A stretch of 64,000 bases of DNA from an uncultured Erysipelotrichaceae bacterium (GTDB lineage Bacteria; Bacillota_I; Bacilli_A; RFN20; CAG-826). The notes under the pieces were generated by a model. That model was given only the letters and a program-made list of their open reading frames with translations. It searched no databases and had not been told where the DNA came from. The position numbers and the translations under genes were made by a program. Positions within the stretch are counted from its first letter, which is position 1; every line of letters begins with the position of its first letter. Below are positions 1 to 64,000 of this stretch, one piece after another. The stretch is from positions 11,393-75,392 of the forward strand of contig CADCLZ010000001.1 of assembly GCA_902802365.1 (NCBI GenBank). The letters are read 5' to 3'.

Positions 1-1
1 C

Positions 2-259
2 TTTGGGCCTTTGTTTTACTTCATCGCCTTTTTATGCCCGATCCTCCCCTTATTCATCAAACCGCTTGGCTTTTCTTGGAAGGACTCCCTCTTGTTGCTT
101 GGGCTGGATTTGGCCACCTTGGTTTTGGTCAGTTTCCTTCCTCCCAACATCCACGATGGGTCGCATGCTTTATATTTCGCCCTGCCAGGAATCCTGTCCC
201 TTTTCTATTTCCTCCTTCGGCCATATGTGGCTTTAAAACCAAAAGAGAAAAGCTCTTAA
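2..259 (+). CDS. 3' end of a hydrophobic membrane protein; start lies upstream of the window
   Basis: Open frame 2 runs into the window and stops at 257-259. It encodes a hydrophobic tail (FIAFLCPILPLFIKPLGF...LATLVLVSFL). No family recognised. Confidence 0.3.
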   Translation, partial: FGPLFYFIAFLCPILPLFIKPLGFSWKDSLLLLGLDLATLVLVSFLPPNIHDGSHALYFALPGILSLFYFLLRPYVALKPKEKSS

Positions 260-266
260 GAAAGAT

Positions 267-298
267 AAACTCCGTTTTAACGGAGTTTTTCTTTTTTC
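267..298 (+). terminator. Rho-independent terminator
   Basis: Perfect hairpin AACTCCG-TTTTAA-CGGAGTT followed by TTTCTTTTTTC. Confidence 0.7.
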
Positions 299-302
299 AA
301 AG

Positions 303-367
303 GAAAAAGTCACCCCGAATTTTCCGAAATTCTACAAAAAGTCGCGCCGAATTTTCCGAAATTCCAT
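303..367. repeat. Two and a half imperfect tandem copies of an AAAAGTC-N-C-N-CCGAATTTTCCGAAATTC motif
   Basis: AAAAGTCACCCCGAATTTTCCGAAATTCTAC / AAAAAGTCGCGCCGAATTTTCCGAAATTCCAT / AAAAACTCCCCTCGTTTTTTCCGAAAATG. Same core as the repeat at 2352-2470. Confidence 0.5.
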
Positions 368-426
368 AAAAACTCCCCTCGTTTTTTCCGAAAATGCTAT
401 ATTATATGATCAAGAAGGGAACCACG

Positions 427-1794
427 ATGGAACTGCGAAGGCACATAGATGGATGGTTGGATGCTTGGAGAAGGCGTCCTAATCGCAAACCGGTTTTGGT
501 GAAAGGAATCCGCCAATCCGGCAAAACCCACTCGATTCTTTCTTTCGCCAAAAAGAACTACCAAACCATCGTTTATCTCAATTTCTGGGACGCCCCTGAT
601 TTGGTGGATGCTTTCGCGGGTGAATTGGACGTCTCCTCCATCATCAAGGAGCTTTCGGTGAAACTGCCCTTGCCAGAATTGGCAAAGGGTTCCACGGTCT
701 TCATTTATGATGAAGTCCAAGAATGCCCTCGGGCGTTGCTTTCTTTGAAAAGCGCAGGAGTAGACTCCGGCTATGACTTCATCGCTTCCGGCTCTTATTT
801 GGGCATCCGCGGATATGTGGTGTCCGACGATACCCCAAAGCCGGTCGGCAGCGTGGAAGAATTCGACATGCGAACCCTCGATTTTGAGGAGTTTCTTTGG
901 GCAAAAGGATACCAAAAAGAGCAAGTTTCGTATCTGAAAGAAGCGTTCCTTTCCCAAACGCCTCTTTCCAAATCGATGCACGATGCTTTCACTTCTTTGT
1001 TCCGCGAATATCTTTGCATCGGCGGCTTTCCTGAAGCCGTCAGTATTTATATGGAAAGCGGAAACATCCAAACCGCTTTGCAAACCGTTCGTCGGATCAC
1101 CAATGACTTGCAAGACGATTTCGGACGGAGGAGAGGTAAGGACAACCGCCCGCTTTTCAAGCCCAATGAAGTGGCGAGGATTCGCAGCGCTTTCTCTTTG
1201 ATCCCTTCTTTTTTAGCCAAAGAGAACAAACGCTACATCGTCTCCAAAATCGAGGGGCGGGGAGCCAAGGACGCCGGAAAAGACGCAATTTCCTATTTGA
1301 TCGATGCCGACGTCGCCACGAAAGCATATAACCTGGAAACGCCCTCCATTCCTTTGTCCGTCAATCTGATCGCAAGCCAATATAAGCTTTATCCCGCTGA
1401 CATCGGCATGCTGGTCGGCATGTTGGAAGATGGGACGACAAACGCCATTCTCTCCGGCCAACTGGGCATGTCCAAAGGGATGCTTTATGAAGCTTTGGTC
1501 GCGGATGCTTTATATAAAAGAGGAGGCAGGCTTTTCTATTTTTCCAAAGAAGGGAAATTAGAGCTCGATTTCCTCATCAATTTCAAGGGTGAGGCCGCCA
1601 TCCTTGAGGTCAAAGCCGTCAGTGGCAATGCTAAAAGCGCGAAAACGGTCCTAAAGCATCCGGAGCATTATGGAAAGACGCGGCTTATTCAAATCAAGGA
1701 CGCGAACATCGGATATGCCAATGATGTGCTGACCATCCCGCATTATATGGCCCATTTGCTTTTTGATTGGTCCCCCACTTTGCCGCTGGATTAA
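427..1794 (+). CDS. AAA+ ATPase of the AAA_14/DUF4143 (COG1373-like) family
   Basis: Walker A GIRQSGKTHSIL. Walker-B-like VFIYDEVQ. Long C-terminal region typical of DUF4143 proteins. Start chosen at ATG 427 (MELRRH), which has GAAGGGAA 8 nt upstream. The 394 ATG lies inside a TATATTATAT -10-like box. Confidence 0.75.
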   Translation: MELRRHIDGWLDAWRRRPNRKPVLVKGIRQSGKTHSILSFAKKNYQTIVYLNFWDAPDLVDAFAGELDVSSIIKELSVKLPLPELAKGSTVFIYDEVQECPRALLSLKSAGVDSGYDFIASGSYLGIRGYVVSDDTPKPVGSVEEFDMRTLDFEEFLWAKGYQKEQVSYLKEAFLSQTPLSKSMHDAFTSLFREYLCIGGFPEAVSIYMESGNIQTALQTVRRITNDLQDDFGRRRGKDNRPLFKPNEVARIRSAFSLIPSFLAKENKRYIVSKIEGRGAKDAGKDAISYLIDADVATKAYNLETPSIPLSVNLIASQYKLYPADIGMLVGMLEDGTTNAILSGQLGMSKGMLYEALVADALYKRGGRLFYFSKEGKLELDFLINFKGEAAILEVKAVSGNAKSAKTVLKHPEHYGKTRLIQIKDANIGYANDVLTIPHYMAHLLFDWSPTLPLD

Positions 1795-1797
1795 AGT

Positions 1798-2295
1798 ATG
1801 AACAAAGCCAAAACGGCTCATCACGAATTCCCTCCTTGCCATAACCAAGATTCCGCGATTTTGATCTTGGGTTCTTTCCCATCGGTGAAATCCCGGGAAA
1901 TGGGTTTTTATTACGGTCATCCGCAGAATCGCTTCTGGAAAATATTGGAAGCCATTTTCTTAGAAGCGGTTCCAAAGGATGCCCAAGGAAGAAAAGAATA
2001 TGCCTTAAGGCATCATCTTGCCCTTTATGATTCTTTGGAATCTTGCAGGATCAAAGGAAGCGAAGACGCTTCCATTGAAGAAGAGGTTCCCACCGATTTA
2101 AGCCCCATCCTTCAAAAAGCGAAGATCCGAAAAATATTATTGAATGGGAAGAAGGCCGCGGAGGCCTTCTGCCGTTATCAAAAAGTTGATGAACAAATCC
2201 AAATCATTACGCTTCCTTCCACCTCCAGCGCGAACGCTTCTTGGAGTTTGAAAAAACTGATTGAAGTTTGGCAAAAGGCAATCCAAGGAGATTAA
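1798..2295 (+). CDS. Uracil-DNA-glycosylase-superfamily protein (DNA-deoxyinosine/hypoxanthine glycosylase-like)
   Basis: 165 aa with ILILGSFPSVKS...YYGHPQNRFW motifs typical of small UDG-family glycosylases. Confidence 0.5.
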   Translation: MNKAKTAHHEFPPCHNQDSAILILGSFPSVKSREMGFYYGHPQNRFWKILEAIFLEAVPKDAQGRKEYALRHHLALYDSLESCRIKGSEDASIEEEVPTDLSPILQKAKIRKILLNGKKAAEAFCRYQKVDEQIQIITLPSTSSANASWSLKKLIEVWQKAIQGD

Positions 2296-2351
2296 TCGCA
2301 AAAATGCTGTATTTAACTGATTTTTATCTTTTTGAATGGTTCTCAAAAAGG

Positions 2352-2470
2352 AAAAGTCGCTCCGAATTTAGTAAGAAATGCATAAAAAGTCGCTCCGAAT
2401 TTAGTAAGAAATGGTCCAAAAGTCGCTCCGAATTTAGTAAGAAATGGTCCAAAAGTCGCTCCGAATTTAG
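2352..2470. repeat. Tandem repeat, about 33 bp x 3.6 (AAAAGTCGCTCCGAATTTAGTAAGAAATGGTCC)
   Basis: Three full units and one partial unit, near-identical. This creates the artefactual ORF 2268..2516 (SRSEFSKKWSK repeats). No spacers, so not CRISPR. Confidence 0.85.
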
Positions 2471-2819
2471 ATTGGAGAAGCCCATCCAAAGGAAAAAGAA
2501 AGGCTGTTTGTTTTGAACAAACACGAAAAATTGCCATTTTTGGATGCTGCAGGTGTGTTTTTATCCCAATGGTCGATTCATAAGGCCGTTGGTTGGTTTT
2601 ACTCTGACTTTGTCGGCTTATTTTTATTCCACACTTTTACACCGCTTTTTAACACGCTTTTTAACACGCTCATGCAAAAAGTCCGTATTTATCGGAAGAA
2701 AACGAAAACCCATTCAGCAAATGAATGATCCGTTTTATCAATGATGACGATTGTTTGTTTTTGCCTCCATTCCCAAAAATGGCAACGATTTGCAAAATTT
2801 TGGATGGATGTCATTCCCG

Positions 2820-2848
2820 CGCTTAAGCGCCTAGGTTTTTTCTAATTC
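2820..2848 (+). terminator. Weak palindromic terminator-like element
   Basis: GCGCTTAAGCGC palindrome followed by CTAGGTTTTTTCT. Confidence 0.3.
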
Positions 2849-2860
2849 TTTGAGGCTAAC

Positions 2861-3892
2861 TCAATCTCTATTCTCGTAATTGGCTTTCAGCCATTCTTGC
2901 TCGGATTCGATGCATTCAGCCAGCCACTTCTTGCCTAGGTCGGATTGATACCAGGCGATGGTCTTCTTGATGCCGACTTCAAAGCGAGTGATGGGATCCC
3001 AATCCAATTCGACATTCGCCTTATGGGGATCGATCGCATATCTTTGGTCGTGGCCATGCCGGTCGGCGACATAGCTGATGAGCTCTTCGCCCTTTCCTAA
3101 TTCCTTGAGGATGATCTTCACGATGTCGATATTGGCTTTTTCATTATGGCCGCCTAAGTTATAGACCTCCCCCACTTTTCCTTTTTCCAGGACGGCGAGG
3201 ATTCCGCGGCAATGGTCTTCGACATAAAGCCAATCTCTGACATTCAATCCTTGCCCATAAACGGGAAGTTTCTCGTTATTGGTCGCTTTGGCGATCATCA
3301 AAGGAATCAGTTTCTCCGGGAATTGATAAGGACCATAGTTATTGGAACATCTCGATACCGTCACCGGGAGCCCATAGGTCCTATGATATGCCAAGGCAAG
3401 TAGATCGGCGGATGCTTTGGAAGTGCTATAGGGGCTGGAGGTATGAATTGGGGTCGATTCAGTGAAGAAAAGATCTTTCCGATCCAAAGGAAGATCGCCA
3501 TAGACTTCATCCGTCCCGACTTGATGATATCTTTCCACCCCGTATTTGCGGGAGCAATCCATCAAGACGGCGGTGCCCAGAATATTCGTTTCTAAGAAGA
3601 TAGTCGGATTCTTGATGGAACGGTCGACATGGCTCTCCGCGGCGAAGTTGACCACGATGTTGGGTCTTTCTTTGGCGAAGATCTCATCCATCTTCTTGCG
3701 GTCACGGATATCTTCTTTATAGAAAACGTAATTGGGGTTCTTCAATTCTTCATCGATCGTATGCGGGTTTGCGGCGTATGTGCAGACGTCGATGTTGATG
3801 ACTTTCCATTCGGGCCTTTCCTGCAAAAGCAATTTGCAGAAGCAATTCCCGATGAAGCCGGTGCCCCCGGTGACCAATATCGTTTTCTTCAT
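2861..3892 (-). CDS. rfbB: dTDP-glucose 4,6-dehydratase
   Basis: ILVTGGTGFIGNCF Rossmann motif. YHQVGTDEVYGDL and the remainder collinear with RmlB/RfbB. Confidence 0.9.
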   Translation of the reverse strand: MKKTILVTGGTGFIGNCFCKLLLQERPEWKVINIDVCTYAANPHTIDEELKNPNYVFYKEDIRDRKKMDEIFAKERPNIVVNFAAESHVDRSIKNPTIFLETNILGTAVLMDCSRKYGVERYHQVGTDEVYGDLPLDRKDLFFTESTPIHTSSPYSTSKASADLLALAYHRTYGLPVTVSRCSNNYGPYQFPEKLIPLMIAKATNNEKLPVYGQGLNVRDWLYVEDHCRGILAVLEKGKVGEVYNLGGHNEKANIDIVKIILKELGKGEELISYVADRHGHDQRYAIDPHKANVELDWDPITRFEVGIKKTIAWYQSDLGKKWLAECIESEQEWLKANYENRD

Positions 3893-4185
3893 AGAAGATC
3901 CTCCGTTTTACGAAGATGGGTTTCCTCCCATCGACAGGACGATAAAAATATACCATAGAAAGAGGTTTCTTTAGAAAAGCAAAAAGGGCTCATGCCTTTT
4001 GTGAAAGCGATTTGAGAGAAAATAAGAACAAGACCATTTTATCAAGAGAGGAACCTTTCACGATGCGCGAAATCTGAAAATCCGGGTAATTTCGGCTTTT
4101 CTAACAAAAGCTAGGCGACCTTTGATTTGAACTTTTCCAACAAAGGTTATTGGCCGCCTAAGAAGGGCCGCGGAATCGCCTTGAT

Positions 4186-4218
4186 AGGGCTTTAAAAGGC
4201 GAAGGAATTAGGTATAAT
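4186..4218 (+). promoter_or_regulatory. Putative sigma-70-type promoter for the rightward polysaccharide operon
   Basis: TTTAAA - 16/17 nt - extended GGTATAATGG about 70 nt upstream of ATG 4288. Divergent from rfbB. Confidence 0.35.
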
Positions 4219-4287
4219 GGCTTTGCCACCCCAGAAAAAGTTGCATCTTTCCTGTTAGGAAACATTAACTTCAGGCATGGCCTAAGC

Positions 4288-6093
4288 ATGAATAAAAAAG
4301 AACCGGCGGCGTCGGCTCCGTTACGGATGGAGCAAAAAGACAAGAACGCGTCCTCGTCTGGCGGAGTTTCCCTCCGTTCGGCCTTCAAAGCAAAGCTCCA
4401 AGAAATCGGGGATCTTTTCCGTTTGCCTGGGGAAGTGGTTTCTTATAAAGAGCTGAAGGATTCCCCTTACTCCATCACCTATAAGGTGGTTTATGACACG
4501 AAGAAAATCTATGTCTTCCAAAACTTCACCGCCAAATTCGGCGCGAACGTGGAAGACATCATGTATAACGCCGAATTGGTGACGGAGCATTTGCGGGGAA
4601 AGCATCTTTCCTCCCTCCATTTCCATCACACCAATTTCCGGGAAAACTTCATTCAGGATGCCAGTGGCGACAATTGGCGGGTCTCCAATTATTTCGATTC
4701 AAAAGAATACGAACAGGCCGACGACCTCGATTTCGCTGAACAAATCGGTCGGGCCGTCGCCAGCTTCCAGCTTTCTTTCTTAGACTTCGATCCTACCGCC
4801 CTCCGCAACATCCTTCCCGATTATCACAATACGAGAAAATTGATCGAAGAAGCCAAAGAAGAAGGCGAAATCACCGAATACCTAAAAGAATCGATGGAGG
4901 ATGCCTGCGCCTTCCAACCGAAAGAACTCCCCATCCGCGTCACCCATAACAACACCAAAATCAACCATTTCCTCTTCGACCAAAACAATGAGCCATTGGC
5001 TTTGATCAGCTTGGATCTGGTGATGCCGGCGACCGGCTTATATGACCTCGCCCACGCGGCCAATGAAGCCTGCATCGACAAAGATGGTTCTTTGAACCTC
5101 TCCAAACTGAAGGCTTATTTGGAAGGCTATCTTAGGGTGGCGAGGTCTTTCTTAAGCCAAGAAGAGATCAAGGACATCCCCCAAGCGTTATTCACTTCGG
5201 CGATTGAGTCCATCGCGGTTGCTTGCCGGCAATACCATGATTCCGGCATGACAAGAAAATTGGAAAAGGCCAAGCGGTTCGTCATTTTGTCCAAAGACAT
5301 CAAAAACAATCAGGAAGCGATCAAGGGATTGATTGAAGATGCCTTGAAGGCCCCGGCGAAGAAAACCGGGATGACCCTCAATGGCTTCCGGCGCGACATC
5401 ATCGCTTCCAAAGACTGGTACGACTATGAAATCGGCGAATATATGGGCATCGCCCTTCCCCATAAGATCAAGCCAAAAGGCGGGAAATTCTATGCTTTCG
5501 GCAAACGGGCTTTCGATATCTTCGCTTCTTTGATGGCGATCATCATTCTGGCTTTGCCGATGCTGATCATCGGCTTGATCGTTGTCTGCACCTCCAAAGG
5601 ATCTGCGTTCTACTTCTCCAAACGAGTTGGCAAAAACGGGAAGATCTTCAACTTCTACAAGTTCCGTTCCATGTATAAGGATGCGGACAAACGCTTGGAT
5701 GAACTCCTTGCCAAGAACGAAGTCGAAGGCGGGGTCATCTTCAAGATCAAAGACGATCCAAGGATCACCCCGTTTGGCAAATTCATCCGCAAAACATCTC
5801 TGGATGAGCTTCCTCAGTTCTTCAACGTCCTCAAGGGCGATATGTCTTTGATTGGCCCAAGGGTTGGCCTTCCTAGGGAGGTCAAAGAATATCCGGAAGA
5901 AGCCTTGGACCGTTTGTTGGTCCCCCAAGGCTTATCCGGCGAATGGCAGGTCAACGGCAGAAGCACCACCACCTTCAACCAAATGGTGGAGATGGATTTG
6001 GATTATATCCAAAATAAGCGCGGCTTTTGGTATGATATCAAATTGATGTTCAAGACGATCGCGGTTGTCTTCAAAGGGAAAGGCGCGGAATGA
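4288..6093 (+). CDS. Fusion protein: N-terminal phosphotransferase (APH/kinase-like) domain + C-terminal polyprenyl-phosphate sugar phosphotransferase (Bac_transf)
   Basis: C-terminus: KRAFDIFASL...single TM...DELPQFFNVLKGDMSLIGPR, the hallmark of WbaP/PglC-type initiating transferases. N-terminal ~380 aa contain RVTHNNTKINHFLFD...ISLDLVMPATGLYDLA, resembling the HxDxxxxN...D catalytic loop of APH/choline-kinase-like enzymes. Exact start uncertain (4288 or 4327). Confidence 0.75.
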   Translation: MNKKEPAASAPLRMEQKDKNASSSGGVSLRSAFKAKLQEIGDLFRLPGEVVSYKELKDSPYSITYKVVYDTKKIYVFQNFTAKFGANVEDIMYNAELVTEHLRGKHLSSLHFHHTNFRENFIQDASGDNWRVSNYFDSKEYEQADDLDFAEQIGRAVASFQLSFLDFDPTALRNILPDYHNTRKLIEEAKEEGEITEYLKESMEDACAFQPKELPIRVTHNNTKINHFLFDQNNEPLALISLDLVMPATGLYDLAHAANEACIDKDGSLNLSKLKAYLEGYLRVARSFLSQEEIKDIPQALFTSAIESIAVACRQYHDSGMTRKLEKAKRFVILSKDIKNNQEAIKGLIEDALKAPAKKTGMTLNGFRRDIIASKDWYDYEIGEYMGIALPHKIKPKGGKFYAFGKRAFDIFASLMAIIILALPMLIIGLIVVCTSKGSAFYFSKRVGKNGKIFNFYKFRSMYKDADKRLDELLAKNEVEGGVIFKIKDDPRITPFGKFIRKTSLDELPQFFNVLKGDMSLIGPRVGLPREVKEYPEEALDRLLVPQGLSGEWQVNGRSTTTFNQMVEMDLDYIQNKRGFWYDIKLMFKTIAVVFKGKGAE

Positions 6094-7109
6094 TTATTAC
6101 CAAAACACCGTTCAGAATGAGTTTTTTTGGGGGCGGGACTGACATGCCCCAGTATTTCCAAAGGCCCGGAAAAAGAGGCGCGGTCATTTCTTCCTCTTTT
6201 GATAAATACGTTTATGTAACCGTGCGCCATCTTCCTCGCTTCTTTAATCACACTACCGAGCTTTTCTATTCCAAAATCGAAAAAGTCAGTAAAATCGACG
6301 ATATCGAGCACCCGATGGTCCGAAATGCCATCAAGATGTTAGAGATGAAAGAACTTCACATCTCTTATGATGCTGACCTTCCTGCCAGAACTGGTTTAGG
6401 GACTTCCAGCACCTTTGCGGTTGGACTTCTAAATGCTTTTTATTGCCTAAAAGGTAAGTACGCATCCAAACAGCAACTGGCAAAAGATGCCATCTTTCTC
6501 GAAAGAGAACTCTGCCAAGAAGCGGGCGGTTGGCAAGATCAAATAGCCGCTTCTTATGGGGGCTTGAACCGCATCGATTTCGACGAAAGCGGCTTTAGAG
6601 TTACTCCAATCATTATCTCCAATGCGAGAAAACAGCAGCTTGAAGGCAACCTCTTGCTCTTTTTTACTGGATTCACCAGATTCTCTGCAGAAATTCAAAA
6701 GTCCACCACTGCAACGCTTGAAGAAAAAGACAAGCAATTCGAGATGATGCTGGAACTGGTTGATAAAGCCCAAGGTATTCTTCAGAACAAAGAGGCGGAT
6801 TTGGACGACTTCGGGAGATTGCTTGATCAAACTTGGAAGTTGAAACGGCAAACCGGCAAAGAAATCACCACCAACACCATTGATTCGCTTTATCAACAAG
6901 GAATCGAGGCGGGGGCTTTAGGAGGCAAACTCCTCGGTGCAGGCGGAGGCGGCTTTCTTCTTTTCTACGTCCCAAAGAAAAAACAAGCCTCGGTTCGGAA
7001 GGCTTTTAAGGACCTTCTTGAAGTTCCTTTCCGTTTCGAAAAGCAAGGCACTCGCGTGATTTACTACACACCAGAAGAATTTGACGTCGAATCCAGCAAG
7101 GAGGAATGA
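6090..7109 (+). CDS. hddA: GHMP-family sugar kinase, D-glycero-D-manno-heptose 7-phosphate kinase-like
   Basis: FFGGGTD and PARTGLGTSSTFAVGLL GHMP motifs. Start overlaps the upstream stop (ATGA). Sits beside gmhA and hddC/gmhB. Confidence 0.65.
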   Translation: MIITKTPFRMSFFGGGTDMPQYFQRPGKRGAVISSSFDKYVYVTVRHLPRFFNHTTELFYSKIEKVSKIDDIEHPMVRNAIKMLEMKELHISYDADLPARTGLGTSSTFAVGLLNAFYCLKGKYASKQQLAKDAIFLERELCQEAGGWQDQIAASYGGLNRIDFDESGFRVTPIIISNARKQQLEGNLLLFFTGFTRFSAEIQKSTTATLEEKDKQFEMMLELVDKAQGILQNKEADLDDFGRLLDQTWKLKRQTGKEITTNTIDSLYQQGIEAGALGGKLLGAGGGGFLLFYVPKKKQASVRKAFKDLLEVPFRFEKQGTRVIYYTPEEFDVESSKEE

Positions 7110-7113
7110 GGAT

Positions 7114-7761
7114 ATGAAGGAGCGTTCTAAAGCCTTTATCGACCAGCTAATATCCCGTTATCCGGAATTAGAGCCTTGCTATGCGGACATCGCCAAAGCC
7201 ACAGAGCTTATGATTGGGTCTTATTCCCAAGGCGGAAAGCTCCTCGTTTGCGGCAACGGCGGTTCTGCTGCCGATAGCGAACATATCGTTGGCGAACTTA
7301 TGAAAGGGTTTGTTTTGCCTCGCCATATTGAGGAAAAACTCGTCAATGCCCTTCGTGAATCCTGTCCGGAGGATGCGGATTATATAACGAAAAACCTACA
7401 GCGGGGATTGCCTGCCATCTCTTTGGTTTCGGAAGTCGGCCTTTCCACCGCTTTCAGCAACGATCAAGCGCCCGATTTGGCATTCGCTCAGCAGGTTTTG
7501 GGCTATGGCAAACCTGGGGATGTTCTCCTCGGCATTTCGACTTCGGGCAATTCCAAAAACGTTGTCTATGCCATTGAGGTTGCCAATGAAATAGGCATCC
7601 ACACCATTGGGCTTACCGGAGCCAAAGCAAGCAAAGTCTCTGAACTTGCCGAAATTACGATCAAAGCCACCGAACAAGAAACCTTCAAAATCCAAGAAAA
7701 GCATCTGCCAATCTATCACGCGATTTGCTTGGCTTTAGAGAATGAATTCTTCGGAGATTGA
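7114..7761 (+). CDS. gmhA: Phosphoheptose (sedoheptulose-7-P) isomerase, SIS domain
   Basis: GGKLLVCGNGGSAADSEH and GISTSGNSKNV SIS motifs. AAGGAGG 9 nt upstream of ATG 7114. The longer ORF from 7081 overlaps hddA. Confidence 0.85.
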   Translation: MKERSKAFIDQLISRYPELEPCYADIAKATELMIGSYSQGGKLLVCGNGGSAADSEHIVGELMKGFVLPRHIEEKLVNALRESCPEDADYITKNLQRGLPAISLVSEVGLSTAFSNDQAPDLAFAQQVLGYGKPGDVLLGISTSGNSKNVVYAIEVANEIGIHTIGLTGAKASKVSELAEITIKATEQETFKIQEKHLPIYHAICLALENEFFGD

Positions 7762-9050
7762 AGATGGTTACCGTCATTATGGCCGGCGGCAAGGGAACCC
7801 GGCTAGGAGGCATAACTCGGCAAATTCCAAAGCCCTTAGTTCCAATTAATGGCGTTCCAATTTTAGAACGCGAAATCGACTGCTTAAGAGATCAAGGGTT
7901 TACAGATATCATTCTAACCGTTTCTTATAAAGCGGATGCGATCATCGAATATTTTGGGGATGGATCAAAGATATCGCCTGTCAGCAACAAGCCTTTTGGG
8001 GTAAAGATCTCTTATTTCGTTGAAGAAGAGCCGCTCGGTAATGCGGGGGCATTATTTAGGATCAAAGACCAATTATCGGATGATTTCTTACTGCTCAACG
8101 CTGATTCGCTTTTTGATATCGACTTCAACCGCTTTGTTGGCTATCACAAAGAAAAAGGAGGATTGGCGACTTTATTCACGCACCCAAACTCCCATCCCTA
8201 TGATTCCGGATTGATCGTTGCCGACAAAGAACATAGGCTCATTCGCTGGCTTTCTAAAGAAGACGAAAGGCCGGCTTGGTATAAAAACAGAGTCAACGCT
8301 GGACTCCACATACTAAATAAAAAAATTCTGGATGTCCAAATTGACACTCCAAAAATCGATTTGGACCGTCAACTCCTTAAACCTTTACAAGGAAGTGGGC
8401 TCATTTATTGTTATGATTCTCCAGAATATGTTAAAGACATGGGCACGCCGGAACGCTTCCATCAAGTAGAAGAGGACCTTAAAAAGGGCATACCTTCTGC
8501 GAAAAACCTGAAGCACAAACAGAAGGCCGTTTTTCTTGACCGGGATGGCACGATTAATAAATTTGTTGGCTTTTTAAGAGATGTCGATCAATTTGAACTG
8601 CTCCCCGGAGTGGCAGATGCGGTCAAACTAATTAACCACTCCGGCTATTTAGTAATTGTAGTCACCAATCAGCCCGTCATCGCTAGGGGCGAGGTGACTT
8701 TCGAAGGATTAGATGATATTCATAACAAAATGGAAACCTTGCTTGGAGAAGAAGGGGCATATCTTGATGCAATTTATTTCTGCCCCCACCATCCGGATAG
8801 CGGGTTTGCTGGAGAGGTCGAAAACCTAAAGATCGATTGCAGTTGCAGGAAGCCAAAGCCAGGCATGTTTCTTCAAGCGGCGAAGGATTTTAATATAGAC
8901 TTATCAGAGTCTTATATGATTGGAGACAGCGAAAACGATGTTAAGGCAGGTCAAAACGCCGGTTGCAAATTGTCGCTCTTAGTTAAAGACAATTTGGCAA
9001 AAACAGTAACTGCTGTTTGGAGCAAAGCTACGGCTCATCTTAACCAGTAA
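7758..9050 (+). CDS. Bifunctional D-glycero-D-manno-heptose 1-phosphate nucleotidyltransferase (HddC-like) / D,D-heptose 1,7-bisphosphate phosphatase (GmhB, HAD)
   Basis: N-terminus: VIMAGGKGTRLGGITRQIPKPLVPING (NTP-transferase). C-terminus: KAVFLDRDGTIN...VVTNQP...CSCRKPKPGM...GDSENDV (GmhB HAD motifs I-IV, Cys-rich loop). Confidence 0.8.
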   Translation: MKMVTVIMAGGKGTRLGGITRQIPKPLVPINGVPILEREIDCLRDQGFTDIILTVSYKADAIIEYFGDGSKISPVSNKPFGVKISYFVEEEPLGNAGALFRIKDQLSDDFLLLNADSLFDIDFNRFVGYHKEKGGLATLFTHPNSHPYDSGLIVADKEHRLIRWLSKEDERPAWYKNRVNAGLHILNKKILDVQIDTPKIDLDRQLLKPLQGSGLIYCYDSPEYVKDMGTPERFHQVEEDLKKGIPSAKNLKHKQKAVFLDRDGTINKFVGFLRDVDQFELLPGVADAVKLINHSGYLVIVVTNQPVIARGEVTFEGLDDIHNKMETLLGEEGAYLDAIYFCPHHPDSGFAGEVENLKIDCSCRKPKPGMFLQAAKDFNIDLSESYMIGDSENDVKAGQNAGCKLSLLVKDNLAKTVTAVWSKATAHLNQ

Positions 9051-9134
9051 TGGTTTTCTTTTTAATTTATTTATAAAAAACACCGCCGGTCTAATGTGGA
9101 CCCCGTGTCAAGGACGCTTTAAAAACTGAGTAGT

Positions 9135-9535
9135 TACTGAGAAATGGCAAGGACAGTACTGCCCTTGCCATTTTCTCTCGCCGAGGCGGCCGGCACCGGG
9201 AGCCTTACCGGCGCGGCGAGGAGATAGTCGCGAACTCGGCTGACGTCATCTTGCCAAGGCCCGTCTGCGGCCTCCAGTTGTTGCAGTAGTCTATGTAGTC
9301 GGAGGCCTCGACCACCACATCGTCGAAGGTGCGGCACCTTCTAAGGTGCATCTCGTCCTTGGTGTGCCCGAAGAAGGACTCCATAGGAGCGTTGTCCCAG
9401 CAGTTGCCCCTTCTTGACATTCGGGTTTGTCATCAGGGCGGCGACCTGCTCGTCGGTCAGCAATTTGCTGGACATAAGAAAACCCCGATCAAAGTGTAAT
9501 CGGAGGCAATCTTGATGTCAGGCGTTTTTCCAAGA
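9135..9535 (-). mobile_element. Internally deleted IS3-family element: orfA start fused to orfB tail
   Basis: Minus strand reads MSSKLLTDEQVAALM... then shifts to ...RRGNCWDNAPMESFFGHTKDE...DYIDYCNNWRPQTGLG (IS3 OrfB C-terminus). Terminal sequence TGGAAAAACGCCTGACATCAAG at 9534 (reverse complement). About 60% GC. Low-coordinate boundary uncertain. Confidence 0.55.
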
Positions 9536-10630
9536 CTATTCCAGCCCTTCGTTAAACCGAGACAATTTTCGTTTTAGCCTTTTTTGAACCAGTCCAAGGA
9601 AGTGGCCCCTAAACAAATGAACATACTTTGCGATTTTATAAGCATTGGTTTCAGCAAGCAACAAGGGGCTTCGAGAGATTTTAAGGCGCAGATCATCAAC
9701 AAGCTTTTTTCTTTCTGCGCCTTCTTTAGCTAGAATGATATGTCTATATCTTGCCGCACATGCAAATGCAACCCATTTCGTTAAAAGCTTAAAATTTTGG
9801 GAATTAGAATTCTCGAGTTCTTCGAAGAACAGAGAGAGCATATCTTCAAGACATAGTTTGCTGTCCTCTTCGTGCTTTGCATAACCGCTAAACGAGACGC
9901 TTTGCCCCGGAACGCCTATGCTATAGATGTAAGTTGGATGCTCAAAATAAGAGAAAGTTTTAATAAAAGGAATCGGAAAAACGCAATATTCTTGATCTTC
10001 ATAAAATACCTGCTCTCTAACTTTGATATTGTTGTTTTTCCAAAAAGTTGTTTTATATGTCAAGGAGTGGAGTTGGAATAAGAAGTCGTTTAAGTTTGGC
10101 TCCTTTACGGCCCCACCGGCTGTCTTGCGTACCGCCGAAACTCTGCTTGTTTTACCTGTGTTAACAAAAAAATGTTCGAAATCTGAAAAAACAACGTCTG
10201 CATCACAATCTTTAAGGAAAAGCAAGAAATCCGAAAGGGAGTCCATAGGAATGGCATCGTCTCCGTCAATAACTTTGAAATACCTCCCTTTCGCTGCGGC
10301 AACACCAACATTAATGGCCGAGCCGTGGCCTCCGTTTTTTTTATGAATGACTTTGCAAAAAGAAGAAAAGCGGAAACACAGTTCATCTAGCAATTGGCCT
10401 GTCTTCCCATCGGTAGAGCCGTCGTCTATAAAAATGAGTTCGTATTCATTAGAACAGCGGAGATTTAAAAATTTTTCAGTATAAGAGGGTATAAATTTTG
10501 CCGTGTTAAAAGAAGGCACTATGAGACTTAGCTGAATTTCGTCTTCATGGGGTAACATTTCTTCCATATAAGGAATTATACCAGCGGCGAACGGAAAAGA
10601 ACTTGCCAATTGACCTAGATTGATGCTCAA
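9536..10630 (-). CDS. Family 2 glycosyltransferase
   Basis: LSLIVPSFN...IFIDDGSTDGK...VIDGDD GT-A motifs. True start probably M22 (MEEMLPHE, 10567). Stop abuts the IS3 remnant end. Confidence 0.8.
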   Translation of the reverse strand: MSINLGQLASSFPFAAGIIPYMEEMLPHEDEIQLSLIVPSFNTAKFIPSYTEKFLNLRCSNEYELIFIDDGSTDGKTGQLLDELCFRFSSFCKVIHKKNGGHGSAINVGVAAAKGRYFKVIDGDDAIPMDSLSDFLLFLKDCDADVVFSDFEHFFVNTGKTSRVSAVRKTAGGAVKEPNLNDFLFQLHSLTYKTTFWKNNNIKVREQVFYEDQEYCVFPIPFIKTFSYFEHPTYIYSIGVPGQSVSFSGYAKHEEDSKLCLEDMLSLFFEELENSNSQNFKLLTKWVAFACAARYRHIILAKEGAERKKLVDDLRLKISRSPLLLAETNAYKIAKYVHLFRGHFLGLVQKRLKRKLSRFNEGLE

Positions 10631-10669
10631 AAATAATAATCGCTCAGTAAACTGGACCCCGTAATTCGG

Positions 10670-10765
10670 ACAGTCTTGAAAAAACGCCTGACATCAAGAT
10701 TGCCTCCGATTACACTTTGATCGGAGTTTTCTTATGTCCAGCAAATTGCTGACCGACGAGCAGGT
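10670..10765 (+). repeat. 92-bp inverted repeat of the IS3-family left end (partner at 9441..9537)
   Basis: Reverse complement of 9441-9537 matches 10670-10765 with 1-2 mismatches. Includes TGAAAAAACGCCTGACATC and the first 12 orfA codons (MSSKLLTDEQVA). Confidence 0.8.
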
Positions 10766-11740
10766 CGCCTCGACGAAGAAGGTTATTTTCCCCTCTTGTG
10801 AGAGGCCGTTCAGGTGTGTCTCGAACACGAGCCAGTCGAGGAAAGGCTGGACGTTCTTCGTCAGCATCTCGATGTGGACGGCGAATTTCCTCTGGATCGA
10901 CGAATGGAAGGAGTTTATGGGCTGCGTGGCCGCGAATGACCCTGGATCCGTCGATTTTCATATCTCCTAGGGGCCGGCGTTCCATTCGGCGAACCTCCCG
11001 TGGCCCATGAAACCGTGACGGACGATGCGCGACCCCCTTTCTATGCGGGAGGAATAGACACGAAGGCATTTCGCCCCCCGCGGATGACCCTTCCCGGCAG
11101 CCTCGGCGAAGCGGTTGCCGGAATCGTCCACGGCCGCGCATATCGCGACCTGGTTCCTGAATATGCCCCTCAGCTTCCTGCCTCCCCGCAGGATGAGTCT
11201 AGAGGCGTTGACGGGGACGAAGGTCTCGCCAAGCCAAACCTTGCCGGAGAGCCTCGCATCCAGGACGAATCGCGAGGGACGTAGACCGTGCGGCTGGAAA
11301 GCCCCGCGACGTTGCATATCTACTCCTCGAGGCAATCCTCGAACGTCATCGAAAGAAGGAGTCTTATCTCGCCGTCGGGGAGCTTGCATGACGAGAAGCG
11401 TGTCCCCGTCCGGTCGCCGAATCAAGGATTCTGGCAGGAGGGGTTGAGGCATTTCCACTTCCGCGACCCGCCCCCCTCTTACCGTTCTTGGCGATCCGTT
11501 CGCTACCACATCTCGGGCATCGGGCCGGCCCGTCTTTGAACCTGAGCATAAAAACTCATTTGGGATGGAGTTCGGGCGGCAGTCGCCCAAAGGAGTCGCC
11601 AGACAATCGCTTCATCGACGGCCGCGCGAACCTTGGATTATCTGGCACGGATATTATAAAACGGCATTCGGTTTTGTTCGAATGCCATCAGTCACTTTGT
11701 AAATACTCCTTTCAACTATTGTGATCACCAAAACAGGGCA
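10676..11740 (+). mobile_element. Decayed, 3'-truncated IS3-family copy (GC-rich, multiple frameshifts)
   Basis: Starts with IS left end plus orfA start. Then about 1 kb of roughly 60% GC with only broken frames. Faint OrfB-like traces (IQDESRGT, SPNQGFW). No intact ORF. Confidence 0.35.
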
Positions 11741-11777
11741 ACGAGAAGTCAAAGACTGAAAAAATCGAATAAGTGCA

Positions 11778-13058
11778 TTAAAATGCCGCTTTGACTTCAT
11801 GTTCTTTAATGATTTGTGTGGGGTTTTCTTTTTTTTGCAAAAAGTCTTTTTTCTTTTTGGCCACTTTACTAAGAGGGTGATTCATCAAAAAAGAATTTAA
11901 AACCCCATAATTAAACAAGGTGTATACGGAGTTGATGTTCGCGAAGTATGCCTCGACAAAAATGGAGAGGAGGAACGGCAACAAAAAGGAAAAGTATGCA
12001 ATCTGTGCTTTTCTTTGAAGAGAAAAGCCTTTCTTAAAAAACCGATAGGCGAACATTAAATATCCCACATACCCAAGAAACCCGTTTTTAATAAGAATGT
12101 TCAGCAAAGGCAATTCCACCGTTCCATCCCACCCTATTACTGACCGAACGTTTTCTGAATAAGGGCGGCTGCTATTTCCAAAAGCCATCTCGGCATTGCC
12201 GAAAAACAAATGAAACAAATCGCCTTTAGTATAATTGAGATAGTTGGTTAAGCCGCGAACACGATATCCGAATGTGGAACTTATAGAGCCTAAAACGAAA
12301 GACAGCAGCATTCCTAAAAAGCACACGAACACAATCCATAACACCAATTTTCCTTTTTCCTTTCTTTTTGGAAGCAAGCAAAATCTCCTGACCAGCAAGA
12401 AGATCAATAGCATAAGGATTGCGCCCCTGCTATTAGAGAGCAAAAGGAGCGTAATAGAAATTATGACTCCAAAGATATTTGATTTTTTTTTGCACCGATC
12501 AAACGTCTTGATTAAGCAAACCGAGGAGATTAACGTGGTATAACCAAATAGATTTTTATACTGCATACCAAAGGATAAATCAAAGCCAAGGCTAAAACCT
12601 TCAACGCTGAGAACATAGATTGGGTCATCTAGGACCAGGGCTAAAATAAGACAGGCAAACGACCCAAAGAAAGTCGACCACCCAATAATGAAAAAACAAT
12701 TTTTGGTTTGGAATAGTTCATTACCAGAAAGCGCGAAAATAAAAAGAAGGAGCATGGAGATTATCAAACGGGCTTTAACAACCAAAACTAAAGTTTGCAT
12801 CATTATTCCTAGGCAAAAAGAAACGAGAATGACGGCGCCATATATAAAATGATTTTTAATGTCCTGGAAGCGATTGCGCTTGTGCCAAAAGAAGCACCCA
12901 GCAAGCAAAATTCCCAGGCCAAGGTATTCGATGATGGTGGAATATCCGAGTTTTTCCAAAGATGTCGACTGTGAGATGGTTAAAAGGAAAAAGGAAAGGC
13001 CCAACCAAAAGCCTTTTGGTCGGGCGCGAGAGTTTACAGTAAATTCATTATTTTCCAA
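11778..13058 (-). CDS. O-antigen polymerase/ligase family (Wzy-like) polytopic membrane protein
   Basis: 10+ predicted TM segments. SNSRGAILMLLIFLL Wzy_C-like motif. Low GC, sits in the polysaccharide locus. Confidence 0.65.
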   Translation of the reverse strand: MENNEFTVNSRARPKGFWLGLSFFLLTISQSTSLEKLGYSTIIEYLGLGILLAGCFFWHKRNRFQDIKNHFIYGAVILVSFCLGIMMQTLVLVVKARLIISMLLLFIFALSGNELFQTKNCFFIIGWSTFFGSFACLILALVLDDPIYVLSVEGFSLGFDLSFGMQYKNLFGYTTLISSVCLIKTFDRCKKKSNIFGVIISITLLLLSNSRGAILMLLIFLLVRRFCLLPKRKEKGKLVLWIVFVCFLGMLLSFVLGSISSTFGYRVRGLTNYLNYTKGDLFHLFFGNAEMAFGNSSRPYSENVRSVIGWDGTVELPLLNILIKNGFLGYVGYLMFAYRFFKKGFSLQRKAQIAYFSFLLPFLLSIFVEAYFANINSVYTLFNYGVLNSFLMNHPLSKVAKKKKDFLQKKENPTQIIKEHEVKAAF

Positions 13059-13065
13059 ACTCGAT

Positions 13066-14064
13066 TTATCCTTCCCTTTTCATTCTATATTCAATCATTG
13101 CGCGAATGGTGTCTTCCAACGCTATTGTTTGTTTCCACCCAGTGTCTTGGACTAGTTTCGAAACATCTCCCCAAATTACCTTTTCATCTGTTGGGCGAAG
13201 CAATTTTGGGTCGGTTTCACATACAATTGCCGTGTTAAGAGCCTTTTCGATGGCTTTCACAATATCTCTACCCGTTACAGTTTTCTGTGCGCAAATGTTG
13301 TACACATCACCCCAGGTCCCTTTTTCGGAAAGCAACAGCAAGGCCGAAATTAAGTCTTGGCAATCTTGAATGGCGCGATGACTATCCAAGTTTCCAACTA
13401 ATATATGGCAAGGGTTGTCTCCGCGTTTAAAAGATTTGATTGCCCGACTCACAAAATCACTACAAACATCGTTTACCTTTCTTGCGCCGGTTGTATTAAA
13501 AATGCGGGCCCTAATAACACGGATTTTGTCATTAGCAAAATATTGATAAGACAGCAAGTCCTGACACACCTTACTAACTCCATAAGGGTGGAGCGGCAAT
13601 AGTTCTGCGGATTCTTTGATTTTTTCACCTGCGGGAAGTTTTTCAAAAGAAGAGCCATACTCAGCGCTGGAGCAAGCCACCACTACAACAGGATCATAAG
13701 AAGGGTCAAAGTGTTTGCGAATGAATTTAATGCTCTCAAATATTGAAACGGTTCCATTGGCGTTAGTATCAAACGTCGCAAATGGCTGATCCCAAGAAAC
13801 GGTAGGATAGCTTTGCGCTGCCAAGTGAAAGATTCGCGATGGCCGAAATTCAATCATTATATTAAGTACATTCTGCCAGTACCGAACATCGCATTGAATT
13901 AAACGAATTTTCGAAGGTATCTCTTCTATATCTACGGTTGGCTTATAGTAAGTTCCGACTACGTCCAAACCTTGGTTCCAAAGAACTTCGACCATGTGAG
14001 AGCCGACCATGCCCCCCGCACCAGTTACCAGCACTTTTTCCTTTTGCATATTAATGCCCTCCAT
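13066..14064 (-). CDS. NAD-dependent epimerase/dehydratase (SDR) acting on a nucleotide sugar
   Basis: VLVTGAGGMVGSH Rossmann motif. SSAEYG...Y..SK catalytic triad region. Probable start at M6 (14049). Confidence 0.8.
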   Translation of the reverse strand: MEGINMQKEKVLVTGAGGMVGSHMVEVLWNQGLDVVGTYYKPTVDIEEIPSKIRLIQCDVRYWQNVLNIMIEFRPSRIFHLAAQSYPTVSWDQPFATFDTNANGTVSIFESIKFIRKHFDPSYDPVVVVACSSAEYGSSFEKLPAGEKIKESAELLPLHPYGVSKVCQDLLSYQYFANDKIRVIRARIFNTTGARKVNDVCSDFVSRAIKSFKRGDNPCHILVGNLDSHRAIQDCQDLISALLLLSEKGTWGDVYNICAQKTVTGRDIVKAIEKALNTAIVCETDPKLLRPTDEKVIWGDVSKLVQDTGWKQTIALEDTIRAMIEYRMKREG

Positions 14065-15181
14065 TAATGGCGCTTATAATCGCCATCGCCTTCTTTTCTA
14101 AGCTAAAATCTTGACGCCCTATATCGTATGAAATTTGGCCCATCTTTTCTAAGGAGGTTTTTGAATCCGCCAAGAGAGAAATTGCCTGAGCTAAGCTTTT
14201 GGCGTCGCCAGAGTGGAAAACATAGCCGTTTTCTCCGTCTCGCACTCCATCGCTTAAATTTCCTTCATCGCTAACAACTAAAGCCTTTTTATAATGAAAA
14301 GCCAGCTGTTCGACTCCGCTTTGCGTAACTTCTAAATAAGGCAAGCAAACAACGTCGGACGAATTAAAAAACCACTTTTCTTCATCGTCTGGAATGTATG
14401 AAAAAACGAAAGAATAGCTATTTGGCAAAAGCTTATTTTTTGCCAGCGCTTCAATTTCGTTCGGAGAATAATCCCTCAAACTGCCAGCAACTAAAAGGAA
14501 GATCGATTTGTTTTGTGTTTGTGCTTCCCCCACCCCTTCGATCAATAAGGGAAGCCCTTTAGATTTTCGAATTGTCCCGTAGAGCAAAAAAACGGTGGCG
14601 TCTCGGGGGATTCCCAGTCTTTTCCGTGCCTCCTTCTGATCGGCAAGGACCGCATTAGAAACCGAGCCGAACGCGCAACCAACGTAATAAATAGGGCTCT
14701 TGACTTTCGGGTAAAACTTGCCGAAGTCAATCATTGCTTTTTTGGATTGAATAAAAATGCCAGATGCATAGTTGTAAATCTTTGATAGGGCGCTCATTTG
14801 GAAAGGTTTTTTATTAAAGGGAATTAAATCGTGCAATAAAATGTATACTCGAGAGGAAGCCGCCATTTGTTTTACAAATTTCCATTCAATCCAAGGCACA
14901 CAAAACCACTGCAAAATAACTGCGCAGTACGATTCTTTTTTTATATAAGCAACCAACTCTTTTGTGCTTCTTAAATATTTGCGGGTTTTAGAAAAAATGT
15001 TTCCTCTAAAAACATCGTGAAAGCCCGTTATTATTTGCTCGGGAGAATACCGCTTTAAATCCAATGTGTGATCGTCGCTCAAGAAAACCGAAGTTGAAAC
15101 AAGGCGATTCATTTCCTCGGCCAGCTCAATAGAATCTCGCCCAACGGTTTTAGCGAATTGCTCAACAAGAAGTATTTTCAT
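14051..15181 (-). CDS. GT4-type (family 1 fold, GT-B) glycosyltransferase
   Basis: C-terminal GT-B sugar-donor domain with E-x7-E-like region (YGTIRKSKGLPLLIEG...FLLVAGS...PS..E). Confidence 0.8.
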   Translation of the reverse strand: MKILLVEQFAKTVGRDSIELAEEMNRLVSTSVFLSDDHTLDLKRYSPEQIITGFHDVFRGNIFSKTRKYLRSTKELVAYIKKESYCAVILQWFCVPWIEWKFVKQMAASSRVYILLHDLIPFNKKPFQMSALSKIYNYASGIFIQSKKAMIDFGKFYPKVKSPIYYVGCAFGSVSNAVLADQKEARKRLGIPRDATVFLLYGTIRKSKGLPLLIEGVGEAQTQNKSIFLLVAGSLRDYSPNEIEALAKNKLLPNSYSFVFSYIPDDEEKWFFNSSDVVCLPYLEVTQSGVEQLAFHYKKALVVSDEGNLSDGVRDGENGYVFHSGDAKSLAQAISLLADSKTSLEKMGQISYDIGRQDFSLEKKAMAIISAINGGH

Positions 15182-15255
15182 AAGAAATAAATTATAATAA
15201 TTTATCGTTTAAAAGGAAATATCGGAGGCCTGGGCGTACCAAAACAAGCAGAGAA

Positions 15256-16002
15256 TCAGAAGAAAAAGGTAGACGGGCCGGAAAAATGATAGTCTAAGTC
15301 TTTGCGTCTCTCTCCGATCTGCTTTGCAGGAATACCTCCATATATTCCGAAAGGCTTCAGTTCTTTTGTTGCTATGGCTCCGGCGGCTAATACGGATCCC
15401 TCTCCAATTACAACCCCAGGCAAAACTATGGTGTTTGCGCTGATCCACGCTCGACTGCCAATAGACACCCTTTTGTAATCCCCTTCGAATGAGGTGGAAT
15501 TGACAAAGTGCTGAGCCGTGTAAATCGAAGCACGCGAAGAAAAGTTCACGTCCTCCCCTATGACCAATCCTCCTCTGCCATCGAGAATGCAATCATCGCC
15601 AACAATCGTCCGAGCGCCAATAGAGATTCTAAAACCCCCTCTAATTTCAACCCCTTTGTGTATTGCCACTTTTTTCCCTATGTGCATGTGAAATACTCCC
15701 CGATATAAGGCTACACGAAGCCAATTGGCGGGAATGTGGGAAAAAAACAAGGACAAGGATTTATAAATCCCATCATAACAGCTTCGGAGAACACGCTTAA
15801 AAGAGGATTCTGCTTTGCTTAAAGAATCAACGAAAGACGAGGCCTTTTTTTGAGTCTTCAACATTTTCTTTTTTCTTCCTTCGACCAACGAGACGGCGCA
15901 GCACGCCGCAATTAAGCAAAGCGAAAAAAATGCCAAGAACGCCAAAACAGTAAGTGCAAAGATATAAGCTAACATTTCCATAAAAATTAAGAATCTTTCC
16001 AA
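15256..16002 (-). CDS. Hexapeptide-repeat sugar O-acetyltransferase (WcaF/NodL-like) with N-terminal TM segment
   Basis: Left-handed beta-helix repeats (VAIHKGVEIRGGFRISIGARTIVGDDCILDG...IGEDVNF...IGSRAWISANTIVLPGVVIGEGSVLAAGAI). Alternative start M47 (15864). Confidence 0.75.
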   Translation of the reverse strand: MERFLIFMEMLAYIFALTVLAFLAFFSLCLIAACCAVSLVEGRKKKMLKTQKKASSFVDSLSKAESSFKRVLRSCYDGIYKSLSLFFSHIPANWLRVALYRGVFHMHIGKKVAIHKGVEIRGGFRISIGARTIVGDDCILDGRGGLVIGEDVNFSSRASIYTAQHFVNSTSFEGDYKRVSIGSRAWISANTIVLPGVVIGEGSVLAAGAIATKELKPFGIYGGIPAKQIGERRKDLDYHFSGPSTFFF

Positions 16003-16035
16003 AATATCTTAGCAGTAATTGAAAATAAAAAAATA

Positions 16036-16765
16036 GATGACGCTATGCGGTACATTCGCATTTGTTAGTTTCCAGATGATGTATTACATCTTTGCATGAA
16101 TGCTTTGGGGCATCGGATCTCACCGTTTTCCTCATAGAGTTTGTGACCTGACCTTCCAGTTCTGCATCGTCGGGCGATTTGAAACCGAGGATCTGCTTGG
16201 GCATTTTGTTGTATCTCAGGTTCCATCGCCTGCCTTGCTCCCTCAGGTCCTTCGGGGAATGGAACCTGAGGTGACTATAGAACTTCTCCCGATCGGCCCG
16301 ATGGCTCCTCTCCAACCTGTCGTTGTGCTTCGGGGTCCTCGGGCATATGAACTTATGCCCGCTCCCGTTAGGCTCGAGGAAGGGCTCGAGGATGTTCGGA
16401 TAATCGCGCCCGTGCCTTGACTTTTCCTTCCTGAAGGCCCTATCCGAGAACTCGCTCCCGTCGAACCTTTTGAGCCAACGGAGAAGGCTCATCCTGGAGA
16501 CGTGATAATACGAGCATATTTTCCTGACGGGGCGTTTTGAGACGATCCCCCTGAGGCAGCATTGACACCTCATCTCCAAATCGTGGGGCGATCTCGCCCC
16601 CTCTTTTCATGGGCAGATCCCTCCCTGGTGGTTATGAGTAAACTCATTATAGGGCCCTGCCTTTTCCCTTCGTCGAAAAATCCCCCGACCGGGGGATCGG
16701 ATTATAGATGTGGATTATGTATCACATCATGTGAGTTAGTACAGGTGACGCTGTGCGGTACATCC
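16036..16765 (-). mobile_element. IS481/IS3-like DDE transposase remnant (internally deleted mini-element) bounded by 24-bp direct semi-palindromic repeats
   Basis: ORF 16043..16579 has an HTH (VSRMSLLRWLKRFDGS) joined directly to the DDE C-terminal tail (HNDRLERSHRADREKFYSH...RYNKMP). Disrupted N-terminal fragment upstream. TGACGCTATGCGGTACATTCGCAT (16036) and TGACGCTGTGCGGTACATCCGCAT (16743) flank it. About 55% GC. Confidence 0.5.
16043..16579 (-). pseudogene. Truncated DDE transposase (IS481-like)
   Basis: 178 aa against about 330-400 expected. Catalytic core missing. Confidence 0.55.
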
Positions 16766-16896
16766 GCATGAAAAAACGAGAATTTATTAACACAAATTCA
16801 AGTTTTAAAGTTGGTGGTTGCGGCGAATCGCTTTTTTCCCTATTCGAATCCTTTTCCTTGGATACAAACGAGAGTGAGCACAAGAGGCAACCGCAA

Positions 16897-17799
16897 TTAC
16901 CATTTTGCGAGGAAAGTGAGTGGAGAACCAAAGCATAAGGTGCTTCTTCTTCGACGGCAAAAAGGGATCGAGCGGGCGATCATACCAAGGGGAATCGGGT
17001 GGCGATCGCCTTCCTGCCAAGGGCGAGTCGCGGAAAGAAAAACGGGGGTAAAATGGACTATAGCGGGATCCGATACGGCTTCTTGATAAGCCTCTTTACT
17101 GCAATGGTATTCTGGTTTTCGCAAGCGAAGTATTTCTTCAAAAGAGCAATCGAAAAAGATTCGTTGTGCATTATATTTAGGAGGGATCTCTTTTATTTCT
17201 CCTTTAGGACCAAGTACCCCATTAAGAACGCCTTGATCAACATAGGTAACGTCCCCTTCGCGAATTCTGATATAGCGAATCATCTCTCCGAAAGGATCGT
17301 TGATACGAAGCCTCTCCAGATTTAAAACCAGAACGCCATTGTTTATATAAACTTTTCCGGGTTGTGAACCTGCATCGATTCTATATAAATTGCATCTACA
17401 ATCATCTGCCCCCGCAACCATCGCGTCTTCCATGGGCATTTCTTCAAGCGGGCGCAAAGATTTGCGAATTAAGGTATCGCAATCAAGGTAGATTGCTCTT
17501 TTTTCCTCGGGAGGCAACATTCTATGCAAAAACAAACGAAAAAAGGTGGCGATGTTCCATTGCCCGGTTTTAATGTGGACTTGAGCTTCTTTTTCTAAAT
17601 TAGGCGGTGGCAAAAAAACAATATTTCTTTTATATCGGACGCCAACTTGCTCAAGTTTGCGTTTGTTTTCTTCACAAATCCCATTGTCCACGATATAGAC
17701 TCGTAGATTCTCTTCTCTTTCGTTTGCGGCGAGAGCGGACAATAAAGAAACCCCACAAATTGGCGCATAAGAATCACTGCTAGCATACACGATATTCAT
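16897..17799 (-). CDS. Family 8 glycosyltransferase (LPS alpha-1,3-glycosyltransferase-like)
   Basis: MNIVYASSDSYAP...YLDCDTLI...NNGVLVLNL GT8 motifs. Confidence 0.8.
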   Translation of the reverse strand: MNIVYASSDSYAPICGVSLLSALAANEREENLRVYIVDNGICEENKRKLEQVGVRYKRNIVFLPPPNLEKEAQVHIKTGQWNIATFFRLFLHRMLPPEEKRAIYLDCDTLIRKSLRPLEEMPMEDAMVAGADDCRCNLYRIDAGSQPGKVYINNGVLVLNLERLRINDPFGEMIRYIRIREGDVTYVDQGVLNGVLGPKGEIKEIPPKYNAQRIFFDCSFEEILRLRKPEYHCSKEAYQEAVSDPAIVHFTPVFLSATRPWQEGDRHPIPLGMIARSIPFCRRRRSTLCFGSPLTFLAKW

Positions 17800-17911
17800 T
17801 GGTTAAGTATTTGAGGATCCCGTTGATTTTACATCATATCAAATGAGACCAATATATTTTTTTATTTTCTCTTAACGACCCCATTTGTTAAACTCTAGGG
17901 AGGCACAAATA

Positions 17912-18961
17912 ATGACAGTAGGCCAAAAACGGTATCCAAGCGTATCTATATTGATATCGGATTATAACAAAGGCGAAAAAGTGAAGCGAAATCTAGATGC
18001 TTTGCTTATGCAAAATTACCCTAATTTTAGGATTTTAATCCTCGATAATGGTTCATCCGATAATACTTCCAAAATACTTTCTGAATACAAAGATGCGCGA
18101 ATCTCGCTTTTTAGACTGGAAAAAAACTGTGGGGCGGCTGGCGGAAACCAGTTTTTATTAGAGCGAGTCGCCACAGATTATTTTATGTACATCGACGCCG
18201 ATGATTGGTTAATTGGCGAAGAAGCTATAGCCAATTTTGTTGAAAGCGCCTTATCCCACGATGCGGACATGACTTTTTTGCGACATAAAATATATAAAAA
18301 TGAAAACGATGTTTCTGCCGCAGCATTCAAGGGGTCCAAAGAGAATGTTTTTGTAGGAAAAGATTTAATAAAATACGTCCTAGACCCACAATGCCTGTAT
18401 CCCACCACTCGCCTTTTTGGGTCTGAAGATTTGGGCACTCATTGGGGGGTGTTAATAAAAACCTCTTCTGTTCGAGTCAACGGGGCGTTAGTAAAACACG
18501 ATTGGGAGCTTTATTCGGTAGGGGTTTTTGAAGATTTCCTTTTCATTTGCAAATGTCTAAAAGCTGTCAAGAAATGCTGCGTGATCGATAAATTTGCATA
18601 TATGTTAAACCGCGAGGGAGAGAGCACCACTGCCAACGGATCGGATAAAAGTTATATCAGAAACGAGACTTTTATCTCTCTCGGAGAGATTTGGAAAAAT
18701 ATCAGCGATTTAGATAGTGAGACGAGAACCGCTTTTGCTTACTTCTTTTCACAATTATTCCCTTTTTGCTTAGACGCCTCAAATCTAAAAGAGTTCAGGC
18801 AACTATTTCGTTCTTATAAAAAAGCCCCCTTCTTTTCTGAAGCGAAGAAACTCGTTTTAAAATCAAGAGCTTTGAAATCCAGGAAAAAGGCCATGCTGAA
18901 GCATCCATATGCGGCTTATTTTTATAAAAAGCTGAGAAAAAAGGCTTCTCATAAACAATAA
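17912..18961 (+). CDS. Family 2 glycosyltransferase
   Basis: VSILISDYN...ILILDNGSSD...YIDADD. GGGAGG 9 nt upstream of ATG 17912. The ORF-track start 17885 lacks an RBS. Confidence 0.8.
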   Translation: MTVGQKRYPSVSILISDYNKGEKVKRNLDALLMQNYPNFRILILDNGSSDNTSKILSEYKDARISLFRLEKNCGAAGGNQFLLERVATDYFMYIDADDWLIGEEAIANFVESALSHDADMTFLRHKIYKNENDVSAAAFKGSKENVFVGKDLIKYVLDPQCLYPTTRLFGSEDLGTHWGVLIKTSSVRVNGALVKHDWELYSVGVFEDFLFICKCLKAVKKCCVIDKFAYMLNREGESTTANGSDKSYIRNETFISLGEIWKNISDLDSETRTAFAYFFSQLFPFCLDASNLKEFRQLFRSYKKAPFFSEAKKLVLKSRALKSRKKAMLKHPYAAYFYKKLRKKASHKQ

Positions 18962-19229
18962 ACGCCATCCGAGCCCTTAACTTTCTTTCACATGGTCGGA
19001 TGATTTTTGGGCATGAAAAAACATGGAAAGTTTCATCTCTCGTTTATCTTTTGAGAAGGAGCGAACCCTTTAACTTTTTAAAAAAGGCTGAAGCGATTCG
19101 TGAATCAAGCCTATGAACAATTTTTGTGGCATAAAGAAGGTTTTTGCACGCCGCGCTTCAAAGTTGATGTGCTTTTCAACCGAATGTTAAGTATGATACT
19201 TTCGTTCTTCCATAAGGAGGCTTTCAAAA

Positions 19230-20759
19230 ATGAACTCTTACAACGACAGGCCTCAAAAGCAAAAAGCAAGCATCAAAAAGAATTATTTGTTCAATCTCAT
19301 ATATCAATTATTTTTAATAATTGTTCCCTTAATTGTTACTCCATATACCTCTAGGGTGCTTCTCCCGGATGGCATTGGGAAAAACGCTTTTGCAAATTCT
19401 TTATTAACCTATTTTACTATTTTCGCAAATCTTGGGTTTGCCTTTTATGGGCAGCGTCTTATCGCAAAAAATCAAAATGATAAAACGGCTCAAAGCGTGG
19501 CTTTTTGGGAAATTATCTTTTGTAGATCGATTCCTACGCTCGTGTCGCTGGTAGCAAACATCGCGTTTTGTTCTTTCAAAATATATGGTGATTACAACGC
19601 TTTAATGTGGTGCAATTGCATTAACCTTTTAGCTCTTGGCTTTGATATATCGTTTTTCTTCCAAGGGAATGAAGATTTCAAAAAATTGGTTGTCAGAAAT
19701 GTCCTTATCAAAAGTTTGTCTGTTGCTGCGGTTTTTCTTTTTGTCAAAAAACCTTCCGATTTATGGATATACGCGTTGATTAATTCGTGCAACGCGTTCT
19801 TTAGCACGCTTGCTATGTGGGTTGGAATCCACAAATATATTATCTCGTGGAAAGGGGAAAAATTGCGCCCGTTTAAGCATTTCAAAGGCGCGTTAACTCT
19901 TTTCGTTCCGGCAATAGCAATTAGCATTTATCTGGTTTTAGACAGAACGTTGATCGGCGTAATGGTGCCCGGGACATATACCGTCGTCGAAAACGGAGTG
20001 GAGGTGGTTAAAAAGTGCGCCGATTTTGAAAACGGGATCTACAACCAATCCGAAACGTTGGTGAAAATGTTTGTGACCGTCGTGACTTCTTTAGGCACGG
20101 TGATGATATCGCGTAATGCTCAAGAATACTCGCAAGGCAATTTGGGCGTCGTTAAAGAAAACATCATAAAATCGTCGCAATTTGTATGGGCGTTAGGTGT
20201 ACCAATAATGTTAGGGCTCATTTCAATCGCTGGCAATTTTGTGCCATGGTTTTTCGGTGAAAATTATTCAAAGTGCATCCTCTTAATTGCTCTATTTTCG
20301 CCTTTGGTATTGATAATAGGGTTCAGCAACATCTTAGCTCATCAATATATGGTCCCGATTGGGTTAGATAAGAAATATACAATAGCAGTAAGCAGCGGGG
20401 CGGCTATCAATCTCCTATTAAATTGCATCTTTATTCCAATTTGGCAGTCGCTTGGCGCCGCGCTTGCTACTGTAATAGCTGAATTTTTCATTACGTCAAT
20501 TTTATTTGTAATGCTCCGAAAAGAAATCGAGATTAAAAAGATGCTTTCTTGTTCGTGGAAGTACTGGCTTTCTGGGGTTTTGATGTTTGCCGTGGTATTC
20601 CCGCTGTCGATTTATGTGTTTTCACCGACAATTCTTTCGATCGTCCTAACCACGATCATCGGAGCAACAATCTATTTCTTGTTTTTGCTGTTGTTAAAAG
20701 ACGATTTAGTTTTTAATTTCTTAAAAATGCTGCAAAGGAAAAAAAATGAAAAGCGTTGA
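19230..20759 (+). CDS. wzx: Polysaccharide flippase (Wzx, MOP superfamily)
   Basis: 509 aa, about 12-14 TM segments. AAGGAGG 9 nt upstream. Typical PS_biosynth/Wzx topology. Confidence 0.8.
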   Translation: MNSYNDRPQKQKASIKKNYLFNLIYQLFLIIVPLIVTPYTSRVLLPDGIGKNAFANSLLTYFTIFANLGFAFYGQRLIAKNQNDKTAQSVAFWEIIFCRSIPTLVSLVANIAFCSFKIYGDYNALMWCNCINLLALGFDISFFFQGNEDFKKLVVRNVLIKSLSVAAVFLFVKKPSDLWIYALINSCNAFFSTLAMWVGIHKYIISWKGEKLRPFKHFKGALTLFVPAIAISIYLVLDRTLIGVMVPGTYTVVENGVEVVKKCADFENGIYNQSETLVKMFVTVVTSLGTVMISRNAQEYSQGNLGVVKENIIKSSQFVWALGVPIMLGLISIAGNFVPWFFGENYSKCILLIALFSPLVLIIGFSNILAHQYMVPIGLDKKYTIAVSSGAAINLLLNCIFIPIWQSLGAALATVIAEFFITSILFVMLRKEIEIKKMLSCSWKYWLSGVLMFAVVFPLSIYVFSPTILSIVLTTIIGATIYFLFLLLLKDDLVFNFLKMLQRKKNEKR

Positions 20760-21744
20760 TGTGCTTCTCAAGGTTTTGCCCTTATCAAAAGGGACCAATT
20801 TAGTTGTGCGCGAAAATGTGGTTTTAATCGTGCATTCAAAAAAGACGATTTACTAATCGCCAAAAAGGGACTCCGAATTTAATCACAATTCTAGTGGGAG
20901 ACAGCCATGGTATTGAAAGGCGTTGCTTGCCAGTATTAATCATGCAAACTCCGAAAAGATGGATGTTTTATCTGCATCCCGAAAGGCACAAAAAGCCAAA
21001 AGCTATATAAGAGTGCAGAAAAATACAACCGGTCCGTCCTTTACATAAAAAGAGACAAATTTCGGCTGGTTCAAAATACGGCTATCAAGTTACATCCTCA
21101 AATGCAAAAGTTTTTAAAGCTTGATGAAGGTATCATAATTGACGAGTCTTATTTTTTCCGCATGAGGAACGCGGAAAACAATGCGGCAGAGGATTGTGAT
21201 TTTGATTCTATCTGCCAACGACCAACATTAACATCACAACATAAAAGGCTTTTCTTTGGCTCTTTGGAAAAGCGGTAATAATTCGAAGCTCTTTATGAGA
21301 AGCGCCCTCTTGCTATTGACTTTTCCATAAATTGCTAGATGTTGCGGTTTTCTGACAGATTTAATCAGCCAAAACTTTGTAAAAACTTCTGAAAAATGGC
21401 TGCTAAATCATGATGGATATAAGCCGATTTCTGCAAGGTTCAGTATTGGGGCTTGTCATTTTGCGCGCGATTTATGGGACGCGATTTATGGGAAAAGTTG
21501 GTTTTTTGTTGGATTTGAGGAGGAATTGGTGTAGAAGAATCGCAAATGTGCAATTATTGCACGGTTCATTGGAAGACTGTTGTTTGCACTTACAAACGTC
21601 AACAGGTTATTTAGGCCAATAACCTCAAATAAAGGCCTGCAAAAAACCTTTTTAGAGAACAGCGAAGCTTTCCACACCTATTGAAGGAATTAAAAATTTG
21701 ATGCGTTCGTTAATGGGCGGGAATCGAATCAGCTCGTCTCAAAG

Positions 21745-21773
21745 GTTTGTAGCACCTGATGCTTAGTTTATAG
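21745..21773 (+). promoter_or_regulatory. Putative promoter for the rfbF-rfbG-glf-epimerase-cupin operon
   Basis: TTGTAG - 16 nt - TATAGT about 30 nt upstream of ATG 21802 (RBS AAAGGA). Confidence 0.35.
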
Positions 21774-21801
21774 TAAAATAAGCAGGGCAAAGGATTAAAA
21801 A

Positions 21802-22581
21802 ATGAAAGTTGTTATTTTGGCCGGTGGCCGCGGAACGCGGATCTCCGAAGAATCTCATTTAAAACCAAAACCGATGATTACGATCGGCAAATATCCCATT
21901 CTCGTTCATATCATGAGAATTTATGCTGCCCAAGGTTTTAATGATTTCATCATTTGTGCCGGCTATAAGCAAGAAGTTATTAAAGAGTATTTTGAAAATT
22001 TTGCCATTTATACAAATGACGTTACTTTCGACCTCCGGACCATGGAAAAAACCTTTCACCACGACCCTAAATTCAATTGGCGTATCACTGTCGCCGATAC
22101 TGGCTATTCGACACAAACCGGCGGAAGGGTATTAAGATCAAAAGAATACATCGGGGATACAGAGCCTTTTTTGCTCACATATGGCGATGCCGTTGGCGAT
22201 ATCGATGTTAATGCAGTCATAGCATCTCATAAAAAGTCTGGTAAGCTTGCGACGATTTGCGTTTATAACTTTGGGCAATCTAAGGGGGTTGTTGAGGTAG
22301 ACGAAGACGGCTCCGTCGAAGCGTTTAGAGAAAAATCTGATTTAGACGGCGATTTAATTAATATCGGTTTTATGATCCTTGAGCCGGTCATTTTTAAAAT
22401 GATTGAAGGGAAAGAAACCGTGCTTGAAGATGTTCTCAAGGATTTGGCTATTAAAGGGCAATTAAATGCATATGTCCATAAAGGATTCTGGCAATGCATG
22501 GACACCATGAGAGAAAAGGAATATCTCGAGAAGCTTGATGCCTCTGAGAAGTGCCCTTGGAAAGTGTGGGCTAAACAATGA
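21802..22581 (+). CDS. rfbF: Glucose-1-phosphate cytidylyltransferase
   Basis: MKVVILAGGRGTRISEES...KPKPMITIGKYPIL. Collinear with RfbF/DdhA. Confidence 0.9.
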   Translation: MKVVILAGGRGTRISEESHLKPKPMITIGKYPILVHIMRIYAAQGFNDFIICAGYKQEVIKEYFENFAIYTNDVTFDLRTMEKTFHHDPKFNWRITVADTGYSTQTGGRVLRSKEYIGDTEPFLLTYGDAVGDIDVNAVIASHKKSGKLATICVYNFGQSKGVVEVDEDGSVEAFREKSDLDGDLINIGFMILEPVIFKMIEGKETVLEDVLKDLAIKGQLNAYVHKGFWQCMDTMREKEYLEKLDASEKCPWKVWAKQ

Positions 22582-23651
22582 AGCTCGATTTAAATTTTTA
22601 TAGTGGAAAAACCATATTAATAACAGGACACACCGGTTTTAAAGGCTCTTGGCTTTGCAAGATTTTGATTAATGCAGGCGCCAAAGTTATCGGCTATTCC
22701 TTGGAGGCTCCGACCAATCCAAATCTTTTCTCTTTGTCCAAAATCGAATCCCAGATGACTTCGATTATTGGAGATATCCGCGATTTCAGCAAACTCTTAA
22801 ATGTCTTTAAGAAGTATCGACCGGAAATTGTCTTTCATTTGGCAGCTCAGCCCATCGTTAGAGATTCTTACAAAGAACCCCGTTATACTTACGAAACCAA
22901 TGTAATGGGGACATGTAATGTTTTGGAGTGCATCCGCTTGACCGATTCGGTTAAGTCATTTTTAAACGTGACCACAGACAAAGTTTATCTCAATGACGAG
23001 ACTCCCGATCATCCGTTCAAAGAAGACGAACCGTTGGATGGCTATGATCCATACAGCAACAGCAAATCCTGCAGCGAATTGGTGACTCACGCTTATAAAA
23101 AATCTTTTTTTGCAGACAACCGGGTCGCCATCTCCACCGCACGCGCGGGCAATGTCATCGGAGGAGGCGATTTTGCGAATGACCGAATTATCCCCGACGC
23201 AGTCCGCGCAATAGAAAAAGGCGAAAGCATCTTTGTCAGAAATCCCAATTCAACACGCCCTTACCAACATGTGTTAGAGCCTTTATACGCGTATCTTTTG
23301 ATTGCGGAGGCTCAGTATCAAGACAACCGATTCAGCGATTATTACAATGTTGGGCCAGACAACTGCGATTGCGTCACCACCGGTCAACTCATGAATCTTT
23401 TCGTGAAAGCGTGGGGCAACGGCCTGTCTTGGTACACTGGTGAGAATCAAGGGCCACATGAGGCCGCTTTCTTAAAACTTGACAACACAAAAATTAAAGA
23501 TGTTTTTGGTTGGAAGCCAAAATGGCATATGACTGAAACTATTAAAAAAATCGCAGAATGGACAAAGGTCTATCTCGATCATCCTGAAGAAGTGCCGACC
23601 ATCATGGATCTTCAAATTGAAGAGTTCTTGTCCGCTGAGGCAGAAAAATGA
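22578..23651 (+). CDS. rfbG: CDP-glucose 4,6-dehydratase
   Basis: ILITGHTGFKGSWL...YSNSK. Start overlaps the rfbF stop. Confidence 0.9.
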   Translation: MKLDLNFYSGKTILITGHTGFKGSWLCKILINAGAKVIGYSLEAPTNPNLFSLSKIESQMTSIIGDIRDFSKLLNVFKKYRPEIVFHLAAQPIVRDSYKEPRYTYETNVMGTCNVLECIRLTDSVKSFLNVTTDKVYLNDETPDHPFKEDEPLDGYDPYSNSKSCSELVTHAYKKSFFADNRVAISTARAGNVIGGGDFANDRIIPDAVRAIEKGESIFVRNPNSTRPYQHVLEPLYAYLLIAEAQYQDNRFSDYYNVGPDNCDCVTTGQLMNLFVKAWGNGLSWYTGENQGPHEAAFLKLDNTKIKDVFGWKPKWHMTETIKKIAEWTKVYLDHPEEVPTIMDLQIEEFLSAEAEK

Positions 23652-24817
23652 GTTTTGATGCCATCGTCGTCGGCAGCGGGCTTTGTGGCTCGGTGATTGC
23701 CAGAGAATTGGCGAAAACCGGGAACAGGGTTCTAGTGTTGGAGAAAAGAAGTCACGTCGGCGGTAACCTTTATGATTTTCGGCAAAAGAATGGCTTCTTA
23801 GTCCAAAAATACGGCCCTCATACTTTTCATACAAAAGACAAAAATCTCTTTGATTACATTTCCCGTTATGAGGAGTGGGAACCTTTTTCTTTGAGGTGCG
23901 GAGCCATCATAGATGGCATAGAAACACCATCTCCCTTCAACTTCAAAACGATCGATCAATTTTATTCCCCCAAAGACGCAGAGGATTTAAAAAAACGCTT
24001 AGAAAATTATTATGGTTTTGGAACGACTGCAACCGTCGTGGAAGTTTTGGAAAACAAGGATCCAAAAATCAGCGCTTACGCCCGCTTTTTGTTTGAGAAG
24101 GATTATTCCCCGTACACCGCTAAACAATGGGGCATTTCGCCTTCTGAGATTGACCTATCGGTGCTTAAAAGGGTGCCTTTAAGATTCTCATATCGAGAAG
24201 GCTATTTTGATGATACTTATGAAGTTATGCCGAAACACTCGTTTACCGCGTTCATCGAAAATCTCCTGAACCACGAGAACATCGAATGCAAAACCGGTGT
24301 CGATGCGATCCCTCTTCTTTCATTCAAAGATAACAAAGTAATCTATGAAGATAAGGCGCCTCTGATTGTTTTCACTGGTCCTTTGGATGCGCTATTTGCC
24401 TTCAAATTCGGAGAGCTCCCCTATCGTTCCTTACGTTTCGAATTTAAATCCGCGGGAGAACAAGGCATCCAAAAATACCCCGTCACTGCTTATCCGGAGG
24501 CAAAAGATTTCACTCGCATCACCGATTACCGCCATCTACCGGAGCAGCCAGGATATAAAGAAACCACTTATGCGGTTGAATATTCTCTCCCATATAAACC
24601 AGGAGAGAAAAATGAGCCTTTCTATCCCATTCTTACCGAATCAAGCAAGAAACAATATAGACAATATGAGACATTGGCGAAAAGCTTCTCTAACCTTTAT
24701 TGCTGCGGTAGACTCGCGGAATTCAAATACTACAACATGGATCAGGCGCTGAAGAAAGCGTTAGAAATCGCTGAAAGAATTCTATCTGATATTGAAACAA
24801 GGGGTGTAAGTTTATGA
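23648..24817 (+). CDS. glf: UDP-galactopyranose mutase
   Basis: DAIVVGSGLCGSVIA FAD motif. GPHTFHT. Length and collinearity with Glf. Confidence 0.9.
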   Translation: MSFDAIVVGSGLCGSVIARELAKTGNRVLVLEKRSHVGGNLYDFRQKNGFLVQKYGPHTFHTKDKNLFDYISRYEEWEPFSLRCGAIIDGIETPSPFNFKTIDQFYSPKDAEDLKKRLENYYGFGTTATVVEVLENKDPKISAYARFLFEKDYSPYTAKQWGISPSEIDLSVLKRVPLRFSYREGYFDDTYEVMPKHSFTAFIENLLNHENIECKTGVDAIPLLSFKDNKVIYEDKAPLIVFTGPLDALFAFKFGELPYRSLRFEFKSAGEQGIQKYPVTAYPEAKDFTRITDYRHLPEQPGYKETTYAVEYSLPYKPGEKNEPFYPILTESSKKQYRQYETLAKSFSNLYCCGRLAEFKYYNMDQALKKALEIAERILSDIETRGVSL

Positions 24818-25731
24818 AAGCAATCGTCACAGGAGCCTGCGGATTCGTGGGAAGCAATCTTGTCAAAGTCTTGGTCGCCCATGGCATCGAGGTTCTTTGC
24901 CTCGATATCAAAATCGACCCTTCCAAACTCCCTAATAGCCAATTGGTAAAAACGATTGAACTATCCATCGATCATGTCGATAAACTTCTTGAAATAATAG
25001 AAGAAGGAGAATATCAACTGTTTTATCATTTCGCGTGGCTAGGGAGCGCTGGGCCGCTCCGTATGGATGAAAAGGTTCAGGTTCAGAATGCGATATGGAC
25101 CATCGATTGTTTACGAATCGCTAAGAAAATCGGCTGCCAGAAATTTATTTGTTCTGGCTCAATTATGGAATTCGAGGTGCATGAAGCAATGTACGCGCAA
25201 GGGAGCAAACCTGGTTTGGCTTACCTTTATGGGGTTGGCAAGGTCCTAGCTCATGAGATGGCCAAACCGATTGCCAATAATTTGGGAATCGAGTTGGTTT
25301 GGGCTTATATAACTAACGCGTATGGCGTCGGCGAAAAATCTCCTCGTTTCATAAACACAACGCTGCGGAAGATCAACCACAAAGAACGCTTGGAATTTAC
25401 TGCAGGAACGCAGAACTACGATTTCGTCTACATCGATGACGTCGCTAACGCCTTTTATTTATTAGGAATCAAAGGCAAGGCCAACAAGGGTTATATCATC
25501 GGCTCGGGCGATGCCAAACCTTTGAAAGAATTCATTTTGGAAATGACAAACGCCAACGCTCCAGATAATCCTCCGCATTTTGGGGATATCCCCTTTACTG
25601 GAGTGAATATACCCCTGTCAACATTTGACATTTCTCCAATCCAAGAGGACTGTGGATTCGAACCAACAGTGTCTTTTGCCGAAGGGACGAAACAAACGAT
25701 GAACTGGCTAAAGGAGATCGACCATGATTAA
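24814..25731 (+). CDS. NAD-dependent epimerase/reductase (SDR) of CDP-/NDP-6-deoxyhexose pathways
   Basis: AIVTGACGFVGSNL Rossmann motif. Y..K catalytic region. Translationally coupled to glf. Confidence 0.75.
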   Translation: MKAIVTGACGFVGSNLVKVLVAHGIEVLCLDIKIDPSKLPNSQLVKTIELSIDHVDKLLEIIEEGEYQLFYHFAWLGSAGPLRMDEKVQVQNAIWTIDCLRIAKKIGCQKFICSGSIMEFEVHEAMYAQGSKPGLAYLYGVGKVLAHEMAKPIANNLGIELVWAYITNAYGVGEKSPRFINTTLRKINHKERLEFTAGTQNYDFVYIDDVANAFYLLGIKGKANKGYIIGSGDAKPLKEFILEMTNANAPDNPPHFGDIPFTGVNIPLSTFDISPIQEDCGFEPTVSFAEGTKQTMNWLKEIDHD

Positions 25732-26299
25732 ATGGAATTTTGAAAAACTCGATTTGGAAGGAGCGTATTTGATTACGCCCTTCTTCGCCGAGGACATCCG
25801 CGGCGGTTTTTTAAAGGATTATTCTCAAGAAGTTTTTGAGCAAAACGGTATTCGCCATGATCTTAAAGAGGTCTTTTATACCATCTCTCATAAAGGTGTC
25901 ATCCGCGCAATGCATTTCCAAAGAGTAAAACAGCAGGCCAAGCTCGTGCGCTGCGTCTCCGGCAAAGTCTATGACGTCATTATTGACCTCCGCAAAGACT
26001 CTTCAACCTTCAAACAATGGAGAGGATTTATCCTCTCAGGGGAAAATCAAAAAGAACTTTTGATTCCTGAAGGGTTTGGACATGGTTATCTGGTTTTGGA
26101 AGATTCCATTGTTTCTTATAAATGCGCGGAGAAGTTTTACGGCGAATATGATGATGGAATCCGTTATGATGACCCTGATATGGGCATTAGTTGGCCATAT
26201 GAAAAAGTTGGCGGGAAAGAGAAAGTAATCAATTCCATCAAGGACGATAATCTGCAGTCATTTAAAGAATTTCTTTCCAATTACGAGGCCTTTTTATAA
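25724..26299 (+). CDS. RmlC-like cupin (NDP-4-keto-6-deoxy-sugar 3,5-epimerase family)
   Basis: FLKDYSQ...RAMHFQ...VYDVIIDLRKDS...GFGHGY. Collinear with dTDP-4-dehydrorhamnose 3,5-epimerase. Confidence 0.8.
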   Translation: MIKWNFEKLDLEGAYLITPFFAEDIRGGFLKDYSQEVFEQNGIRHDLKEVFYTISHKGVIRAMHFQRVKQQAKLVRCVSGKVYDVIIDLRKDSSTFKQWRGFILSGENQKELLIPEGFGHGYLVLEDSIVSYKCAEKFYGEYDDGIRYDDPDMGISWPYEKVGGKEKVINSIKDDNLQSFKEFLSNYEAFL

Positions 26300-27062
26300 T
26301 CCCCCTCAAAATAGCGTCCGGTGGTTCTGCTTTTTCGGGCAGCATAGCCCTCTGCCGCGGGACGGACCAACGCCTGCATCTGTCGTCGGCTATCCGTTGA
26401 ACGGATCTCCGTCAAAGTCGGTCGACAACTGCGCGGCGGCCTGATCTTCTTTGAGCCGATTTCGGATGTGCTTCGCAATCTTCTTCATGTTCCTCCCGAC
26501 CGTTTCCACGTAGTGCCCTCTGCGCCGGAATTCTCGGTTCCGGCGCTTGAGCTTCGCGTTTCCCCGCTTCCGGCAGATCATCAGCGACGACTTTCCCTTC
26601 AGGCATCCCATTATCCCGGAAACCGGGAGTTTGGGCGGGGCCGAAATCAGCGTGTGCCCGTGGTCGGGGCGGACCTCCGCCTCGTGGATGGGATCCCCTT
26701 CCATTCGCAGAGCTTCCTGAGGATCGGGCCGATCTCCAGCCTCTTCAAACCCCTTCCTCCGGCATTTCGGGGTGGAGACGACGTGGCACTTACAGTTCCA
26801 GCACGCATGCGCTGAACTTAGGCTGTCGGATGAATTCGGCATGCGGCTCCTTTCAGATGGCGCGTTGGTCCGCCCCATCGTGATAGGAGCCTTTTTGCGG
26901 ATCAGGCAAAGCTGAAAGCTCAACCGAACTTCCAGACTATTGGGGAGTTTTCGCTTGCTGGATGCTCTGCATCGGCTCAGACAACAAAATCGCCGTCATG
27001 CAAAGACTGGACGCTCTTCTCCCTTTTATACACCTTAGCCGGCGGAAAATATCTTTTTGCTT
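26300..27062 (-). mobile_element. IS200/IS605-family insertion sequence (tnpA only), copy 1
   Basis: GC-rich (about 57%) block beginning right after the cupin stop. Contains tnpA. The left-end 210 bp recur at 30085-30293. Confidence 0.7.
26390..26842 (-). CDS. tnpA: IS200-type HUH (Y1) transposase TnpA
   Basis: From M28: MPNSSDSLSSAHACWNCKCHVVSTPKCRRKGF...DHGHTLIS (HuH)...GKSSLMI...RRGHYVETVGRN (catalytic Tyr). Collinear with IS608 TnpA, about 150 aa. Confidence 0.7.
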   Translation of the reverse strand: MPNSSDSLSSAHACWNCKCHVVSTPKCRRKGFEEAGDRPDPQEALRMEGDPIHEAEVRPDHGHTLISAPPKLPVSGIMGCLKGKSSLMICRKRGNAKLKRRNREFRRRGHYVETVGRNMKKIAKHIRNRLKEDQAAAQLSTDFDGDPFNG

Positions 27063-27160
27063 AACCTCTCACATCGTTGGTATGGGGTAAAATCTGTTTT
27101 ACGCTTCCCAAAACGCGATGAATCAAAGCAAACTTATTCCCTTTCCGCTACAATAAAATC

Positions 27161-28048
27161 ATGCAAGATAAGCCGAAAAACGTGCGTTGCCCAATCTGCC
27201 GAAAATACAAGTATCCGACCGAAGACCATATTCCTCCTCGTTCATGCGGAAACAGTCAAAACACCAAATATCATTTCTTCTTAACCGATTACATCGGAAG
27301 CCAAAACCGTACTGAGTTTATTTCGCAAGGTGGATTAAAAAGACGCTTTCTTTGCTCGGATTGCAACAACAGGCTTTTGGGCGCAGGACCGGACAAAGAA
27401 TTGGGGAGCCTTTGCCAAACGGCCGCGAAAGCGATCAGCGAAAAAGAATCATCTTTAACATGGGAAGGCGATATAAAACAAATCATTGTTGCCGCCTTAG
27501 GGCATATTTTGGGAGCCATGCATTATGACAAGTCGCTTCCCGCCAAAGAAATGAGAGCGTTCATTCATAAAGGCATCGTTCCCGAACAATCAAAGTTATT
27601 TCTATTCCTTTATCCTTTTCACGAAATATTTGTTGTCCGAGATTGCGTTGCCGCTCCATTAAAGCCCAATAAGCAATCGATTTTAACGGAACCAATAGGG
27701 CTATCGGGAATGTATTTTTATCCTCTGGCTTTTATATACACCGAAAAAGAAAACTTAGGGAACGGTTTGGATCTCTTTGAAATTTATCAAGAGGGCGAAA
27801 CCAAGATTACATTAAATATCGATTCTTGGTCCAATCCTATAACAAAAACCGTTCTTCCAGCGGATTGGCCGTTTCATCTTGACAATATCAATGACAACCT
27901 CGATTCGGGGTGCATGACGATGGCGGGCGCAGCTGGAGGCGAAAGCATCTCAACAATTCCTCAATCAAAAGGAGTTCTTATAAAAATACATCATAAGAAC
28001 GGAACGCTGACAAACCCCGCCACAAACGAATTGCTTCGATTCAAATAA
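27161..28048 (+). CDS. HNH-motif nuclease-like N-terminus fused to about 200 aa uncharacterised domain
   Basis: CPICRKYKYPTEDHIPPRSCGN...N...FLCSDCNNRL: CxxC...DH...N...CxxCN beta-beta-alpha-Me pattern. Rest unrecognised. Cargo between the two IS200 copies. Confidence 0.55.
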   Translation: MQDKPKNVRCPICRKYKYPTEDHIPPRSCGNSQNTKYHFFLTDYIGSQNRTEFISQGGLKRRFLCSDCNNRLLGAGPDKELGSLCQTAAKAISEKESSLTWEGDIKQIIVAALGHILGAMHYDKSLPAKEMRAFIHKGIVPEQSKLFLFLYPFHEIFVVRDCVAAPLKPNKQSILTEPIGLSGMYFYPLAFIYTEKENLGNGLDLFEIYQEGETKITLNIDSWSNPITKTVLPADWPFHLDNINDNLDSGCMTMAGAAGGESISTIPQSKGVLIKIHHKNGTLTNPATNELLRFK

Positions 28049-28448
28049 ACATTAAAAAAGGTTTCATATAAGGCGAAAATGTGCCGCAACATCGAAACCG
28101 AGCGCTGCCACCCTCTTGACACCATTTCGTTCAAGAGACAACAATTCTAGCGTGCAAGCGTCTTTTATTACTACGATCGTTCTATTCGAGGCCGCTTCCG
28201 TCATGGAAAAAGCTATAAAGGGCTTTAATGATAGAAACCTTTCTTTGGCGCAGTCACTTCCCTTTTTTCAAATGGGTATTCTATCGTTTTCTCGATTTTA
28301 CCTCCTCGTGAAGCGAATCAGCATGTGGAAGAGCTCTTTCAAAGATGGTGATGAAGAGCCGCTTGGGGTGAGCCATATGATTGTCTGAAAGCCCATTCCG
28401 CTTAAATATTTATGGAATCATCCCTACTCTTTCGTTAGAATGGGGGTC

Positions 28449-29192
28449 ATGAAAAAAGAAGGCCAAACAACAATCGATATTTTATCCGCAAACAAAACAA
28501 CCCTTGAGCTTTTGCACAAGGACCCCAACAACCGCGACCGGAGCTATGAGCACTTCCACCGCGCCTTCATCGAGCAGCTAAATAAGGCGGAGGCCGAAAG
28601 GGATCTCGATTACCTGACCCTCCACCTATTCGCCTATCTGGCCTCCTGGGGGATGCTCAGGGGTTCGACCTTCTCCCTCCAGAAAGACTATCTGTTCCAT
28701 AAACCGATCATTGAGATCCTCCTGGACGAAAAATACAAAAGGCTATTGGACATTTCATGGGAGGATCTCGACGAAGATGCGATTCGTGACATCCTCGACC
28801 TCAAGGCGAGGATCACGGCTTATTATAAGGGAGAGTCCTACATCTCTTCCGTTTACGCCTCCGCCCCGGAGATAAAAAGGATCGCCTGCGTCCATGACGT
28901 CCTCGTCTCCAAAATCCTTTTAGGCTCCTATTCCTGCGTCCTGGCCTACGACACCAATGTGAGGGGAGGGCTAAAAAGCAAAGGCCTTTGCCAAAGCTTC
29001 GGGAAAAGGAGCCTATCTCAGCTAAAGGAATTCGCGGGGGAACACGCCGAAGAGTTGGCGGAAGCGTCAAGACTCATGGAAGCCGAACGGGGCATGAAAT
29101 ATTCGGATATGAAGCTATTGGATTCCTATTTCTTTGCCTTGGGGGCCGCGGAGTATGAGAAAAAGAGGGCCCTTGAATCGCAGTTGGGGTAG
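28449..29192 (+). CDS. Hypothetical protein (GC-rich, no recognisable motifs)
   Basis: 248 aa. TGGGGGTC 2 nt upstream of ATG 28449 (the ORF track starts at 28440). About 54% GC, acidic helical composition. Confidence 0.45.
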   Translation: MKKEGQTTIDILSANKTTLELLHKDPNNRDRSYEHFHRAFIEQLNKAEAERDLDYLTLHLFAYLASWGMLRGSTFSLQKDYLFHKPIIEILLDEKYKRLLDISWEDLDEDAIRDILDLKARITAYYKGESYISSVYASAPEIKRIACVHDVLVSKILLGSYSCVLAYDTNVRGGLKSKGLCQSFGKRSLSQLKEFAGEHAEELAEASRLMEAERGMKYSDMKLLDSYFFALGAAEYEKKRALESQLG

Positions 29193-29221
29193 CCCATCAA
29201 TTTGCCCTAAGAGATTACTTT

Positions 29222-29518
29222 CTAAACCCTCTTGAACAGGTCCCTCGTATAGACTTTATCCTTCACGTCGTCCAGACAGGGATCGTACCGATTCGCGATG
29301 ATCGCGTGGCTGGCTTTCTTGAACTCGGCCAGATCCTTGATGACCTCGCTCCCGAAGAACTCATCTTCCTTCAGGGTCGGCTCATAGACCACCACTTTGG
29401 CCCCTTTGGCTTTTGTTCTCTTCATGACGCCTTGGATCGCGGACGCCCGGAAATTGTCGGAGTTGCTCTTCATGATGAGGCGGTAGATGCCGGCGCCGGC
29501 GATCTTCACATTCTTCAT
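29222..29518 (-). pseudogene. C-terminal fragment of UDP-glucose/GDP-mannose 6-dehydrogenase
   Basis: 98 aa matching the UDPG_MGDP_dh_C end ([10 protein letters not shown]...[24 protein letters not shown]...). N-terminal about 300 aa missing. Confidence 0.6.
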
Positions 29519-29884
29519 ACCAGACCTCGTTATCTATGATAGGGTTCCGTTTTGCAACGAAAGCATTATAACAACATCTTTATTAAATGTTTGCTGCTTT
29601 AGCCGCCTTAACATTTTTTCGCGCTCGATAACGGGAAGATAAAACTTTTTCTAACCCCGATAACAAATAGGTCTGCCATTTTGGTCTAGTGGCATCAAAA
29701 CTGTACTAATTCACATGATGTGGCACCTTCCGGGAGAGAGACCATTGGGCGCCTAATCGCCCTGATCTCCTCCAAGAGCCTGATAGCCCCTTCAGCCTTG
29801 CTTCCATCGCGGCCGATTACGACCCATTACCTAAACTGGCGCATCTTTTACTGCCCGGATTGGTTATTTGCATGTTACCCTTAT

Positions 29885-30293
29885 CATTGGAGCACACCTG
29901 CGCCTCGTGGATGGGATCCCCTTCCACTCGCAGAGCTTACGGGGGTGACCCCTATCCCCGGCCTCTTCAGGCCGTTGAACCACTTCCTCCGGTGCTTCGG
30001 GGCGAAAACGACGTGGTGCTTACAGTCCCACCGGGTTTGGGCTAGACTTAGGTTGTCAGTCTTATCTGGCGTTTGGCTCCTTTCAGATGGCGCGTTGGTC
30101 CGCCCCATCGTGATAGGAGGCTTTTTGCGGAAGCTAAAAGCTCAATCGAGCTCCCAGACGATCGGGGAGTTTTCACTCGCTGGATGCTTTGCGTCGGCTC
30201 AGACAACAAAATCGCCGTCATGCAAAGACCGGACGCTCTTCTCCCTTTATACACCTTAGCCGAAGGAAAATATCTTTTTGCTTAGCCTCTTTG
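29885..30293 (-). mobile_element. Truncated IS200-family remnant, copy 2 (left end plus first about 60 tnpA codons)
   Basis: 30085-30293 matches 26856-27062 closely. 29893-30084 matches the tnpA 5' region of copy 1, with frameshifts (MGRTNAPSERS...WDCKHHVVFAPKHRRK). Same orientation as copy 1. Confidence 0.65.
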
Positions 30294-30387
30294 TTGGCGA
30301 TTTGAGGATTTACGTCGTCCATGCCGGAAAGGGCAAGCAAAATGTTAGTATCGATCAAAATCATCTTTGAAACTTAATCAGGGTTAT

Positions 30388-31482
30388 TTATAGCCGCTTC
30401 TTCCTCCAAAAGGGGGCAAATAAAGAAATCGCTTCTTCAATGCTCATTGATGGATTAATTCCATGCGATTCATCAAGAAAAACGCAGTTTATGAATTGGT
30501 CCATATAGAAATTGTGAACTCTCCGCGGGAAATGAGCGATAGGGGTTTCATAGAAGCTCTTAAATGTTTCAAAATGATCTAAAGACCCGAACCGTGACCA
30601 CGCTCGATATAATTCTTCTTCAGGTTTGATATCCACCACATATATTTGCTTCATGTGAGGTTCCCTTCGCTCCCAGGCCTTTTTAATTAGTTCGATTGCC
30701 AAGGCGTCGCTTTCAGGAGCGCTATAACCAATGAAAGTCAGCACCGAGGCGCTGTTTAAAAACGAATCAAGCGACTCCCACGACTTTTTTATGGCCGGGT
30801 CTTGATCATATCTTTTGTTTTTAACAGGGAAGAGAAGCTTTGATTTCCTGTAAGTTTCGCGCAAATCCGACCGGCAATCGGGATTTAAGCCAATCTTGGT
30901 TCCTTCCAATTTAACAATTTCCGCGACGTTCCCATGGAGAAAAAGCAGCATAGGAAGGCGTTCCCAACCAATCAGCTTTTCAATTCTACAATAAGCTTGA
31001 ACAATTAAAGGATCCCAGTTGAAGGTCGCAATTGCGTCGTTGTGATTCAACGACAAAATCAAATGATCGTACATCGTCGCGTGGTCGGGGATTCTGAATT
31101 GGGAATAAAAGTTATAAATTGCGTTATTCACCTCATCAAGAGCCTCTGAAAACTTGGTGTTTTCCTTTTGCCTGTCATATAACTCTGAGTAGATGGTTTC
31201 TAGATTGTCAGAATCGACTCTCAAACCCAATGAACGAATGTAGTCAGTTAGCCCCAATACATCCAAGAATCCAGCCATGCAGGATGATTTGTGACCAGTT
31301 TTGTCTCCATTCGGAATTGCTGCCATCGTGGCTCCTGCGCCTAAGACAACAATATTGGGACGAATGCGCCGGTTAAAAGGAACGGTCATGTTCCAAGAAT
31401 TATAAATGGAATAACCCGGGTTCTTGGGATCCATCATCTCCTTCAACCCTTTGATATATTGCAGGTACTCTTTTCCGTCCAT
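30388..31482 (-). CDS. SIR2-like (SIR2_2 / DUF4917-type) protein; putative NAD+-consuming effector
   Basis: IVVLGAGATMAAIPNG (GAG Rossmann-like NAD motif). LFLHGN (HG motif). TFIGYSAPESDALAI (hGYS..D motif of SIR2_2). GAGGAG RBS 6 nt upstream. Last gene of the four-gene operon. Confidence 0.5.
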   Translation of the reverse strand: MDGKEYLQYIKGLKEMMDPKNPGYSIYNSWNMTVPFNRRIRPNIVVLGAGATMAAIPNGDKTGHKSSCMAGFLDVLGLTDYIRSLGLRVDSDNLETIYSELYDRQKENTKFSEALDEVNNAIYNFYSQFRIPDHATMYDHLILSLNHNDAIATFNWDPLIVQAYCRIEKLIGWERLPMLLFLHGNVAEIVKLEGTKIGLNPDCRSDLRETYRKSKLLFPVKNKRYDQDPAIKKSWESLDSFLNSASVLTFIGYSAPESDALAIELIKKAWERREPHMKQIYVVDIKPEEELYRAWSRFGSLDHFETFKSFYETPIAHFPRRVHNFYMDQFINCVFLDESHGINPSMSIEEAISLFAPFWRKKRL

Positions 31483-31554
31483 AACTGCTCCTCTCTATAT
31501 TGATCAGTTTCCGAATAGACCGCTATGAAATGCAAAGGAACGGAAACCAGACCA

Positions 31555-33069
31555 TCACGAATGATCGTTTCTGCCTTTAAGGTGATTGACTAGCGACAAA
31601 ACGTCACGAAGCAAACGTTCGTCCGTGATGAAAAGCATAATCTTTGTACGCGCTCGGGTGAGACCTTGATACAAAAGCTTGTCAAAGATGTAATCATGGC
31701 TTGGGTGTTCAACCGATCTTAAAACCCCATTCTCATAGCAAAAATGGTTGTCCATTATCATGCACACGCCATCAAATTCTTGTCCTATAACCGAATGGGT
31801 ATTCAATCTCCCTTTTTGATAATCTAGCGAAGAATCATAGAAAGATGCTGTATAGGAGATGTAGGTAAAGCCAAGAGGCTCAGCTGCTTTTGCCCTCTTA
31901 ACCGCTTCTTGGGCGTCTGGTTCGAAATAAATCTGAACATTTGGGAATGAAAACGAAGGCTTGAAATGGTGTTTATTCCGCAAACACGAAATAAACAAAT
32001 CAATCTCTTCGTTTGTACGGATGCATTTTCTCAAGTTCGCGTGGTATTGACCACACAAATCTTCAATCCGATCAACGGTGTTTCTTTTCTCTTCCGAATG
32101 AGACAACTTCTGCCCCGAATCGTAAGAAAAGACGCAAATGGCTTTGGTTTTCTTAACCCATCGCTCGATTTTATCAAGGTGGGATTCGTAGAGGCGATGA
32201 GATTCATCAACCATGATGACTTCCGCTGACCTAATTTCTCGGTATCCCAATGCCTTTGCGGGAACAACAAGAAGGTTTTCGGACATTGTATTTAAGCTGT
32301 TGTGTCCTTCGCAAAGGAGCCCGGAGTGAACGATCATCACTTTTATCCCTTGATTCGCTAGATCTTTGGCAATGTCGTAGAGCAACAGCGTCTTTCCAGT
32401 GCCAGGGCCGCCCGTGAGACGAAAAAACTTATCCGCTGGACCAGAAAGTGCGTAAGAAAGAATTTCGCTTTTGATGTTTTCTTGGTGTTCGGTCAAGAAA
32501 TATTTTCCTTCCCAAAAGTCTTTGGGCGCATTCAAAGGCGAAATCAAAACGTTGAATGGTGAAAGAACGGCATCCGAGTCGGTGGCGCAGGGAACAAAGT
32601 CGGCAAGTTTAATGATTTCGGTGCCGAAAGCCCCTTCCTCCAAGTTGTCACCAACCAACTTAAAAAACCGACGATTTGACGAAACGAAACAATACGAGCA
32701 AACGTTCTTCCCCAAAATCTTTAAGTAATGCCGATTTTCAGTCAATTGCTTTTTTATCTGTTGATCCGGAACCATCATGCTTTTTAACTCAATATTTAAA
32801 ATCGTTTCATCGGTGATTTTCAGCAGATCAAATTCTTTGCCTAAATTGGGGATGACGTATCCCATGATAAAGCCGGACGCGGAACGTTCGGACCAACCCC
32901 CTTCTTTCAAAAGGGCTTTGACATCGAGGATTTCATTATGCCGATAACTTCCTTTTCCACCCGTTAGATAAGGAATGTACTCTTCGCTTAGTTCCTTGTT
33001 ATCGGCAAGTTTTATGAGATCGAATAATGAAACCAATTTATTGTTCATCTGCTCGTCTCGCTTTCTCAT
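31555..33069 (-). CDS. DUF2075-type SF1-helicase-like P-loop NTPase with N-terminal PD-(D/E)xK (NERD-like) nuclease motif
   Basis: N-terminus: EFDLLKITDETILNIELK (D...ExK). Walker [14 protein letters not shown]. Walker B VIMVDESHRL. Motif VI-like YQGLTRARTKIMLF. Start 33069 or 33048. Either one overlaps the upstream RloB-like stop (33038). Confidence 0.6.
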   Translation of the reverse strand: MRKRDEQMNNKLVSLFDLIKLADNKELSEEYIPYLTGGKGSYRHNEILDVKALLKEGGWSERSASGFIMGYVIPNLGKEFDLLKITDETILNIELKSMMVPDQQIKKQLTENRHYLKILGKNVCSYCFVSSNRRFFKLVGDNLEEGAFGTEIIKLADFVPCATDSDAVLSPFNVLISPLNAPKDFWEGKYFLTEHQENIKSEILSYALSGPADKFFRLTGGPGTGKTLLLYDIAKDLANQGIKVMIVHSGLLCEGHNSLNTMSENLLVVPAKALGYREIRSAEVIMVDESHRLYESHLDKIERWVKKTKAICVFSYDSGQKLSHSEEKRNTVDRIEDLCGQYHANLRKCIRTNEEIDLFISCLRNKHHFKPSFSFPNVQIYFEPDAQEAVKRAKAAEPLGFTYISYTASFYDSSLDYQKGRLNTHSVIGQEFDGVCMIMDNHFCYENGVLRSVEHPSHDYIFDKLLYQGLTRARTKIMLFITDERLLRDVLSLVNHLKGRNDHS

Positions 33070-33634
33070 TTTTCATCGACGCGACCGCTTTATCCATCGT
33101 CAAAGCAAAATTCGCACGATTATATCCTTCTAGACACGCTTCAGTGGAATAACTCAATTTGCCCTTAATCCGTTCATTCTTCAGATAGGCTTTCTTCGTG
33201 TTTTTAAAGTACATCGCGCGGTCAACTTTGTTTGCTTCTGGGTGTGAAACCTCTAACACCTGCTCAATGTTTTTGGAGAAGGCCATCGGCAAAAAGCCAT
33301 TCTTTTTGCACCACCGAATGAGCGCCTCGTTCTTTGCCTTCTCCGCTTTGCCTTTTGAATCGACGTCAAAGCAAATGATCGGAACGATCTCAAATAACTC
33401 CTTGGGATAGAACTGCCTCTTGGCCCGTTCGATTGCTTTGGTGGTGCTGGAAGAGATAATGTTCCCTTTGCCTGCGACATGAAGGAAGACGCGCTTTGCC
33501 GGATAACCAGATGCTCCGCCATATTGGAAATAAAGCCCATAATATGCATCGATCAGCGCGCTTAAATAAACGTTGTCGGTTTTAGCAAGCGAGGTCGTCT
33601 CGCACACGATGATCAAAGCGAGGGCTTTATTCAT
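33038..33634 (-). CDS. RloB/AbiLii-like protein (TOPRIM-like)
   Basis: Start set at M52 of the track ORF (ATG 33634), which overlaps the ATPase stop as GATGAATAA. ALIIVCETTS...NVYL (IVCEGxxTE-like). PIICFDVD (VFDRD-like). MAFSKNIEQVLEVSHPE (SNpcFElWllLH-like). Confidence 0.55.
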   Translation of the reverse strand: MNKALALIIVCETTSLAKTDNVYLSALIDAYYGLYFQYGGASGYPAKRVFLHVAGKGNIISSSTTKAIERAKRQFYPKELFEIVPIICFDVDSKGKAEKAKNEALIRWCKKNGFLPMAFSKNIEQVLEVSHPEANKVDRAMYFKNTKKAYLKNERIKGKLSYSTEACLEGYNRANFALTMDKAVASMKNEKARRADEQ

Positions 33635-34982
33635 CCTTTTGCTCGTCTCCAAAGATCTCCGCGAATTGATATTCGCTGATATTAAATGGAATTCCCAAAA
33701 TGAATCCACCCAAATAAGGCCCTTTGGGATTCTTTCTGGCGCCCCTGCTCCAGGGCACAATGCCGTTTCCTTCCGTAAGGAAATCAATAGAGTTTCCGGT
33801 TTTATTCAGTGGATCCATGATTTCGACGTTATGGGTGGTCATGACAATTTGGGCATCGCTTGAGAAGAGGAAATACTCAATCAGGACCGTGATATAAACA
33901 TCGTGGATATCGGAATCGATTTCATCAATGAAGACGATAGATCCCCGCGCGGCGGCCAAAAAGGCGTAGAAAAGCCTGGTGAGCTTTTTAATGCCTGTCG
34001 ACTCGAATTCATAATCCACTCTGAAGCCGCTTTGATAGCCATAAGTTAAATTGACGACAAGCGTGTCAACATCTTCTTTATAAGAGGGCTCAACCCGGAT
34101 GAGGCCCGGCTTCATAATTTTCAAAAAAGCAGCCAATTTTCCCAAAGAAGATTCAAAGGTCTTCTTTTCGGTTTTTTCGATAATGTCGAAGCAATCCCTA
34201 TGAAAGCTCTTTGTCATACCCTTTCTTTGCCGGTTGGTCATCCATCTTTGCAAGATTCCCAATCGTTGCTGCTCGTTTTTCTTATTTCGATCCATGAGCA
34301 GCTCCATCATTTTCTGAACGGCGAAGGATTCGTGGCTATCAGAGGTTTCACCGAAGAAGACAGAGATATTGGACGCACACAAAAATGCCTGAGCCAAAGT
34401 CATCAAGGAAGGAACGGGATCCTTCTCAATCGCCTTTTTGGCAAAAAGGTCCATCAGTAAAGAACCAGACAAAGTGTGTTTTGTAAAATCAACTTTGCTT
34501 TGATTCGCAAAGGATACAAAATCCGGCTTCCCGATGAATTCACCATTCCTCTGCCCGGCCAAGATATCGGACTCTTCCTTTTTGCTCAAACCGAAAATTT
34601 CCTCTTCGAAAATCCTTAAAGACCCGAATTCGTCGTACCCGATTTTCAGGGAATGGCTGAGGAATTTGTCTGGTTCGTCAGATTTACGACGAATCCGATA
34701 GGTCATCTGAATCGAGAGGCTCTTTCGGTTTTTGTTGATGAGCCTCGTTAAAATCGAGACGGTGGGCGAATCGTCCAAACTCGTTTCGTTTTTGGCGAGG
34801 CGGGCGTAGAAATCCGCTGCCAAAACAATTCCCGTTTTACCCACGCCATTGGCGCCATAAATCGCTTTGATCAATCCTTTGGTTTCTTTTTTCGTTGATC
34901 TGGGGTTGTCAAACTTAAGAGTGATATCCTCTTTGATGCTTTTGATTCCGCCGACGGACATGGACAATAATGTGATTCTCAT
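33627..34982 (-). CDS. ABC/OLD-family (AAA_15/AAA_21-type) ATPase lacking a TOPRIM domain; AbiLi/RloA-like
   Basis: N-terminus: MRITLLSMSVGGIKSIKE...AIYGANGVGKTGIV (Walker A). C-terminus: SIVFIDEIDSDIHD (Walker B/D-loop) and VMTTHN (H-loop). First gene of the operon. Confidence 0.7.
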   Translation of the reverse strand: MRITLLSMSVGGIKSIKEDITLKFDNPRSTKKETKGLIKAIYGANGVGKTGIVLAADFYARLAKNETSLDDSPTVSILTRLINKNRKSLSIQMTYRIRRKSDEPDKFLSHSLKIGYDEFGSLRIFEEEIFGLSKKEESDILAGQRNGEFIGKPDFVSFANQSKVDFTKHTLSGSLLMDLFAKKAIEKDPVPSLMTLAQAFLCASNISVFFGETSDSHESFAVQKMMELLMDRNKKNEQQRLGILQRWMTNRQRKGMTKSFHRDCFDIIEKTEKKTFESSLGKLAAFLKIMKPGLIRVEPSYKEDVDTLVVNLTYGYQSGFRVDYEFESTGIKKLTRLFYAFLAAARGSIVFIDEIDSDIHDVYITVLIEYFLFSSDAQIVMTTHNVEIMDPLNKTGNSIDFLTEGNGIVPWSRGARKNPKGPYLGGFILGIPFNISEYQFAEIFGDEQKDE

Positions 34983-34996
34983 AAATTTACATAAAA

Positions 34997-35051
34997 GTGA
35001 AATTTTTCACTTATTTGTTTATACTATATCACCATTCTATTTGTCTTTAAA
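34997..35051 (-). promoter_or_regulatory. Putative promoter (-35 TTTAAA, 17 nt, TGa-TATAGT) with perfect palindrome GTGAAATTTTTCAC in the leader
   Basis: Minus-strand reading: TTTAAA (35051-35046), extended -10 TGATATAGT (35031-35023). Palindrome at 34997-35010 lies between the -10 and ATG 34982. No obvious Shine-Dalgarno. Confidence 0.3.
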
Positions 35052-35578
35052 AGATTCAAATGAGTCCTCTATAATTAAATAGATTTTTAAAATGCTTTTT
35101 GGGCTGCTTTTTTGAAACAGGAAGCGAAAATTCGTGTTTTCATTTTTATTTCGGATGAGAAAGAGAAGATACATCCTTTAATTTTCGTAGAAGCTGGCCA
35201 AAAGTTCCGGGCAACCTAGGTTGGCATCTTCCATGGCTGCAAAAAGACCACGGAAGAATGCGGATGCTCAAGGGATGATTAGGCTAGTTTGAAAACATTC
35301 TCCGACTGCTTTTCAAAAAACACCTAATGGAAATGCGGCGTTTTTCAGATCAATCGCGTTTTTTATTTCTCTACCGTGATTTTTATGACAATAGAGCATG
35401 CAGCCCTTCTGAAATGAATAGTCAAAATCGAGGGTAAACGAAAAAATAAAAGGCGGCTAAGCCGTCTTCTACCGCGCGGGATAACCCCGGGCCCATAAAT
35501 ATCATATCACTTTTTAGAAGCGCGACTCATAAAACTGGCTTGTCGTGAAAAAGGTGCGATTTTCCACATCTTCAGGTT

Positions 35579-36301
35579 TTATTTGCAAAGGCTATGGGCG
35601 GCTTCGTCGACGTAGACAGTGACGTCGGGGTGCCTCTGGAGGATGCTGCAGGGCATTTCCTCGGTGATCGGCCCTTTGATGAGGCCATAGACCGCTTTCG
35701 CTTTGTTCGCCCCGGTGGCGATCAGGACGATCTTCCTCGCATTCATGATGGACTGAAGGCCCATCGTGACCGCCCTAACAGGAACTTCGGAAATGTCGTT
35801 GAACAACCTGGAATTGTCTTTGATGGTCTGCTCCGTCAACGCGGTTTCGTGGGTCAAAGAATCAAAAGGCGTCCCAGGCTCATTGAAGGCGATGTGGCCG
35901 TCGCTCCCGATGCCGAGGATCTGGATGTCGATGCCGCCGGCTTCTTCGATCTTTTGATCGTATCCCTCCATGAAGGAAACATAATCGCCAACCCCAAGTA
36001 GGACATTGGTTTTGCTTTTATCGATATCGACGTGGTTGAAGAGGTTCTCGTTCATGAAATAACGATAGGATTGGTTATGGGTTCCTTCCAAACCAACATA
36101 TTCATCGAGGTTGAAGGTCGTGACTCCCAAAAACGATACACGCCCCTCGTGGTTTGCCTTAATAAGATTGGCATAGACCTTCAATGGGGAGGTCCCTGTC
36201 GCCAATCCAAGAACGGGATGGCTTTTGCCATTTATCGTTTTGATGAATTCCTCCGCGATTTTCGCGGAGATCTCTTCTTCGCTTCCGATAACAACTTTCA
36301 T
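35579..36301 (-). CDS. nagB: Glucosamine-6-phosphate deaminase
   Basis: LGLATGTSP...DEY...GIGSDGHIAFNEPG. Collinear with NagB. Confidence 0.9.
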   Translation of the reverse strand: MKVVIGSEEEISAKIAEEFIKTINGKSHPVLGLATGTSPLKVYANLIKANHEGRVSFLGVTTFNLDEYVGLEGTHNQSYRYFMNENLFNHVDIDKSKTNVLLGVGDYVSFMEGYDQKIEEAGGIDIQILGIGSDGHIAFNEPGTPFDSLTHETALTEQTIKDNSRLFNDISEVPVRAVTMGLQSIMNARKIVLIATGANKAKAVYGLIKGPITEEMPCSILQRHPDVTVYVDEAAHSLCK

Positions 36302-36966
36302 TGTTTCTTCTCCACCACCACATTGGTCGATTTGACGATGCTGTTATTGGGATAGACGCCTCTAGTCATCGTCAAGGGATAGACTTGGGTGTTTTGGCCA
36401 ATGATGGTCCCTGGATTCAAAACGGAGTTGCAGCCGATATCAGCATGATCGCCCAAAAAAGAGCCGACCTTGCGGATTCCCGTATTAATGTCTTCCTCGC
36501 CGTGGATGACGACGGGTTTGCCGTCGCTTCTAAGGTTGGAGCAGATGCTTCCTGCGCCCATATGGGCGTAATTCCCAAGGATCGAATCGCCAACATAGTT
36601 ATAATGCGGGGCTTGGCAGTGACTTAGCAAAACCGCATTCTTGAATTCTGATGAATTGCCCAGCACGCATTGATCCCCGATCAAAACCAAACCGCGGATG
36701 AAACATCCGGGTCGGATTTCAACGTTGTTGCCGATGATGGCCGGCCCGATGATCGTCGCCGTGTCGGCGATCATCACGGTTTGACCAATAAGCGCATCAT
36801 CCTTAAGTTTCGTATAACCGGGGAGGCCTTTTTCAATCAAAGATTGAATATAAGGCTTAATAAGGGGTAGCAACTCCCAAGGATATTCTTTGGAGAAGAT
36901 GAAAGAGTCGATGTGCTCGATTCCGGAAGGGTGGAAAAGGCTCTTATTGGTGATCTTCATAGGCAT
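36298..36966 (-). CDS. Left-handed beta-helix (hexapeptide repeat) protein, GlmU C-terminal/acyltransferase-like
   Basis: Repeats IGPAIIGNNVEIRPGCFIRGLVLIGDQCVLG...IGCNSVLNPGTIIG. Translationally coupled between glmM-like and nagB. Confidence 0.5.
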   Translation of the reverse strand: MPMKITNKSLFHPSGIEHIDSFIFSKEYPWELLPLIKPYIQSLIEKGLPGYTKLKDDALIGQTVMIADTATIIGPAIIGNNVEIRPGCFIRGLVLIGDQCVLGNSSEFKNAVLLSHCQAPHYNYVGDSILGNYAHMGAGSICSNLRSDGKPVVIHGEEDINTGIRKVGSFLGDHADIGCNSVLNPGTIIGQNTQVYPLTMTRGVYPNNSIVKSTNVVVEKKQ

Positions 36967-38590
36967 AACCTTTTCTCTGGATCAGGCGATATATAGTTTC
37001 GATGTGGCGGTCGCATTCTTCCAAATCATCGCTTTCCGCCATGATGCGGACGACGGGTTCGGTCCCGGATTCCCTTAGAAGGATCCTGCCGCTTCCATTC
37101 ATTTGCTTATTGATCTTCTCCGCCAAAGAAAGCACGGCTTCATCTTCCATCACCGCTTTTTTGTCCACGACGGGGACGTTCTTCAAAACCTGCGGATATA
37201 AGTGGACCGGCGCGCCAAGCTTGGCCAAGGAAGATTTTTGGTCAATCATCTCTTCCAAAAGCTTGATCGCGGTCAAAACGCCATCGCCCGTCGTCGCGTA
37301 TTTGCGGATGATGATGTGCCCCGATTGCTCGCCGCCGAGCCAAAAATCGTTCTTCATCATTTCCTCGTAAACGAAACGGTCGCCGACTTTGGTTTGCTTG
37401 TTTTGGATGCCCTCTTCTTGGAAGGCTTTTGCCAAACCGGAGTTCGACATAACCGTGGACACCACCATATCGTGCTTCAATTCGCCGTGCCGTCTCAGCC
37501 TCTTCGCGAGGATATAAAGGATCTTGTCGCCGTCCACCACTTCGCCGTTCTCATCGACGGCTAAGCAACGATCGGCGTCGCCATCAAAGGCAAAACCAAC
37601 ATCAAGATGCTGTTCTTTCACCAACCTTTGAAGATTTCCGATATGGGTGGAACCGCAGTCTTTGTTGGTGTTGAGCCCATCCGGATGATCGCCGATCACA
37701 TGGAGCTCCGCCCCCAAAGCGGAGAAGACGGAGCGGGCGATGTACCAGGATGCCCCATTGGCGCAATCAAGGCCGATCCTTAAGCCGCGGAAAGAGGTGA
37801 TGGAGCAAGAGATGAGATAGCCGATATAACGGTTCCTTCCGGCAACGTGGTCCACCACCTTGCCGATTTTTGCTCTTTTCGCATAAGGGAGGTCGTTTTC
37901 TTTTTCCAAACCCAAAGCGGGAAGGTCGCCATCCAAATAGCATTCGATCAAATGGGTGATGCGCTCTTCCATTTTCTCACCGCAGGCATTCAAGACCTTG
38001 ATGCCGTTATCATAGAAGATGTTATGGGAAGCGGTGATCATAACCCCACAGTCAAAGTTCTCGGTCCTGGTGACATAAGAAACCGACGGGGTGGTTGTGA
38101 CGTGAAGGATATAGGCATCCGCCCCTGATGCCGCAATGCCGGCGCAAAGCGCGTATTCCAACATATAAGAGCTTCTTCTGGTGTCTTTGCCGATGCAGAT
38201 CTTCGCCCGCGCTTCGTTCGGCCTTTTGGAGGCGAATTGGGGGCTGGAGAAATACCAGCCCAGGAACCGGCCTATTTTAAACGCATGCTCAGCGGTGAGG
38301 ACTTGGTTGGACTCCCCGCGGAAGCCGTCGGTTCCAAAATAATGGTTTTCCGCGTTTTGCGGTTCGGCTTTGTTTTGGTAGGTATTCAAAACAACGGATT
38401 CATCAATCAGTTCATTCGCGTTGATGCGAAACAAATCGCAGATCGCGGCGATCTTGTCTAACTGCGGATAGCTTTCGCCTTTTTCCCACTTGGAGACCGA
38501 TTGGCGGGAAACGCGGAGACGCACCGCCAATTGGGTTTGGGATAAGCCGGCGCTTTTCCTTAGGTGAATGATTTTCTCGGAAATGGTCAT
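36944..38590 (-). CDS. glmM: XRE-family HTH domain fused to phosphoglucosamine mutase
   Basis: N-terminus: IIHLRKSAGLSQTQLAVRLRVSRQSVSKWEKGESYP (Cro/C1 HTH). Then GTDGFRGESN, ITASHNIFYDNGIKV (active-site Ser loop). C-terminal PGM/PMM domains. Start taken at MTISEK (38590). Confidence 0.8.
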   Translation of the reverse strand: MTISEKIIHLRKSAGLSQTQLAVRLRVSRQSVSKWEKGESYPQLDKIAAICDLFRINANELIDESVVLNTYQNKAEPQNAENHYFGTDGFRGESNQVLTAEHAFKIGRFLGWYFSSPQFASKRPNEARAKICIGKDTRRSSYMLEYALCAGIAASGADAYILHVTTTPSVSYVTRTENFDCGVMITASHNIFYDNGIKVLNACGEKMEERITHLIECYLDGDLPALGLEKENDLPYAKRAKIGKVVDHVAGRNRYIGYLISCSITSFRGLRIGLDCANGASWYIARSVFSALGAELHVIGDHPDGLNTNKDCGSTHIGNLQRLVKEQHLDVGFAFDGDADRCLAVDENGEVVDGDKILYILAKRLRRHGELKHDMVVSTVMSNSGLAKAFQEEGIQNKQTKVGDRFVYEEMMKNDFWLGGEQSGHIIIRKYATTGDGVLTAIKLLEEMIDQKSSLAKLGAPVHLYPQVLKNVPVVDKKAVMEDEAVLSLAEKINKQMNGSGRILLRESGTEPVVRIMAESDDLEECDRHIETIYRLIQRKGYAYEDHQ

Positions 38591-38893
38591 TGATATTGCA
38601 ACTAACGGTTGCTTTTTTAGAAAGAAGGCCACTATTTGCCTTTTTCGCGCTTATTGTACCCGCCTATTATGGTTGCGAAAACAAAAAACAAATTCTTTTT
38701 TCCTTCCATTATGCCGCCGAAAATCTCTCTCGAGGCCAAATCAAGCTCCGAGGCTTTCTTTTTTTGGTCTTCGTCTGCAGCGCGAACTGACGAAAATTCA
38801 TCGTATCTCGAAGGCCAAAAAGCGACAAAGAAGGTTTACAATGTAATACTGTATTGATGGGGTTGCCCATCATATGTTCATAAGGAGAAAATC

Positions 38894-39871
38894 ATGGAAC
38901 TCGGTGATGATGTCGTTCTTTATGCCTTAAGCGCCAACAAGGATTTAGCCCAAAAGGTCGCAGATGAATTGGGCGTTCCTCTGTCGGTTCCCAGATTGGA
39001 GAAATTCCCCTCCGGCGAAATCCTCGCCGCGCCCAGCGAATGCGTCCGCGGCAAAAGGATCTACATCATTCAGTCGACCTGCCCGCCGGTGAATGACAAT
39101 CTGATGGAGCTTTTGATCTTCGTCGACGCTCTCAAGAGGGCCTCCGTCAAAGAGATCAATGCGATCATCCCTTATTATGGCTATGCGCGTCAGGACCGCA
39201 AATCAAGGCCAAGAGAGCCCATCACTTCCAAATTGACGGCCGATTTGTTCGTCGCCGCCGGCGTCAACCGCATCCTGACCTTCGACCTCCACGCCGCTCA
39301 GACCCAGGGTTTCTTCTCTTGCTTGGAAGATGACTTAAGCGCGATTGCCTTATGGGCCCACGCCGCCAAACACGATAAAGCGGTCGACCGCGAGAACCTG
39401 GTCGTGGTCTCCCCCGATCATGGCGGGGTGGTCCGCTGCCGCCGGGTCGCGGAAATCCTCAATACCCCGATCGCCATCATCGACAAACGCCGCAATTCCT
39501 CCCGTCAGCCCGAAGTCATGAACATCATCGGCGACGTCCGTGGGAAGTCCTGCTTGATCGTCGACGACATGATGGACACCTGCGGAACCGCGGTCGCCGC
39601 GGTCAACGCCCTCAAAAACGCTGGTGTGGTCGATGTCTCGATGGCCGCCACCCACCCAGTCTTGTCCGATCCGGCCTATGATCGGTTGTCCGATGGCTAT
39701 CCCTTCAAAAAGAGCTGGGTCACCGACTCGATTCCCCTTCGGGAGAAATTCGTCCAAAACGAGCAGCTCAACATCAAGGTTTGTTCCCTTTACAAAATGA
39801 TCGCCCGCGCCATCGCGGCCATCCAGACCTATACATCCATCTCGGATACGCCGAAGATCTACCGCGATTAG
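38894..39871 (+). CDS. prs: Ribose-phosphate pyrophosphokinase
   Basis: IIPYYGYARQDRK. DLHA.Q. C-terminal PRPP-binding loop (VDDMMDTCGT). Confidence 0.9.
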   Translation: MELGDDVVLYALSANKDLAQKVADELGVPLSVPRLEKFPSGEILAAPSECVRGKRIYIIQSTCPPVNDNLMELLIFVDALKRASVKEINAIIPYYGYARQDRKSRPREPITSKLTADLFVAAGVNRILTFDLHAAQTQGFFSCLEDDLSAIALWAHAAKHDKAVDRENLVVVSPDHGGVVRCRRVAEILNTPIAIIDKRRNSSRQPEVMNIIGDVRGKSCLIVDDMMDTCGTAVAAVNALKNAGVVDVSMAATHPVLSDPAYDRLSDGYPFKKSWVTDSIPLREKFVQNEQLNIKVCSLYKMIARAIAAIQTYTSISDTPKIYRD

Positions 39872-39886
39872 GGAAGATGAGATCGA

Positions 39887-39915
39887 ACACCGGCGAAAAC
39901 CGGTGTTTTTCTTCC
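39887..39915 (+). terminator. Rho-independent terminator after prs
   Basis: ACACCGG-CGAAAA-CCGGTGT + TTTTCTTCC. Confidence 0.6.
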
Positions 39916-39977
39916 TCAAGGCCTCGATTGTGGCGTTTTGAAAACGGCGAGTTCGAATATTTGTTTTGGCCGGATTA

Positions 39978-40008
39978 AGAAAAAAGCGGGCTGAACCCGC
40001 TTTCGTTT
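39978..40008 (-). terminator. Terminator for the minus-strand membrane-protein gene
   Basis: GCGGGCTGAACCCGC hairpin. On the minus strand it is followed by TTTTTTCTT. Confidence 0.55.
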
Positions 40009-40016
40009 GAGGATGG

Positions 40017-41348
40017 TTATTTGGCTTCGTGGATGCCGGCTTTCTTCTCTTCGTTATAAACGCCTTTGAAGTAAGCGATGATGATGCCCAGGATTAGACC
40101 GGCGCCGACGGCGGCGGCGGCGGAGATATACCAAGCGAAGGAGTCGCTTCCAACTACTTGGGAAGAATCTTTATAAGTGACGAAGATATTCTTCACATCA
40201 ACATCGTGGCGGACATTGGTGTAGTCGGTGGTGAAGTCCTCCAGCTTTGCGGTGATGGAGTCGATCAGATTATCAAAGGCGGCTTTTTGCGCGATTTGCT
40301 CATCGGTCAAAGACGCTTTGTTTCTTTCATATTCCAGTTTCTTCTGCAGATATTCCTTCTCTTGCTGGAGGGCGACGTTCTGGGTGATGAGGCTTTGAAT
40401 GCGGTCCGCGAAGGGGGATGCGCCGGTGGTGGAACCGCCTTTATAGATGTCTTCGTATTTTTGGGTCAACGCATCGATTTCGGCTTCGTTTTGGGCGAGG
40501 ATGCGATCGATTTCGACGATCCTGGCCTCCGCGTCAATCAAAACCATGATGTCATCGTCTTTGACGAAGCCGGCATTGAAAAGGACTTCGCGAAGGGTCG
40601 AGATGGAATGGGTGGCGAAATAATTCTCGAACTCGACGTAACGATCCTGAACATACTGAACGCCGCTAGTTGGGTCATTATAGGTAAGGGCCATGCCGTA
40701 AGAATTCAATATGCCGCTATAACCAGAGGCAATCGTGTTATATTGGGTCGTCAAATAATCGATTTGGGTGTCGTAGCTGGTCGCCGTTTTGCTACTTTCC
40801 AAAGCGTAGTTATAGATGGTGGATTTGGCGATTTGGGCGGCTTTTTCGGAAGGAATGTCAATCAATGCGTTGAGGAATAAGCGCGCTTGGGCGAACGATT
40901 TGAAATATTTTTGCTTCACGACGTATTTGAGGATGGCGGGGCTGGTATAAGTCGCTTCTTTGCCATCTTCCACCGTACCTTCCACCGCTTGGGGGGCCAT
41001 TTCAACGGTGATCGCCGAACCGTCGGACATATCGTCGATATCGATGTTGGAGAAGGATTCGTTGCTGTTTTTGGCTTCCAAAAGGTTGGTGTAAGAAATG
41101 TTGTTCAGATAGTTGTAGGCGGTGCCGTCGGCATAACGGCCGTTGTCGGCGCCAGGGAAATTATAGGTGACCTCGGCTTCGTACTTCGCACGAACGCGAT
41201 TTGCCACAATGCCCATCGCAAGACCGACGACGATCGCGGTCACGCCCATGGTGATCAAGCCGGTGATTTTGGCGCTCCAGACTTTCTTCAGGAAGCTGAT
41301 GAAGCCGTTTGGCTGACGCTGTTCTTCGTAGATTTCGTTCTCGTCCAT
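40017..41348 (-). CDS. Bitopic membrane protein with long coiled-coil ectodomain (Wzz/PCP-like or LytR-unrelated); function unknown
   Basis: TM near N-terminus (ITGLITMGVTAIVVGLAMGIV) and C-terminus (AAAAVGAGLILGIIIAYF). Coiled coil between (EAEIDALTQKYEDI...LQQEKEYLQKKLE). Confidence 0.4.
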   Translation of the reverse strand: MDENEIYEEQRQPNGFISFLKKVWSAKITGLITMGVTAIVVGLAMGIVANRVRAKYEAEVTYNFPGADNGRYADGTAYNYLNNISYTNLLEAKNSNESFSNIDIDDMSDGSAITVEMAPQAVEGTVEDGKEATYTSPAILKYVVKQKYFKSFAQARLFLNALIDIPSEKAAQIAKSTIYNYALESSKTATSYDTQIDYLTTQYNTIASGYSGILNSYGMALTYNDPTSGVQYVQDRYVEFENYFATHSISTLREVLFNAGFVKDDDIMVLIDAEARIVEIDRILAQNEAEIDALTQKYEDIYKGGSTTGASPFADRIQSLITQNVALQQEKEYLQKKLEYERNKASLTDEQIAQKAAFDNLIDSITAKLEDFTTDYTNVRHDVDVKNIFVTYKDSSQVVGSDSFAWYISAAAAVGAGLILGIIIAYFKGVYNEEKKAGIHEAK

Positions 41349-41477
41349 AGTGAAAAAACCTTCCTATATGCGAGAGATATTATAGCAAATGGCCATTTTG
41401 ATGAATATCAATTGACTTTGGCCCATTGGCTTAATATTTTTCGCTTTGGCTTTTTGTTTCGTGGTAATCTATTGCCC

Positions 41478-42254
41478 ATGAACGGCCTCCATCTTCTCGT
41501 GTCCTTCCAATTCGATTGGTTGTCCATCGTCTTATTGGCAATCTTCATTGGCTTCCCATTGATCCGCGGTTTAATCAAAGGGACGTCCTTTATGTTTTTC
41601 CGCTTCATCGCGGGAACTTTGATTCTGGTGGCCGCCTTCTTCTTGGCGAAACCGGTCGCTGGATGGTTATCCACTACCCCGATCGCCGGATTCGTCCAGA
41701 ACCCAATCTATGACTTCTTGGTCTCCAAAAGCGAATACGCCGCTCAGCCCTCGCCTGGCAAAGAAGCGTTGGCTGCTTTCTTAAGCCAGAACAACTACGA
41801 AGCCGTCACCGCGATGGGCGTCCCCGCCCCATTCGCGCCCAATGTGACCGATTATGTCGTTGGGGTGGTTCCCGAGGCCGCGAGCGACATCGCCATCGGC
41901 ACCTATGTCGCCCAGGCCATCACCGCATTGTCTTTGTCCATCGCTTCCTTCGTCGTGATCTGGTTGATCCTTACGATCATTAAGACGATCATCGCCAAGA
42001 TCTTCGATCGGAGACGCGAAGAAAGGGGCGTCAAATTCCTCTCGCGTTTGGGCGGGATGATCATCGGCATCGCCATCGGGGCGGTGAACCTGTTATCGAT
42101 CTTCTATGCCGTCAGCATGCTGACTGGCATCCCGGTCATCTATAACTTCCTCAATGCCGCCTGGTTCTTGGAAGACCCCGAAGTCCTCACGATCGGCAAA
42201 TGGCTCTACGAAAGCAACTTCTTCCAACACATCGCCAAATACTTCTTCTTATAA
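41478..42254 (+). CDS. CvpA-like small polytopic membrane protein
   Basis: Start ATG 41478 (MNGLHLLV...). The first 197 codons of the 455-aa track ORF are antisense to 40017..41348. Four predicted TM segments. Confidence 0.4.
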   Translation: MNGLHLLVSFQFDWLSIVLLAIFIGFPLIRGLIKGTSFMFFRFIAGTLILVAAFFLAKPVAGWLSTTPIAGFVQNPIYDFLVSKSEYAAQPSPGKEALAAFLSQNNYEAVTAMGVPAPFAPNVTDYVVGVVPEAASDIAIGTYVAQAITALSLSIASFVVIWLILTIIKTIIAKIFDRRREERGVKFLSRLGGMIIGIAIGAVNLLSIFYAVSMLTGIPVIYNFLNAAWFLEDPEVLTIGKWLYESNFFQHIAKYFFL

Positions 42255-42258
42255 AAAA

Positions 42259-42303
42259 AGCCCTCCTGAAGCGAAAATGGGCCCGCCAGGAGGGCTTTTG
42301 TTT
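42259..42303. terminator. Bidirectional rho-independent terminator
   Basis: AGCCCTCCTG...CAGGAGGGCT 10-bp stem flanked by A-run and TTTTGTTT. Sits between convergent genes. Confidence 0.7.
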
Positions 42304-43408
42304 ATATTTGGGGTGCCTCGGGGATGGCTTTGGATTCTTCCTTAAAGCTATCTCTCGCGGCTTCATATAGGCCAAAGAAGATCTCTTTGAATCTTTTCCT
42401 TTGTTCGGGGGTGTAATCCTTCAGAGAACCCTTGGCCCTTAATAGATCCGGGATCCACCGGAAGAAAAGGTCGAAGAGGGTTTCCGATTTCCCAAAGATC
42501 CTGGATAGTCCATCGACCGCCAATTGAAGGTCTTCGTCGCTTAAAGGGCTTAACCAATCTTGGAGGATCCTTTCGCATTGAAAGGAGAATTTGCTCCGCT
42601 TCTTGAGATGGCGAAGGCTCATGCTTTTTTTATTCACCACCCAAGAGAAAGGATCATGCCCGCCTAAGACAGGAGAAGGGCTGGAGATGATGATCGGGTT
42701 CTCCGTCACATTATAGAAAAGGCCGACGATGTCGTTCTTCGTCATATATTTGACGATTCGGCCTTTTCTATCTTCATAGGTTTTTGGAGGATAACGAAAA
42801 TCCGGGCCATCGAAGTGATAGACCTTCTTCACCCTTAAGAAGTCTTGTTCCTCAATCATCAACGACGAATAGGCGGCAAGGTTGCCGCCTTTGGAATGCC
42901 CTAAGATGATCAAGGGGTTATTGGGATAATATCCCAAGACTTCCTTTATGTAGGAAACCGCCTGTTTTTGCGAAGGGATCTCCGTGCCATAGCAGATCAA
43001 AAGATCTTCCTTGGCTCCTACGAAAGACATATCGGTCCCCCGATAGGAAATGATCAAAGTTTCGTCGGGGAGCAAGAAGCTATAAGCGGCGAATTGGATG
43101 ACTTCTTGCTTATCGGTTCTCGATAATCCATAGCCGACTTTGACGTCTTGATAACGGACGCTTTTCTTAAGGCGTTTGATGAGGCTTTTGTTATTCGCTT
43201 CATCATAGGTTCCATGGAACAACGGGGCTGGATGGGTTATATCTAATTCCTTCAAAGGAATTGGTTCCTTCCCTTCTTCTAGCTTTGGGCTTGCCGCTTC
43301 TAGATTGATATATGCCAGCGCGGCAAAAACCAAAGCATCCACTTCATTGAAAGGAAGCTCTTCAAAGCTTTGCTTTCCAAAGACGTTCGCCGCGTCGAGG
43401 ATATTCAT
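42302..43408 (-). CDS. DUF2974/Mbeg1-like alpha/beta-hydrolase (lipase-like), paralogue 1
   Basis: GHSKGGNLAAY nucleophile-elbow motif. About 35% identity by eye to the adjacent paralogue. Confidence 0.5.
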   Translation of the reverse strand: MNILDAANVFGKQSFEELPFNEVDALVFAALAYINLEAASPKLEEGKEPIPLKELDITHPAPLFHGTYDEANNKSLIKRLKKSVRYQDVKVGYGLSRTDKQEVIQFAAYSFLLPDETLIISYRGTDMSFVGAKEDLLICYGTEIPSQKQAVSYIKEVLGYYPNNPLIILGHSKGGNLAAYSSLMIEEQDFLRVKKVYHFDGPDFRYPPKTYEDRKGRIVKYMTKNDIVGLFYNVTENPIIISSPSPVLGGHDPFSWVVNKKSMSLRHLKKRSKFSFQCERILQDWLSPLSDEDLQLAVDGLSRIFGKSETLFDLFFRWIPDLLRAKGSLKDYTPEQRKRFKEIFFGLYEAARDSFKEESKAIPEAPQI

Positions 43409-44496
43409 TTCTTTTCCTTCTTTTCGGGATCCTGTTTGAATAACGCCTTCTTCAAGCGTTCGAAGAAGTCCTTGATCTTCTTCCTCTCTTCGAGGCTGTA
43501 GCGGTTCAAGGCTTCTTCGCGCTTCAAGAAGTCGGGCACCAGCCTTAAAACAAGATCAAATACGGTTCTGCAGTTGGAATAGACGTGGAACAAAGCATCC
43601 TCGGCCAAGGAGATATCTTCCTCCGGGGTCTCCAAAACCACCTTCATGAATGCCTTCTCGCCATCGATCGATGCCTTCGAACGTTCTTTGGCCCGTTTGA
43701 AGGCGATCTTTTTAAGATCAACCTGCCAAGTGAAGGGGTTGTGTCCCCCTGCCGCGACTGGGTTATTGGTGATGACGACATGGGGATTCTCAATAAGGTT
43801 GAAGAAACAGCCGATTAAGTCTTCTTGGGTCATATATTTCTGAAGCTTGTCTTTTCGTTCTTCAAACTTCTCGGGGGCTTTCTTGAATCCTGGTCCATCA
43901 AAGCTATAAGCGGATAATAAGCGACCCATATAGGTGTTTTCGAGATGGAAAAGGACGTAGGAAGCGAGGTTTCCGCCTTTGGAATGGCCACCTAAATAGA
44001 ACTTGGCCTTTGGATACCAATCCAAGACCTGTTTGGCGTATTCCAAAGCCTCTTTATGGGAGGGGATTGCCTCACGATAGGCCAACTGGAAATCCTCCTT
44101 CCATCCTAATAAGGTCGTATCGGTCCCCCGATAGGCGATATAGAGGGTCCCATCCGGAAGGAAGAAGGTGAAGGCGGCGAATTGGATGACCTTCCGTTTA
44201 TCGTTCACCGCATGGCCTAAGCCGATCCCTAAGCCCATGAAGCGCGGGGCTTTGCTCACGCGCTTTAAAAGGGCTTCGCAGTTGGGCGCATCCAAGGTTA
44301 ATTTGCTCAGCTCCTTGATCTGGGTGAGATTGAGGCTTTTTAAGGGGATCCTTCCCTTCCCATCAATGAAATAAGGGGCGATCTTCTCAAGATCCAAATA
44401 AGAAAGCTCGGCGAAGATCGCCGCATCCAGTTCGTTGAAGGGAAGCTCCTCCAACGACTTCTCCCCATATCGATTCAGATAATCCAGAAGATTCAT
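43405..44496 (-). CDS. DUF2974/Mbeg1-like alpha/beta-hydrolase, paralogue 2
   Basis: GHSKGGNLASY. Same architecture. 4-nt overlap with paralogue 1. Confidence 0.5.
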   Translation of the reverse strand: MNLLDYLNRYGEKSLEELPFNELDAAIFAELSYLDLEKIAPYFIDGKGRIPLKSLNLTQIKELSKLTLDAPNCEALLKRVSKAPRFMGLGIGLGHAVNDKRKVIQFAAFTFFLPDGTLYIAYRGTDTTLLGWKEDFQLAYREAIPSHKEALEYAKQVLDWYPKAKFYLGGHSKGGNLASYVLFHLENTYMGRLLSAYSFDGPGFKKAPEKFEERKDKLQKYMTQEDLIGCFFNLIENPHVVITNNPVAAGGHNPFTWQVDLKKIAFKRAKERSKASIDGEKAFMKVVLETPEEDISLAEDALFHVYSNCRTVFDLVLRLVPDFLKREEALNRYSLEERKKIKDFFERLKKALFKQDPEKKEKK

Positions 44497-44585
44497 GGCT
44501 TAAGGGTGGATAAAACATCTTTCCTTGTCAAGCAAAGCGGGAAGAAAAACGGCCCTGAAGGCTTGCTTCAAGGCCGTTTGCTTCT

Positions 44586-46505
44586 TTAATCCAAGGCTTT
44601 CCCGCCGGTATAGAGCTGATAGTATTTGCCCTCTTGGGCAAGGAGGCTTTCGTGGTCGCCTCTTTCGATGATCTGGCCTTGGTCTAAGACCATGATCGCA
44701 TCGGAGTTCTGGACCGTGCTGAGCCGGTGGGCCACCACGAAGACCGTGCGGCCATTCATGATGCGGTCCATCCCTTCTTGGACGAGGGCTTCGGTGTGGC
44801 TATCGATGGAGCTCGTTGCTTCATCGAGAATCATCACCGGCGGATCGGCGACCGCGCAGCGGGCGATCGAGAGCAACTGCCTTTGTCCTTGGGACAACCC
44901 CGCCCCGGCGTTATTGAGCATCGTGTCATAGCCATCGGGCAACATGCGGATGAAGTTATCCGCATTCGCCAGTTTGGCGGCGTTCACGATATCTTCTTCG
45001 CTGGCGTTGGGATTGCCATAGGCAATGTTCTCTCTGACCGTGCCCGTGAATAAGGCGGTGTCTTGAAGGACCATGCCCAAAGATCTTCTTAGGTCGGCCT
45101 TCTTGATCTTGTTGATGTTGATCCCGTCATATCGGATCTTCCCATCTTCGATGTCGTAGAAGCGGTTCAAAAGATTGGTGATCGTCGTCTTGCCCGCGCC
45201 GGTCGGACCGACGAAGGCGATCTTTTGACCGGGCTTCGCATATAAGGAGACGTCCTTAAGAACCTGCTTCCCCGGGATATAGGAGAAATCGACGTGGTCC
45301 AAGGTGATGTCGCCCTTTAGCCAGGTATATGTCACCGTGCCGTCCGCGGCATGGGGGTGCTTCCAAGCCCATTTGCCCGTATGTTCTTCGGTTTCAACAG
45401 GATTCCCGTCTTCCCCTGCTTTGGCGTTCACCAAGGTGACATAGCCATTGTCTTGTTCGCTTGGCTCGTCGATTAAGGCGAAGATGCGTTCCGCGCCCGC
45501 CAGAGCCATCGAGACAAGATTGATTTGCTGCGAGACTTGGGAGACGGGGTTCATGAACGCTTTCGATAACGAGAGGAAACTCACGATGACGCCGACCGTA
45601 AGGCCGGGGACGTTATTGATGATGCCATAGGCACCGATTAAGGCCAAAACGCCGAACTGCATGTTCCCCAAGTTATTGGTAACCGGACCAAGGATCGAGG
45701 AGAACCTTTGGGCCTTTGTGGTATAGGTGCAGAGCTCTTCGTTAAGAGAATCAAAGCCCTTCTTCGCCCGTTCTTCATAATTGAAGACCTTCACGACCTT
45801 TTGTCCGGTCGTAAGCTCTTCGATATAGCCGTCGGCTTTCGCAAGCGCGCGTTGCTGGGCGATGAAGAAGCGCGCGGAGTTCTTGGTGATGATATACATC
45901 GAGATGAGTTCGATCACGAAGAAGGCCATAACAACGAGGGTTAATAACCAGCTTTGGATGATCATCGCGACGAAGACCATCACGATAGAGATCAACGCGG
46001 ATAGCACCAAGGGCAAGGCCCTGGACATCATTTCCCTTAGGGAATCGATATCGTTGGTATAGATCGACATGATGTCGCCATGCGACCTACGGTCAAAATA
46101 AGAGATCGGCAGCGATTCCATCTGATTGAAGAGCTGATCGCGGATCTTCTTCTGGACGCCTTGGCTCATCACCGCGGTCATCCTTTGATAGGCATAGTTG
46201 GCCAATAAGCCAACGAGATATATCGCGGCCATGATCAAGACCATCTCACCCAATTTGGCGAAGTTGGCTTCTTCGATGGTGGTCGCCCCATTCAAAAGGT
46301 CTTGGTCGATGAAATCGATCAATCTCCCCATGAAGACGGACCCAATGACCGAGGCGATCGTGCTTAAGGCGGTCATGATGACGACGAGGATGAGGTGGAC
46401 CGGATATTCCTTCCACATGATCTTTAAGAGGCGGCCAAGGTTCTTCATCATCGCCTTGAAGGAAAGGCGACCGCGCCGTTTCTTGTTATTCGGCATCGAA
46501 ATCAC
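44586..46505 (-). CDS. ABC exporter, fused permease-ATPase (type B), subunit 2
   Basis: Six TM helices, then GPTGAGKTT, LSQGQRQLLSIARC, ILDEATSSID. Confidence 0.85.
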   Translation of the reverse strand: MISMPNNKKRRGRLSFKAMMKNLGRLLKIMWKEYPVHLILVVIMTALSTIASVIGSVFMGRLIDFIDQDLLNGATTIEEANFAKLGEMVLIMAAIYLVGLLANYAYQRMTAVMSQGVQKKIRDQLFNQMESLPISYFDRRSHGDIMSIYTNDIDSLREMMSRALPLVLSALISIVMVFVAMIIQSWLLTLVVMAFFVIELISMYIITKNSARFFIAQQRALAKADGYIEELTTGQKVVKVFNYEERAKKGFDSLNEELCTYTTKAQRFSSILGPVTNNLGNMQFGVLALIGAYGIINNVPGLTVGVIVSFLSLSKAFMNPVSQVSQQINLVSMALAGAERIFALIDEPSEQDNGYVTLVNAKAGEDGNPVETEEHTGKWAWKHPHAADGTVTYTWLKGDITLDHVDFSYIPGKQVLKDVSLYAKPGQKIAFVGPTGAGKTTITNLLNRFYDIEDGKIRYDGININKIKKADLRRSLGMVLQDTALFTGTVRENIAYGNPNASEEDIVNAAKLANADNFIRMLPDGYDTMLNNAGAGLSQGQRQLLSIARCAVADPPVMILDEATSSIDSHTEALVQEGMDRIMNGRTVFVVAHRLSTVQNSDAIMVLDQGQIIERGDHESLLAQEGKYYQLYTGGKALD

Positions 46506-48255
46506 CCCCTCCCCCTAACTGGCTTTCATAGACTTCTTGATAGACCTTCGAGGTCTTCAAAAGCTCGTCGTGGCTGCCAAGCGCGATAATCTTCCCGTCA
46601 TCGATGATCGCGATTTGATCGCAATCTTTGATCGAGAGAACGCGTTGGGCGATGATGACTCTTGTCATCTCCGGCAACTTGCTCTTAAACCCTTCGCGGA
46701 TCAAAGCATCCGTATGGGTATCGACCGCGGAGGTCGAATCATCCAAGACCAAGATCTTTGGCTTCTTTAAAAGCGCACGCGCGATGCAAAGACGTTGCTT
46801 CTGACCGCCGGAGACATTCGTCCCGCCTTCTTCGATCGGGTGATCGAATTTCTCGGGATAGGAATCGATGTGGTCGGCCACCTGGGCGATTTCGCAGGCT
46901 TGGCGCATTTCTTCTTCGCTCGCGTTCTCATTGCCCCAGGAGAGGTTGCTACGGACCGTGCCAGAGAATAAGGTGTTCTTCTGCAGGACCATCGCGACCG
47001 AGTCGCGGAGGACCTTCAAATCATAAGATTTGACGTCCTCTCCTCCGACGGAGACTTTTCCTTCGTTGACGTCATATAGCCTCGCAATCATCGATACCAA
47101 GGTCGACTTCGAAGAACCCGTAACACCCAAGATGCCTAAGGAGGAGCCAGAAGGCACATTGAGGTTGATGTCATGAAGAACGTCTTTGGTGCCCGATGCC
47201 GAATAACGGAAAGAAACGTGGTCGAAGCAAATCGAGCCGTCTTTCACTTCGGTCAAGGCGTTTTCCGGAGACGCCAGGGAGGGCTTTTCGGTCAAGACCT
47301 CGAAGATACGTTCGGCGGAGTTCCGGGCGATGATGACCATGACGAAGCCCATCGACATGAACTGGAGGGACATCAGGATCTGCATCGTATAGGTGAAGAA
47401 GGAGGAAAGCTCCCCAACCGTGAAGGGATTGGAGGCTTCGGCAAAGAAGTCGGTGGCGATTAGATGCGCGCCTAAGAAGGAGATCGCAAGGATCGTCCCG
47501 TGGACCGTGAATAACACCAACGGGGTATTGAAGGCCAAAAGCTTCTCGGCTTTGGCGAAGTTCTGATAGATGAAATAACTGACTTTGCCGAACTTCTCTT
47601 TCTCGAAGTCCTCGCGGTTATAGGATTTGACCACGCGGATACCTTCGAGATTCTCTTTGACCGAGTTATTGAGGTCATCGTAGGTGTTGAAGACCTTGAC
47701 GAAGGTCGGATGGACTTTGATCGAGATGAAAACCAGGCCAAAACCCATGATTGGCACGGCGATCAAAAACACCCAAGAAAGCCCGAAGCAGGTGATCGAG
47801 GCCATCGTGAAAGCCATCACGAGCATCAACGGGCCCCTGACGACCATCCTAAGGATCATCTGGAAGGCGAATTGGACGTTGGTGATGTCGGTGGTGAGCC
47901 TAGTGACCAGACTGGAGACCGAGAACTTATCGATATTCTCAAACGAGAAGTCCTGGATTTTGTAATACATCCCCTGCCGGAGGTTTTTGCCGAATCCCGC
48001 GGAGGCGCCAGAGGCGAAATAGCCGCCTAAAAAGCCGCCGAGCATGCTGACGATCGCCAAACCGATCATCCAGCCGGCATAGAACCAGATCTTGCCGACG
48101 TCATTGGCCCCGGCATTGATCTCATCGATCATCGGCTGCATCATGAAGGGGATCGTGGTTTCGCAGCCGACCTCGATGATGACGGCCACCCAGGCCCCGA
48201 TGACCTGGCCCCAATAACCTTTAAGATGATGCGCGAGTTCGCGAAGAATCTTCAT
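46486..48255 (-). CDS. ABC exporter, fused permease-ATPase, subunit 1
   Basis: TM domain, then GVTGSSKST, LSGGQKQRLCIARAL, LVLDDSTSAVD. Overlaps subunit 2, so a heterodimeric pair. Confidence 0.85.
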   Translation of the reverse strand: MKILRELAHHLKGYWGQVIGAWVAVIIEVGCETTIPFMMQPMIDEINAGANDVGKIWFYAGWMIGLAIVSMLGGFLGGYFASGASAGFGKNLRQGMYYKIQDFSFENIDKFSVSSLVTRLTTDITNVQFAFQMILRMVVRGPLMLVMAFTMASITCFGLSWVFLIAVPIMGFGLVFISIKVHPTFVKVFNTYDDLNNSVKENLEGIRVVKSYNREDFEKEKFGKVSYFIYQNFAKAEKLLAFNTPLVLFTVHGTILAISFLGAHLIATDFFAEASNPFTVGELSSFFTYTMQILMSLQFMSMGFVMVIIARNSAERIFEVLTEKPSLASPENALTEVKDGSICFDHVSFRYSASGTKDVLHDINLNVPSGSSLGILGVTGSSKSTLVSMIARLYDVNEGKVSVGGEDVKSYDLKVLRDSVAMVLQKNTLFSGTVRSNLSWGNENASEEEMRQACEIAQVADHIDSYPEKFDHPIEEGGTNVSGGQKQRLCIARALLKKPKILVLDDSTSAVDTHTDALIREGFKSKLPEMTRVIIAQRVLSIKDCDQIAIIDDGKIIALGSHDELLKTSKVYQEVYESQLGGGGDFDAE

Positions 48256-48695
48256 TATTCTCCTTCCTCCTCAAGATTCTTGAGGATCTGATGATAAAGA
48301 CGGTCGAACGCTTCGCGGTCTTCCTCTTGAATGCCCGCGGATAACGTTTCCTCAAACTCTTGGAAGACCTTGTTCGCGCGTTCGACGTGCTCGTTGCCTT
48401 TTTCGGTCAGGACAATCGTCTTCTTGCGTTTATCTTCCTGTTCTTTTTCGTAAGCGATGTATTCTTTGTTCTTCAAAGAAGAAAGGACTTCCGACAACGT
48501 GCTTTTCGAGACCTGAAGGTTCTCCAAAAGCTCTTTGGTTTCCACCTTGCCGCCTAACATGCCGATCCTACTCACGATCATCCCTTCTTCCGCGGTGAGG
48601 TCGAGGTTGATCTTGCCGAGGCAGTTGGCATCCACCGCTTTGCGGATCGCCCGGCTTAAGCGGCGTATTTTCCTTCCGAGAAACTGGTTTTCCAT
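48255..48695 (-). CDS. MarR-family transcriptional regulator
   Basis: Winged-helix region (LTAEEGMIVSRIGMLGGKVETKELLENLQVSKSTLSEVLSSLKNKEYI). Start ambiguous (48695, 48731 or 48773). Confidence 0.75.
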   Translation of the reverse strand: MENQFLGRKIRRLSRAIRKAVDANCLGKINLDLTAEEGMIVSRIGMLGGKVETKELLENLQVSKSTLSEVLSSLKNKEYIAYEKEQEDKRKKTIVLTEKGNEHVERANKVFQEFEETLSAGIQEEDREAFDRLYHQILKNLEEEGE

Positions 48696-48868
48696 CGTTG
48701 CTTTCGTTCGTTTCCGAACTATTTTAGCCATTCCTATGGAACGTGCAACAAAAAACGGAGGGGAACGAGACATGATTATCTATTTGTTCCTAGGCTCCGT
48801 TATGGTCTTTAATCCGCTTTTTTGCTTTCCTTCGCGTTCAAACCGTTATCTTTCACGCAAAGAATCGG

Positions 48869-49846
48869 TTACGGTGTGCTATTTTGCTCTCTAACGCCCT
48901 CTAAAAGCCGAAATAGACTCTTCTCTCCCGCAACATTCTGGGTCAAAGCCAATCTGACTTTCTTATACCCCGGGAAGCCAGAGAAGAATTTCGGGAGGAT
49001 GCCGCGCAGCTCACGGATCGCGATGACCTCGCCTTTTAAGGCGATCAGCTTCTTCGCATATTGCTCGGCATAATCGACCTGGGCCAATACATCGGGGCTT
49101 GGGAGCAGCTCCCCCGTATCCAAATAATGATTGATCTGGGTGATGAGATAGGGATTGCCAACCCCGCCGCGGGCCACCATCACCGCATCGGCCTTGGTGA
49201 GCTCCACCGCTTTCTTGGCGTCTTCGGCAGAAAAGATGTTCCCAGAAACGATCAACGGGATGCTTAATTGCTCTTTTAAACCGACCAGTTTTTCGAAATC
49301 CGGGGCACCCGTATATCCTTGTTTGCTGGTTCTGGCGTGTACGGCCACTCCAGCAACCCCCGCTTTTTCTAACAGGGTCGCGACTTCAAAGACATTGATC
49401 GAATCTTCGTCCCATCCAAGCCTGATTTTCGCGGTTACAGGCTTATGGGAGGCCGTCACGACCGCGCGTATATAGTCATAGAGTTCCTGAGGGCGTTTTA
49501 GCCATGCCGAACCAGAACCGGTCCTGGTGACTTTATTGACTGGGCAGCCAAGGTTGATGTCCAAAATATCGTATTCAGCTTTGTTTTCGACGATTCCGAT
49601 CGCCTTGACCGTATTCTCTTTGGCAAAGCCAAATAACTGCAGACCAAACGGGCGATCCTCCTCAGAGGATTCCAAATAGGCATAGGTCTTCTCGTTGAGA
49701 TAATCGATCCCGCAATCGGAGACCATCTCGCTATAGGAAAGGCCAACCCCGAAGGGTTTCATGAATTCGCGATACGCCAATGTGGTGATGCCCGCCATCG
49801 GGGCGAGGACGACATGGCCTTTGATTTCGATTCCGCCGATATTCAT
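48869..49846 (-). CDS. dus: tRNA-dihydrouridine synthase
   Basis: VLAPMAGIT. INLGCP. TIM-barrel FMN motifs. Confidence 0.85.
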   Translation of the reverse strand: MNIGGIEIKGHVVLAPMAGITTLAYREFMKPFGVGLSYSEMVSDCGIDYLNEKTYAYLESSEEDRPFGLQLFGFAKENTVKAIGIVENKAEYDILDINLGCPVNKVTRTGSGSAWLKRPQELYDYIRAVVTASHKPVTAKIRLGWDEDSINVFEVATLLEKAGVAGVAVHARTSKQGYTGAPDFEKLVGLKEQLSIPLIVSGNIFSAEDAKKAVELTKADAVMVARGGVGNPYLITQINHYLDTGELLPSPDVLAQVDYAEQYAKKLIALKGEVIAIRELRGILPKFFSGFPGYKKVRLALTQNVAGEKSLFRLLEGVREQNSTP

Positions 49847-49865
49847 CGGCGATATTATACAAAAA

Positions 49866-49896
49866 AGGCACCGAGATGTTCGATGCCTTTTGGATG
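49866..49896 (-). terminator. Possible terminator after ftsH
   Basis: Imperfect hairpin GGCATCGAACATCTCGGTGCC followed by T-run on the minus strand. Confidence 0.35.
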
Positions 49897-49900
49897 TTGG

Positions 49901-51991
49901 TTATTTGCCTTCTTCGTTAGAAACAGGCTTTTCTTCCGGAGCGGGTTCTTCGACTTTCGCTTCAGGAACCGCTTCTTCGACCGCCGGAGCAGCTTTCTTC
50001 TCGGGTTTGGGTGGGAGATGCTTGTTCTCTAAGAGATAATCGATCTCTTCGGCGGTGATCGTCTCGTGCTCCAACAAGGTTTCGGCGATCAAGATGACTT
50101 GGTCTTTCTTTTCGGTGAGAAGCTTGGTGGCCTGATCATGGGCGTCATCGACGATCTTCCGCACCGCTTTATCGATCTCGAAGGCGATCTGGGTCGAGAA
50201 GTTCTTCTGGGTGTTCGTGTAGTCGCGGCCAAGGAAGACCGAGCCGGTATTGGATTCATACTGAATCGGGCCGAGGTCGGACATGCCCCATTCGGTGACC
50301 ATAAGGCGCGCCATCCTGGTCGCTTCCTCGATGTCGTTGGAAGCGCCGGTGGAGATGTCCTGGAAGAAAATTTCTTCCGAGGTACGGCCACCGAGCAAAC
50401 CGGTGATCCTGGCGATCAATTGGTTCTTGGTCATCAAGAAGCGGTCATCTTCCGGGGTCATCAAGACATGGCCGCCGGTATTGCCGCGCGGGATGATCGT
50501 GATCTTCTGGACTCTGTCGGAGAAGGGCAGGTTGATGCCGATCACGGCATGGCCGGCTTCATGATAGGCGACCATCTTGCGTTCGAGGGCGCTCATGCCG
50601 CGGCTGGCTTTGGCCGGGCCGGAGATGCGGCGATCGATGGCTTCATCGATATCATCGATGCCAACGTCGTCTTTGCCACCGCGAACCGCGAGGATCGCCG
50701 CTTCATTGAGGACGTTATCGATATCAGCGCCCGAGAAGCCGACGGTGCGTTTGGCGAGTTGGCCAAAGTCGACGTTCGGGGAAATCTTTTTGTTTCTGGC
50801 ATGGACTTTGAAGATCGCTTCGCGGCCATCTTTGTCCGGGAGCGAAACGGTGATGGTGCGGTCGAAACGGCCGGCCCTGCGGAGCGCGGGGTCAAGGACG
50901 TCGTCGCGGTTGGTCGCGGCGATGACCAAAATGCCCGAATTGGGTTCGAAGCCGTCCATCTCGACGAGCAACTGGTTCAGGGTTTGCTCGCGTTCGTCGT
51001 TGCCGCCGCCTAAGCCAGCGCCACGCTGACGGCCGACGGCATCGATTTCATCGATGAAAACCAAGCAGGGAGCGGTTTGCTTCGCTTTGTGGAATAAGTC
51101 ACGGACACGGCCGGCGCCCACGCCGACGTACATTTCGACGAAGTCGGAGCCGGAGATGCTATAGAAGGGGACGTTGGCTTCGCCAGCGACCGCTTTGGCA
51201 AGCAAGGTCTTACCGGTGCCAGGGGGGCCGATCAAAAGGACGCCTTTGGGGAGCCTAGCGCCGAATTTGGAGTATTTCTTCGGATCCTTGAGGTATTCGA
51301 CGAGCTCGACCATTTCGGCTTTCGCGGCATCGCATCCGGCGACGTCGGCGAATTTGACTTTGGTCTGGTTTTCCCTGCGGGCCGGGGATTTGTTGAAATC
51401 CATCGCCTGGCGGTTCGCCCCATTGACCGAGGCATTAAGCCGCGAGAAGAAGAACAAACCAAGGAGCACGGCGGCGCCTAAGGTGATGACCGTCGGTCCC
51501 CAGGTATCCCACCAGGAAGCCTGGAAGGCATCGGTTACATAGTAAACCGCCCCATCGGCGAGGACTTCGTCGCTGGAGAAGATCGCCGCGTAGCTGGCGT
51601 GGCTCACGGTGATGTCGCTGTTGTCGGGCAGGGTGATGATGACGTCGAAGTTGTTGTTCCAGCGATCTTCTTCCATCGTGACGCGGAAGTTGAAGGCTTG
51701 GCGGCTGCCTTTGTCCTGGGCGACGCCGCTCACGGTGACGGCCTTGTAGCCTTGACTCACCTGATAGGAACGAAGTTCGTATTTCTGGCTGGATTCGTTG
51801 AATTCGTAGGTTTGGGTGGTTTCGTTGAACGAATAGCCGAAATACCCGTCGAGTTCGCTGGCATGCCAATCGGTGGCGCGGTTGAGGTTCGAGGCGATCA
51901 GCCAGATGAACAAGCCGACCGCGAGGGCCATCACGATATAGGGAAGGATGTAGCCTAATATGCCCCGTTTTGGCTGTTTCCCATCATTCAT
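49901..51991 (-). CDS. ftsH: ATP-dependent zinc metalloprotease FtsH
   Basis: [21 protein letters not shown] region. HEAGHAV zinc motif. N-terminal TM. Confidence 0.95.
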
Positions 51992-52165
51992 ATCGGAATT
52001 CTCCTTTCTTTTTATGCGCGCATAATGCGAATTTTGTTTCCGCTATTATGCAGCTTGGTTGGGGGATATTCAATTGTTTTCAAACTTTTTCAAACAATTT
52101 CAAATTAATTGGATTGCTCTATGAGCAGGAGCAACGATAACCCAGTTTCAGGTTTTGGGCAATCG

Positions 52166-52426
52166 CTATGCGCCGAGAATCGTGTCTTCGAGGATCTCAT
52201 ACATCTTCCCGGCGTCTTCTTTTTTGGCGTAGGGCCTCGGTTCTAAGATCTTCGCCTTTAAGTGATGCCTTCCTAGATGGACCTCGAGAATGTCCCCGGG
52301 GTTCACCTCGGACATCGGTTTCGCGGTTTTGCCGTTTAAAAGCACATCGCCTTCTAGACAAAGCTCTTTGGCGACTTCGCGGCGTTTTAAGATGCGGGAT
52401 ACTTTGAGGAATTTATCGATTCGCAT
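52166..52426 (-). CDS. S4-domain RNA-binding protein (Hsp15/YabO-like)
   Basis: MRIDKFLKVSRILKRREVAKEL...VLLNGKTAKP. Confidence 0.7.
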   Translation of the reverse strand: MRIDKFLKVSRILKRREVAKELCLEGDVLLNGKTAKPMSEVNPGDILEVHLGRHHLKAKILEPRPYAKKEDAGKMYEILEDTILGA

Positions 52427-52445
52427 GGGGTTATCCTACCATAAG

Positions 52446-55400
52446 CTATGCTTCCTGCGGTTTCCTTTTCTCATAAAGTTTATGGATGAGCTGAAGGATC
52501 TTCCAAAGATCATCCATCCACTTCTGCTTCTTGAAATAACGGATCTTGAGCTTCTTATCTAGATAAGAGACCTTGATCGAAGAAAGCATCGGGATCAATT
52601 CGTTGAAAAGATCCGCCCCGATGCCGCCGATCCTGGTGAACTGGTTGGACAGCAGGATATCGACGTATTCCTTGGTTTCGGTCAACGAGCTGAATTCCGG
52701 TTTCTTCACCAAAAGATCAATGCGTTTCTTCTGAATCAACAATTTGGTTTCCTCGGGGATCTTGCCATAGATATCCCGCGTTTTCTTCTCGAAGTCATTC
52801 AAAGCGAAATCGCTTTTGATTGCATCGAGTTCTTGATACATCTGGATCTTATCGGAGTTGGCCGCATATTCCTGAGGAATATAGGCGTCGATCGAGAAAA
52901 GCTTCTCGGGTTTTGGGGGCTCGATCTCTTTGCCAAGCTTTTTGGCCTCCACCGCTTCATTGAGCATCTTCAGATACAAATCCAAACCGATCGAGTCGAT
53001 GAAGCCCGCCTGTTCGGGTCCGAGGATATCCCCGGCCCCGCGGATCATCAAATCGCGTTGGGCGATCTTATAGCCAGAGCCCAGATCAGTGAATTCCTGA
53101 ATGGCTTTTAACCGCTTCTGGGCATCTTCATTCATCTGCTTATGCTCTTTGTAGGTCAAATAAGCGTAGGCGATGCGGTCGCCGCGGCCGACGCGGCCTT
53201 TGATTTGATATAGCTGCGATAACCCAAACTTATCGGCGTCTTCCACGACCAACATGTTGGCGTTAGGGACATCGATGCCGTTTTCGACGATGGAGGTGGC
53301 CACCAAAACATTGAGGCCCCCGTCATAGAAACGCTCCATGACGTCTTCCACCGTTTCCTTGTCCATTTGCCCATGGACCACCCCGACGGCGGCCCCGGGG
53401 ATCTTGGCTTCTAGCTTGGCCGCGGTCGAATAGATTGAGGAGATGGCGTTATGGATATAGAACACCTGGCCGTTTCTTGCGAGCTCTCTTTGGATCAGCT
53501 CATTCACCACTTCTTTGTTAAACGGGATGACGTAGGTTTGAATCGGCATCCGGCTTTCGGGGGCCGTGTTGATCTGCGAGAGCGGGCGTAAGCCGACAAG
53601 CGACATCTGAAGCGTCCTTGGAATCGGGGTTGCAGAAAGGGTCAAAACGTCGACGCTTTTTTTGAACTCTTTGATTTTTTCCTTTTGTTCCACCCCAAAT
53701 CTTTGCTCTTCATCAACGATTAAAAGCCCTAAATCGCGGAAAATGATTTCCTTGGAAAGCAAACGGTGCGTGCCGATGGCTAAGTCGATCTTGCCTTCTT
53801 TCAAAGCCTCCATCGATTTCTTCTGTTCGGCTGCAGGCACAAGACGCGAAAACTGCGCAATTCTGATTCCAAAGTCCGCAAATCTCTCCTGCGCAACCTC
53901 AAAATGTTGCCTAGCGAGAAGCGTGGTCGGGCAAAGGATGGCGACTTGCTTCCCGGCGTTGATCGCCTTGAATGCGGCGCGGAAGGCAATCTCGGTTTTC
54001 CCGAATCCGACGTCGCCGCAGAGCAAACGGTCCATGCATTCGGGCTTCTCCATGTCCTCTTTGATCTCGTTAATTGAACGGAGTTGATCGGGGGTGAGGG
54101 TGTAAGCAAACCCGTTTTCGAATTGACGTTGGAGTTCATCGTCTTTGGGGAAAGCGAAACCCGGGGTCTTTAAACGGTCGCCATAAAGGGCTAAAAGCCG
54201 TTCAGCGAGTTCGTTGACCCGACTTTTGATCTTCGCTTTCCGCTTCTCCCATTCCGGGCTATTTAGGTGCGAGAGTTTAGGGGCTGCGCCTTCTCTTCCA
54301 GCGTATTTCCTGACCAATCTAAACTGTTCTAACGGGACATAGAGGAATTCGTTTGCCGCGTAGGCGATATGGAGGTAATCGCGATGGATGCCGTCTTGCT
54401 CAATCGTCTTAATGCCCAGGTATTGGCCGATGCCGTTATATTCATGGACGACATAATCGCCAGGGTGGAGATCTTCATAAGAACGCAGGATCGTCGCATC
54501 CTTGAATCGGGAGGTGAAGCGCGAAGAAATCGCGCGGGATCCAAAGATCTCCGCCTGCGACAAATAGGCGATCCGCATCTGCTGAAGGTCAAAGCCTTCG
54601 TTTAGATAGGCGTTGGTGATACCGAGCTTCCCAACCGGCAAATCAAAGCCTTTGACCATCTCATAGGGAATCTTTGCTTCTTCTAATAGGCTGGTAACCG
54701 TTTCGACTTGCTGCCTTTCTTTCAAAGAAAGAACCACTTTGTCTTCGCTGGAAAGATACGTTTGGATCGTAGGCACCACATGGACCAAACTCCTGCCGGT
54801 CATGACAATCGGCTTCACCAATAAGGTGAAATCGGCGCTGCTTCTGGCGAAGTTTTGGCCATAGAGGACCTTCTTCCGGCCTTTTAAGACGTCTTCTACC
54901 TCTTGATATTCCTCAAGATGGGAGAGAAGCCTTGCTTTGATCCTTAAGTCGTTGAAATATTCCCTTCCTTCGCGAATCAGCATATCCGAATTGGAAAGGA
55001 AGGACTGTTTGTTGGCGACATAGATGAATTTGGGCTCGAAATAATCTAAGACTGAGAACTTCTTCCCTAAAGCGTAGCCAAAATACTTATAAAGCGAGGG
55101 GCGATAGTTCCTGGAAACGAAATCTTCGAGATCCAAACCGACGTTGGATTCTAATAAATCGCCTAATTCTCGCGACAAAAGGTCTTTGTCTTTCTTTAAT
55201 TGCTCGTTGGCCCTTTCTATGAAGGAAGTTAGCTCATCGTCATTTAAGAAAATATCGGTTGCGGGAAATACCAGCGCGCTTTTAAGGGTTTGTTTGCTCT
55301 GTTGGGTGGCGATATCGAAGGTGCGAATCGAGTCGATTTCATCGCCGAAGAACTCGATGCGGATCGGATCGAGGTAAGAGACGCTATAAATGTCGAGGAT

Positions 55401-55847
55401 ATCGCCGCGCGAAGCGAACTGCAGGGAGTGCTCCACTTTGTTGATTCCTTGATAACCCATGCCAACCAGCCGTTCTTTTAGCTCTGGGAGGTTGAATTCC
55501 TTCCCAACTTCAAAAGAAATCGTCTCTTCCTGGAATCTTTTGGGGTCAGGAAGGAAGCGAAGCAAAGATGCCGGGTGGCAAATAAGAATCTTCTTGCCGT
55601 TTTTCTCTTGGAGTTTCCCTAAGGCATATAGCCTTTGGGCCAAAAGCTCGCGGGAACTGGTCAAACTCTCCGCGCGGAGGAGTTCGTCGGAGGGGAAGAA
55701 CACGACCTCCTCTTCCGAAAGGAAGTTTAAGAGAAAATCGTAGGTTTTTTCGGCGGAATAGAGGTTGTTGGAGACGATGACATAGTTCTCTTTCTTCTCT
55801 AAGAAGAGGGTGGCGACCATTAGGGCGGCACCAATCGTGTCATCCAC
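52446..55847 (-). CDS. mfd: Transcription-repair coupling factor
   Basis: 1133 aa. CGDVGFGKTE Walker A. DEEQRFG. TRG/translocation motif. UvrB-homology N-terminus. Confidence 0.95.
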   Translation of the reverse strand: MDDTIGAALMVATLFLEKKENYVIVSNNLYSAEKTYDFLLNFLSEEEVVFFPSDELLRAESLTSSRELLAQRLYALGKLQEKNGKKILICHPASLLRFLPDPKRFQEETISFEVGKEFNLPELKERLVGMGYQGINKVEHSLQFASRGDILDIYSVSYLDPIRIEFFGDEIDSIRTFDIATQQSKQTLKSALVFPATDIFLNDDELTSFIERANEQLKKDKDLLSRELGDLLESNVGLDLEDFVSRNYRPSLYKYFGYALGKKFSVLDYFEPKFIYVANKQSFLSNSDMLIREGREYFNDLRIKARLLSHLEEYQEVEDVLKGRKKVLYGQNFARSSADFTLLVKPIVMTGRSLVHVVPTIQTYLSSEDKVVLSLKERQQVETVTSLLEEAKIPYEMVKGFDLPVGKLGITNAYLNEGFDLQQMRIAYLSQAEIFGSRAISSRFTSRFKDATILRSYEDLHPGDYVVHEYNGIGQYLGIKTIEQDGIHRDYLHIAYAANEFLYVPLEQFRLVRKYAGREGAAPKLSHLNSPEWEKRKAKIKSRVNELAERLLALYGDRLKTPGFAFPKDDELQRQFENGFAYTLTPDQLRSINEIKEDMEKPECMDRLLCGDVGFGKTEIAFRAAFKAINAGKQVAILCPTTLLARQHFEVAQERFADFGIRIAQFSRLVPAAEQKKSMEALKEGKIDLAIGTHRLLSKEIIFRDLGLLIVDEEQRFGVEQKEKIKEFKKSVDVLTLSATPIPRTLQMSLVGLRPLSQINTAPESRMPIQTYVIPFNKEVVNELIQRELARNGQVFYIHNAISSIYSTAAKLEAKIPGAAVGVVHGQMDKETVEDVMERFYDGGLNVLVATSIVENGIDVPNANMLVVEDADKFGLSQLYQIKGRVGRGDRIAYAYLTYKEHKQMNEDAQKRLKAIQEFTDLGSGYKIAQRDLMIRGAGDILGPEQAGFIDSIGLDLYLKMLNEAVEAKKLGKEIEPPKPEKLFSIDAYIPQEYAANSDKIQMYQELDAIKSDFALNDFEKKTRDIYGKIPEETKLLIQKKRIDLLVKKPEFSSLTETKEYVDILLSNQFTRIGGIGADLFNELIPMLSSIKVSYLDKKLKIRYFKKQKWMDDLWKILQLIHKLYEKRKPQEA

Positions 55848-55914
55848 GACGAAAGACCCCGTTTTTCCAACGAGGGGGGAGGTAGAGATACGTTCTTTTA
55901 GTTTCTCGAAGAGA

Positions 55915-56493
55915 TTACTCGTTCTTGCTCGCTCCTTGGTTATATCGATTCATGACATATCCCCAGCCATGAAGCAGATAATCACGGACCGCCAATGTGG
56001 CTTGATGGATTGCTTCGTCGATTAATTTCGCATCATCGCCTTCTGGTTTCCCGAGCACCCATTCAATTCCGGTATATGGGGGTTCTCCGATGCCAACTCG
56101 AATGCGTTTTATGAGGGGCGTTGATAGGTTTTCGATCACATTTTGCATGCCATTATGCGAACCGGAGGACCCATCTGGACGCAAACGAATCCGCCCCGGG
56201 GCGATCGCCATATCGTCATAGATGATAAGAACGTCCTCGACCGGGATCTTGTAATAGTTCATCAAGGGCCGCACAAACTCGCCGGAGAGGTTCATGAAGG
56301 TCTCGGGTTTGGCGAGGATGAAGGGTTCGGGAAAACGCGGGTCTTTGCAGATGCCGTAGACGCCTTTGAAATCGGAGCGATCAAAAGAAACCGACGCCAT
56401 ATCGGCGAAGGAGTCCACCACGCGGTAGCCCATATTGTGCCTAGTTTCCGCGTATTGGCGGCCAGGATTCCCTAAACCAACGATCAATTTCAT
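55915..56493 (-). CDS. pth: Peptidyl-tRNA hydrolase
   Basis: MKLIVGLGNPG...TRHN.G. Confidence 0.95.
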   Translation of the reverse strand: MKLIVGLGNPGRQYAETRHNMGYRVVDSFADMASVSFDRSDFKGVYGICKDPRFPEPFILAKPETFMNLSGEFVRPLMNYYKIPVEDVLIIYDDMAIAPGRIRLRPDGSSGSHNGMQNVIENLSTPLIKRIRVGIGEPPYTGIEWVLGKPEGDDAKLIDEAIHQATLAVRDYLLHGWGYVMNRYNQGASKNE

Positions 56494-57056
56494 GCTTGTG
56501 CCTTCGTTCTTTCTAACGAAATGCCGTTAATGACCTCGATGATGCGGTTCACGCGTTCCTGATCGTAGCAGACGATTGGGTTGTCCTTGACCGAAAGCAA
56601 AGCTTTCTGATCAATGGAGGCGTCAGGGTCGTTTTCGATCATCGCCAAGGAACGATCCATCATCATCCGATTAAGGAAATTGAGCTTCGAATAATCGAAG
56701 TTCCCGCGGAGTTCGTAGTAACGGACATGGTACATGTCCAGCAAATTGGCGGAGATCAGATCCAATCTGCCTTGTTTGGTTGGGATTGACATGCCGGAGG
56801 AGAAGATGATGACGTCCTTCCCTTCCATCTCATCATAATGGGACAAGAATTTGTCGAGGCCTTGGATTTGGCCGCCTCTGACCCAGCCGCCGAAGACGAT
56901 TACATCGTAATCGCGGAGCGTTTTGGCTTTGAATTTTTTCAAAGGCAACACATCGCCGCTCACTGCGCGGGCGATGTCTTCGGCATATTTTTGGGCGCTG
57001 CCGGTCTGGCTTTCATAAATAATCAGGGTACGCATAGCGTAAGAATAGTACCACAT
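56490..57056 (-). CDS. Flavodoxin-like fold protein
   Basis: LIIYESQTGSAQKYAEDIA (flavodoxin FMN loop). Confidence 0.5.
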   Translation of the reverse strand: MWYYSYAMRTLIIYESQTGSAQKYAEDIARAVSGDVLPLKKFKAKTLRDYDVIVFGGWVRGGQIQGLDKFLSHYDEMEGKDVIIFSSGMSIPTKQGRLDLISANLLDMYHVRYYELRGNFDYSKLNFLNRMMMDRSLAMIENDPDASIDQKALLSVKDNPIVCYDQERVNRIIEVINGISLERTKAQA

Positions 57057-57095
57057 CGACTAGGAAAGTCGTTGGGAAAAACGTATAGTTTTTGC

Positions 57096-58049
57096 ATGAA
57101 TGCGAAAGATTGGTTGCTGGACTTCAGCCGCGGAGCTGCCTTAGGAACCGGGATTCTTCCCGGGGTATCGGTGGGAACCGTCGGCTTAATCGTTAAGATT
57201 TATGACAAGCTGCTGGATGCGATTTCCGGCTTAACAAAGCATTTTGGCAAGGCCTTTATGACCTTGCTTCCGATCGCTTTGGGCACCTTGATCTCGGCCG
57301 CCTTGCTGCTTTTTGGCTATTCGCGGCTAAAAGACTACATCCCGTTTGAGATCGTCGCCTTGATGGCGGGCTTGATCCTCGGCGGCGTCCCCATCATCGT
57401 CAAAGAGGTCGATTGGAAGGCGATTTCCCCATTAGACATCCTTAGGATGTCATTGGGCTTCATATTCGCCGCGGGGATCGGTATCGTGGCCGTCATCGCC
57501 TCCAAAAACAATTGGTTCAATGTCGGCGAAGCTTTCTTGGATCCTAACCACAACATCTGGGTCTATTTCGTGACCTTCTTCGTTGGCATCGTGACGGCGA
57601 TCGCCTGCTTATTGCCCGGCATCTCCGGCTCGATGGTTTTATTCATCTTCGGCCTTTATAACCCAGTAGTTGGTTTATATACCGGCCCAGACTCCATGAT
57701 CCATAACCACGACCGCATCGGAACCGGTCTGATTTTGACCGCGGTTTTGTTTGTGGGTGTCGTGATTGGGCTTGTTGGCTTTGCCAAAATCATGCGGAGG
57801 TTAGAAGAAAAACACCATCAAGGCACCTTTACTTTGGTCTTGGGCTTTGTTGGCGGATCGTTGATCAGCATGTTCGTGAATCATGAAATTTGGGCTTATT
57901 ACCAGTCGGGTGCAGGGTGGTACCACTACTTAATCGGCGGCGTGTTGTTCGTCGCCGGCGTCTTGCTGCTGCTCTTCTTATTGAAGAAAAGCGGACAATT
58001 GAGCCCCGCGAAGAAGGTAGAGGATGCCGAAACGTCCGGAGCAGAATAA
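57096..58049 (+). CDS. DUF368-family polytopic membrane protein (candidate polyprenyl-phosphate transporter family)
   Basis: Twice-repeated LPG(V/I)S.S.(T/M) motif (ILPGVSVGT, LLPGISGSM). 8+ TM segments. Start ATG 57096. The upstream part of the track ORF is antisense to the flavodoxin gene. Confidence 0.5.
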   Translation: MNAKDWLLDFSRGAALGTGILPGVSVGTVGLIVKIYDKLLDAISGLTKHFGKAFMTLLPIALGTLISAALLLFGYSRLKDYIPFEIVALMAGLILGGVPIIVKEVDWKAISPLDILRMSLGFIFAAGIGIVAVIASKNNWFNVGEAFLDPNHNIWVYFVTFFVGIVTAIACLLPGISGSMVLFIFGLYNPVVGLYTGPDSMIHNHDRIGTGLILTAVLFVGVVIGLVGFAKIMRRLEEKHHQGTFTLVLGFVGGSLISMFVNHEIWAYYQSGAGWYHYLIGGVLFVAGVLLLLFLLKKSGQLSPAKKVEDAETSGAE

Positions 58050-58623
58050 AGCAATCCAAGAAAAAAGACGGCAGGACATCAAAGACAAGGCCCTCCGCCT
58101 TTTTGCCATCCAAGGATTCGACGAGATTTCCGTGGACGATATCTGCAAGGCGGCGAAATGCGCCCACGGGCTTTTCTATCATTATTACGCTTCCAGGGAA
58201 GAACTATTTTCCGATCTCCTCAAAGACATGGGCGACGATCTCCTACCATTAACGGAAGCGAAATCTGAACCCGGTTTCTCTGGGTTAAGATTGCTTCTTG
58301 TTCAAATAACTTCTTCTCTTCAGGAAAAGCTAACCAACAAACAGTCTTACCTTCTCCTCCACCTCAACTTCCATAAACAAAGAGAGCTACAAAAGGCGGT
58401 CTACAAAAAGCACTTTGGCCTCTATCAGATCATGAAAGAAAAGATCAAGGAAGGACAAAAAGAGGGGGCCTTGATCGCCGGAGACCCAGAAGAGATCTTA
58501 GAGTCTTTGGCTATGCTATTAAGGGGCCAGTTAATCACCAAAATCGAGGCCAAGGAAAAAGGCTTCAAATACCTCAGCGAAGACGTTTTGGAGCTGATGA
58601 TACAAAAATCAGCGCAGTTTTAA
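58024..58623 (+). CDS. TetR-family transcriptional regulator
   Basis: LRLFAIQGFDEISVDDICKAAKCAHGLFYHYYASREELF (TetR_N HTH). Confidence 0.75.
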   Translation: MPKRPEQNKAIQEKRRQDIKDKALRLFAIQGFDEISVDDICKAAKCAHGLFYHYYASREELFSDLLKDMGDDLLPLTEAKSEPGFSGLRLLLVQITSSLQEKLTNKQSYLLLHLNFHKQRELQKAVYKKHFGLYQIMKEKIKEGQKEGALIAGDPEEILESLAMLLRGQLITKIEAKEKGFKYLSEDVLELMIQKSAQF

Positions 58624-59432
58624 TTGTTCACAAAGTGTTTTAAGGCGTAAGCAACCCCGTTTTCCCAAACCGGCTTCGTGACGAACTTAGCCGCTTTTTT
58701 GCATTCTTCGGTCGCGTTTCCCATTGCCACGCCTTGATAAGCGGCGATCATGCCAACATCATTGCCTTGATCGCCAAAGCAATAGACGTCTTTTTTATTT
58801 ATCTTAAGATATTGTCTGATGAATTCGGTTCCGCTGGCCTTGTCGGCGTCCTTACGAACGAACTCCAAGTAATGCGGGTTGCTCCGTAAAATCTGGTATT
58901 CTTTGTCCTCTTTTAGAAGGGGGAAGTTATCAATCGCTTCTTCGGAGGCGGAGATCATGATCTTCAAAATATTATCATTTTTGGCCAAAGGATAATTGTT
59001 CAAATCGCGATATTCCATGAAATTGCATTCAAGCTCCCAATCGACGGAGGGGTTTTTGGAATAGGCGCCCAAAGCATTTTCGGTGTAGCAATAAATGTGG
59101 TCGCCGTCTTCGACCTCTTTCTTATGACGCGCATAAAAAGCGTCGAAATGAGATCCGGGCATCGCATAGCTTTTTAGGACGGTCCCATCTTCCTTCTGGA
59201 TGATCGTCCCGTTTGCCCCAAGCGAAAATTTCTGCCCGTCCTGGAAATAATCCAGATATGGTTTGATGCCGGTATAGGGACGGCCGGAAGCGATGGCAAT
59301 CGCATCGCCTTTCGCCAAACGTTCATTTACCGCGGCGATCAATTCCGGCGTCGGTTCGTCGTCGTTGATCAACGTGCCATCAATGTCGAATACAAACAGT
59401 TTCACGGGACGAATTATACGGAGAGCAGGCAA
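58620..59432 (-). CDS. Cof-type HAD-IIB sugar phosphatase
   Basis: LFVFDIDGTLI (motif I). GDQGNDVGM (motif IV). Cap-2 domain length. Confidence 0.8.
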   Translation of the reverse strand: MPALRIIRPVKLFVFDIDGTLINDDEPTPELIAAVNERLAKGDAIAIASGRPYTGIKPYLDYFQDGQKFSLGANGTIIQKEDGTVLKSYAMPGSHFDAFYARHKKEVEDGDHIYCYTENALGAYSKNPSVDWELECNFMEYRDLNNYPLAKNDNILKIMISASEEAIDNFPLLKEDKEYQILRSNPHYLEFVRKDADKASGTEFIRQYLKINKKDVYCFGDQGNDVGMIAAYQGVAMGNATEECKKAAKFVTKPVWENGVAYALKHFVNN

Positions 59433-59500
59433 ACGGGTCGAGGGTATTTTTCAACTTGTTGAATCGCTCGAGGTCTTTTCTTGGTAAACTTATCCCCGAC

Positions 59501-60688
59501 ATGAAAGCGGTCCTGCGGTTAAATGAAAACTCCTCGCTCCTCGTCCATGGAAAGCGCCTCGTTCAATGGAACGTCGAGAATCTTCTCGCTTATGGAGTGA
59601 GCCGGGTCATCCTCGTTGGCGAACAAGACCCCAAAATCCAGAACCCCAAAGTCTTTTTCGTGAAAGATCCAGGGCTTGGATCGGCTGGTTTGTTCCATGT
59701 TTTGGCCAAAAAGCTTAAGACCGACTTCATCTATATCCCTGAGCCGAGGTTCTTCGACGTCGACTTCAAGCGCTTGTTCCGTTTCCATAAGAAAAAAGAA
59801 GCGTTGATCACCGTTGTTGGCGGCCCAAGCCTTTTAAGGCTTCCTTTGCTCGATATCTATGAAAACGACGTGGTGCTTTCTGATGAAAAGCATCTTGAAA
59901 AATGGCCTGAATATTACAAAAACATCCATGATTTGGGCATCTATGTCGTCTCTTCCGGCTTCCCCGAAAGCTTTGAAGAACCAGAAAATGTTGATTTCGG
60001 AAGCGGGATCCTACAACCGACCTTGTCTCTAGGCTCTGTTTTCGTTTACCGCTCCTCCGAGTACATCAAACCATTGGAGAACCTCGAGCAGATTGAAAAA
60101 GACATCGACCGGGGCCTGCCTGAGAAACGCAATCTTTCCAAACCGCAGAAAGCGATCTTCCTCGACCGCGATGGCACGATCAATCATTTTGGTGCCTTCG
60201 TCGTCAAGGCGGAAATGCTGCATCTAGAAGACGGTGCTGCCGAAGCAATCCGTAGGATTGATGAGTCGGAATACTTGCCGATCTGCATCACCAATCAGCC
60301 GATCGTCGAACGCGGAGAAACCACATTAGAAGAATTGGAACGCACCCACGCCAGGCTGCATGTTTTGCTCGAAAAAGAGGGGGCATACCTTCAAGATCTT
60401 TACTTCTGCCCCCACGATATCGACCACAGCAAACCTTGGAACGCTTATTGCCAATGCCGCAAACCGAAAACCGGCATGCTCCGCTGGGCGAAAGCTCGTT
60501 ATAACATCGATTTGTCGGCCTCTTGGTTCATCGGCGATACCACCCAAGACGTCCAAACCGGCATCAATGCCGGTACCCATACCGTGCTTTTGTTAGGCGG
60601 CGATCCAAGGCCCGCCAAGCGCTTTCCTGATGCAAAAGCAGACATAGTCTGCTTCAATTTGTTAGAAGCGATCGGAAAAATTCTCTGA
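59501..60688 (+). CDS. HddC-like (degenerate nucleotidyltransferase) / GmhB-like HAD phosphatase fusion, paralogue of 7758..9050
   Basis: C-terminus: KAIFLDRDGTIN...CITNQP...CQCRKPKTGM...GDTTQDV. N-terminal domain aligns with the NTP-transferase fold but lacks the GxGTRL signature. Start likely MKAVLRL (59501). Confidence 0.65.
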   Translation: MKAVLRLNENSSLLVHGKRLVQWNVENLLAYGVSRVILVGEQDPKIQNPKVFFVKDPGLGSAGLFHVLAKKLKTDFIYIPEPRFFDVDFKRLFRFHKKKEALITVVGGPSLLRLPLLDIYENDVVLSDEKHLEKWPEYYKNIHDLGIYVVSSGFPESFEEPENVDFGSGILQPTLSLGSVFVYRSSEYIKPLENLEQIEKDIDRGLPEKRNLSKPQKAIFLDRDGTINHFGAFVVKAEMLHLEDGAAEAIRRIDESEYLPICITNQPIVERGETTLEELERTHARLHVLLEKEGAYLQDLYFCPHDIDHSKPWNAYCQCRKPKTGMLRWAKARYNIDLSASWFIGDTTQDVQTGINAGTHTVLLLGGDPRPAKRFPDAKADIVCFNLLEAIGKIL

Positions 60689-60780
60689 TCGAATAATGTT
60701 GCCCCTTTGCGCTTCTTGTAGAAGCGTTTTTGCTAATAAGTGTGCTGCAATTCAAGATAATCAAATACGGGAGGTTGTTT

Positions 60781-60927
60781 ATGAATAAACTCCGCGTTTG
60801 CGCCTCTCCCAACCCCAACGGCGAGACCTCCGTGTACGCCATTTATTATCGCGGTTATTACGGCACCGCGGGCGTTGGAAACAGAGCGGGCCCCACGATG
60901 ATCACCTACCGGGCCTCAACCGTTTAA
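60781..60927 (+). CDS. Small Gly/Tyr-rich ORF (48 aa) with strong Shine-Dalgarno, upstream of ppdK
   Basis: GGGAGG 6 nt upstream of ATG 60781. MNKLRVCASPNPNGETSVYAIYYRGYYGTAGVGNRAGPTMITYRASTV. No homolog recognised. Confidence 0.3.
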   Translation: MNKLRVCASPNPNGETSVYAIYYRGYYGTAGVGNRAGPTMITYRASTV

Positions 60928-61088
60928 TTCCCTTCATCTATAAGAGCAGGGCGCCCGCCCGGCGTCCTTTTCTTAAGCCCTAAAAAGGGCTTTCTTTATT
61001 TCTTTTCTTCTTTTAGCGCGCCCGTATATGGTAAACTTTTTCCGTTGGGCTATAAGCCCAGTCAAATTGTCATAATTAGGAGGACAAA

Positions 61089-63749
61089 ATGGCAGAAAAG
61101 AAGTACGTCTATTCCTTCAAGGAAGCCCATCAAGCCAAAGTCGGCAAGGACATCCTTGGCGGAAAGGGCTTCGGTCTTGCCGAGATGACCGCCGCCGGGG
61201 TCAACATCCCTGGTGGTTTCACCATCTCCACCGAAGCTTGCAACCTCTACTATGAATCCGGGAAGAAGATCCCTGATTCCGTGTGGAACGACATCGTGAG
61301 CCACATCCATGGCGTCGAGTCGGAAAACAACAAATCGTTCGGCGGATTCGAAGAAGGCAAAATGCCTTTGCTCGTCTCGGTCCGTTCCGGCGCCCGCCAG
61401 TCGATGCCTGGCATGATGGATACCATCCTCAACCTCGGTCTCAACGACGTCGTCGTCGAGAAGTTGGCGGAATTCGCCCACAACGAAAGGTTCGCTTGGG
61501 ACTCCTATCGCCGCTTCATCTTGATGTTCACCAACATCGCCAAAGGCCATCCCAGGACCGATATGGACAGGATGCTCGATGAACTCAAGGAAAGCAACGG
61601 CTATAAGCTCGACACCCAAGTCACCGTCGAGCAGCTCAAGGATTTGGTCACCCGCTACAAGGAATACTACAAGACCGTGTTCGGCGAAGACTTCCCGACC
61701 GATCCGTACGTCCAGCTTTATGAAGCGGTCGCGGCCGTCTTCCGCAGCTGGGACAACCCGCGCGCCAACGTCTATCGCCAGATGAACGGCATCCCCTATG
61801 AATGGGGCACCGCCGTCAACGTCCAGTCGATGGTCTTCGGCAACATGGGCGAAGATAGCGGCACCGGCGTCGCTTTCTCCCGTTCGCCTTCCACCGGCGA
61901 AAAGCAAATCTATGCCGAGTTCCTCCCGAATGCCCAGGGCGAAGACGTCGTTGCCGGCGTCCGCACTCCGCTTCACATCGATGAGCTTCAGAAGAGGATG
62001 CCCGATGTTTACAATCAGTTCATGGAAACCATCAAGAGGATGGAGAACTACTTCCATGATATGCAGGATATGGAGTACACCATCGAAAAGGGTACCCTCT
62101 ACTTCCTCCAGACCCGTAACGGCAAGAGAACCGCTCGCGCGGCCCTCAAGATCGCTTGCGACTTGGTCGATGAAGGCTTGATCGACGAGAAAGAGGCTGT
62201 CCTCCGCGTCGAACCGAAGCAGCTCAACGACCTTCTCCACCCGACCTTCGACGAAGCTGACCTCAAGGCTCATGATCCCGTGATCAAAGGCCTCCCCGCC
62301 TCTCCGGGCGCTGGCACTGGTCAGATCGTCTTCACCGCTGAAGAGTGCAAAGCTTGGCACGATGCCGGCAAGAAAGTCGTCCTCGTCCGCGCCGAAACCT
62401 CTCCGGAAGACATCATTGGTATGGTCAACTCCGAAGCCATCCTCACCGCTCGCGGCGGCATGACTTCCCACGCGGCCGTCGTCGCCCGTTCGATGGGCAA
62501 ATGCTGCGTCGCTGGCGCGAATGAAATCGTCGTCAACGAAGAAGAAAAGACCGTCAAAGTCGGCGACAAGGTCTATCACGAAGGTGATGTCCTCTCCGTC
62601 AATGGCTCGACTGGCTTGGTCTATGAAGGCGCCATCAAGATGGTTCCCGCCGACCTCGGCGGTGACTTCGGCCGCCTGATGCAGTGGGCCGACGAGAATC
62701 GTCGTCTCAAAGTCCGCGCCAACTGCAACACTCCGGAAGATGCCCAGAACGCCCGCAAGTTCGGCGCCGAAGGCATCGGCCTCTGCCGCACTGAGCGTAT
62801 GTTCTTCGCTCCGGACCGCATCCTCAATATGCGTTCGATGATCCTTTCCGATACCACCGAGCAGCGCGAAGCAGCGCTTGAAAGAATCCGCCCGTTCATG
62901 GTCGGTGACTTCTACTCGATGTACATCGCCAATCCGGATTCCTTGGTTAACATCCGTCTGTTGGATCCGCCTCTCCATGAGTTCCTCCCGGAAATCACCG
63001 ATGCGGCCAATATCAAAGATATTGCTGAGAAGCTCGGCGTCTCCGAACAAAAAGTTCGCGAGAGGATCGAACAGCTCCACCAGGCCAACCCGATGATGGG
63101 CTTCCGTGGCGTCCGTCTCTGCGTCGCCTATCCGGAAATCTACGCGATGCTCGCCACCGCGATCGTCCAAGCCGCCGTCCAGGCCAGCAAAGATCTCGGC
63201 CATGACGTCGAGCCGGAAATCATGATCCCGCTCGCCGGCGAGAGCAAAGAATACCTCTGGGCCAAGAAAGTGGTCGTCGAAGCCGTCGAAAAGGCGATGC
63301 TCGAAGAAGGGAAGAAACTCCCCTACCACGTTGGCACCATGATCGAAATCCCAAGAGGCGCCCTCCGCGCTGGGGATTTGGCCAAGAACGCCGAATTCTT
63401 CTCCTTCGGGACCAACGACCTCACCCAGCTCACCATGGGCTTCAGCCGTGATGACTCCGGCCAATTCCTGCCGTTCTACTACGATCGCAAGATCTACGAA
63501 TTCGATCCGTTCCAGACCATCGATGTCGAAGGCGTCGGCGAACTCGTCAAGATCGCCGTCGAACGTGGCCGTGCGGCCCGTCCGGACCTCTTGATCGGTG
63601 TCTGCGGCGAGACCGGTGGCGATCCCGCCTCCATCATGTTCTATGATGAAGTCGGCCTCGACTATGTCTCCTGCTCGCCGTTCCGTGTGCCGCTTGCCCG
63701 CCTTGCCGCGGCCCAGGCCCACATCCTCCACGAGAGAGAAGGCAAATAA
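61089..63749 (+). CDS. ppdK: Pyruvate, phosphate dikinase
   Basis: 886 aa. GGKG.GLAEM. Phosphohistidine domain GGMTSHAAVVAR. PEP-utilising C-terminus. AGGAGG RBS. Confidence 0.95.
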   Translation: MAEKKYVYSFKEAHQAKVGKDILGGKGFGLAEMTAAGVNIPGGFTISTEACNLYYESGKKIPDSVWNDIVSHIHGVESENNKSFGGFEEGKMPLLVSVRSGARQSMPGMMDTILNLGLNDVVVEKLAEFAHNERFAWDSYRRFILMFTNIAKGHPRTDMDRMLDELKESNGYKLDTQVTVEQLKDLVTRYKEYYKTVFGEDFPTDPYVQLYEAVAAVFRSWDNPRANVYRQMNGIPYEWGTAVNVQSMVFGNMGEDSGTGVAFSRSPSTGEKQIYAEFLPNAQGEDVVAGVRTPLHIDELQKRMPDVYNQFMETIKRMENYFHDMQDMEYTIEKGTLYFLQTRNGKRTARAALKIACDLVDEGLIDEKEAVLRVEPKQLNDLLHPTFDEADLKAHDPVIKGLPASPGAGTGQIVFTAEECKAWHDAGKKVVLVRAETSPEDIIGMVNSEAILTARGGMTSHAAVVARSMGKCCVAGANEIVVNEEEKTVKVGDKVYHEGDVLSVNGSTGLVYEGAIKMVPADLGGDFGRLMQWADENRRLKVRANCNTPEDAQNARKFGAEGIGLCRTERMFFAPDRILNMRSMILSDTTEQREAALERIRPFMVGDFYSMYIANPDSLVNIRLLDPPLHEFLPEITDAANIKDIAEKLGVSEQKVRERIEQLHQANPMMGFRGVRLCVAYPEIYAMLATAIVQAAVQASKDLGHDVEPEIMIPLAGESKEYLWAKKVVVEAVEKAMLEEGKKLPYHVGTMIEIPRGALRAGDLAKNAEFFSFGTNDLTQLTMGFSRDDSGQFLPFYYDRKIYEFDPFQTIDVEGVGELVKIAVERGRAARPDLLIGVCGETGGDPASIMFYDEVGLDYVSCSPFRVPLARLAAAQAHILHEREGK

Positions 63750-63763
63750 GCCAAAACCAAAAA

Positions 63764-63792
63764 AGGCATCCCTTCGGGGGTGCCTTTTCTTA
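63764..63792. terminator. Bidirectional terminator after ppdK
   Basis: AGGCATCCC-TTCG-GGGGTGCCT + TTTTCTT. Confidence 0.6.
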
Positions 63793-63805
63793 TCCTTATA
63801 TTACT

Positions 63806-64000
63806 TATAAAACCTTGCAGAGTTTGACCTGATAGCCTTTTCGTTCGAAACGCCTCGCGGCCTCGTGGCATTTTTTCGCATCGGTGGATAAGGCGAATAG
63901 GGCGGAGCCAGAGCCGGTCATCGAACAGAGGTAGAAACCATCCTTCTTTAGTTGGGCGAAGACCTCGCCGATTTCGGGGAGGAGTTTTTCCGCGGCCGGC
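63806..64000 (-). CDS. 3' end of a GHMP kinase (IspE-like); start lies beyond the window
   Basis: Minus-strand frame reads ...LCSMTGSGSALFAL...KVL*, the GHMP C-terminal motif. Partial. Confidence 0.4.

Follow-up and report, generated by a model that had tools for sequence, protein, structure and literature searches.

In class 2 OLD (Gabija) systems, the partners are an ATPase-TOPRIM protein and a UvrD-type helicase. AbiO joins an N-terminal PD-(D/E)xK nuclease to an SF1 (SLFN-g3/DUF2075) helicase in one protein (PMC13064643), and the AbiO/Nhi families have been described as single-gene systems (PMC13064643, PMC10732053). Staphylococcus Nhi is summarized in PMC10732053, citing Bari et al. (2022), as becoming active via phage SSB and replication complexes, with the result that phage DNA is degraded. 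SIR2 effectors commonly require a partner, e.g., HerA, pAgo or TIR (PMC11514479, PMC13064643). A preprint (10.1101/2024.12.27.630466) reports NADase activity for a small stand-alone protein, “sole-Sir2”, and protection of E. coli from T2 and T4 by a close homologue of it, each protein acting alone.

Four minus-strand ORFs, genes A to D, span 30388-34982 of the window (the whole 64,000-nt stretch of DNA analysed) and are almost certainly anti-phage genes, as predicted from their families and folds. The original prediction read them as one undescribed composite system. Here we favour, as highly probable, a compact defence island in which three self-sufficient anti-phage modules are juxtaposed and probably co-transcribed from one upstream promoter. 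The modules (the A+B pair, C and D) are separate and independently mobile, and the mildly novel parts are the families of genes B and D, which lack models.

Gene block and surroundings

The block and its edges comprise the following features:

Gene A, 33627-34982, minus strand: 451 aa; AbiLi-like ABC/SMC-type ATPase (AAA_21), candidate sensor/scaffold of module 1
Gene B, 33038-33634, minus strand: 198 aa from ATG (MNKALA); TOPRIM/OLD fold, candidate nuclease effector of module 1
Gene C, 31555-33048, minus strand: 497 aa from M8; predicted AbiO/Nhi-family nuclease-helicase, module 2
Gene C alternative start, ATG at 33069 (M1), minus strand: 504 aa
C/D intergenic gap, 31483-31554, minus strand: 72 nt; ribosome-binding site GAGGAG lies 6 nt upstream of the gene D start codon (ATG)
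Gene D, 30388-31482, minus strand: 364 aa; stand-alone SIR2 fold, module 3, presumed NADase effector
Candidate whole-block promoter, 35023-35051, minus strand: TTTAAA-17-TATAGT with extended -10 TG; consensus match only
IS200 remnant, 29889-30290: degenerate end copy, ~100 nt downstream of gene D, at the block edge

The tight packing described in the original prediction is borne out. The stop of the ATPase gene overlaps the start of gene B by 8 nt (...AAGGATGAATAAAGCC, A stop TAA and B start ATG), and the B stop TAA (33038-33040) lies within the start region of gene C as claimed, giving an overlap of 11 nt if C starts at M8, the start preferred by three of four gene callers and by homologue alignment, or 32 nt if it starts at M1. 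The 72-nt gap with GAGGAG before gene D was also correctly described. Sequence scans found no consensus promoter or terminator in this gap, and no promoter-like or terminator-like sites at the A/B, B/C or C/D junctions. The only promoter-like site that the scan found upstream of gene A is that at 35023-35051, a consensus match alone, and the site count was not above that in shuffled sequence. From the B/C overlap of 11-32 nt and the lack of promoter or terminator sites at the junctions, we infer that A-D are probably co-expressed. For modules that are unrelated, such packing is unusually tight, and functional coupling of the four genes could exist in this lineage.

The block was recovered on four independent metagenome contigs from different samples with proteins 99.8-100% identical (tblastn included), and is therefore not an assembly artefact. 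Across these contigs, which apparently represent the same organism, every one of the four ORFs is intact, with sequences that are identical or nearly so; the A-B-C-D order was found only on contigs whose A-D are 99.8-100% identical to those of the window.

The block sits, as originally placed, beside the IS200 remnant and between the polysaccharide genes, further left of the remnant, and nagB (PF01182; 35579-36301). The remnant duplicates the terminal part of an intact IS200 (~26390-27069) and carries direct repeats D1-D4, 81-92% identical to 26666-27069; an ORF at 29884-30108 has a weak Y1_Tnp match. Pseudogene fragments nearby comprise a Ugd C-terminal fragment and this remnant. The block had been described as ~40% GC against a core of ~55%, an exaggeration of the 43.2% found for the block and 47.4% for the whole window; same-sized windows have a median of 46.8% and a minimum of 38.9%, and the block is therefore no compositional outlier.

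ATPase-TOPRIM pair and nuclease-helicase

Gene A is an AAA_21/AbiLi-type protein, in support of its earlier assignment as an OLD/ABC-type ATPase. It matches AbiLi (E 3e-30) and AriA (2.6e-14) in PADLOC and AAA_21 in Pfam (6.4e-13), with no GajA among the PADLOC matches listed. It contains a Walker A motif (GANGVGKT) and a Walker B/D-loop (IVFIDEIDSDIH), and an alignment with five homologues (A4) upholds the M1 start and shows G43/N45/G46/G48/K49 and D353/E354/D356/H360 to be invariant. Gene B, previously called RloB-like, has the TOPRIM fold of OLD nucleases with a conserved E...DxD...E pattern, and matches none of the RloB (PF13707), AbiLii and AriB models and no Pfam family. We propose that it is functionally an RloB/AbiLii-like TOPRIM protein. 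Its family is small: searching 1.84 billion representative proteins exhaustively detected only 37 relatives at E <= 0.001.

The A+B pair recurs as a cassette of two genes. An A-type ATPase gene has a B-family gene immediately after it (hmmsearch 1e-22 to 1e-56) in at least seven further contexts:

L087: defence island with PycTM, AbiH and RT
L089: between ldh and a flavoprotein gene
L092: embedded in a type I R-M locus (Fusobacterium), where rlo genes classically occur
L098: A+B pair
L102: SIR2_2 protein on one side, HTH gene and helicase on the other
L103-L110: purE on one side, a MatE gene on the other; a protein that the collection indexes in 132 blocks
L107: A+B pair

In this small sample of seven distinct contexts, none has a C or D homologue (tblastn). 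Neither the closest relative of the pair (L089, 48% and 49% identity) nor the widespread purE/MatE insertion adjoins a helicase. Module 1 is an AbiL-like split-OLD pair. Its ABC/SMC-type ATPase would detect infection and either hold the TOPRIM nuclease or license it; once triggered, the nuclease would, on the model of PARIS and OLD nucleases, cut nucleic acid.

The prediction of a DUF2075 helicase-like protein with a PD-(D/E)xK N-terminus holds for gene C, which has the nuclease motif D74...E87-x-K89 followed by a DUF2075/SLFN-g3 SF1 helicase (SLFN-g3_helicase, PF09848, 2.7e-8) with Walker A GGPGTGKT and Walker B DE. These nuclease and helicase residues are invariant in alignment A5. Gene C matches the PADLOC profiles of AbiO (E 1.6e-127, 4-467 of 468) and Nhi (E 1.2e-121, 3-469 of 470), and by these profile matches is a member of this known single-gene defence family; PADLOC matches to GajB are weak (best E 4e-4). 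Recovered homologues are 32-48% identical. Across the four C loci examined, the closest relative found (L096, 48%) is a single gene among unrelated neighbours, none of them an ATPase or TOPRIM gene. Homologues on plasmids of Bacillus cereus and Providencia are placed in the same solitary way, and at none of these loci does a SIR2 gene adjoin the C relative. Module 2 is one polypeptide comprising PD-(D/E)xK nuclease and SF1 helicase, with a mechanism presumed from family membership.

Could A, B and C instead form a split Gabija-like unit (OLD-type ATPase, TOPRIM nuclease and SF1 helicase; cf. GajA + GajB), with D a separate neighbour? The 8-nt (A/B) and 11-nt (B/C) overlaps, which are suggestive of coupled translation, the ATPase-TOPRIM/UvrD-type helicase pairing of class 2 OLD/Gabija, the weak GajB matches of C (best E 4e-4), and a helicase-type gene following the AB pair in L092 (HsdR) and L102 (DUF2075 helicase) are consistent with this. 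However, the match of C to AbiO/Nhi surpasses that to GajB by more than 120 orders of magnitude, GajA is missing from the listed PADLOC matches of A, and the closest relatives of AB and of C lack an adjoining helicase and a nearby ATPase/TOPRIM gene, respectively, making such a unit very unlikely.

SIR2-fold protein and relationship of the modules

The SIR2-like assignment of gene D stands at the level of fold and not of Pfam models. Its AF2 model (pLDDT 81) matches SIR2/HerA (8wld, E 8.5e-9), ThsA, DSR2 and classical sirtuins in the PDB (Foldseek). The SIR2, SIR2_2 and AbiH Pfam models do not match, nor do any others in Pfam, PADLOC or NCBIfam, and hhalign against an AbiH protein gave a probability of 1.5%. 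The protein contains GAGAT, TFNWDP (N155, D157), FLHGN (H183) and GYSAP motifs, with G48/A49/G50, N155, D157, H183, G252/Y253 and P319/R320/R321 invariant in alignment A1. Gene D is divergent within its family, which is large and has no model: the closest of 1,706 homologues shares 45% identity with it, and at least 575 of the 600 pattern-matched stretches listed from a species-representative collection (185,579 species) encode a relative.

These relatives have no recurrent neighbour: no Pfam family occurs in more than 6 of 100 immediate neighbours, the commonest being a housekeeping RumA-type methyltransferase, and AAA_21, RloB and SLFN-g3_helicase each account for at most one. A, B or C was found near none of the 80 best D loci (tblastn, up to 8 kb of flank on each side). 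Homologues do occur within cas operons (L065, L071 and L113) and, in Vibrio, in an island that also contains SLATT, McrBC and a second SIR2 gene. From these defence-island contexts, the SIR2 fold and the conserved N/H motifs, we infer that stand-alone D, once activated, would deplete NAD+.

A sensor-effector pair of C and D, in which the Nhi-like helicase senses phage DNA/SSB and activates the SIR2 NADase (cf. HerA, pAgo), would accord with the common need of SIR2 effectors for a partner (PMC11514479, PMC13064643) and with the position of D, which shares a strand with C and comes after it, no promoter- or terminator-like site lying between. It is nevertheless extremely improbable given the 0 of 80 best genomes with a C-like gene within 8 kb of D, the near absence of SLFN-g3_helicase (at most 1 of 100) among immediate neighbours, the C relatives without an adjoining SIR2 gene, and the NADase activity and protection reported for “sole-Sir2” and its homologue, each alone (preprint 10.1101/2024.12.27.630466).

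Locus L102 bears on whether all four genes act together, as its neighbourhood holds the same three superfamilies as the block: on one side of the A+B pair is a SIR2_2 protein of 1,046 aa, on the other an HTH gene and a DUF2075/SLFN-g3 helicase of 709 aa. Gene C aligns with this helicase over ~200 residues (BLASTP E 2e-4), and gene D has no significant BLASTP match to the SIR2_2 protein; judged by sequence, both belong to families other than C and D, and the L102 genes are set apart by gaps of 327-556 nt. One integrated system, in which an ATPase/TOPRIM sensor is coupled to a helicase-nuclease and to a SIR2 effector that depletes NAD+, would draw on L102, the overlapping or near-overlapping junctions free of promoter or terminator sites, and the one plausible upstream promoter. 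Against it stand the different families and large gaps of L102, the strong ribosome-binding site of D after a 72-nt gap, the full-length match of C to single-gene families (PMC13064643, PMC10732053), and the lack of co-conservation in any direction, whether viewed from D (80 loci), A+B (seven contexts) or C (four loci), with C relatives solitary. The claim of a four-gene composite is therefore unsupported, and we give it hardly any credence.

Some of the genes may alternatively be decaying passengers, D in particular. Window D has replaced the Cys cluster (C191/C204/C207, family numbering) and the HTHHY motif (H302/H303 region), each kept by more than 90% of relatives, and has ~25 extra N-terminal residues (A1); pLDDT falls to 56-58 at residues 190-210 and 49-50 at 21-40, and the Ugd and IS200 fragments lie nearby. 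This is unlikely, as D retains every invariant catalytic-type residue and all four ORFs are intact and (near-)identical on four contigs from different samples. An island of three working modules remains the preferred reading.

Comparison with known systems

As in Gabija (GajA ATPase-TOPRIM, GajB UvrD helicase), ATPase, TOPRIM and SF1 helicase are consecutive on one strand in the window. However, ATPase and TOPRIM are separate genes, the helicase is of the AbiO/Nhi family and carries its own nuclease, and the A+B+C association is not conserved elsewhere.

Gene A has AbiLi as its best match and A+B, like AbiL (AbiLi/AbiLii), is an overlapping bicistron; in PARIS (AriA/AriB), AriA is matched more weakly and AriB not by B. 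A homologous pair shares the setting of RloA/RloB (“restriction-linked ORF”), being embedded in a type I R-M locus, here of Fusobacterium. Gene B differs in matching none of RloB (PF13707), AbiLii and AriB, and PADLOC-type rules needing both components would probably miss A+B.

SIR2/HerA (Nezha), ThsA and DSR2 are the best structural matches of gene D, which keeps the GAG, N-x-D and HG-type motifs. Unlike these defence NADases it has no HerA, pAgo, TIR or SLOG partner and no SIR2, SIR2_2 or AbiH Pfam or PADLOC match. In being one small protein with no fixed partner it resembles AbiH and “sole-Sir2”, although “sole-Sir2” (~440 aa, vs. 364 aa for D) is likened by description only.

Gene C, although only 32-48% identical to the homologues recovered, overlapped translationally by the preceding TOPRIM gene and known here from sequence, matches the profiles of single-gene AbiO (Lactococcus) and Nhi (Staphylococcus nuclease-helicase immunity) end to end, has the same PD-(D/E)xK and SF1 architecture as AbiO, and has relatives that are likewise solitary, on plasmids and chromosomes.

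Gene structure and surroundings of the block

Genes A to D were originally proposed to form one undescribed four-gene anti-phage system. They are four intact ORFs packed on the minus strand, and the same block recurs on four metagenome contigs from different samples with protein identities of 99.8-100%.

Genes of the block and features to its left (window positions)
33627-34982, minus strand: gene A, intact ORF of 451 aa
33038-33634, minus strand: gene B, intact ORF of 198 aa counted from the ATG giving MNKALA
31555-33048, minus strand: gene C, intact ORF of 497 aa (504 aa if translation begins at the upstream ATG at 33069)
30388-31482, minus strand: gene D, intact ORF of 364 aa
29889-30290: degenerate second copy of the IS200 end (direct repeats 81-92% identical, 3.2 kb rightward)
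29222-29518: C-terminal fragment of a UDP-glucose dehydrogenase, 98 aa, between the IS200 copies
28440-29192: 250-aa protein with no assignment, between the IS200 copies
27161-28048: 295-aa protein with a weak HNH_5 N-terminus, between the IS200 copies
26390-27069: intact IS200, left of the block
About 26390-26878, minus strand: Y1_Tnp ORF of the intact IS200, mapped from comparison locus L001

The junctions, read on the reverse strand, are as first described: the stop of A and the start of B share 8 nt (ATGAATAA), the TAA stop of B falls inside the start region of C (ATGAACAATAA), and a 72-nt gap with GAGGAG separates C from D. The B/C overlap is 11 nt when counted from the C start codon M8 and 32 nt from the alternative M1; of the four gene calls made on identical contigs, three start at M8, where the alignment of homologues begins too. 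The flanks named at the time (nagB, an IS200 remnant and polysaccharide genes) are all present. The low G+C content then claimed for the block is less marked than stated, at 43.2% against 47.4% for the window, and other segments of the same size are lower still.

Are the four genes co-transcribed? A scan found no promoter- or terminator-like sites at the gene junctions, and the sole promoter-like site upstream of A lies at 35051-35023. Because the scan yielded no more sites than in shuffled sequence, the operon can only be called putative. The tight B/C overlap and junctions free of such sites argue for co-transcription, though co-transcription alone is no argument that the mechanism is shared. 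No RNA family turned up when the entire window was scanned with Rfam.

The IS200-bracketed segment beside the block looks like a composite-transposon-like or rearranged insertion. Immediately past D, a 48-aa ORF (30218-30364, minus strand) runs into the IS200-end repeat; its N-terminus (MILIDTNILLAL...) resembles that of a PIN-domain toxin. Pfam and PADLOC gave no match to this ORF, which may be what the IS left of a longer gene. A separate gene at 36944-38632 (minus strand) encodes a 562-aa phosphoglucosamine-mutase-type protein (PGM_PMM I-IV) with an N-terminal HTH_3/HTH_31 domain. This fusion of a cell-wall precursor enzyme to a DNA-binding domain is unusual, and the gene appears to share an operon with nagB and a hexapeptide transferase gene.

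Families and predicted roles of the four proteins

Protein A is an ABC/SMC-type ATPase (Pfam AAA_21, E 6.4e-13) with Walker A and B motifs. Among defence profiles it matches PADLOC AbiLi best (3e-30), then AriA and a number of candidate systems that pair an ATPase with a partner; phmmer against the PDB returned nothing, and among viral contigs the A-family alignment turned up no relative. For B there was no match in Pfam, PADLOC or NCBIfam, including at E <= 10, and a word-indexed homologue search recovered only B itself. An exhaustive HMMER search yielded 37 remote relatives of about 180 aa, in whose alignment E12, D20, N58, D90-x-D92 and E124 are conserved, and from that alignment AlphaFold gives a confident model of B (pLDDT 93). 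Relatives, conserved residues and model together point to B as a small TOPRIM/OLD-type protein; the B-family profile found nothing meaningful among PDB sequences.

The RloB-like label first given to B is thus right as to the predicted TOPRIM/OLD-type fold and wrong as to PF13707 membership: neither RloB nor AbiLii matched B or 35 relatives at E <= 0.01. In function B corresponds to the role ascribed to RloB and AbiLii (PMC13064643), without being a sequence member of PF13707. In Fusobacterium vincentii a type I R-M locus (L092) contains a related pair between hsdS fragments and hsdR. The ATPase of this pair is 31% identical to A, and the B-family profile aligns with its 168-aa partner (hhalign 99.1%, E 9e-19). 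This partner alone has a sub-threshold RloB match (2.5e-3, 18.5 bits against a cut-off of 31.5), together with sub-threshold AbiLii (1.2e-5) and OLD-like_TOPRIM matches, and through it a transitive link between the B family and RloB/AbiLii exists. The hsdS-like gene upstream of this pair (L092 3896-5260) ends in a long (SKQA)n tandem repeat and is followed by a second partial hsdS, which suggests that the specificity subunits around the embedded pair are phase-variable or shuffling.

By analogy, the ATPase of module 1 (A+B) would sense a phage cue and then release or license the TOPRIM nuclease, PARIS being the characterised analogue among split OLD-type systems. The mechanism of AbiL is described as unknown (PMC13064643). 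The small TOPRIM family of B is missed by current Pfam and PADLOC models, and counts of such AbiL-like pairs are therefore probably too low.

Among the four genes, the identity of C is the decisive one. C matches PADLOC AbiO (E 1.6e-127, residues 13-494 on profile positions 4-467 of 468) and Nhi (E 1.2e-121, residues 12-494 on positions 3-469 of 470), as well as Pfam SLFN-g3_helicase/DUF2075 (E 2.7e-8); phmmer against the PDB returned nothing. In an alignment of C with three homologues, the PD-(D/E)xK nuclease signature (D74...E87-x-K89), residues G213 and G216-T220 (GTGKT) of the Walker A motif GGPGTGKT, and D281-E282 of Walker B are invariant. AbiO, a lactococcal determinant of abortive infection and a classical single-gene system, has the same predicted architecture (PMC13064643), and Nhi is a Staphylococcus nuclease-helicase immunity enzyme which phage SSB and replication complexes are reported to trigger (PMC10732053). 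By analogy with what is reported for Nhi, module 2 (C) would act on the replication intermediates of the phage, unwinding and degrading them.

D has no match in Pfam (E <= 10), PADLOC (<= 0.1) or NCBIfam. Its 1,706 homologues (more than 1,700 database clusters) are about 345 aa long, a few of them labelled 'SIR2 family' or 'SIR2-like domain-containing' at source, and the motifs VILGAGAS, TFNWDP, FLHGN and FGYSAP are conserved among them. The AlphaFold model (pLDDT 81) gave 28 Foldseek matches to the PDB at E <= 1e-3, the best of them to defence sirtuins: SIR2/HerA (8wld, E 8.5e-9) comes first, then ThsA, DSR2, the SPARSA SIR2 and classical sirtuins, and 8btp and 8ygc are among the entries matched. 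The earlier SIR2-like call on D therefore survives at the level of fold and not in the SIR2 Pfam models. N155, D157 and H183 do not vary among 45 family members, and their motif positions suggest equivalence to the catalytic residues of solved SIR2 proteins; module 3 (D) would hydrolyse NAD+ upon activation. The D of the window is divergent, with at most 45% identity to any other member and about 25 additional N-terminal residues. It has lost three near-invariant cysteines and an HTHHY motif (residues about 186-212 and 299-303) and keeps the putative catalytic residues; the cysteine cluster of the family is likely a Zn-binding module. In the phage collection there was no match to D.

Two closer placements of D were rejected. 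A relationship to AbiH, a single-gene SIR2-like defence, gave an hhalign probability of 1.5% against an AbiH protein, and membership of SIR2/HerA, the top structural match, goes with neither a HerA-like neighbour nor a PADLOC hit.

In Neisseria and Eikenella, homologues of D occur inside type I-C cas operons, directly upstream of cas1; on the Legionella pneumophila plasmid pLPL one lies just upstream of type I-F cas1, with a small HTH gene between (cas loci L065, about 7956-9005; L071; L113, 3450-4427). Another shares a Vibrio plasmid island with SLATT, McrBC and a further SIR2 gene. These cas loci echo the 'CRISPR-supervised' sole-Sir2 of a 2024 preprint (10.1101/2024.12.27.630466). That protein, small, stand-alone and encoded within type I-C cas operons, is reported there to have NADase activity, and a close homologue to protect E. 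coli from T2 and T4. By its context, the occurrence of D homologues in cas operons, it is plausible that the D family is the sole-Sir2 family. In oral streptococci (L067-L086, about 9007-10494) a second conserved gene invariably comes after the D homologue and overlaps it by 20 nt; its product of ~495 aa has no identified domain, and the two genes may form a lineage-specific two-gene SIR2 system. The D family is a very large, stand-alone SIR2-fold family of cas-operon and defence-island contexts with no Pfam or PADLOC model, and a profile for it, together with a test of whether it is the sole-Sir2 family, would improve defence annotation.

One system or three modules

Co-conservation was tested from the side of D, of A+B and of C. 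At least 575 of 600 pattern-matched stretches of species-representative genomes encode a D relative, and A, B and C were found near none of the 80 best loci (tblastn, up to 8 kb of flank on each side). Clustering and scanning of 100 immediate neighbours at 63 non-redundant loci gave no recurrent partner: the commonest was a RumA-type methyltransferase (6/100), a housekeeping boundary gene, and the rest were scattered (recombinases, GNATs, Cas1, HEPN and AbiJ-type domains, a type ISP enzyme). An ATPase gene directly followed by a B-family gene (hmmsearch 1e-22 to 1e-56) was found in seven further contexts, none with a C or D homologue.

Further contexts of the A+B pair
L087: defence island with PycTM, AbiH and RT
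L089: between ldh and a flavoprotein gene; the closest relative, 48% and 49% identity
L092: inside a type I R-M locus
L098, L102 and L107: one context each
L103-L110: widespread insertion between purE and a MatE gene

Nor were A, B or D found at C loci. The closest C relative recovered (L096, 48% identity) is a lone gene adjoining sugar-transport genes and a transposase fragment, and the plasmid homologues of Bacillus cereus and Providencia are solitary too. Every contig found to have the A-B-C-D order encodes A-D proteins 99.8-100% identical to those of the window. From all three sides, then, the genes are not co-conserved, which is the outcome that the original prediction itself had named as counting against it. 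Its domain-level calls were mostly right; its single four-gene system does not stand, and the block is best read as a compact defence island of already known system types.

Could the three modules still be one co-regulated, functionally coupled unit in this lineage? The A/B pair and the overlapping C could, for example, make a Gabija-like three-part machine, backed up by D, which would be encoded on the same transcript and deplete NAD+. Tight overlaps, one candidate promoter and one recurrence at superfamily level are compatible with this reading, which is judged very unlikely. The recurrence is a locus from one MAG (L102, 1174-9531), which encodes in order a DSR-like SIR2_2 protein of 1,046 aa, an AbiL-like A+B pair, an HTH gene, a NERD-like SLFN-g3/DUF2075 helicase of 709 aa, and then an AAA ATPase and an S8 peptidase. 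Its superfamily composition is that of the block, but its SIR2 and helicase families differ from D and C. These differences, gaps of 327 and 556 nt from the pair to the SIR2_2 and helicase genes, and the intervening HTH gene led to its rejection as an orthologous arrangement. Common defence superfamilies usually cluster, and L102 is read in that way; it nevertheless offers the strongest evidence of a recurring association, and a slim chance of functional coupling is kept.

Reading the block as an island avoids spending a cloning campaign on the wrong unit. The block shows cleanly how three defence modules can be fused into an apparent operon, a warning for system discovery by guilt of adjacency; the B and D families missed by current models are of modest annotation interest.

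Comparison with known defence systems

Compared with the defence SIR2 NADases, D has the SIR2 fold in its predicted structure, differs in matching no SIR2, SIR2_2 or AbiH Pfam model and no PADLOC SIR2 model, and consists of the SIR2 domain only, with no recurrent partner among 100 flanking genes at 63 loci and no fused sensor (HerA, pAgo, TIR/SLOG or a DSR C-terminal domain). The block also departs from Gabija. ATPase and TOPRIM are separate genes rather than a fused GajA, which is absent from the PADLOC matches listed for A, and C is not a UvrD-type GajB (E >= 4e-4, against 1e-127 for AbiO). Set against AbiL, A is an AbiLi-type AAA_21 ABC ATPase, B has a predicted TOPRIM/OLD-nuclease fold with acidic catalytic residues, and the bicistronic pairing is conserved in the seven further contexts, although B has no sequence match to AbiLii or RloB (PF13707). 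C agrees with AbiO/Nhi in its full-length profile match, its N-terminal PD-(D/E)xK nuclease and its SF1 helicase with Walker A and B, and also, in context rather than function, in being a single-gene determinant, its homologues at L093, L094 and L096 having unrelated neighbours.

Follow-up and report, generated by a model that had tools for sequence, protein, structure and literature searches.

The protein encoded at positions 30388 to 31482 on the minus strand of the 64,000-nucleotide stretch of DNA analysed here (hereafter the window) has a predicted SIR2 fold of the Rossmann type, carried by a very divergent sequence, and belongs to a family of stand-alone genes without annotation. Our preferred reading, for which confidence and doubt are about evenly balanced, is that this 364-aa protein (ATG start) is a stand-alone, single-gene SIR2 anti-phage protein that would cleave NAD+ once triggered, and not an effector of its neighbours. 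An NAD+-consuming defence role is the best reading given the SIR2 fold, the NAD+-site residues and the defence-gene neighbourhood taken together. Because depletion of NAD+ by SIR2 domains is already a well-known anti-phage strategy, the general idea is not new; it is the family that is new.

Predicted fold and conserved residues

We began from a sequence-only reading of the window, which had called this open reading frame SIR2-like on the strength of three quoted motifs. Translation confirmed all of them (GAGAT at residues 48-52, LFLHGN at 180-185 and FIGYSAPESD at 250-259) and added a fourth that was absent from its list, FNWD at residues 154-157. The strong ribosome-binding site that it had credited to the gene was also found in the sequence, as a GAGGAG Shine-Dalgarno element at 31488 to 31493, 5 nt ahead of the ATG (minus strand, as are all features located below). 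Four independent metagenome assemblies encode this very protein, each time in the same gene context.

An AlphaFold2 model of the target built with 36 homologues (pLDDT 78.9, pTM 0.80) is taken up over its whole 364 aa by the SIR2 fold. When the model was searched against the PDB with Foldseek, the top 37 matches were all SIR2 proteins, the best being the SIR2 subunit of SIR2-HerA (8wld, E 2.7e-9). The structural-match list, which includes the comparison with ThsA that the sequence-only reading had proposed as a check, gives scores of 15.5 for PsSIR2 (8w9l), 15.3 for 8yhx_G, 13.4 for KomC, 12.8 for SeThsA and 12.4 for Af1, with the lowest SIR2 match at 8.8 and the next match, to a non-SIR2 protein, at no more than 7.9. 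The model of a typical family member (P0049; pLDDT 94.7, pTM 0.93) yielded the same structural ranking, and the core sheet has six strands in both models. With these matches, and with the key residues in register in the profile alignments described below, the SIR2-like identity first proposed for the protein holds at the level of the fold.

We relied on two family alignments, one of 36 members and one of 136 diverse homologues, the latter supplying all conservation counts, and on an alignment of four canonical sirtuins (Sir2Tm, Af1, Af2 and E. coli CobB), for which the Sir2Tm sequence was checked as 100% identical to 1yc5. Comparison of the 136-member alignment with the four sirtuins using hhalign returned a probability of 78.6% and an E-value of 1.7e-5 over 170 columns, and a second family alignment gave an E-value of 2e-5; reversed and column-shuffled controls gave E-values of 0.07-0.87 and probabilities of at most 0.8%. 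The four-sirtuin alignment was needed for this result, the comparison of the family with CobB as a single sequence being uninformative.

The aligned positions are those that define the sirtuin NAD+ site. The loop after strand 1, G48-A-G-A-T52 (31327 to 31341), predicted to bind the dinucleotide, corresponds to the sirtuin GAGIS, with G48-A-G50 placed on G21-A-G23 of Sir2Tm; residues G48, A49, G50 and A51 are each kept in at least 130 of the 136 homologues (G48 and G50 in at least 134), and at position 52 there are 120 members with Ser and 15 with Thr. The segment F154-N155-W-D157 (31012 to 31023) corresponds to the sirtuin QNID with its catalytic Asn and Asp, N155 aligning with N99 and D157 with D101, and each of the two is conserved in 135/136. 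The putative catalytic His motif L182-H183-G184-N185 (30928 to 30939) falls on H116-G117, and both H183 and G184 are invariant (136/136). Finally, the loop after strand 4, G252-Y-S254-A-P-E-S-D259 (30706 to 30729), corresponds to the sirtuin G-S/T-S, with G252 on G188 and S254 on S190 within the Sir2Tm G188-S-S190; G252 and D259 are each conserved in 134/136. Of these Sir2Tm residues, H116 serves as the catalytic base, and N99 and D101 form part of the wall of the nicotinamide-ribose pocket. By this alignment the target retains the sirtuin NAD+-site residues, and since all of the conserved catalytic residues are kept, it looks like a catalytically competent enzyme of the SIR2 superfamily. A further motif, P319-R-R321 (30520 to 30528), is specific to the C-terminal region of the family and nearly invariant (P in 125, R in 131 and R in 127 of the 136), although model confidence for the target is low at this point.

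Library searches place the family outside the classes to which the protein had been assigned. The target had no match at E ≤ 1 in Pfam, PADLOC or NCBIfam. Membership in the SIR2_2/DUF4917 type, as the sequence-only reading proposed, was not borne out: PF13289 and PF16263, as well as PF02146, were unmatched at E ≤ 10 by the target, by the 36 and the 136 members searched singly, and by two family consensus sequences, so that at the HMMER level the motifs do not align to the SIR2_2 model as that reading had expected. The two consensus sequences likewise matched no SIR2-type family in Pfam. The PADLOC SIR2, DSR and ThsA models did not match the target, and the ThsA and ThsB models found nothing in it or in the five other open reading frames of the window that were scanned. 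Searched against PDB chains, the target sequence retrieved nothing relevant; the family profiles retrieved only Sir2Tm, at an E-value of 0.23, in an alignment that sets LHGNV...C against the Sir2Tm zinc stretch.

The sole globular Pfam family that recurred was AbiH (PF14253), with weak matches in 4 of the 136 members (best 6.8e-5); weak PADLOC matches among the same members were to Aga_SIR2 in three and to two SIR2 models in one member each. Neither the target nor the consensus sequences matched PF14253 at E ≤ 10, and the target also lacks a PADLOC AbiH match. Since the AbiH matches are weak and confined to four members, they suggest kinship between AbiH and the family of the target and not membership. 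AbiH proteins are about 340-350 aa long. The lactococcal abortive infection protein AbiH resembles the target, in a comparison made through HMMs only, as a single gene of similar size with a predicted SIR2-like fold; AbiH has been described as a single-gene system that is predicted to be sirtuin-like and whose mechanism is unknown (PMC13064643).

Comparison with the remaining characterised systems sets the target further apart. The SIR2 subunits of SIR2-HerA/Nezha (8w9l, 8wld, 8yhx, 8j4u) are its closest structures, but they share only 12-19% identity with it and work with an adjacent HerA ATPase, whereas the target and its near relatives have no HerA partner and the family has zinc-site cysteines. 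ThsA of Thoeris is a SIR2-SLOG fusion encoded with a ThsB/TIR gene, while the target has neither SLOG nor a ThsB/TIR partner; DSR1 and DSR2 are proteins of about 1,000 aa that join an N-terminal SIR2 domain to a large sensor, whereas the target, at 364 aa, is a bare SIR2 domain without a large C-terminal sensor. Canonical sirtuins (Sir2Tm, Af1/Af2, CobB; PF02146) differ in having a shorter Asn-to-His spacing (17 residues against 28 in the target) and a smaller helical insert, and the target is set off from them by an extra C-terminal region with the PRR motif, a mobile and defence-rich context and the absence of zinc ligands.

The zinc module and a possible modifying activity

In 119 of the 136 members (88%), three to five cysteines follow the catalytic His, and the family cysteine columns coincide by hhalign with the zinc ligands C124, C148 and C151 of Sir2Tm. 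The target has no Cys in these columns. Where sirtuins have their zinc module, it has a predicted beta-hairpin insert (residues 186-215; 30838 to 30927) with no zinc ligands and a single Cys out of register, and it is in this stretch that its model is weakest (pLDDT 56-64). It shares this condition with about 15-16 other sampled members (11%) that have at most two cysteines there and retain the catalytic residues, and it is atypical of the family in two other respects, a 25-residue N-terminal insertion and a shorter C-terminus. The target therefore appears to be a zinc-less derivative, the zinc site having probably been lost in this copy.

Immune SIR2 proteins ('sirims') have been reported to lack the zinc site systematically and usually to have at least seven strands, zinc-site cysteines and a six-stranded sheet being traits of non-immune, protein-modifying sirtuins (Bonhomme et al., bioRxiv 10.1101/2024.09.18.613514). 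As the family combines zinc-site cysteines with a six-stranded sheet, it does not fit neatly into this split between sirtuins and sirims. Several observations run against the defence reading, namely the presence in the family of these traits tied to non-immune sirtuins (bioRxiv 10.1101/2024.09.18.613514), the fact that no defence-database model matches the target, its lack of a recognisable sensor domain and its atypical features as a family member. A broader proposal, which we advance tentatively and think somewhat doubtful, is that the family constitutes a widespread, unnamed class of stand-alone immune sirtuins that retain an ancestral zinc module and are carried by mobile elements and defence islands, cas operons among them. 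If true, this would contradict the reported rule that sirims always lack the zinc site and would link housekeeping sirtuins in evolution to defence enzymes that deplete NAD+, with zinc-less copies such as the target representing the derived state.

The zinc-site homology and the six-stranded sheet also leave room for a modifying activity instead of bulk NAD+ hydrolysis. In this main rival to the preferred reading, the target could be a protein- or nucleic-acid-modifying sirtuin (a deacylase or a SirTM-like ADP-ribosyltransferase) that uses NAD+ stoichiometrically on a host or phage target, possibly still in defence, which we consider unlikely but deserving of weight. Although the match to canonical sirtuins takes in both the catalytic His and the zinc-site cysteines (hhalign E 1.7e-5) and Sir2Tm is the best PDB sequence match of the family, the structures ranked highest are those of immune SIR2 proteins of the NADase type, and the weak sequence matches that recur are to AbiH, Aga_SIR2 and the PADLOC SIR2 models, never to Pfam SIR2. 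The six-stranded core is sirtuin-like rather than typical of immune SIR2 proteins (bioRxiv 10.1101/2024.09.18.613514), and three to five cysteines are kept in most members, yet the target and 11% of the sampled members do without zinc ligands while retaining the catalytic residues. The genomic setting, moreover, is mobile and rich in defence genes. Enzymes of the SirTM type are usually paired with a macrodomain, and among the neighbours we saw no such partner.

Upstream neighbours and the preferred reading

The target is the last of four co-directional genes that extend from 34982 down to 30388. The first encodes an AbiLi-like AAA_21 ATPase (33627 to 34982; PADLOC AbiLi 3e-30, Pfam AAA_21 6.4e-13), the second a small partner protein that matched no family (33038 to 33634, or to 33787), and the third a Nhi/AbiO-like SF1 helicase-nuclease of 504 aa, or 497 aa from an alternative start (31555 to 33069; PADLOC, Pfam SLFN-g3_helicase). 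We place all three outside the system of the target. The helicase-nuclease matches the PADLOC models over nearly their full length (AbiO, 1.6e-127, model positions 4-467 of 468; Nhi, 1.2e-121, positions 3-469 of 470), and its HerA_C match (E 0.32) is not significant. The stops and starts of the first three genes overlap, and the target begins 72 nt after the previous stop. Because a consensus scan predicted neither a promoter nor a terminator in this gap, the target may be co-transcribed with the AbiL-like and Nhi/AbiO-like genes upstream. Two further open reading frames lie downstream, as does a degenerate IS200-type copy, whose end is about 100 nt from the target.

The sequence-only reading had made the gene the terminal effector of an operon. 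Its position stands, insofar as it is the last of four same-strand genes, but an effector role for those genes does not. Among 80 loci with relatives of the target, none has a homologue of the Nhi gene, of the small partner or of the two downstream open reading frames, and only two have an AbiLi homologue. Clustering of the neighbours across these loci revealed no conserved partner family, and a HerA-like partner was sought in the window and in the 80 loci and not found. Conversely, the closest Nhi relatives found, at 47% identity, come from two loci that contain neither AbiL genes nor a SIR2 gene. A linkage between Nhi and the SIR2 gene, tested in both directions, was thus rejected, and together with the lack of a conserved partner this leaves the role of terminal effector unsupported. 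AbiL-type and Nhi/AbiO-type systems are described as self-sufficient, the Nhi/AbiO type as a single gene. Judged by their matches, the upstream genes belong to AbiL-like and Nhi/AbiO-like systems that work autonomously, and the annotation of the window is corrected to three independent defence modules side by side in place of one four-gene system.

It is consequently very unlikely that the AbiLi-like ATPase, its small partner, the Nhi-like helicase-nuclease and the SIR2 protein form a single system in which the upstream proteins sense infection and activate SIR2 as HerA does. Such a system would accord with the shared strand, the overlaps among the first three genes, the gap free of predicted terminator or promoter, and the fact that the closest structures are SIR2 subunits of SIR2-HerA, which need an ATPase partner; it is opposed by the absent or rare homologues and the lack of any conserved neighbour in the 80 related loci, by the two Nhi loci without AbiL or SIR2 genes, by the full-length matches of a protein whose type is described as a single-gene system, and by the strong ribosome-binding site that the SIR2 gene has of its own. 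That the gene is a decaying or inactive copy beside insertion-sequence remnants, with its zinc site lost and no current function, is scarcely credible: no relative exceeds 45% identity, the zinc ligands are missing, the N-terminus carries the 25-residue insertion, the C-terminal tail is truncated, the IS200-type copy is degenerate and close by, and the pLDDT of 78.9 is below the 94.7 of P0049, but the frame is intact and full length behind its ribosome-binding site, no catalytic or nearly invariant family residue has been lost, the identical protein recurs in the four assemblies, and the loss of cysteines in about 15-16 other sampled members marks it as a recurrent viable state.

Under the preferred reading of a stand-alone NAD+-cleaving defence protein, we infer NAD+ cleavage, a defence role, a trigger and oligomerisation for the target. 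The SIR2 protein would remain inactive until infection, when a phage cue would trigger it, probably through binding or oligomerisation involving either the helical insert of about 90 residues or the family-specific C-terminal region; no recognisable sensor domain is present in the target. Once triggered, it would cleave NAD+ using N155, D157 and H183, and the infected cell would then no longer support phage growth. The gene would act independently beside the AbiL-like and Nhi/AbiO-like systems. If a defence role were confirmed, the protein would represent a minimal, sensor-less SIR2 system, would offer a way to study how a bare SIR2 domain stays off and then switches on, and would sharpen the line that has been proposed between sirtuins and immune SIR2 proteins.

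Distribution and mobile setting of the family

Searches of a 90%-identity collection recovered 1,706 proteins at E ≤ 1e-3, the closest relative of the target being only 45% identical to it; clustered at 50% identity, the family comprises 1,492 clusters at E ≤ 1e-3 and 438 at E ≤ 1e-30. In a collection with one genome per species it was found at no fewer than 575 loci, that is, in at least 575 species, among them Bacillota, Bacteroidia, Akkermansiaceae, Proteobacteria, Campylobacterales, Planctomycetes and other groups. Plasmids of Stenotrophomonas, Vibrio, Pseudoalteromonas and Legionella also carry members, with the annotation hypothetical, and no member was found in 50,697 phage genomes. As Pfam, NCBIfam and PADLOC all miss the family, censuses of defence systems built on these libraries probably miss it as well.

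The commonest neighbour of the family is a large serine recombinase, found at 19 of the 80 loci. A 495-aa protein with TPR and LA2681-type HEPN domains follows the family gene in 13 loci, restricted to streptococci and a Granulicatella MAG. Relatives of the target lie downstream of BREX pglZ-brxL, beside integrases and Tn7-like genes, beside GmrSD and HNH genes, beside a serine recombinase, or within an element with integrase and DnaB-type genes. Two members are embedded in the type I-C cas operons of a Neisseria sp. and Eikenella halliae (L071 and L077), between cas7/cas4 and cas1; a solitary CRISPR repeat was sought beside these cas-embedded genes and none was found.

The family includes cas-embedded members as well as variants that reach about 440-450 aa by extending the N-terminus by about 100 aa, and on these grounds it may be identical to 'sole-Sir2'. 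The latter, from CRISPR-supervised immune systems, stands alone at about 440 aa and turns NAD+ into ADPR in vitro, and one of its homologues protects E. coli from T2 and T4 (bioRxiv 10.1101/2024.12.27.630466). The family and sole-Sir2 both consist of small stand-alone Sir2 proteins. In this comparison, made by description only, sole-Sir2 is located between cas3 and cas5c and accompanied by a solitary repeat unit, a position different from that of the cas-embedded family members, and the target itself, with 364 aa, has no cas genes nearby.

Matches among 123 immediate neighbours of family genes, given as raw counts with no genomic background, include AbiJ, HEPN, AAA_21/AbiLi, Cas1, Mrr, resolvase and integrase. 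No Rfam family was matched at gathering thresholds anywhere in the window. At about 0.43, the island is lower in GC than the flank to its right (0.49-0.56), and the target most likely lies in a horizontally acquired defence island. A rumA-like methyltransferase is also found among the 123 immediate neighbours; rumA is an integration site for conjugative elements.

Insertion sequences and the polysaccharide-synthesis cluster

Two IS200/IS605-type copies are present in the window, marked by a direct repeat of ~400 nt (26666-27069 and 29889-30290) with 81-92% identity. The first copy has an intact-looking Y1 transposase ORF (26390..26923, minus strand; Pfam 4.5e-16), and the second is degenerate and ends downstream of the SIR2 gene, at a distance of ~100 nt. 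Between the two copies lie three ORFs (27161-29518): one of 295 aa that matches HNH_5 weakly, one of 250 aa with no match in any library, and one of 98 aa (29222..29518, minus strand; PF03720, 4.7e-11) that represents the C-terminal part of a UDP-glucose/GDP-mannose dehydrogenase. This dehydrogenase fragment suggests that the island, the low-GC stretch of defence genes that includes the SIR2 gene, disrupted a polysaccharide-synthesis gene cluster, whose rfb-like genes lie at 21.8-26.3 kb.

Genes upstream of the SIR2 gene

At 31555-34982, the stops and starts of the AbiLi-like ATPase, the small ORF and the Nhi/AbiO-like gene overlap, an arrangement that resembles translational coupling. The small ORF, which encodes 198-249 aa depending on the start chosen, had no match. 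For a possible composite system of AbiL-like and Nhi-like genes, the comparison covered two distant Nhi loci, and AbiL was absent from both. No Rfam family reached its gathering score across the whole window (1-64000), so the surroundings of the island contain no annotated RNA element.

Genomic neighbourhoods and longer members of the SIR2 family

Among SIR2-fold relatives of the window gene, a rumA-like TRAM/U5-methyltransferase gene adjoins the family gene in nine Clostridia/Lachnospiraceae loci (L019, L022, L028, L040, L041, L044, L047, L052 and L054; at ~5.1-6.7 kb in most), several of which have large serine recombinases nearby. Together, the rumA-like neighbour and the recombinases suggest that these family genes are cargo of integrative elements targeting rumA. 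At 13 Streptococcus/Granulicatella loci, the family gene is directly followed by a conserved 495-aa TPR protein with an LA2681-type HEPN domain (8007-9494 in locus L073; Pfam 4.8e-53); PADLOC returned no match for this protein, and the two genes may form a lineage-specific defence module. Two further loci, from a Neisseria sp. MAG (L071, 6956-8005) and Eikenella halliae (L077, 6956-8011), carry the family gene inside a type I-C cas operon in the order cas5c-cas8c-cas7-(cas4)-SIR2-cas1; a solitary CRISPR repeat was sought beside the family gene in both, and none was found.

Some family proteins (P0114, P0121, P0028, P0031, P0060, P0061 and P0097) are longer, at 440-450 aa, and share a conserved, Cys-containing N-terminal extension of ~100 residues. 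P0114 alone was found on 139 contigs from gut metagenomes.

Follow-up and report, generated by a model that had tools for sequence, protein, structure and literature searches.

A putative ABC-ATPase/TOPRIM-type anti-phage gene pair with an unannotated partner family in an uncultured Erysipelotrichaceae bacterium

In a 64,000-nucleotide stretch of DNA from an uncultured Erysipelotrichaceae bacterium, referred to here as the window, two adjacent genes on the minus strand, designated A and B, probably constitute a phage-defense module of the class that pairs an ABC ATPase with a TOPRIM nuclease and includes AbiL, PARIS, and MADS3-4; we put the probability of this reading at about three in four. 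It draws on the gene structure, the domain identities of the two proteins, intact catalytic motifs, strict synteny in related loci, and a defense-island context. The pair is part of a small four-gene island that also contains an Nhi/AbiO gene (C) and a gene of unknown family (D).

33627..34982, minus strand: gene A, 451-aa ABC (SMC/Rad50-head, AAA_21) ATPase, AbiLi-like (PADLOC, Pfam, AF2, Foldseek)
33038..33634, minus strand: gene B, 198 aa, putative TOPRIM-like nuclease from a rare family lacking annotation, no family-model match
33627..33634, minus strand: stop/start overlap of A and B, exactly 8 nt, ATGAATAA
31555..33069, minus strand: gene C, Nhi/AbiO-type nuclease-helicase, 497 or 504 aa (PADLOC AbiO 1.6e-127, Nhi 1.2e-121)
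30388..31482, minus strand: gene D, 364 aa, candidate stand-alone defense gene, no match in Pfam, PADLOC, NCBIfam, or PHROG

Examination of the open reading frames confirmed the 8-nt stop/start overlap given in a preliminary description of this DNA, as well as the start of gene B at the ATG at 33634; the product is 198 residues long, rather than the 199 first reported, which had counted the stop codon at 33038. The position of this start had been named as a point on which the overlap could fail. Homologues of B begin 3–10 residues ahead of the same first beta strand, and the sole upstream in-frame start, a TTG at 33787, would add 51 residues that are matched in no homologue. The ATG at 33634 is therefore taken to be the true start, and the overlap stands. 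An SD-like GGAG for gene B lies within the last codons of gene A. The overlap had also been read as implying a fixed A:B stoichiometry, which is an inference; homologous junctions lie anywhere between an overlap of 20 nt and a gap of 6 nt, and most carry an SD-like motif of their own. A promoter-like site was found by consensus scan approximately 40 nt upstream of the gene A ATG, but it is a mere candidate, the count of such sites in the region being no higher than expected from shuffling.

35023..35051, minus strand: candidate promoter-like site, TTTAAA, 17-nt spacer, TG-TATAGT

The preliminary description of the 451-aa protein as an ABC-type ATPase core lacking a TOPRIM domain was borne out, with the core being of the AAA_21/SMC type. 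The top PADLOC model was AbiLi (PDLC02335, 3e-30), the best among 32 matches, which also included AriA (2.6e-14), mad3 (6e-10), and PtuA, and the Pfam match to AAA_21 (6.4e-13) was above the cut-off. The AF2 structure model (pTM 0.81) aligned in Foldseek with the heads of Rad50, SMC, and PtuA at 1e-11 to 1e-9. Neither Pfam nor the AF2 model nor Foldseek revealed a TOPRIM domain, the ABC head being followed only by a tail of approximately 55 residues. The motifs that had been quoted (GANGVGKT, IVFIDEIDSD, and MTTHN, the last at 33828-33842) were found at the checked codons, and all of the ABC ATPase motifs are intact and invariant across 36 homologues.

34833..34856, minus strand: Walker A, GANGVGKT, residues 43-50 (G43, N45, G46, G48, and K49 invariant in 36 homologues)
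33993..34004, minus strand: ABC signature-like motif, ESTG, residues 327-330 (E327, S328, and G330 invariant)
33909..33938, minus strand: Walker B and D-loop, IVFIDEIDSD, residues 349-358 (D353, E354, and D356 invariant)
33828..33845, minus strand: H-loop, VMTTHN, residues 380-385 (T382 and H384 invariant)
33630..33800, minus strand: C-terminal tail of A, approximately residues 395-451, conserved, low-confidence model

In the tail, W411, G415, P419, Y423, G426, and PFN432-434 are invariant or kept in at least 90% of sequences, and residues 414-435 were modeled by AF2 with a pLDDT below 50.

Protein B showed no match to Pfam, PADLOC, NCBIfam, PHROGs, or PDB sequences, and none to the RloB, AbiLii, Toprim, or DUF4435 models, with RloB and AbiLii being absent even at E≤1. 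A word-indexed homologue search returned B alone, and an exhaustive search was needed to recover its family, which comprises 37 representatives among 1.84 billion sequences and is distributed in a rare and patchy manner over gut Firmicutes and Fusobacterium. The family consensus matched nothing in PADLOC, and its top Pfam model was Toprim, at an E value of only 0.017. A Fusobacterium protein that belongs to the family (hhalign 99.1%) gave weak matches to RT-Toprim (2.7e-6), AbiLii (1.2e-5), OLD-like_TOPRIM (1.6e-4), and RloB (2.5e-3).

The absence of a TOPRIM-like fold in the second protein had been set as grounds for rejecting the preliminary description, and such a fold, with an E...DxD...E pattern, is predicted for B. 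The AF2 model (pLDDT 93.3) has the order b1-a1-b2-a2-b3-a3-b4 (E4-11, H19-37, E47-52, H62-72, E81-91, H96-111, E115-120, H123-126), and thus an alpha/beta core in which four strands alternate with helices. The defining TOPRIM pattern is a conserved Glu after strand 1 and a DxD after strand 3 (PMC12065111), and both are present in the model and in an alignment of 61 sequences, in which K136 is also kept in 59.

33599..33601, minus strand: B E12, predicted TOPRIM Glu, end of strand 1 (E4-11), 58/61 sequences
33359..33367, minus strand: B D90-V-D92, predicted TOPRIM DxD, end of strand 3 (E81-91), each Asp in 61/61
33263..33265, minus strand: B E124, acidic, just past strand 4 (E115-120), 61/61 sequences

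Comparison of the model with BFVD viral structures gave an "RloB-like protein" as the top match (probability 0.99, E 9e-4), with a TM score of only 0.40. Comparison with the PDB by Foldseek gave no significant TOPRIM match, only generic alpha/beta folds with E above 0.01. The family profile likewise matched no TOPRIM protein among PDB sequences, a result that is uninformative because profiles of true RloB proteins and of the c3 class described below are equally blank.

The preliminary description had attributed RloB-like signatures to B. The segments cited for this (LIIVCETTS, ICFDVD, and MAFSKNIEQVLEVSH) can be seen both in the translated sequence and in the alignment, and the motifs, their order, and the fold were upheld, but membership in RloB (PF13707) or in the AbiLii model was not. 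The RloB model was reached by just 2 of 36 family members, at 0.034, whereas true RloB controls matched it at 1e-18 to 1e-38; hhalign of the family with five true RloB proteins was not significant (E 0.05-0.07, probability approximately 1%), and the DUF4435/AriB models drew no match from B or from the 36 members. B is thus RloB-like in fold and motif order only. It differs from AbiLii and RloB in that strand 1 is followed by ET and not EG, and in a longer loop ahead of the TDxxY motif; the W and H of the RloB motif FEyWLLLH are missing, so that its chemistry could differ.

The downstream ORF belonged to the B family in all 30 of the related loci from which it was extracted (hmmsearch 1e-27 to 5e-54), which indicates that the A/B arrangement is not due to chance; outside these 30, five related loci lacked a downstream ORF of 110 aa or more, and three had an ORF that was left untested. 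With the window pair included, the A/B junction lay between -20 and +6 nt in 30 of 31 pairs (median, -1), with the genes overlapping in 16 of 31. An SD-like motif was located 7-17 nt upstream of the partner ATG in 25 of 29 pairs, usually in the last codons of the ATPase gene. More distant relatives of A have in the partner position either true RloB/AbiLii proteins, the former with AbiLii matches of 1e-17 to 8e-20, or a third, unannotated class (c3). The c3 proteins (220-260 aa, VEGxSD...DTDG...NLEHVL) are found beside related ATPases in Akkermansia, Collinsella, Halanaerobium, and Lachnospiraceae. They occupy the same position as B after an AAA_21 ATPase, are the nearest relatives of the B family by profile (hhalign 95.8%, E 7e-9, full length), and, like B, match nothing in Pfam or PADLOC. 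They are longer than B, with an insertion of approximately 50 residues after the DxD strand, and carry EG and EH motifs. A pair on an Enterococcus plasmid, consisting of an AbiLi-like ATPase (5e-43) followed by a 195-aa protein, was rejected as a source of B relatives, the second protein being unrelated (hhalign 0.9%).

The locus had been likened to the split-OLD arrangement of AbiL and of rloA/rloB. The pairing of an ATPase with a TOPRIM-like protein supports this likeness, as does the siting of the Fusobacterium homologue in a restriction-modification (R-M) locus, but RloB/AbiLii membership of the partner does not hold. AbiL of Lactococcus lactis (AbiLi and AbiLii) has the same two-gene, same-strand architecture: A has AbiLi as its best defense-model match, the two genes form an adjacent, co-directional operon both in the window and in the 30 relatives, and B, like the RloB-type TOPRIM protein AbiLii, is a small protein with the E...DxD...E pattern, although it matches neither the AbiLii nor the RloB (PF13707) model. 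The rloA/rloB genes of the Campylobacter type, associated with type I R-M, likewise encode an ATPase and a small TOPRIM-like protein, but B falls below PF13707 detection (hhalign E 0.05), and siting in a type I R-M cluster applies only to the Fusobacterium homologue and not to the window. PARIS (AriA and AriB; OLD class 4), with which AbiL is classed as an ABC ATPase plus TOPRIM system (PMC11464382, PMC13064643), follows the same split logic, but A is nearer to AbiLi than to AriA, and the DUF4435 TOPRIM nuclease AriB, at 35 kDa (PMC11464382), is much larger than B, which shows no match to DUF4435. RloB and DUF4276 are both members of the TOPRIM superfamily (PMC12065111). In OLD classes 1-3, the ATPase and TOPRIM domains share one polypeptide, whereas here the TOPRIM-like domain is encoded by a separate gene. 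The A model also aligned with PtuA structures of Septu and retron-associated systems (approximately 1e-10), in addition to the PADLOC PtuA matches, but the partner of PtuA is the HNH nuclease PtuB, whereas that of A is TOPRIM-like.

The neighbors of the pair in the window are nagB, the Nhi/AbiO gene, and the gene of unknown family. The start of gene C overlaps the 3' end of gene B by 11 or 32 nt, a feature absent from the preliminary description, and the genes share the same direction, so that A, B, and C are probably co-transcribed. Homologues of gene D on plasmids adjoin CRISPR-Cas or McrBC genes. A search for direct repeats that might bound the island as att sites yielded only an IS200-like remnant, and Rfam and tRNA scans detected no RNA genes in the window. 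Among relatives, the pair was found with MmeI-type R-M and HEPN genes or with a nucleotidyltransferase toxin-antitoxin pair, and on a viral contig it adjoins a serine recombinase and a repressor.

These surroundings bear on what the pair does. The homologous pair of Fusobacterium vincentii lies between hsdS and hsdR of a type I R-M locus, and in another relative the pair follows an MmeI-type R-M gene. Given also that Ocr, an anti-restriction protein, sets off PARIS (PMC11464382), the pair might be an R-M accessory, a true equivalent of rloA/rloB that guards or backs up type I R-M, for example through PARIS-like sensing of anti-restriction proteins, instead of an abortive system that stands on its own. 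We consider this unlikely: no R-M gene was recognized beside the window pair, and most related loci showed no hsd genes in a tblastn search with the Fusobacterium HsdR and HsdS sequences, which matched Fusobacterium loci only. The overlap and shared direction of gene C raise another reading, in which A, B, and C form one three-component system with the helicase-nuclease C as the real effector. This arrangement is very improbable, given that C aligns over its whole length with single-gene systems and that its homologues occur beside the pair in loci of the window's own species only (none of approximately 90 other loci), whereas A-B pairing is universal; C was accordingly set aside as a component of the system.

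The identity of B as a nuclease can also be questioned. The generic folds returned by Foldseek and the sub-threshold HMM support for TOPRIM would be compatible with B being a non-nuclease, TOPRIM-shaped or Rossmann-like adaptor or a nucleotide-binding regulator of the ATPase, so that the pair would serve DNA repair or chromosome handling much as RecF/RecR does; RecR is a TOPRIM protein that works with RecF. This alternative appears quite improbable, however, since the E, DxD, E, and lysine residues are near-invariant over 61 diverged sequences and the rare, patchy family is found in variable defense neighborhoods rather than in conserved housekeeping operons.

For the preferred reading of A and B as an anti-phage module, complex formation, trigger, substrate, and abortive outcome may be sketched by analogy with PARIS, whose sensor scaffold sets free a TOPRIM nuclease that cleaves tRNA (PMC11464382), and with pairs in which TOPRIM toxins are neutralized by AAA proteins (PMC10440598). 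A and B would be expressed from a single transcript, with the ribosome-binding site for B embedded in the last codons of A. Protein A, with its SMC/Rad50-head ATPase, would oligomerize and serve as both sensor and keeper, and protein B would be a small metal-dependent TOPRIM nuclease acting as the toxic effector. A would keep B inactive, possibly via its conserved but poorly ordered C-terminal tail, which may tether the nuclease. A phage cue would then induce an ATP-dependent rearrangement of A that releases or activates B, and cleavage of nucleic acid (tRNA or DNA) by B would stop infection at the expense of the cell.

The principle of an ATPase sensor paired with a nuclease effector was already known and is unchanged by these findings; what is new is the partner family, a rare branch left unannotated by current databases. 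Given that neither PADLOC nor Pfam has a model that recognizes the effector, annotation tools of the PADLOC type that require both AbiLi and AbiLii would probably miss the locus. We tentatively suggest that the B family and c3 together represent an unannotated TOPRIM effector lineage that has taken the place of RloB beside AbiLi-like ATPases among Firmicutes of the gut and rumen and in Fusobacterium, Akkermansia, and Collinsella, perhaps with a substrate or trigger particular to it. The B family offers compact (approximately 170-200 aa) putative TOPRIM effectors whose mechanism could be compared with that of AriB from PARIS and of AbiLii, and recognition of this family and c3 would widen the known range of ABC-ATPase/TOPRIM systems among bacteria of the gut and rumen.

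Genes A and B, an AbiLi-like ABC ATPase and the TOPRIM-like putative nuclease just downstream, lie in a four-gene island with two neighbours, genes C and D. The features concerned were as follows.

33627-34982, minus strand: gene A, 451 aa
33634 (ATG) to 33038 (stop), minus strand: gene B, 198 aa
35051-35023: candidate promoter-like site, ~40 nt upstream of gene A (no enrichment of such sites across the region)
31555-33048 or 31555-33069, minus strand: gene C, matching AbiO (1.6e-127) and Nhi (1.2e-121) end-to-end
30388-31482, minus strand: gene D, 364 aa
29884-30290 and 26390-27069: IS200-like sequences

The preliminary description had proposed an AbiL/RloAB-like pair. Both of its ORFs are present on the minus strand, with all quoted motifs at the expected codons, but B is 198 rather than 199 aa long. 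The reported 8-nt stop/start overlap is exact, with the end codons of A and the first codons of B sharing ATGAATAA at 33627-33634. Homologues of B start within a few residues of ATG 33634, just 5' of the first beta strand, in agreement with this start. A longer ORF from TTG 33787 was rejected; its extra residues have no counterpart in homologues. The ~600-nt intergenic stretch from nagB to gene A (34983-35578) contains a terminator-like hairpin after nagB as well as the candidate gene A promoter, with no ORF of at least 50 aa and no match to an Rfam family.

Relatives of gene A were scarce in the protein database (12 matches), and a protein of 160-169 aa without Pfam domains followed every relative whose contig was inspected. 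Scanning a single genome from each species yielded ~40 full-length relatives, mostly from gut or rumen MAGs of Lachnospiraceae, other Clostridia, Bacilli and Erysipelotrichaceae, together with Fusobacterium. The downstream ORF belonged to the B family in 30 of 30 loci with an extractable ORF (1e-27 to 5e-54); another five related loci showed no ORF of 110 aa or more after the ATPase, and three whose ORF was not tested are outside this count. With the window pair included, junctions measured -20 to +6 nt in 30 of 31 pairs (median, -1) and overlapped in 16 of the 31. An SD-like motif (GGAG, GAGG or GGGG), encoded within the conserved C-terminal F-G-(G/D/E)-E codons of the ATPase, was found 7-17 nt 5' of the partner ATG in 25/29 pairs. 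Given these conserved tight junctions and the SD-like motif in the ATPase end codons, co-translation of A and B from one mRNA is well supported; the fixed stoichiometry claimed earlier is an inference. In the closest relative, from a 'Bacilli bacterium' MAG and with 48% identity in the ATPase, the N-terminal coding region of the partner (L005:3007-3592) is frameshifted, and the protein was therefore called from about residue 33, past the catalytic glutamate, reflecting either a pseudogene or an assembly error.

Gene A matched Pfam AAA_21 (6.4e-13), with an SMC_N match below threshold, and its top PADLOC model was AbiLi (3e-30), followed by AriA (2.6e-14) and then by PDC-M12A, mad3, NsnB, HEC-01A, ATPase-Toprim and PtuA models; NCBIfam and PDB sequences gave no match. 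Across 36 aligned homologues, the Walker A (G43, N45, G46, G48, K49), signature (E327, S328, G330), Walker B/D-loop (D353, E354, D356) and H-loop (T382, H384) residues were invariant. The AlphaFold2 model (pLDDT 76.9, pTM 0.81) resembled Rad50, SMC/cohesin/condensin heads and the Septu and retron PtuA ATPases (E 1e-11 to 1e-9), and no part of the protein is a TOPRIM domain, as had been noted earlier. The final ~55 residues are strongly conserved (W411, G415, P419, Y423, G426, PFN432-434) and have a pLDDT of <50 in the model, a combination typical of segments that fold only on a partner, as this one may do.

Gene B matched no Pfam, PADLOC, NCBIfam or PHROGs model at E<=0.1 and nothing relevant among PDB sequences, and a word-indexed search of 5.8 billion proteins retrieved only B itself. 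An exhaustive HMMER search of 1.84 billion representatives yielded 37 relatives at E<=1e-3, and the family is therefore rare. In the resulting family alignment, later enlarged to 61 sequences, E12 (58/61), D90, D92 and E124 (each 61/61) were conserved, as were D20, K136 and N175 (each 59/61) and Y23 (60/61). The AlphaFold2 model from this alignment was confident (pLDDT 93.3, pTM 0.88), with strand 4-11, helix 19-37, strand 47-52, helix 62-72, strand 81-91, helix 96-111, strand 115-120 and a helical C-terminal part. This order places E12 after strand 1, the DxD at the end of strand 3 and E124 after strand 4, so that the predicted layout is that of TOPRIM, as described for RloB, DUF4276, RNase M5 and OLD nucleases (PMC12065111). 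A TOPRIM-like fold with E...DxD...E acids is thus predicted for the second protein.

Among predicted viral structures, the top match of B was an 'RloB-like protein' (E 9e-4, probability 0.99), yet with a TM of 0.40. Individual family members matched Toprim (0.0038), RloB (0.034), RT-Toprim and HEC-01B weakly, and the top Pfam match of the family consensus was Toprim (0.017). A Fusobacterium vincentii protein that belongs to the family (hhalign 99.1%, E 9e-19; hmmsearch 3e-27) matched RT-Toprim (2.7e-6), AbiLii (1.2e-5), RloB (2.5e-3) and, at 22.6 bits against a cut-off of 23.2, OLD-like_TOPRIM (1.6e-4). Foldseek of B against solved structures gave no significant match, and when its family profile was compared with profiles of five bona fide RloB proteins, the motifs lined up in the expected order at a nonsignificant E of 0.05-0.07. 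True RloB profiles likewise found no TOPRIM structure among PDB sequences, and such negatives for B therefore carry little weight. Overall, we put the TOPRIM assignment at roughly 85-90%. The earlier label 'RloB-like' holds for fold and motif order but not for membership, B being no detectable member of either Pfam RloB or PADLOC AbiLii.

More distant AAA_21 relatives of A carry one of two partner types in the same position. One is true RloB (PF13707, 1e-18 to 4e-38; PADLOC AbiLii, 1e-17 to 8e-20), from Pseudomonas, Chloroflexota, Actinomycetes, Lachnospira and Bacteroidales. The other, class c3, comprises proteins of 220-260 aa with the motifs VEGxSD...DTDG...NLEHVL and without a Pfam or PADLOC match, which follow AAA_21 ATPases in Akkermansia, Collinsella, Halanaerobium, Lachnospiraceae and others, as in these loci from other genomes.

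L055:3143-3856: c3
L089:6597-7379: c3
L069:6429-7166: c3

Along its entire length, the B family is clearly related to c3 (hhalign 95.8%, E 7e-9); between c3 and RloB, the relationship is marginal (E 0.0016). Class c3 looks like another unannotated TOPRIM effector family. Given that the B family, true RloB and c3 all occur beside AbiLi-like ATPases, the TOPRIM-like partners of these ATPases fall into at least three diverged lineages, two of them unannotated, and B is a member of one of these two. A further partner type was seen on Enterococcus faecalis plasmid NZ_CP090559.1 (L013:3200-5158), where the gene 3 nt downstream of an AbiLi-like ATPase (AbiLi 5e-43) encodes 195 aa; its product is unrelated to the B family (hhalign 0.9%) and has only faint GajA and mad4 matches.

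Gene C encodes a full-length Nhi/AbiO-type PD-(D/E)xK nuclease plus SF1 helicase; according to the choice of ATG, its first 11 or 32 nt are shared with the 3' end of B. Gene D had no match in Pfam, PADLOC, NCBIfam, PHROGs or PDB sequences. Its homologues (35-43% identity) are lone 'hypothetical protein' genes on Stenotrophomonas, Vibrio, Pseudoalteromonas and Legionella plasmids, adjoining type I-F cas genes or SLATT, McrBC and mobile mystery proteins, and D is a candidate single-gene defence protein of unknown kind. In no species other than the window's own does the pair have C or D beside it, and C is linked to it in no other organism; both are therefore island neighbours rather than components. 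The island is flanked by amino-sugar genes (nagB, HTH-fused glmM) and a cell-wall polysaccharide cluster. Its low-coordinate edge is marked by a degenerate IS200-like remnant beside gene D. Here, ~400 nt (29889-30290) share 81-92% identity with an IS200-type Y1 transposase gene 3.2 kb away, over the 5' end of that gene and the sequence upstream of it, and only a 74-aa N-terminal TnpA-like ORF is left. The flanking phosphoglucosamine-mutase-type protein (36944-38632, minus strand; PGM_PMM domains I-IV) has an N-terminal XRE-type helix-turn-helix, an unusual fusion. In relatives, the pair lies between hsdS and hsdR, downstream of an MmeI-type enzyme and a HEPN protein, adjacent to a nucleotidyltransferase toxin-antitoxin pair, or on a viral contig beside a serine recombinase and a repressor, settings typical of defence genes.

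The analysis shows how the A-B genes and their domains are built, that the catalytic residues are intact, and in what synteny and context the pair lies; an AbiL/PARIS-like module is the best-supported reading. AbiL is classed with PARIS as an ABC ATPase plus TOPRIM (PMC11464382, PMC13064643), and the window pair likewise combines an ABC ATPase with a separate TOPRIM-like partner. TOPRIM toxins were neutralised by AAA proteins in toxin-antitoxin tests (PMC10440598), and in PARIS tRNA-Lys is cleaved by AriB once freed by AriA (PMC11464382). By analogy with this literature, we infer complex formation, a trigger, a substrate and an abortive outcome for A-B: A would act as an ATP-driven SMC-head sensor restraining the small TOPRIM nuclease B, infection would lead A to release or activate B, and the nuclease would then cleave tRNA or DNA. 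The AbiL/RloAB-like reading is therefore supported, with partner membership corrected: the pair consists of an AbiL-like ATPase and an unannotated TOPRIM partner lineage, and its value lies mainly in annotation and comparative mechanism.

Follow-up and report, generated by a model that had tools for sequence, protein, structure and literature searches.

A divergent member of the Nhi/AbiO nuclease-helicase family in a compact defence island of an uncultured Erysipelotrichaceae bacterium

The open reading frame at positions 31555..33069 (minus strand) of the 64,000-nt stretch of DNA analyzed here (the window) raises two questions: which kind of enzyme does it encode, and does this enzyme form a functional unit with the genes that it overlaps? 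The original prediction had described the product as a DUF2075 SF1-type helicase carrying an N-terminal, NERD/Mrr-like nuclease motif, and had placed the gene in one operon with an upstream RloB-like gene rather than regarding it as an independent module.

Reading frame, start codon and the two halves of the protein

We found the reading frame uninterrupted over 504 codons, and all motifs quoted in the original prediction are present in it: EFDLLKITDETILNIELK at residues 79-96 (504-aa numbering, used throughout; window 32782-32835), the Walker A segment at residues 220-230 (32380-32412), VIMVDESHRL at residues 284-293 (32191-32220) and YQGLTRARTKIMLF at residues 467-480 (31630-31671). Two ATG codons, at 33069 and 33048, are candidate starts and both overlap the upstream ORF, whose stop codon TAA lies at 33040-33038, as had been predicted. 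M-x-N-K at the position of M8 begins essentially all of the 26 aligned relatives, and the public gene call P0001 has a length of 497 aa and is 100% identical to the window protein. By these homologue N-termini and the gene call a start at 33069 (504 aa) was rejected, and the true start is most likely the ATG at 33048. The gene thus covers 31555..33048 (-), encodes 497 aa that are matched over their full length by PADLOC profiles, and shares an 11-nt start/stop overlap with the small upstream gene (ATGAACAATAA, 33038..33048, -). Within 22 nt upstream of the ATG at 33048 no Shine-Dalgarno-like match was found. The identical gene with its flanks occurs on three separate metagenome assemblies; since these independent assemblies agree and the frame is intact, the gene is neither an assembly artefact nor the frameshifted pseudogene that the original prediction had considered.

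The N-terminal half (residues 8-190; 32500..33048, -) was analyzed by alignment and by structure prediction. Five predicted catalytic residues are invariant across the 27 aligned sequences, namely E46 (32932-32934), D81 (32827-32829), E94 (32788-32790), K96 (32782-32784) and Q108 (32746-32748; all -), and the D...ExK pattern pointed out earlier turned out to be exactly the PD-(D/E)xK motif of the alignment and of the structural matches. An AlphaFold2 model of residues 8-192 (pLDDT 87.1) has the alpha-beta-beta-beta-alpha-beta core of restriction-endonuclease-like enzymes, in which the second strand carries D81, the third E94 and K96, and the helix after it Q108. This model structurally matches HsdR (3H1T), 3IJM, Dna2 and Cas4, and the Foldseek matches of the nuclease half include the Cas4-family protein ACE1 (E 7e-5), bunyavirus cap-snatching endonucleases and 3IJM. 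The scores are moderate, and the assignment of the modelled domain to the PD-(D/E)xK fold is consistent; the concern that this region might lack a nuclease fold is answered by the model together with Foldseek. The label 'NERD/Mrr-like' holds at the level of the superfold, but a specific kinship with NERD or Mrr was not seen in Pfam, PADLOC or the structural matches. Pfam returned no family, NERD included, for residues 8-192 even at E<=10, NCBIfam had no name for the domain, the NERD-containing PADLOC models gave weak matches confined to the P-loop/helicase region, and NERD or Mrr entries were absent from the listed structural matches. With neither a profile nor a top structural match, the assignment to NERD (PF08378) or Mrr was rejected; the nearest folds are those of HsdR/type IIG REase, Dna2 and Cas4.

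For the C-terminal half (31558..32499, -), the call of a DUF2075 SF1 P-loop helicase was borne out by Pfam and by Foldseek, and we describe this half as an SF1B-like helicase core. PF09848 (formerly DUF2075, now SLFN-g3_helicase) matches residues 218-352 above the gathering score (E 2.7e-8) and is the only Pfam family found on the whole protein. The helicase motifs, all on the minus strand, are strongly conserved among the 27 sequences. In motif I (GGPGTGKT, 32380-32412), G220 and G223-T-G-K-T227 are invariant, while a few sequences deviate at G221 and P222. Invariant as well are D288-E289..R292 of motif II (DESH, within 32191-32220), D317..Q320 of the motif III-like SYDSGQ (32110-32127), R351-T-N353 of the motif IV-like IRTN (32011-32022), G429-Q-E431 of the motif V-like VIGQEFD (31771-31791) and Q468-G..T471-R472..R474 of motif VI (QGLTRAR, within 31630-31671). 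The AlphaFold2 model of the whole protein (pLDDT 82.6) retrieved RecD2 (3GPL), Dna2 (5EAW), SLFN11, Upf1 and T4 Dda (3UPU) with E-values from about 1e-9 to 3e-6, SF1B structures being its top Foldseek matches. A search of the solved structures by sequence returned nothing useful (best E 0.12).

Family placement and comparison with Nhi and AbiO

Among the standard defence-annotation profiles, the PADLOC AbiO profile PDLC02350 matches best (E 1.6e-127, residues 13-494 on profile positions 4-467 of 468), and the Nhi profile PDLC02372 aligns over nearly the same range (E 1.2e-121, residues 12-494 on positions 3-469 of 470). The protein database contained 4253 relatives at E<=1e-5, the closest non-identical one in the databases searched being only 53% identical. 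From the full-length profile matches and this number of relatives we conclude that the gene is real, far beyond chance. Homologues are frequent on conjugative plasmids, although the plasmid homologues found are only about 30-35% identical to the window protein: the Bacillus anthracis pXO1 copy, which is called Nhi by defence-finders (PMC11811056), shows 33% identity over 88% of the length of the window protein, and a Lactococcus lactis plasmid copy, not confirmed as AbiO itself, 31% identity over 87%. Relatives also occur in four phage records, which agrees with the two Streptococcus phage homologues reported in the Nhi study (10.1101/776245). Judged by its sequence, the product is an intact member of Nhi/AbiO, a family of single-protein anti-phage enzymes described before; this placement is based on profiles and plasmid homologues. 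The original prediction was therefore right about a nuclease combined with a helicase and missed that this is the known Nhi/AbiO architecture. Architecture, family and defence role are already published, and the standard profiles recognize the gene.

Nhi (nuclease-helicase immunity) is SERP2475 of Staphylococcus epidermidis RP62a (Bari et al. 2022; preprint 10.1101/776245). The N-terminal PD-(D/E)xK domain of SERP2475 was matched by HHpred to HsdR (3H1T), and its DUF2075 SF1 helicase matches Dda (3UPU), Upf1 and Dna2 (10.1101/776245). The isolated N-terminal 230 aa are a metal-dependent 3'-5' exonuclease and nickase, an activity that is nearly absent in the full-length protein, which unwinds duplexes with either overhang; changes to alanine in the presumed nuclease or helicase domain abolish defence, and the SSB of one phage group protects against Nhi (10.1101/776245). 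One Bacteroidetes homologue tested in the same study gave no protection (10.1101/776245). AbiO is an abortive-infection gene of L. lactis (Prevots & Ritzenthaler 1998; reviewed in PMC13064643), for which a 2026 review of lactococcal Abi systems gives a predicted 3IJM-like nuclease, an Upf1-like SF1B helicase and an SLFN group 3 domain, and which is toxic at high copy number (PMC13064643). In a survey of the Bacillus cereus group, there were occasional cases (4) in which annotation tools gave both names, AbiO and Nhi, to identical sets of proteins (PMC11811056).

The window protein shares with Nhi the single polypeptide with an N-terminal PD-(D/E)xK domain and a DUF2075 SF1B-like helicase, the matches to HsdR 3H1T, Dda 3UPU, Upf1 and Dna2, and the location in a defence island with variable R-M/ATPase neighbours. 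It differs in its length (497 aa compared to 606 aa for SERP2475), ending just after motif VI and lacking the poorly conserved C-terminal glyoxalase/bleomycin-resistance-like domain of S. epidermidis Nhi. Its host is an uncultured rumen/gut lineage instead of a staphylococcus, and nuclease and helicase activities are on record for SERP2475 only. With AbiO it has in common the best PADLOC profile, the same predicted restriction-endonuclease-like (3IJM) plus SF1B (Upf1-like, SLFN group 3) architecture and the encoding of both domains by a single gene; the differences are the location in a chromosomal island, not on a plasmid, and the identity of about 31% to the L. lactis plasmid homologue. The structural matches that we found independently are the reference structures reported for Nhi (3H1T, 3UPU) and AbiO (3IJM, Upf1). 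Nuclease-helicases of the Dna2/AddAB/RecB type and type I HsdR resemble the window protein as well, in that a PD-(D/E)xK nuclease is fused to, or works with, an SF1/SF2 motor, and they are structural neighbours of its halves. However, no significant sequence similarity to them was observed, their domain sizes and accessory domains are different (the window protein has no Fe-S cluster and no HsdR C-terminal region), and they are not defence singletons.

Neighbouring genes and operon organization

The gene is the third of four co-directional genes, in the order ATPase, small gene, Nhi/AbiO and SIR2-like gene, with spacings of -8, -11 and +72 nt. The first of them (33627..34982, -) encodes an AbiLi-like AAA_21/SMC-type ATPase of 451 aa (Pfam AAA_21, E 6.4e-13; PADLOC AbiLi, E 3e-30) and overlaps by 8 nt (ATGAATAA) with the small gene (33038..33634, -), whose 198-aa product we describe as a Toprim-like (RloB/AbiLii-like) protein on account of a conserved acidic signature and the ATPase partner. 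In a word-indexed database of 5.8 billion proteins the 198-aa protein matched itself only; an exhaustive phmmer search found 37 remote relatives. Their alignment contains the conserved signature E...TD..Y...GKxN...DxD...IE, in which the E is near-invariant, DxD is invariant and IE is conserved. The protein itself had no Pfam, PADLOC or NCBIfam match, RloB (PF13707) and AbiLii included, and among 35 members of its family there were one weak RloB match (E 0.034) and one weak Toprim match (E 0.0038). The earlier label 'RloB-like' is reasonable but unproven: the Toprim-like E...DxD...E signature and the ATPase partner give it weak support, and a significant RloB profile match was not obtained. Homologues of the small protein are directly preceded by an ATPase homologue in L058, L059 and L061-L064, these ATPases being 31-48% identical to the window ATPase wherever upstream sequence is available, and the gene that follows is never Nhi but a YobI-type ATPase, an OLD-like protein or housekeeping genes. 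Since the pair recurs elsewhere without Nhi, the ATPase and the small protein are, by comparison of sequences, a two-gene module of their own. Like AbiL (AbiLi/AbiLii) and the split ATPase plus Toprim pairs that reviews group with it (PARIS), the module combines overlapping genes for an AAA_21/SMC-like ATPase and, after it, a small Toprim-like protein; unlike AbiL, its small protein has no significant AbiLii/RloB profile match and comes close to being an orphan. It seems to represent a divergent branch, as yet unnamed, among the AbiL-type ATPase plus Toprim-like pairs; this refers to the ATPase and the small protein together.

The fourth gene (30388..31482, -; 364 aa) is located 72 nt downstream of the Nhi/AbiO gene and has its own ribosome-binding site (AGGAG, spacing 5). 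We found 1706 relatives of its product with a length of about 345 aa, some of them named SIR2 family by their sources, and no Pfam, PADLOC or NCBIfam match for the protein itself. In a prophage (L066) one homologue lies by itself, flanked by the terminase and portal genes, and another lies by itself in a Tn7-like/copper-resistance region (L065). The data suggest an uncharacterized, stand-alone SIR2-like defence or moron gene.

A promoter-like site (TTTAAA-17-TG-TATAGT, 35023..35051, -; consensus match only) precedes the ATPase gene and is the only one on the minus strand ahead of the four genes. Between this site (35051-35023) and the ATPase ATG at 34982 we observed a perfect palindrome, GTGAAAAATTTCAC, within 34983-35022 (-), which is a possible candidate operator for transcription of the island. 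Our scan found neither a promoter-like nor a convincing terminator-like site between the four genes; as it yielded fewer sites than shuffled sequences, it carries no statistical weight for or against an internal promoter. The tight spacing, the single promoter-like site and the missing Shine-Dalgarno sequence at the Nhi start make co-transcription and coupling plausible: one promoter probably serves all four genes, and translation of the Nhi gene is probably coupled, by termination-reinitiation, to that of the gene before it.

The low-GC island is located between the rml/glf sugar-nucleotide genes and nagB. In its other half we observed a Y1 transposase gene (26390-26923, -; PF01797 in L001), a protein of 295 aa whose N-terminus gives a weak HNH_5 match (27161-28048, +; E 2e-4) and a 250-aa protein without matches (28440-29192, +). 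Of a UDP-glucose/GDP-mannose dehydrogenase, a 98-aa ORF (29222-29518, -) comprises no more than the C-terminal domain (PF03720, same gene in L001). Beside it, in a stretch of higher GC (29600-30300), lies a short ORF (29884-30108, -), of which the segment WDCKHHVVFAPKHRRK resembles the N-terminus of IS200-type Y1 transposases. The truncated dehydrogenase and the Y1-like ORF look like insertion scars at the island edge. Rfam gave no RNA family in 25000-36500.

For a comparison of gene neighbourhoods we used 54 loci that encode relatives, taken from species-representative genomes. Searched by tblastn, none of them showed a homologue of the three neighbouring gene products (ATPase, small protein and 364-aa protein), and no conserved partner gene was found across the set. 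The immediate neighbours of the Nhi/AbiO relatives belong to many small unrelated families: among 114 neighbours of 42 intact homologues, DNA methylases, ResIII/HsdR, HsdM/HsdS and serine recombinases were the commonest Pfam families, no single family occurred more than 4 times and AAA_21 was not among the leading ones. Several homologues abut unrelated genes with gaps from -4 to +20 nt, so that tight spacing is typical of the Nhi/AbiO gene wherever it is located.

By the look of the sequences, locus L006 shows the order HsdM-HsdS-Nhi with a 4-nt overlap and L041 the order HsdM-HsdS-Nhi-HsdR with small gaps; Pfam confirmed R-M families among the neighbours of all loci taken together. A recurrent association of Nhi/AbiO homologues with R-M systems is possible and would be in line with the neighbour statistics of the Nhi study, in which homologues were found among R-M genes, methylases and recombinases (10.1101/776245). 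In L007 a 1048-aa protein (4768-7911, +) is encoded directly upstream of the Nhi homologue; it seems to have a SIR2-like N-terminus and a long C-terminal region resembling short-pAgo/APAZ fusions.

Possible roles of the gene and its place in the island

In our opinion the gene very probably encodes a stand-alone, single-polypeptide anti-phage enzyme of the Nhi/AbiO type, with activities, trigger and defence phenotype taken from the literature on the family. On the model of S. epidermidis Nhi, the SF1B-like DUF2075 motor would be loaded onto intermediates of phage replication. These could be either single-stranded overhangs or theta forms that are supercoiled, and the phage SSB may mark them. 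ATP-driven unwinding would feed the DNA to the PD-(D/E)xK domain, which would normally be auto-inhibited and would now be released to nick or exonucleolytically degrade the phage DNA, thereby blocking its accumulation. The outcome could be abortive, as for AbiO, or non-abortive, as for Nhi. Such an enzyme would work alone, and its position after the AbiL-like pair and before the SIR2-like gene would reflect independent modules packed in one defence island.

A different explanation is one composite multi-gene system of the ATPase, the Toprim-like protein and the nuclease-helicase, perhaps also including the SIR2-like protein, in which the pair senses and the nuclease-helicase acts as effector, or the reverse. 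We regard such a system as improbable, given that homologues of its other components were detectable in 0 of 54 loci, that AAA_21 is not a top neighbour family of the 42 intact homologues, and that homologues of the small protein always follow an ATPase and never precede Nhi. The close spacing of the co-directional genes and the lack of promoter-like or convincing terminator-like sites between them would fit a composite system, and the missing Shine-Dalgarno match leaves room for dependence on upstream expression; however, homologues abut many unrelated upstream genes at equally small gaps. Furthermore, the literature counts PF13304 ATPases and Toprim proteins among the defence genes most often seen beside Nhi homologues (10.1101/776245), but Nhi and AbiO each work as single genes (10.1101/776245; PMC13064643). 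Of the predicted operon, the overlap is real and co-transcription is plausible, while the idea of one functional module finds no counterpart in the comparison, the linkage being seen in none of the 54 loci and the pair recurring alone. A functional dependence of the Nhi/AbiO gene on the upstream pair is thus not supported, and comparative genomics argues against it. That the AbiL-like pair and the Nhi/AbiO enzyme are coupled because they cooperate, the pair for example nicking, or sensing phage proteins, and so providing entry sites, seems decidedly improbable to us; if true, this cooperation would represent a lineage-specific three-gene composite system (four-gene with the SIR2-like gene).

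We also considered roles outside defence, i.e. a housekeeping or mobile-element nuclease-helicase for DNA repair/replication, or for plasmid maintenance (Dna2/RecD2/AddAB-like). The presence of RecD2 and Dna2 among the best structural matches and the many homologues on conjugative plasmids would agree with this, but the protein resembles RecD only marginally in sequence (TIGR01447, 26 bits versus a cut-off of 310) and the defence profiles match the protein over its full length. In addition, its distribution is patchy, the flanking regions vary and contain many defence genes, and the GC content of the gene is below that of the surrounding window (0.425 versus 0.474), so that we give this explanation very little credence. 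A decaying, non-functional copy, finally, is barely conceivable. The window protein is indeed the most divergent of its clade and of the 27-sequence set (53% identity at most) and departs from 20 near-invariant family positions (e.g. Q111E, G217R, N457S and P458H). However, none of the 20 deviating positions is catalytic, although Q111E adjoins the nuclease motif; every catalytic and motif residue is kept, the reading frame has no interruption, three assemblies carry the identical sequence and the AlphaFold2 model is confident.

With the stand-alone Nhi/AbiO-type enzyme as the preferred reading, the gene raises no new question and is a routine addition to a known family. It adds a divergent member (at most 53% identity to any relative in the databases searched) to the Nhi/AbiO family from an uncultured rumen/gut lineage, and it belongs to a compact defence island within a cell-wall sugar locus, composed of an AbiL-like pair, Nhi/AbiO and a stand-alone SIR2-like gene. 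It is of use for annotation and offers a further natural sequence to structure-function studies of a helicase that auto-inhibits its nuclease.
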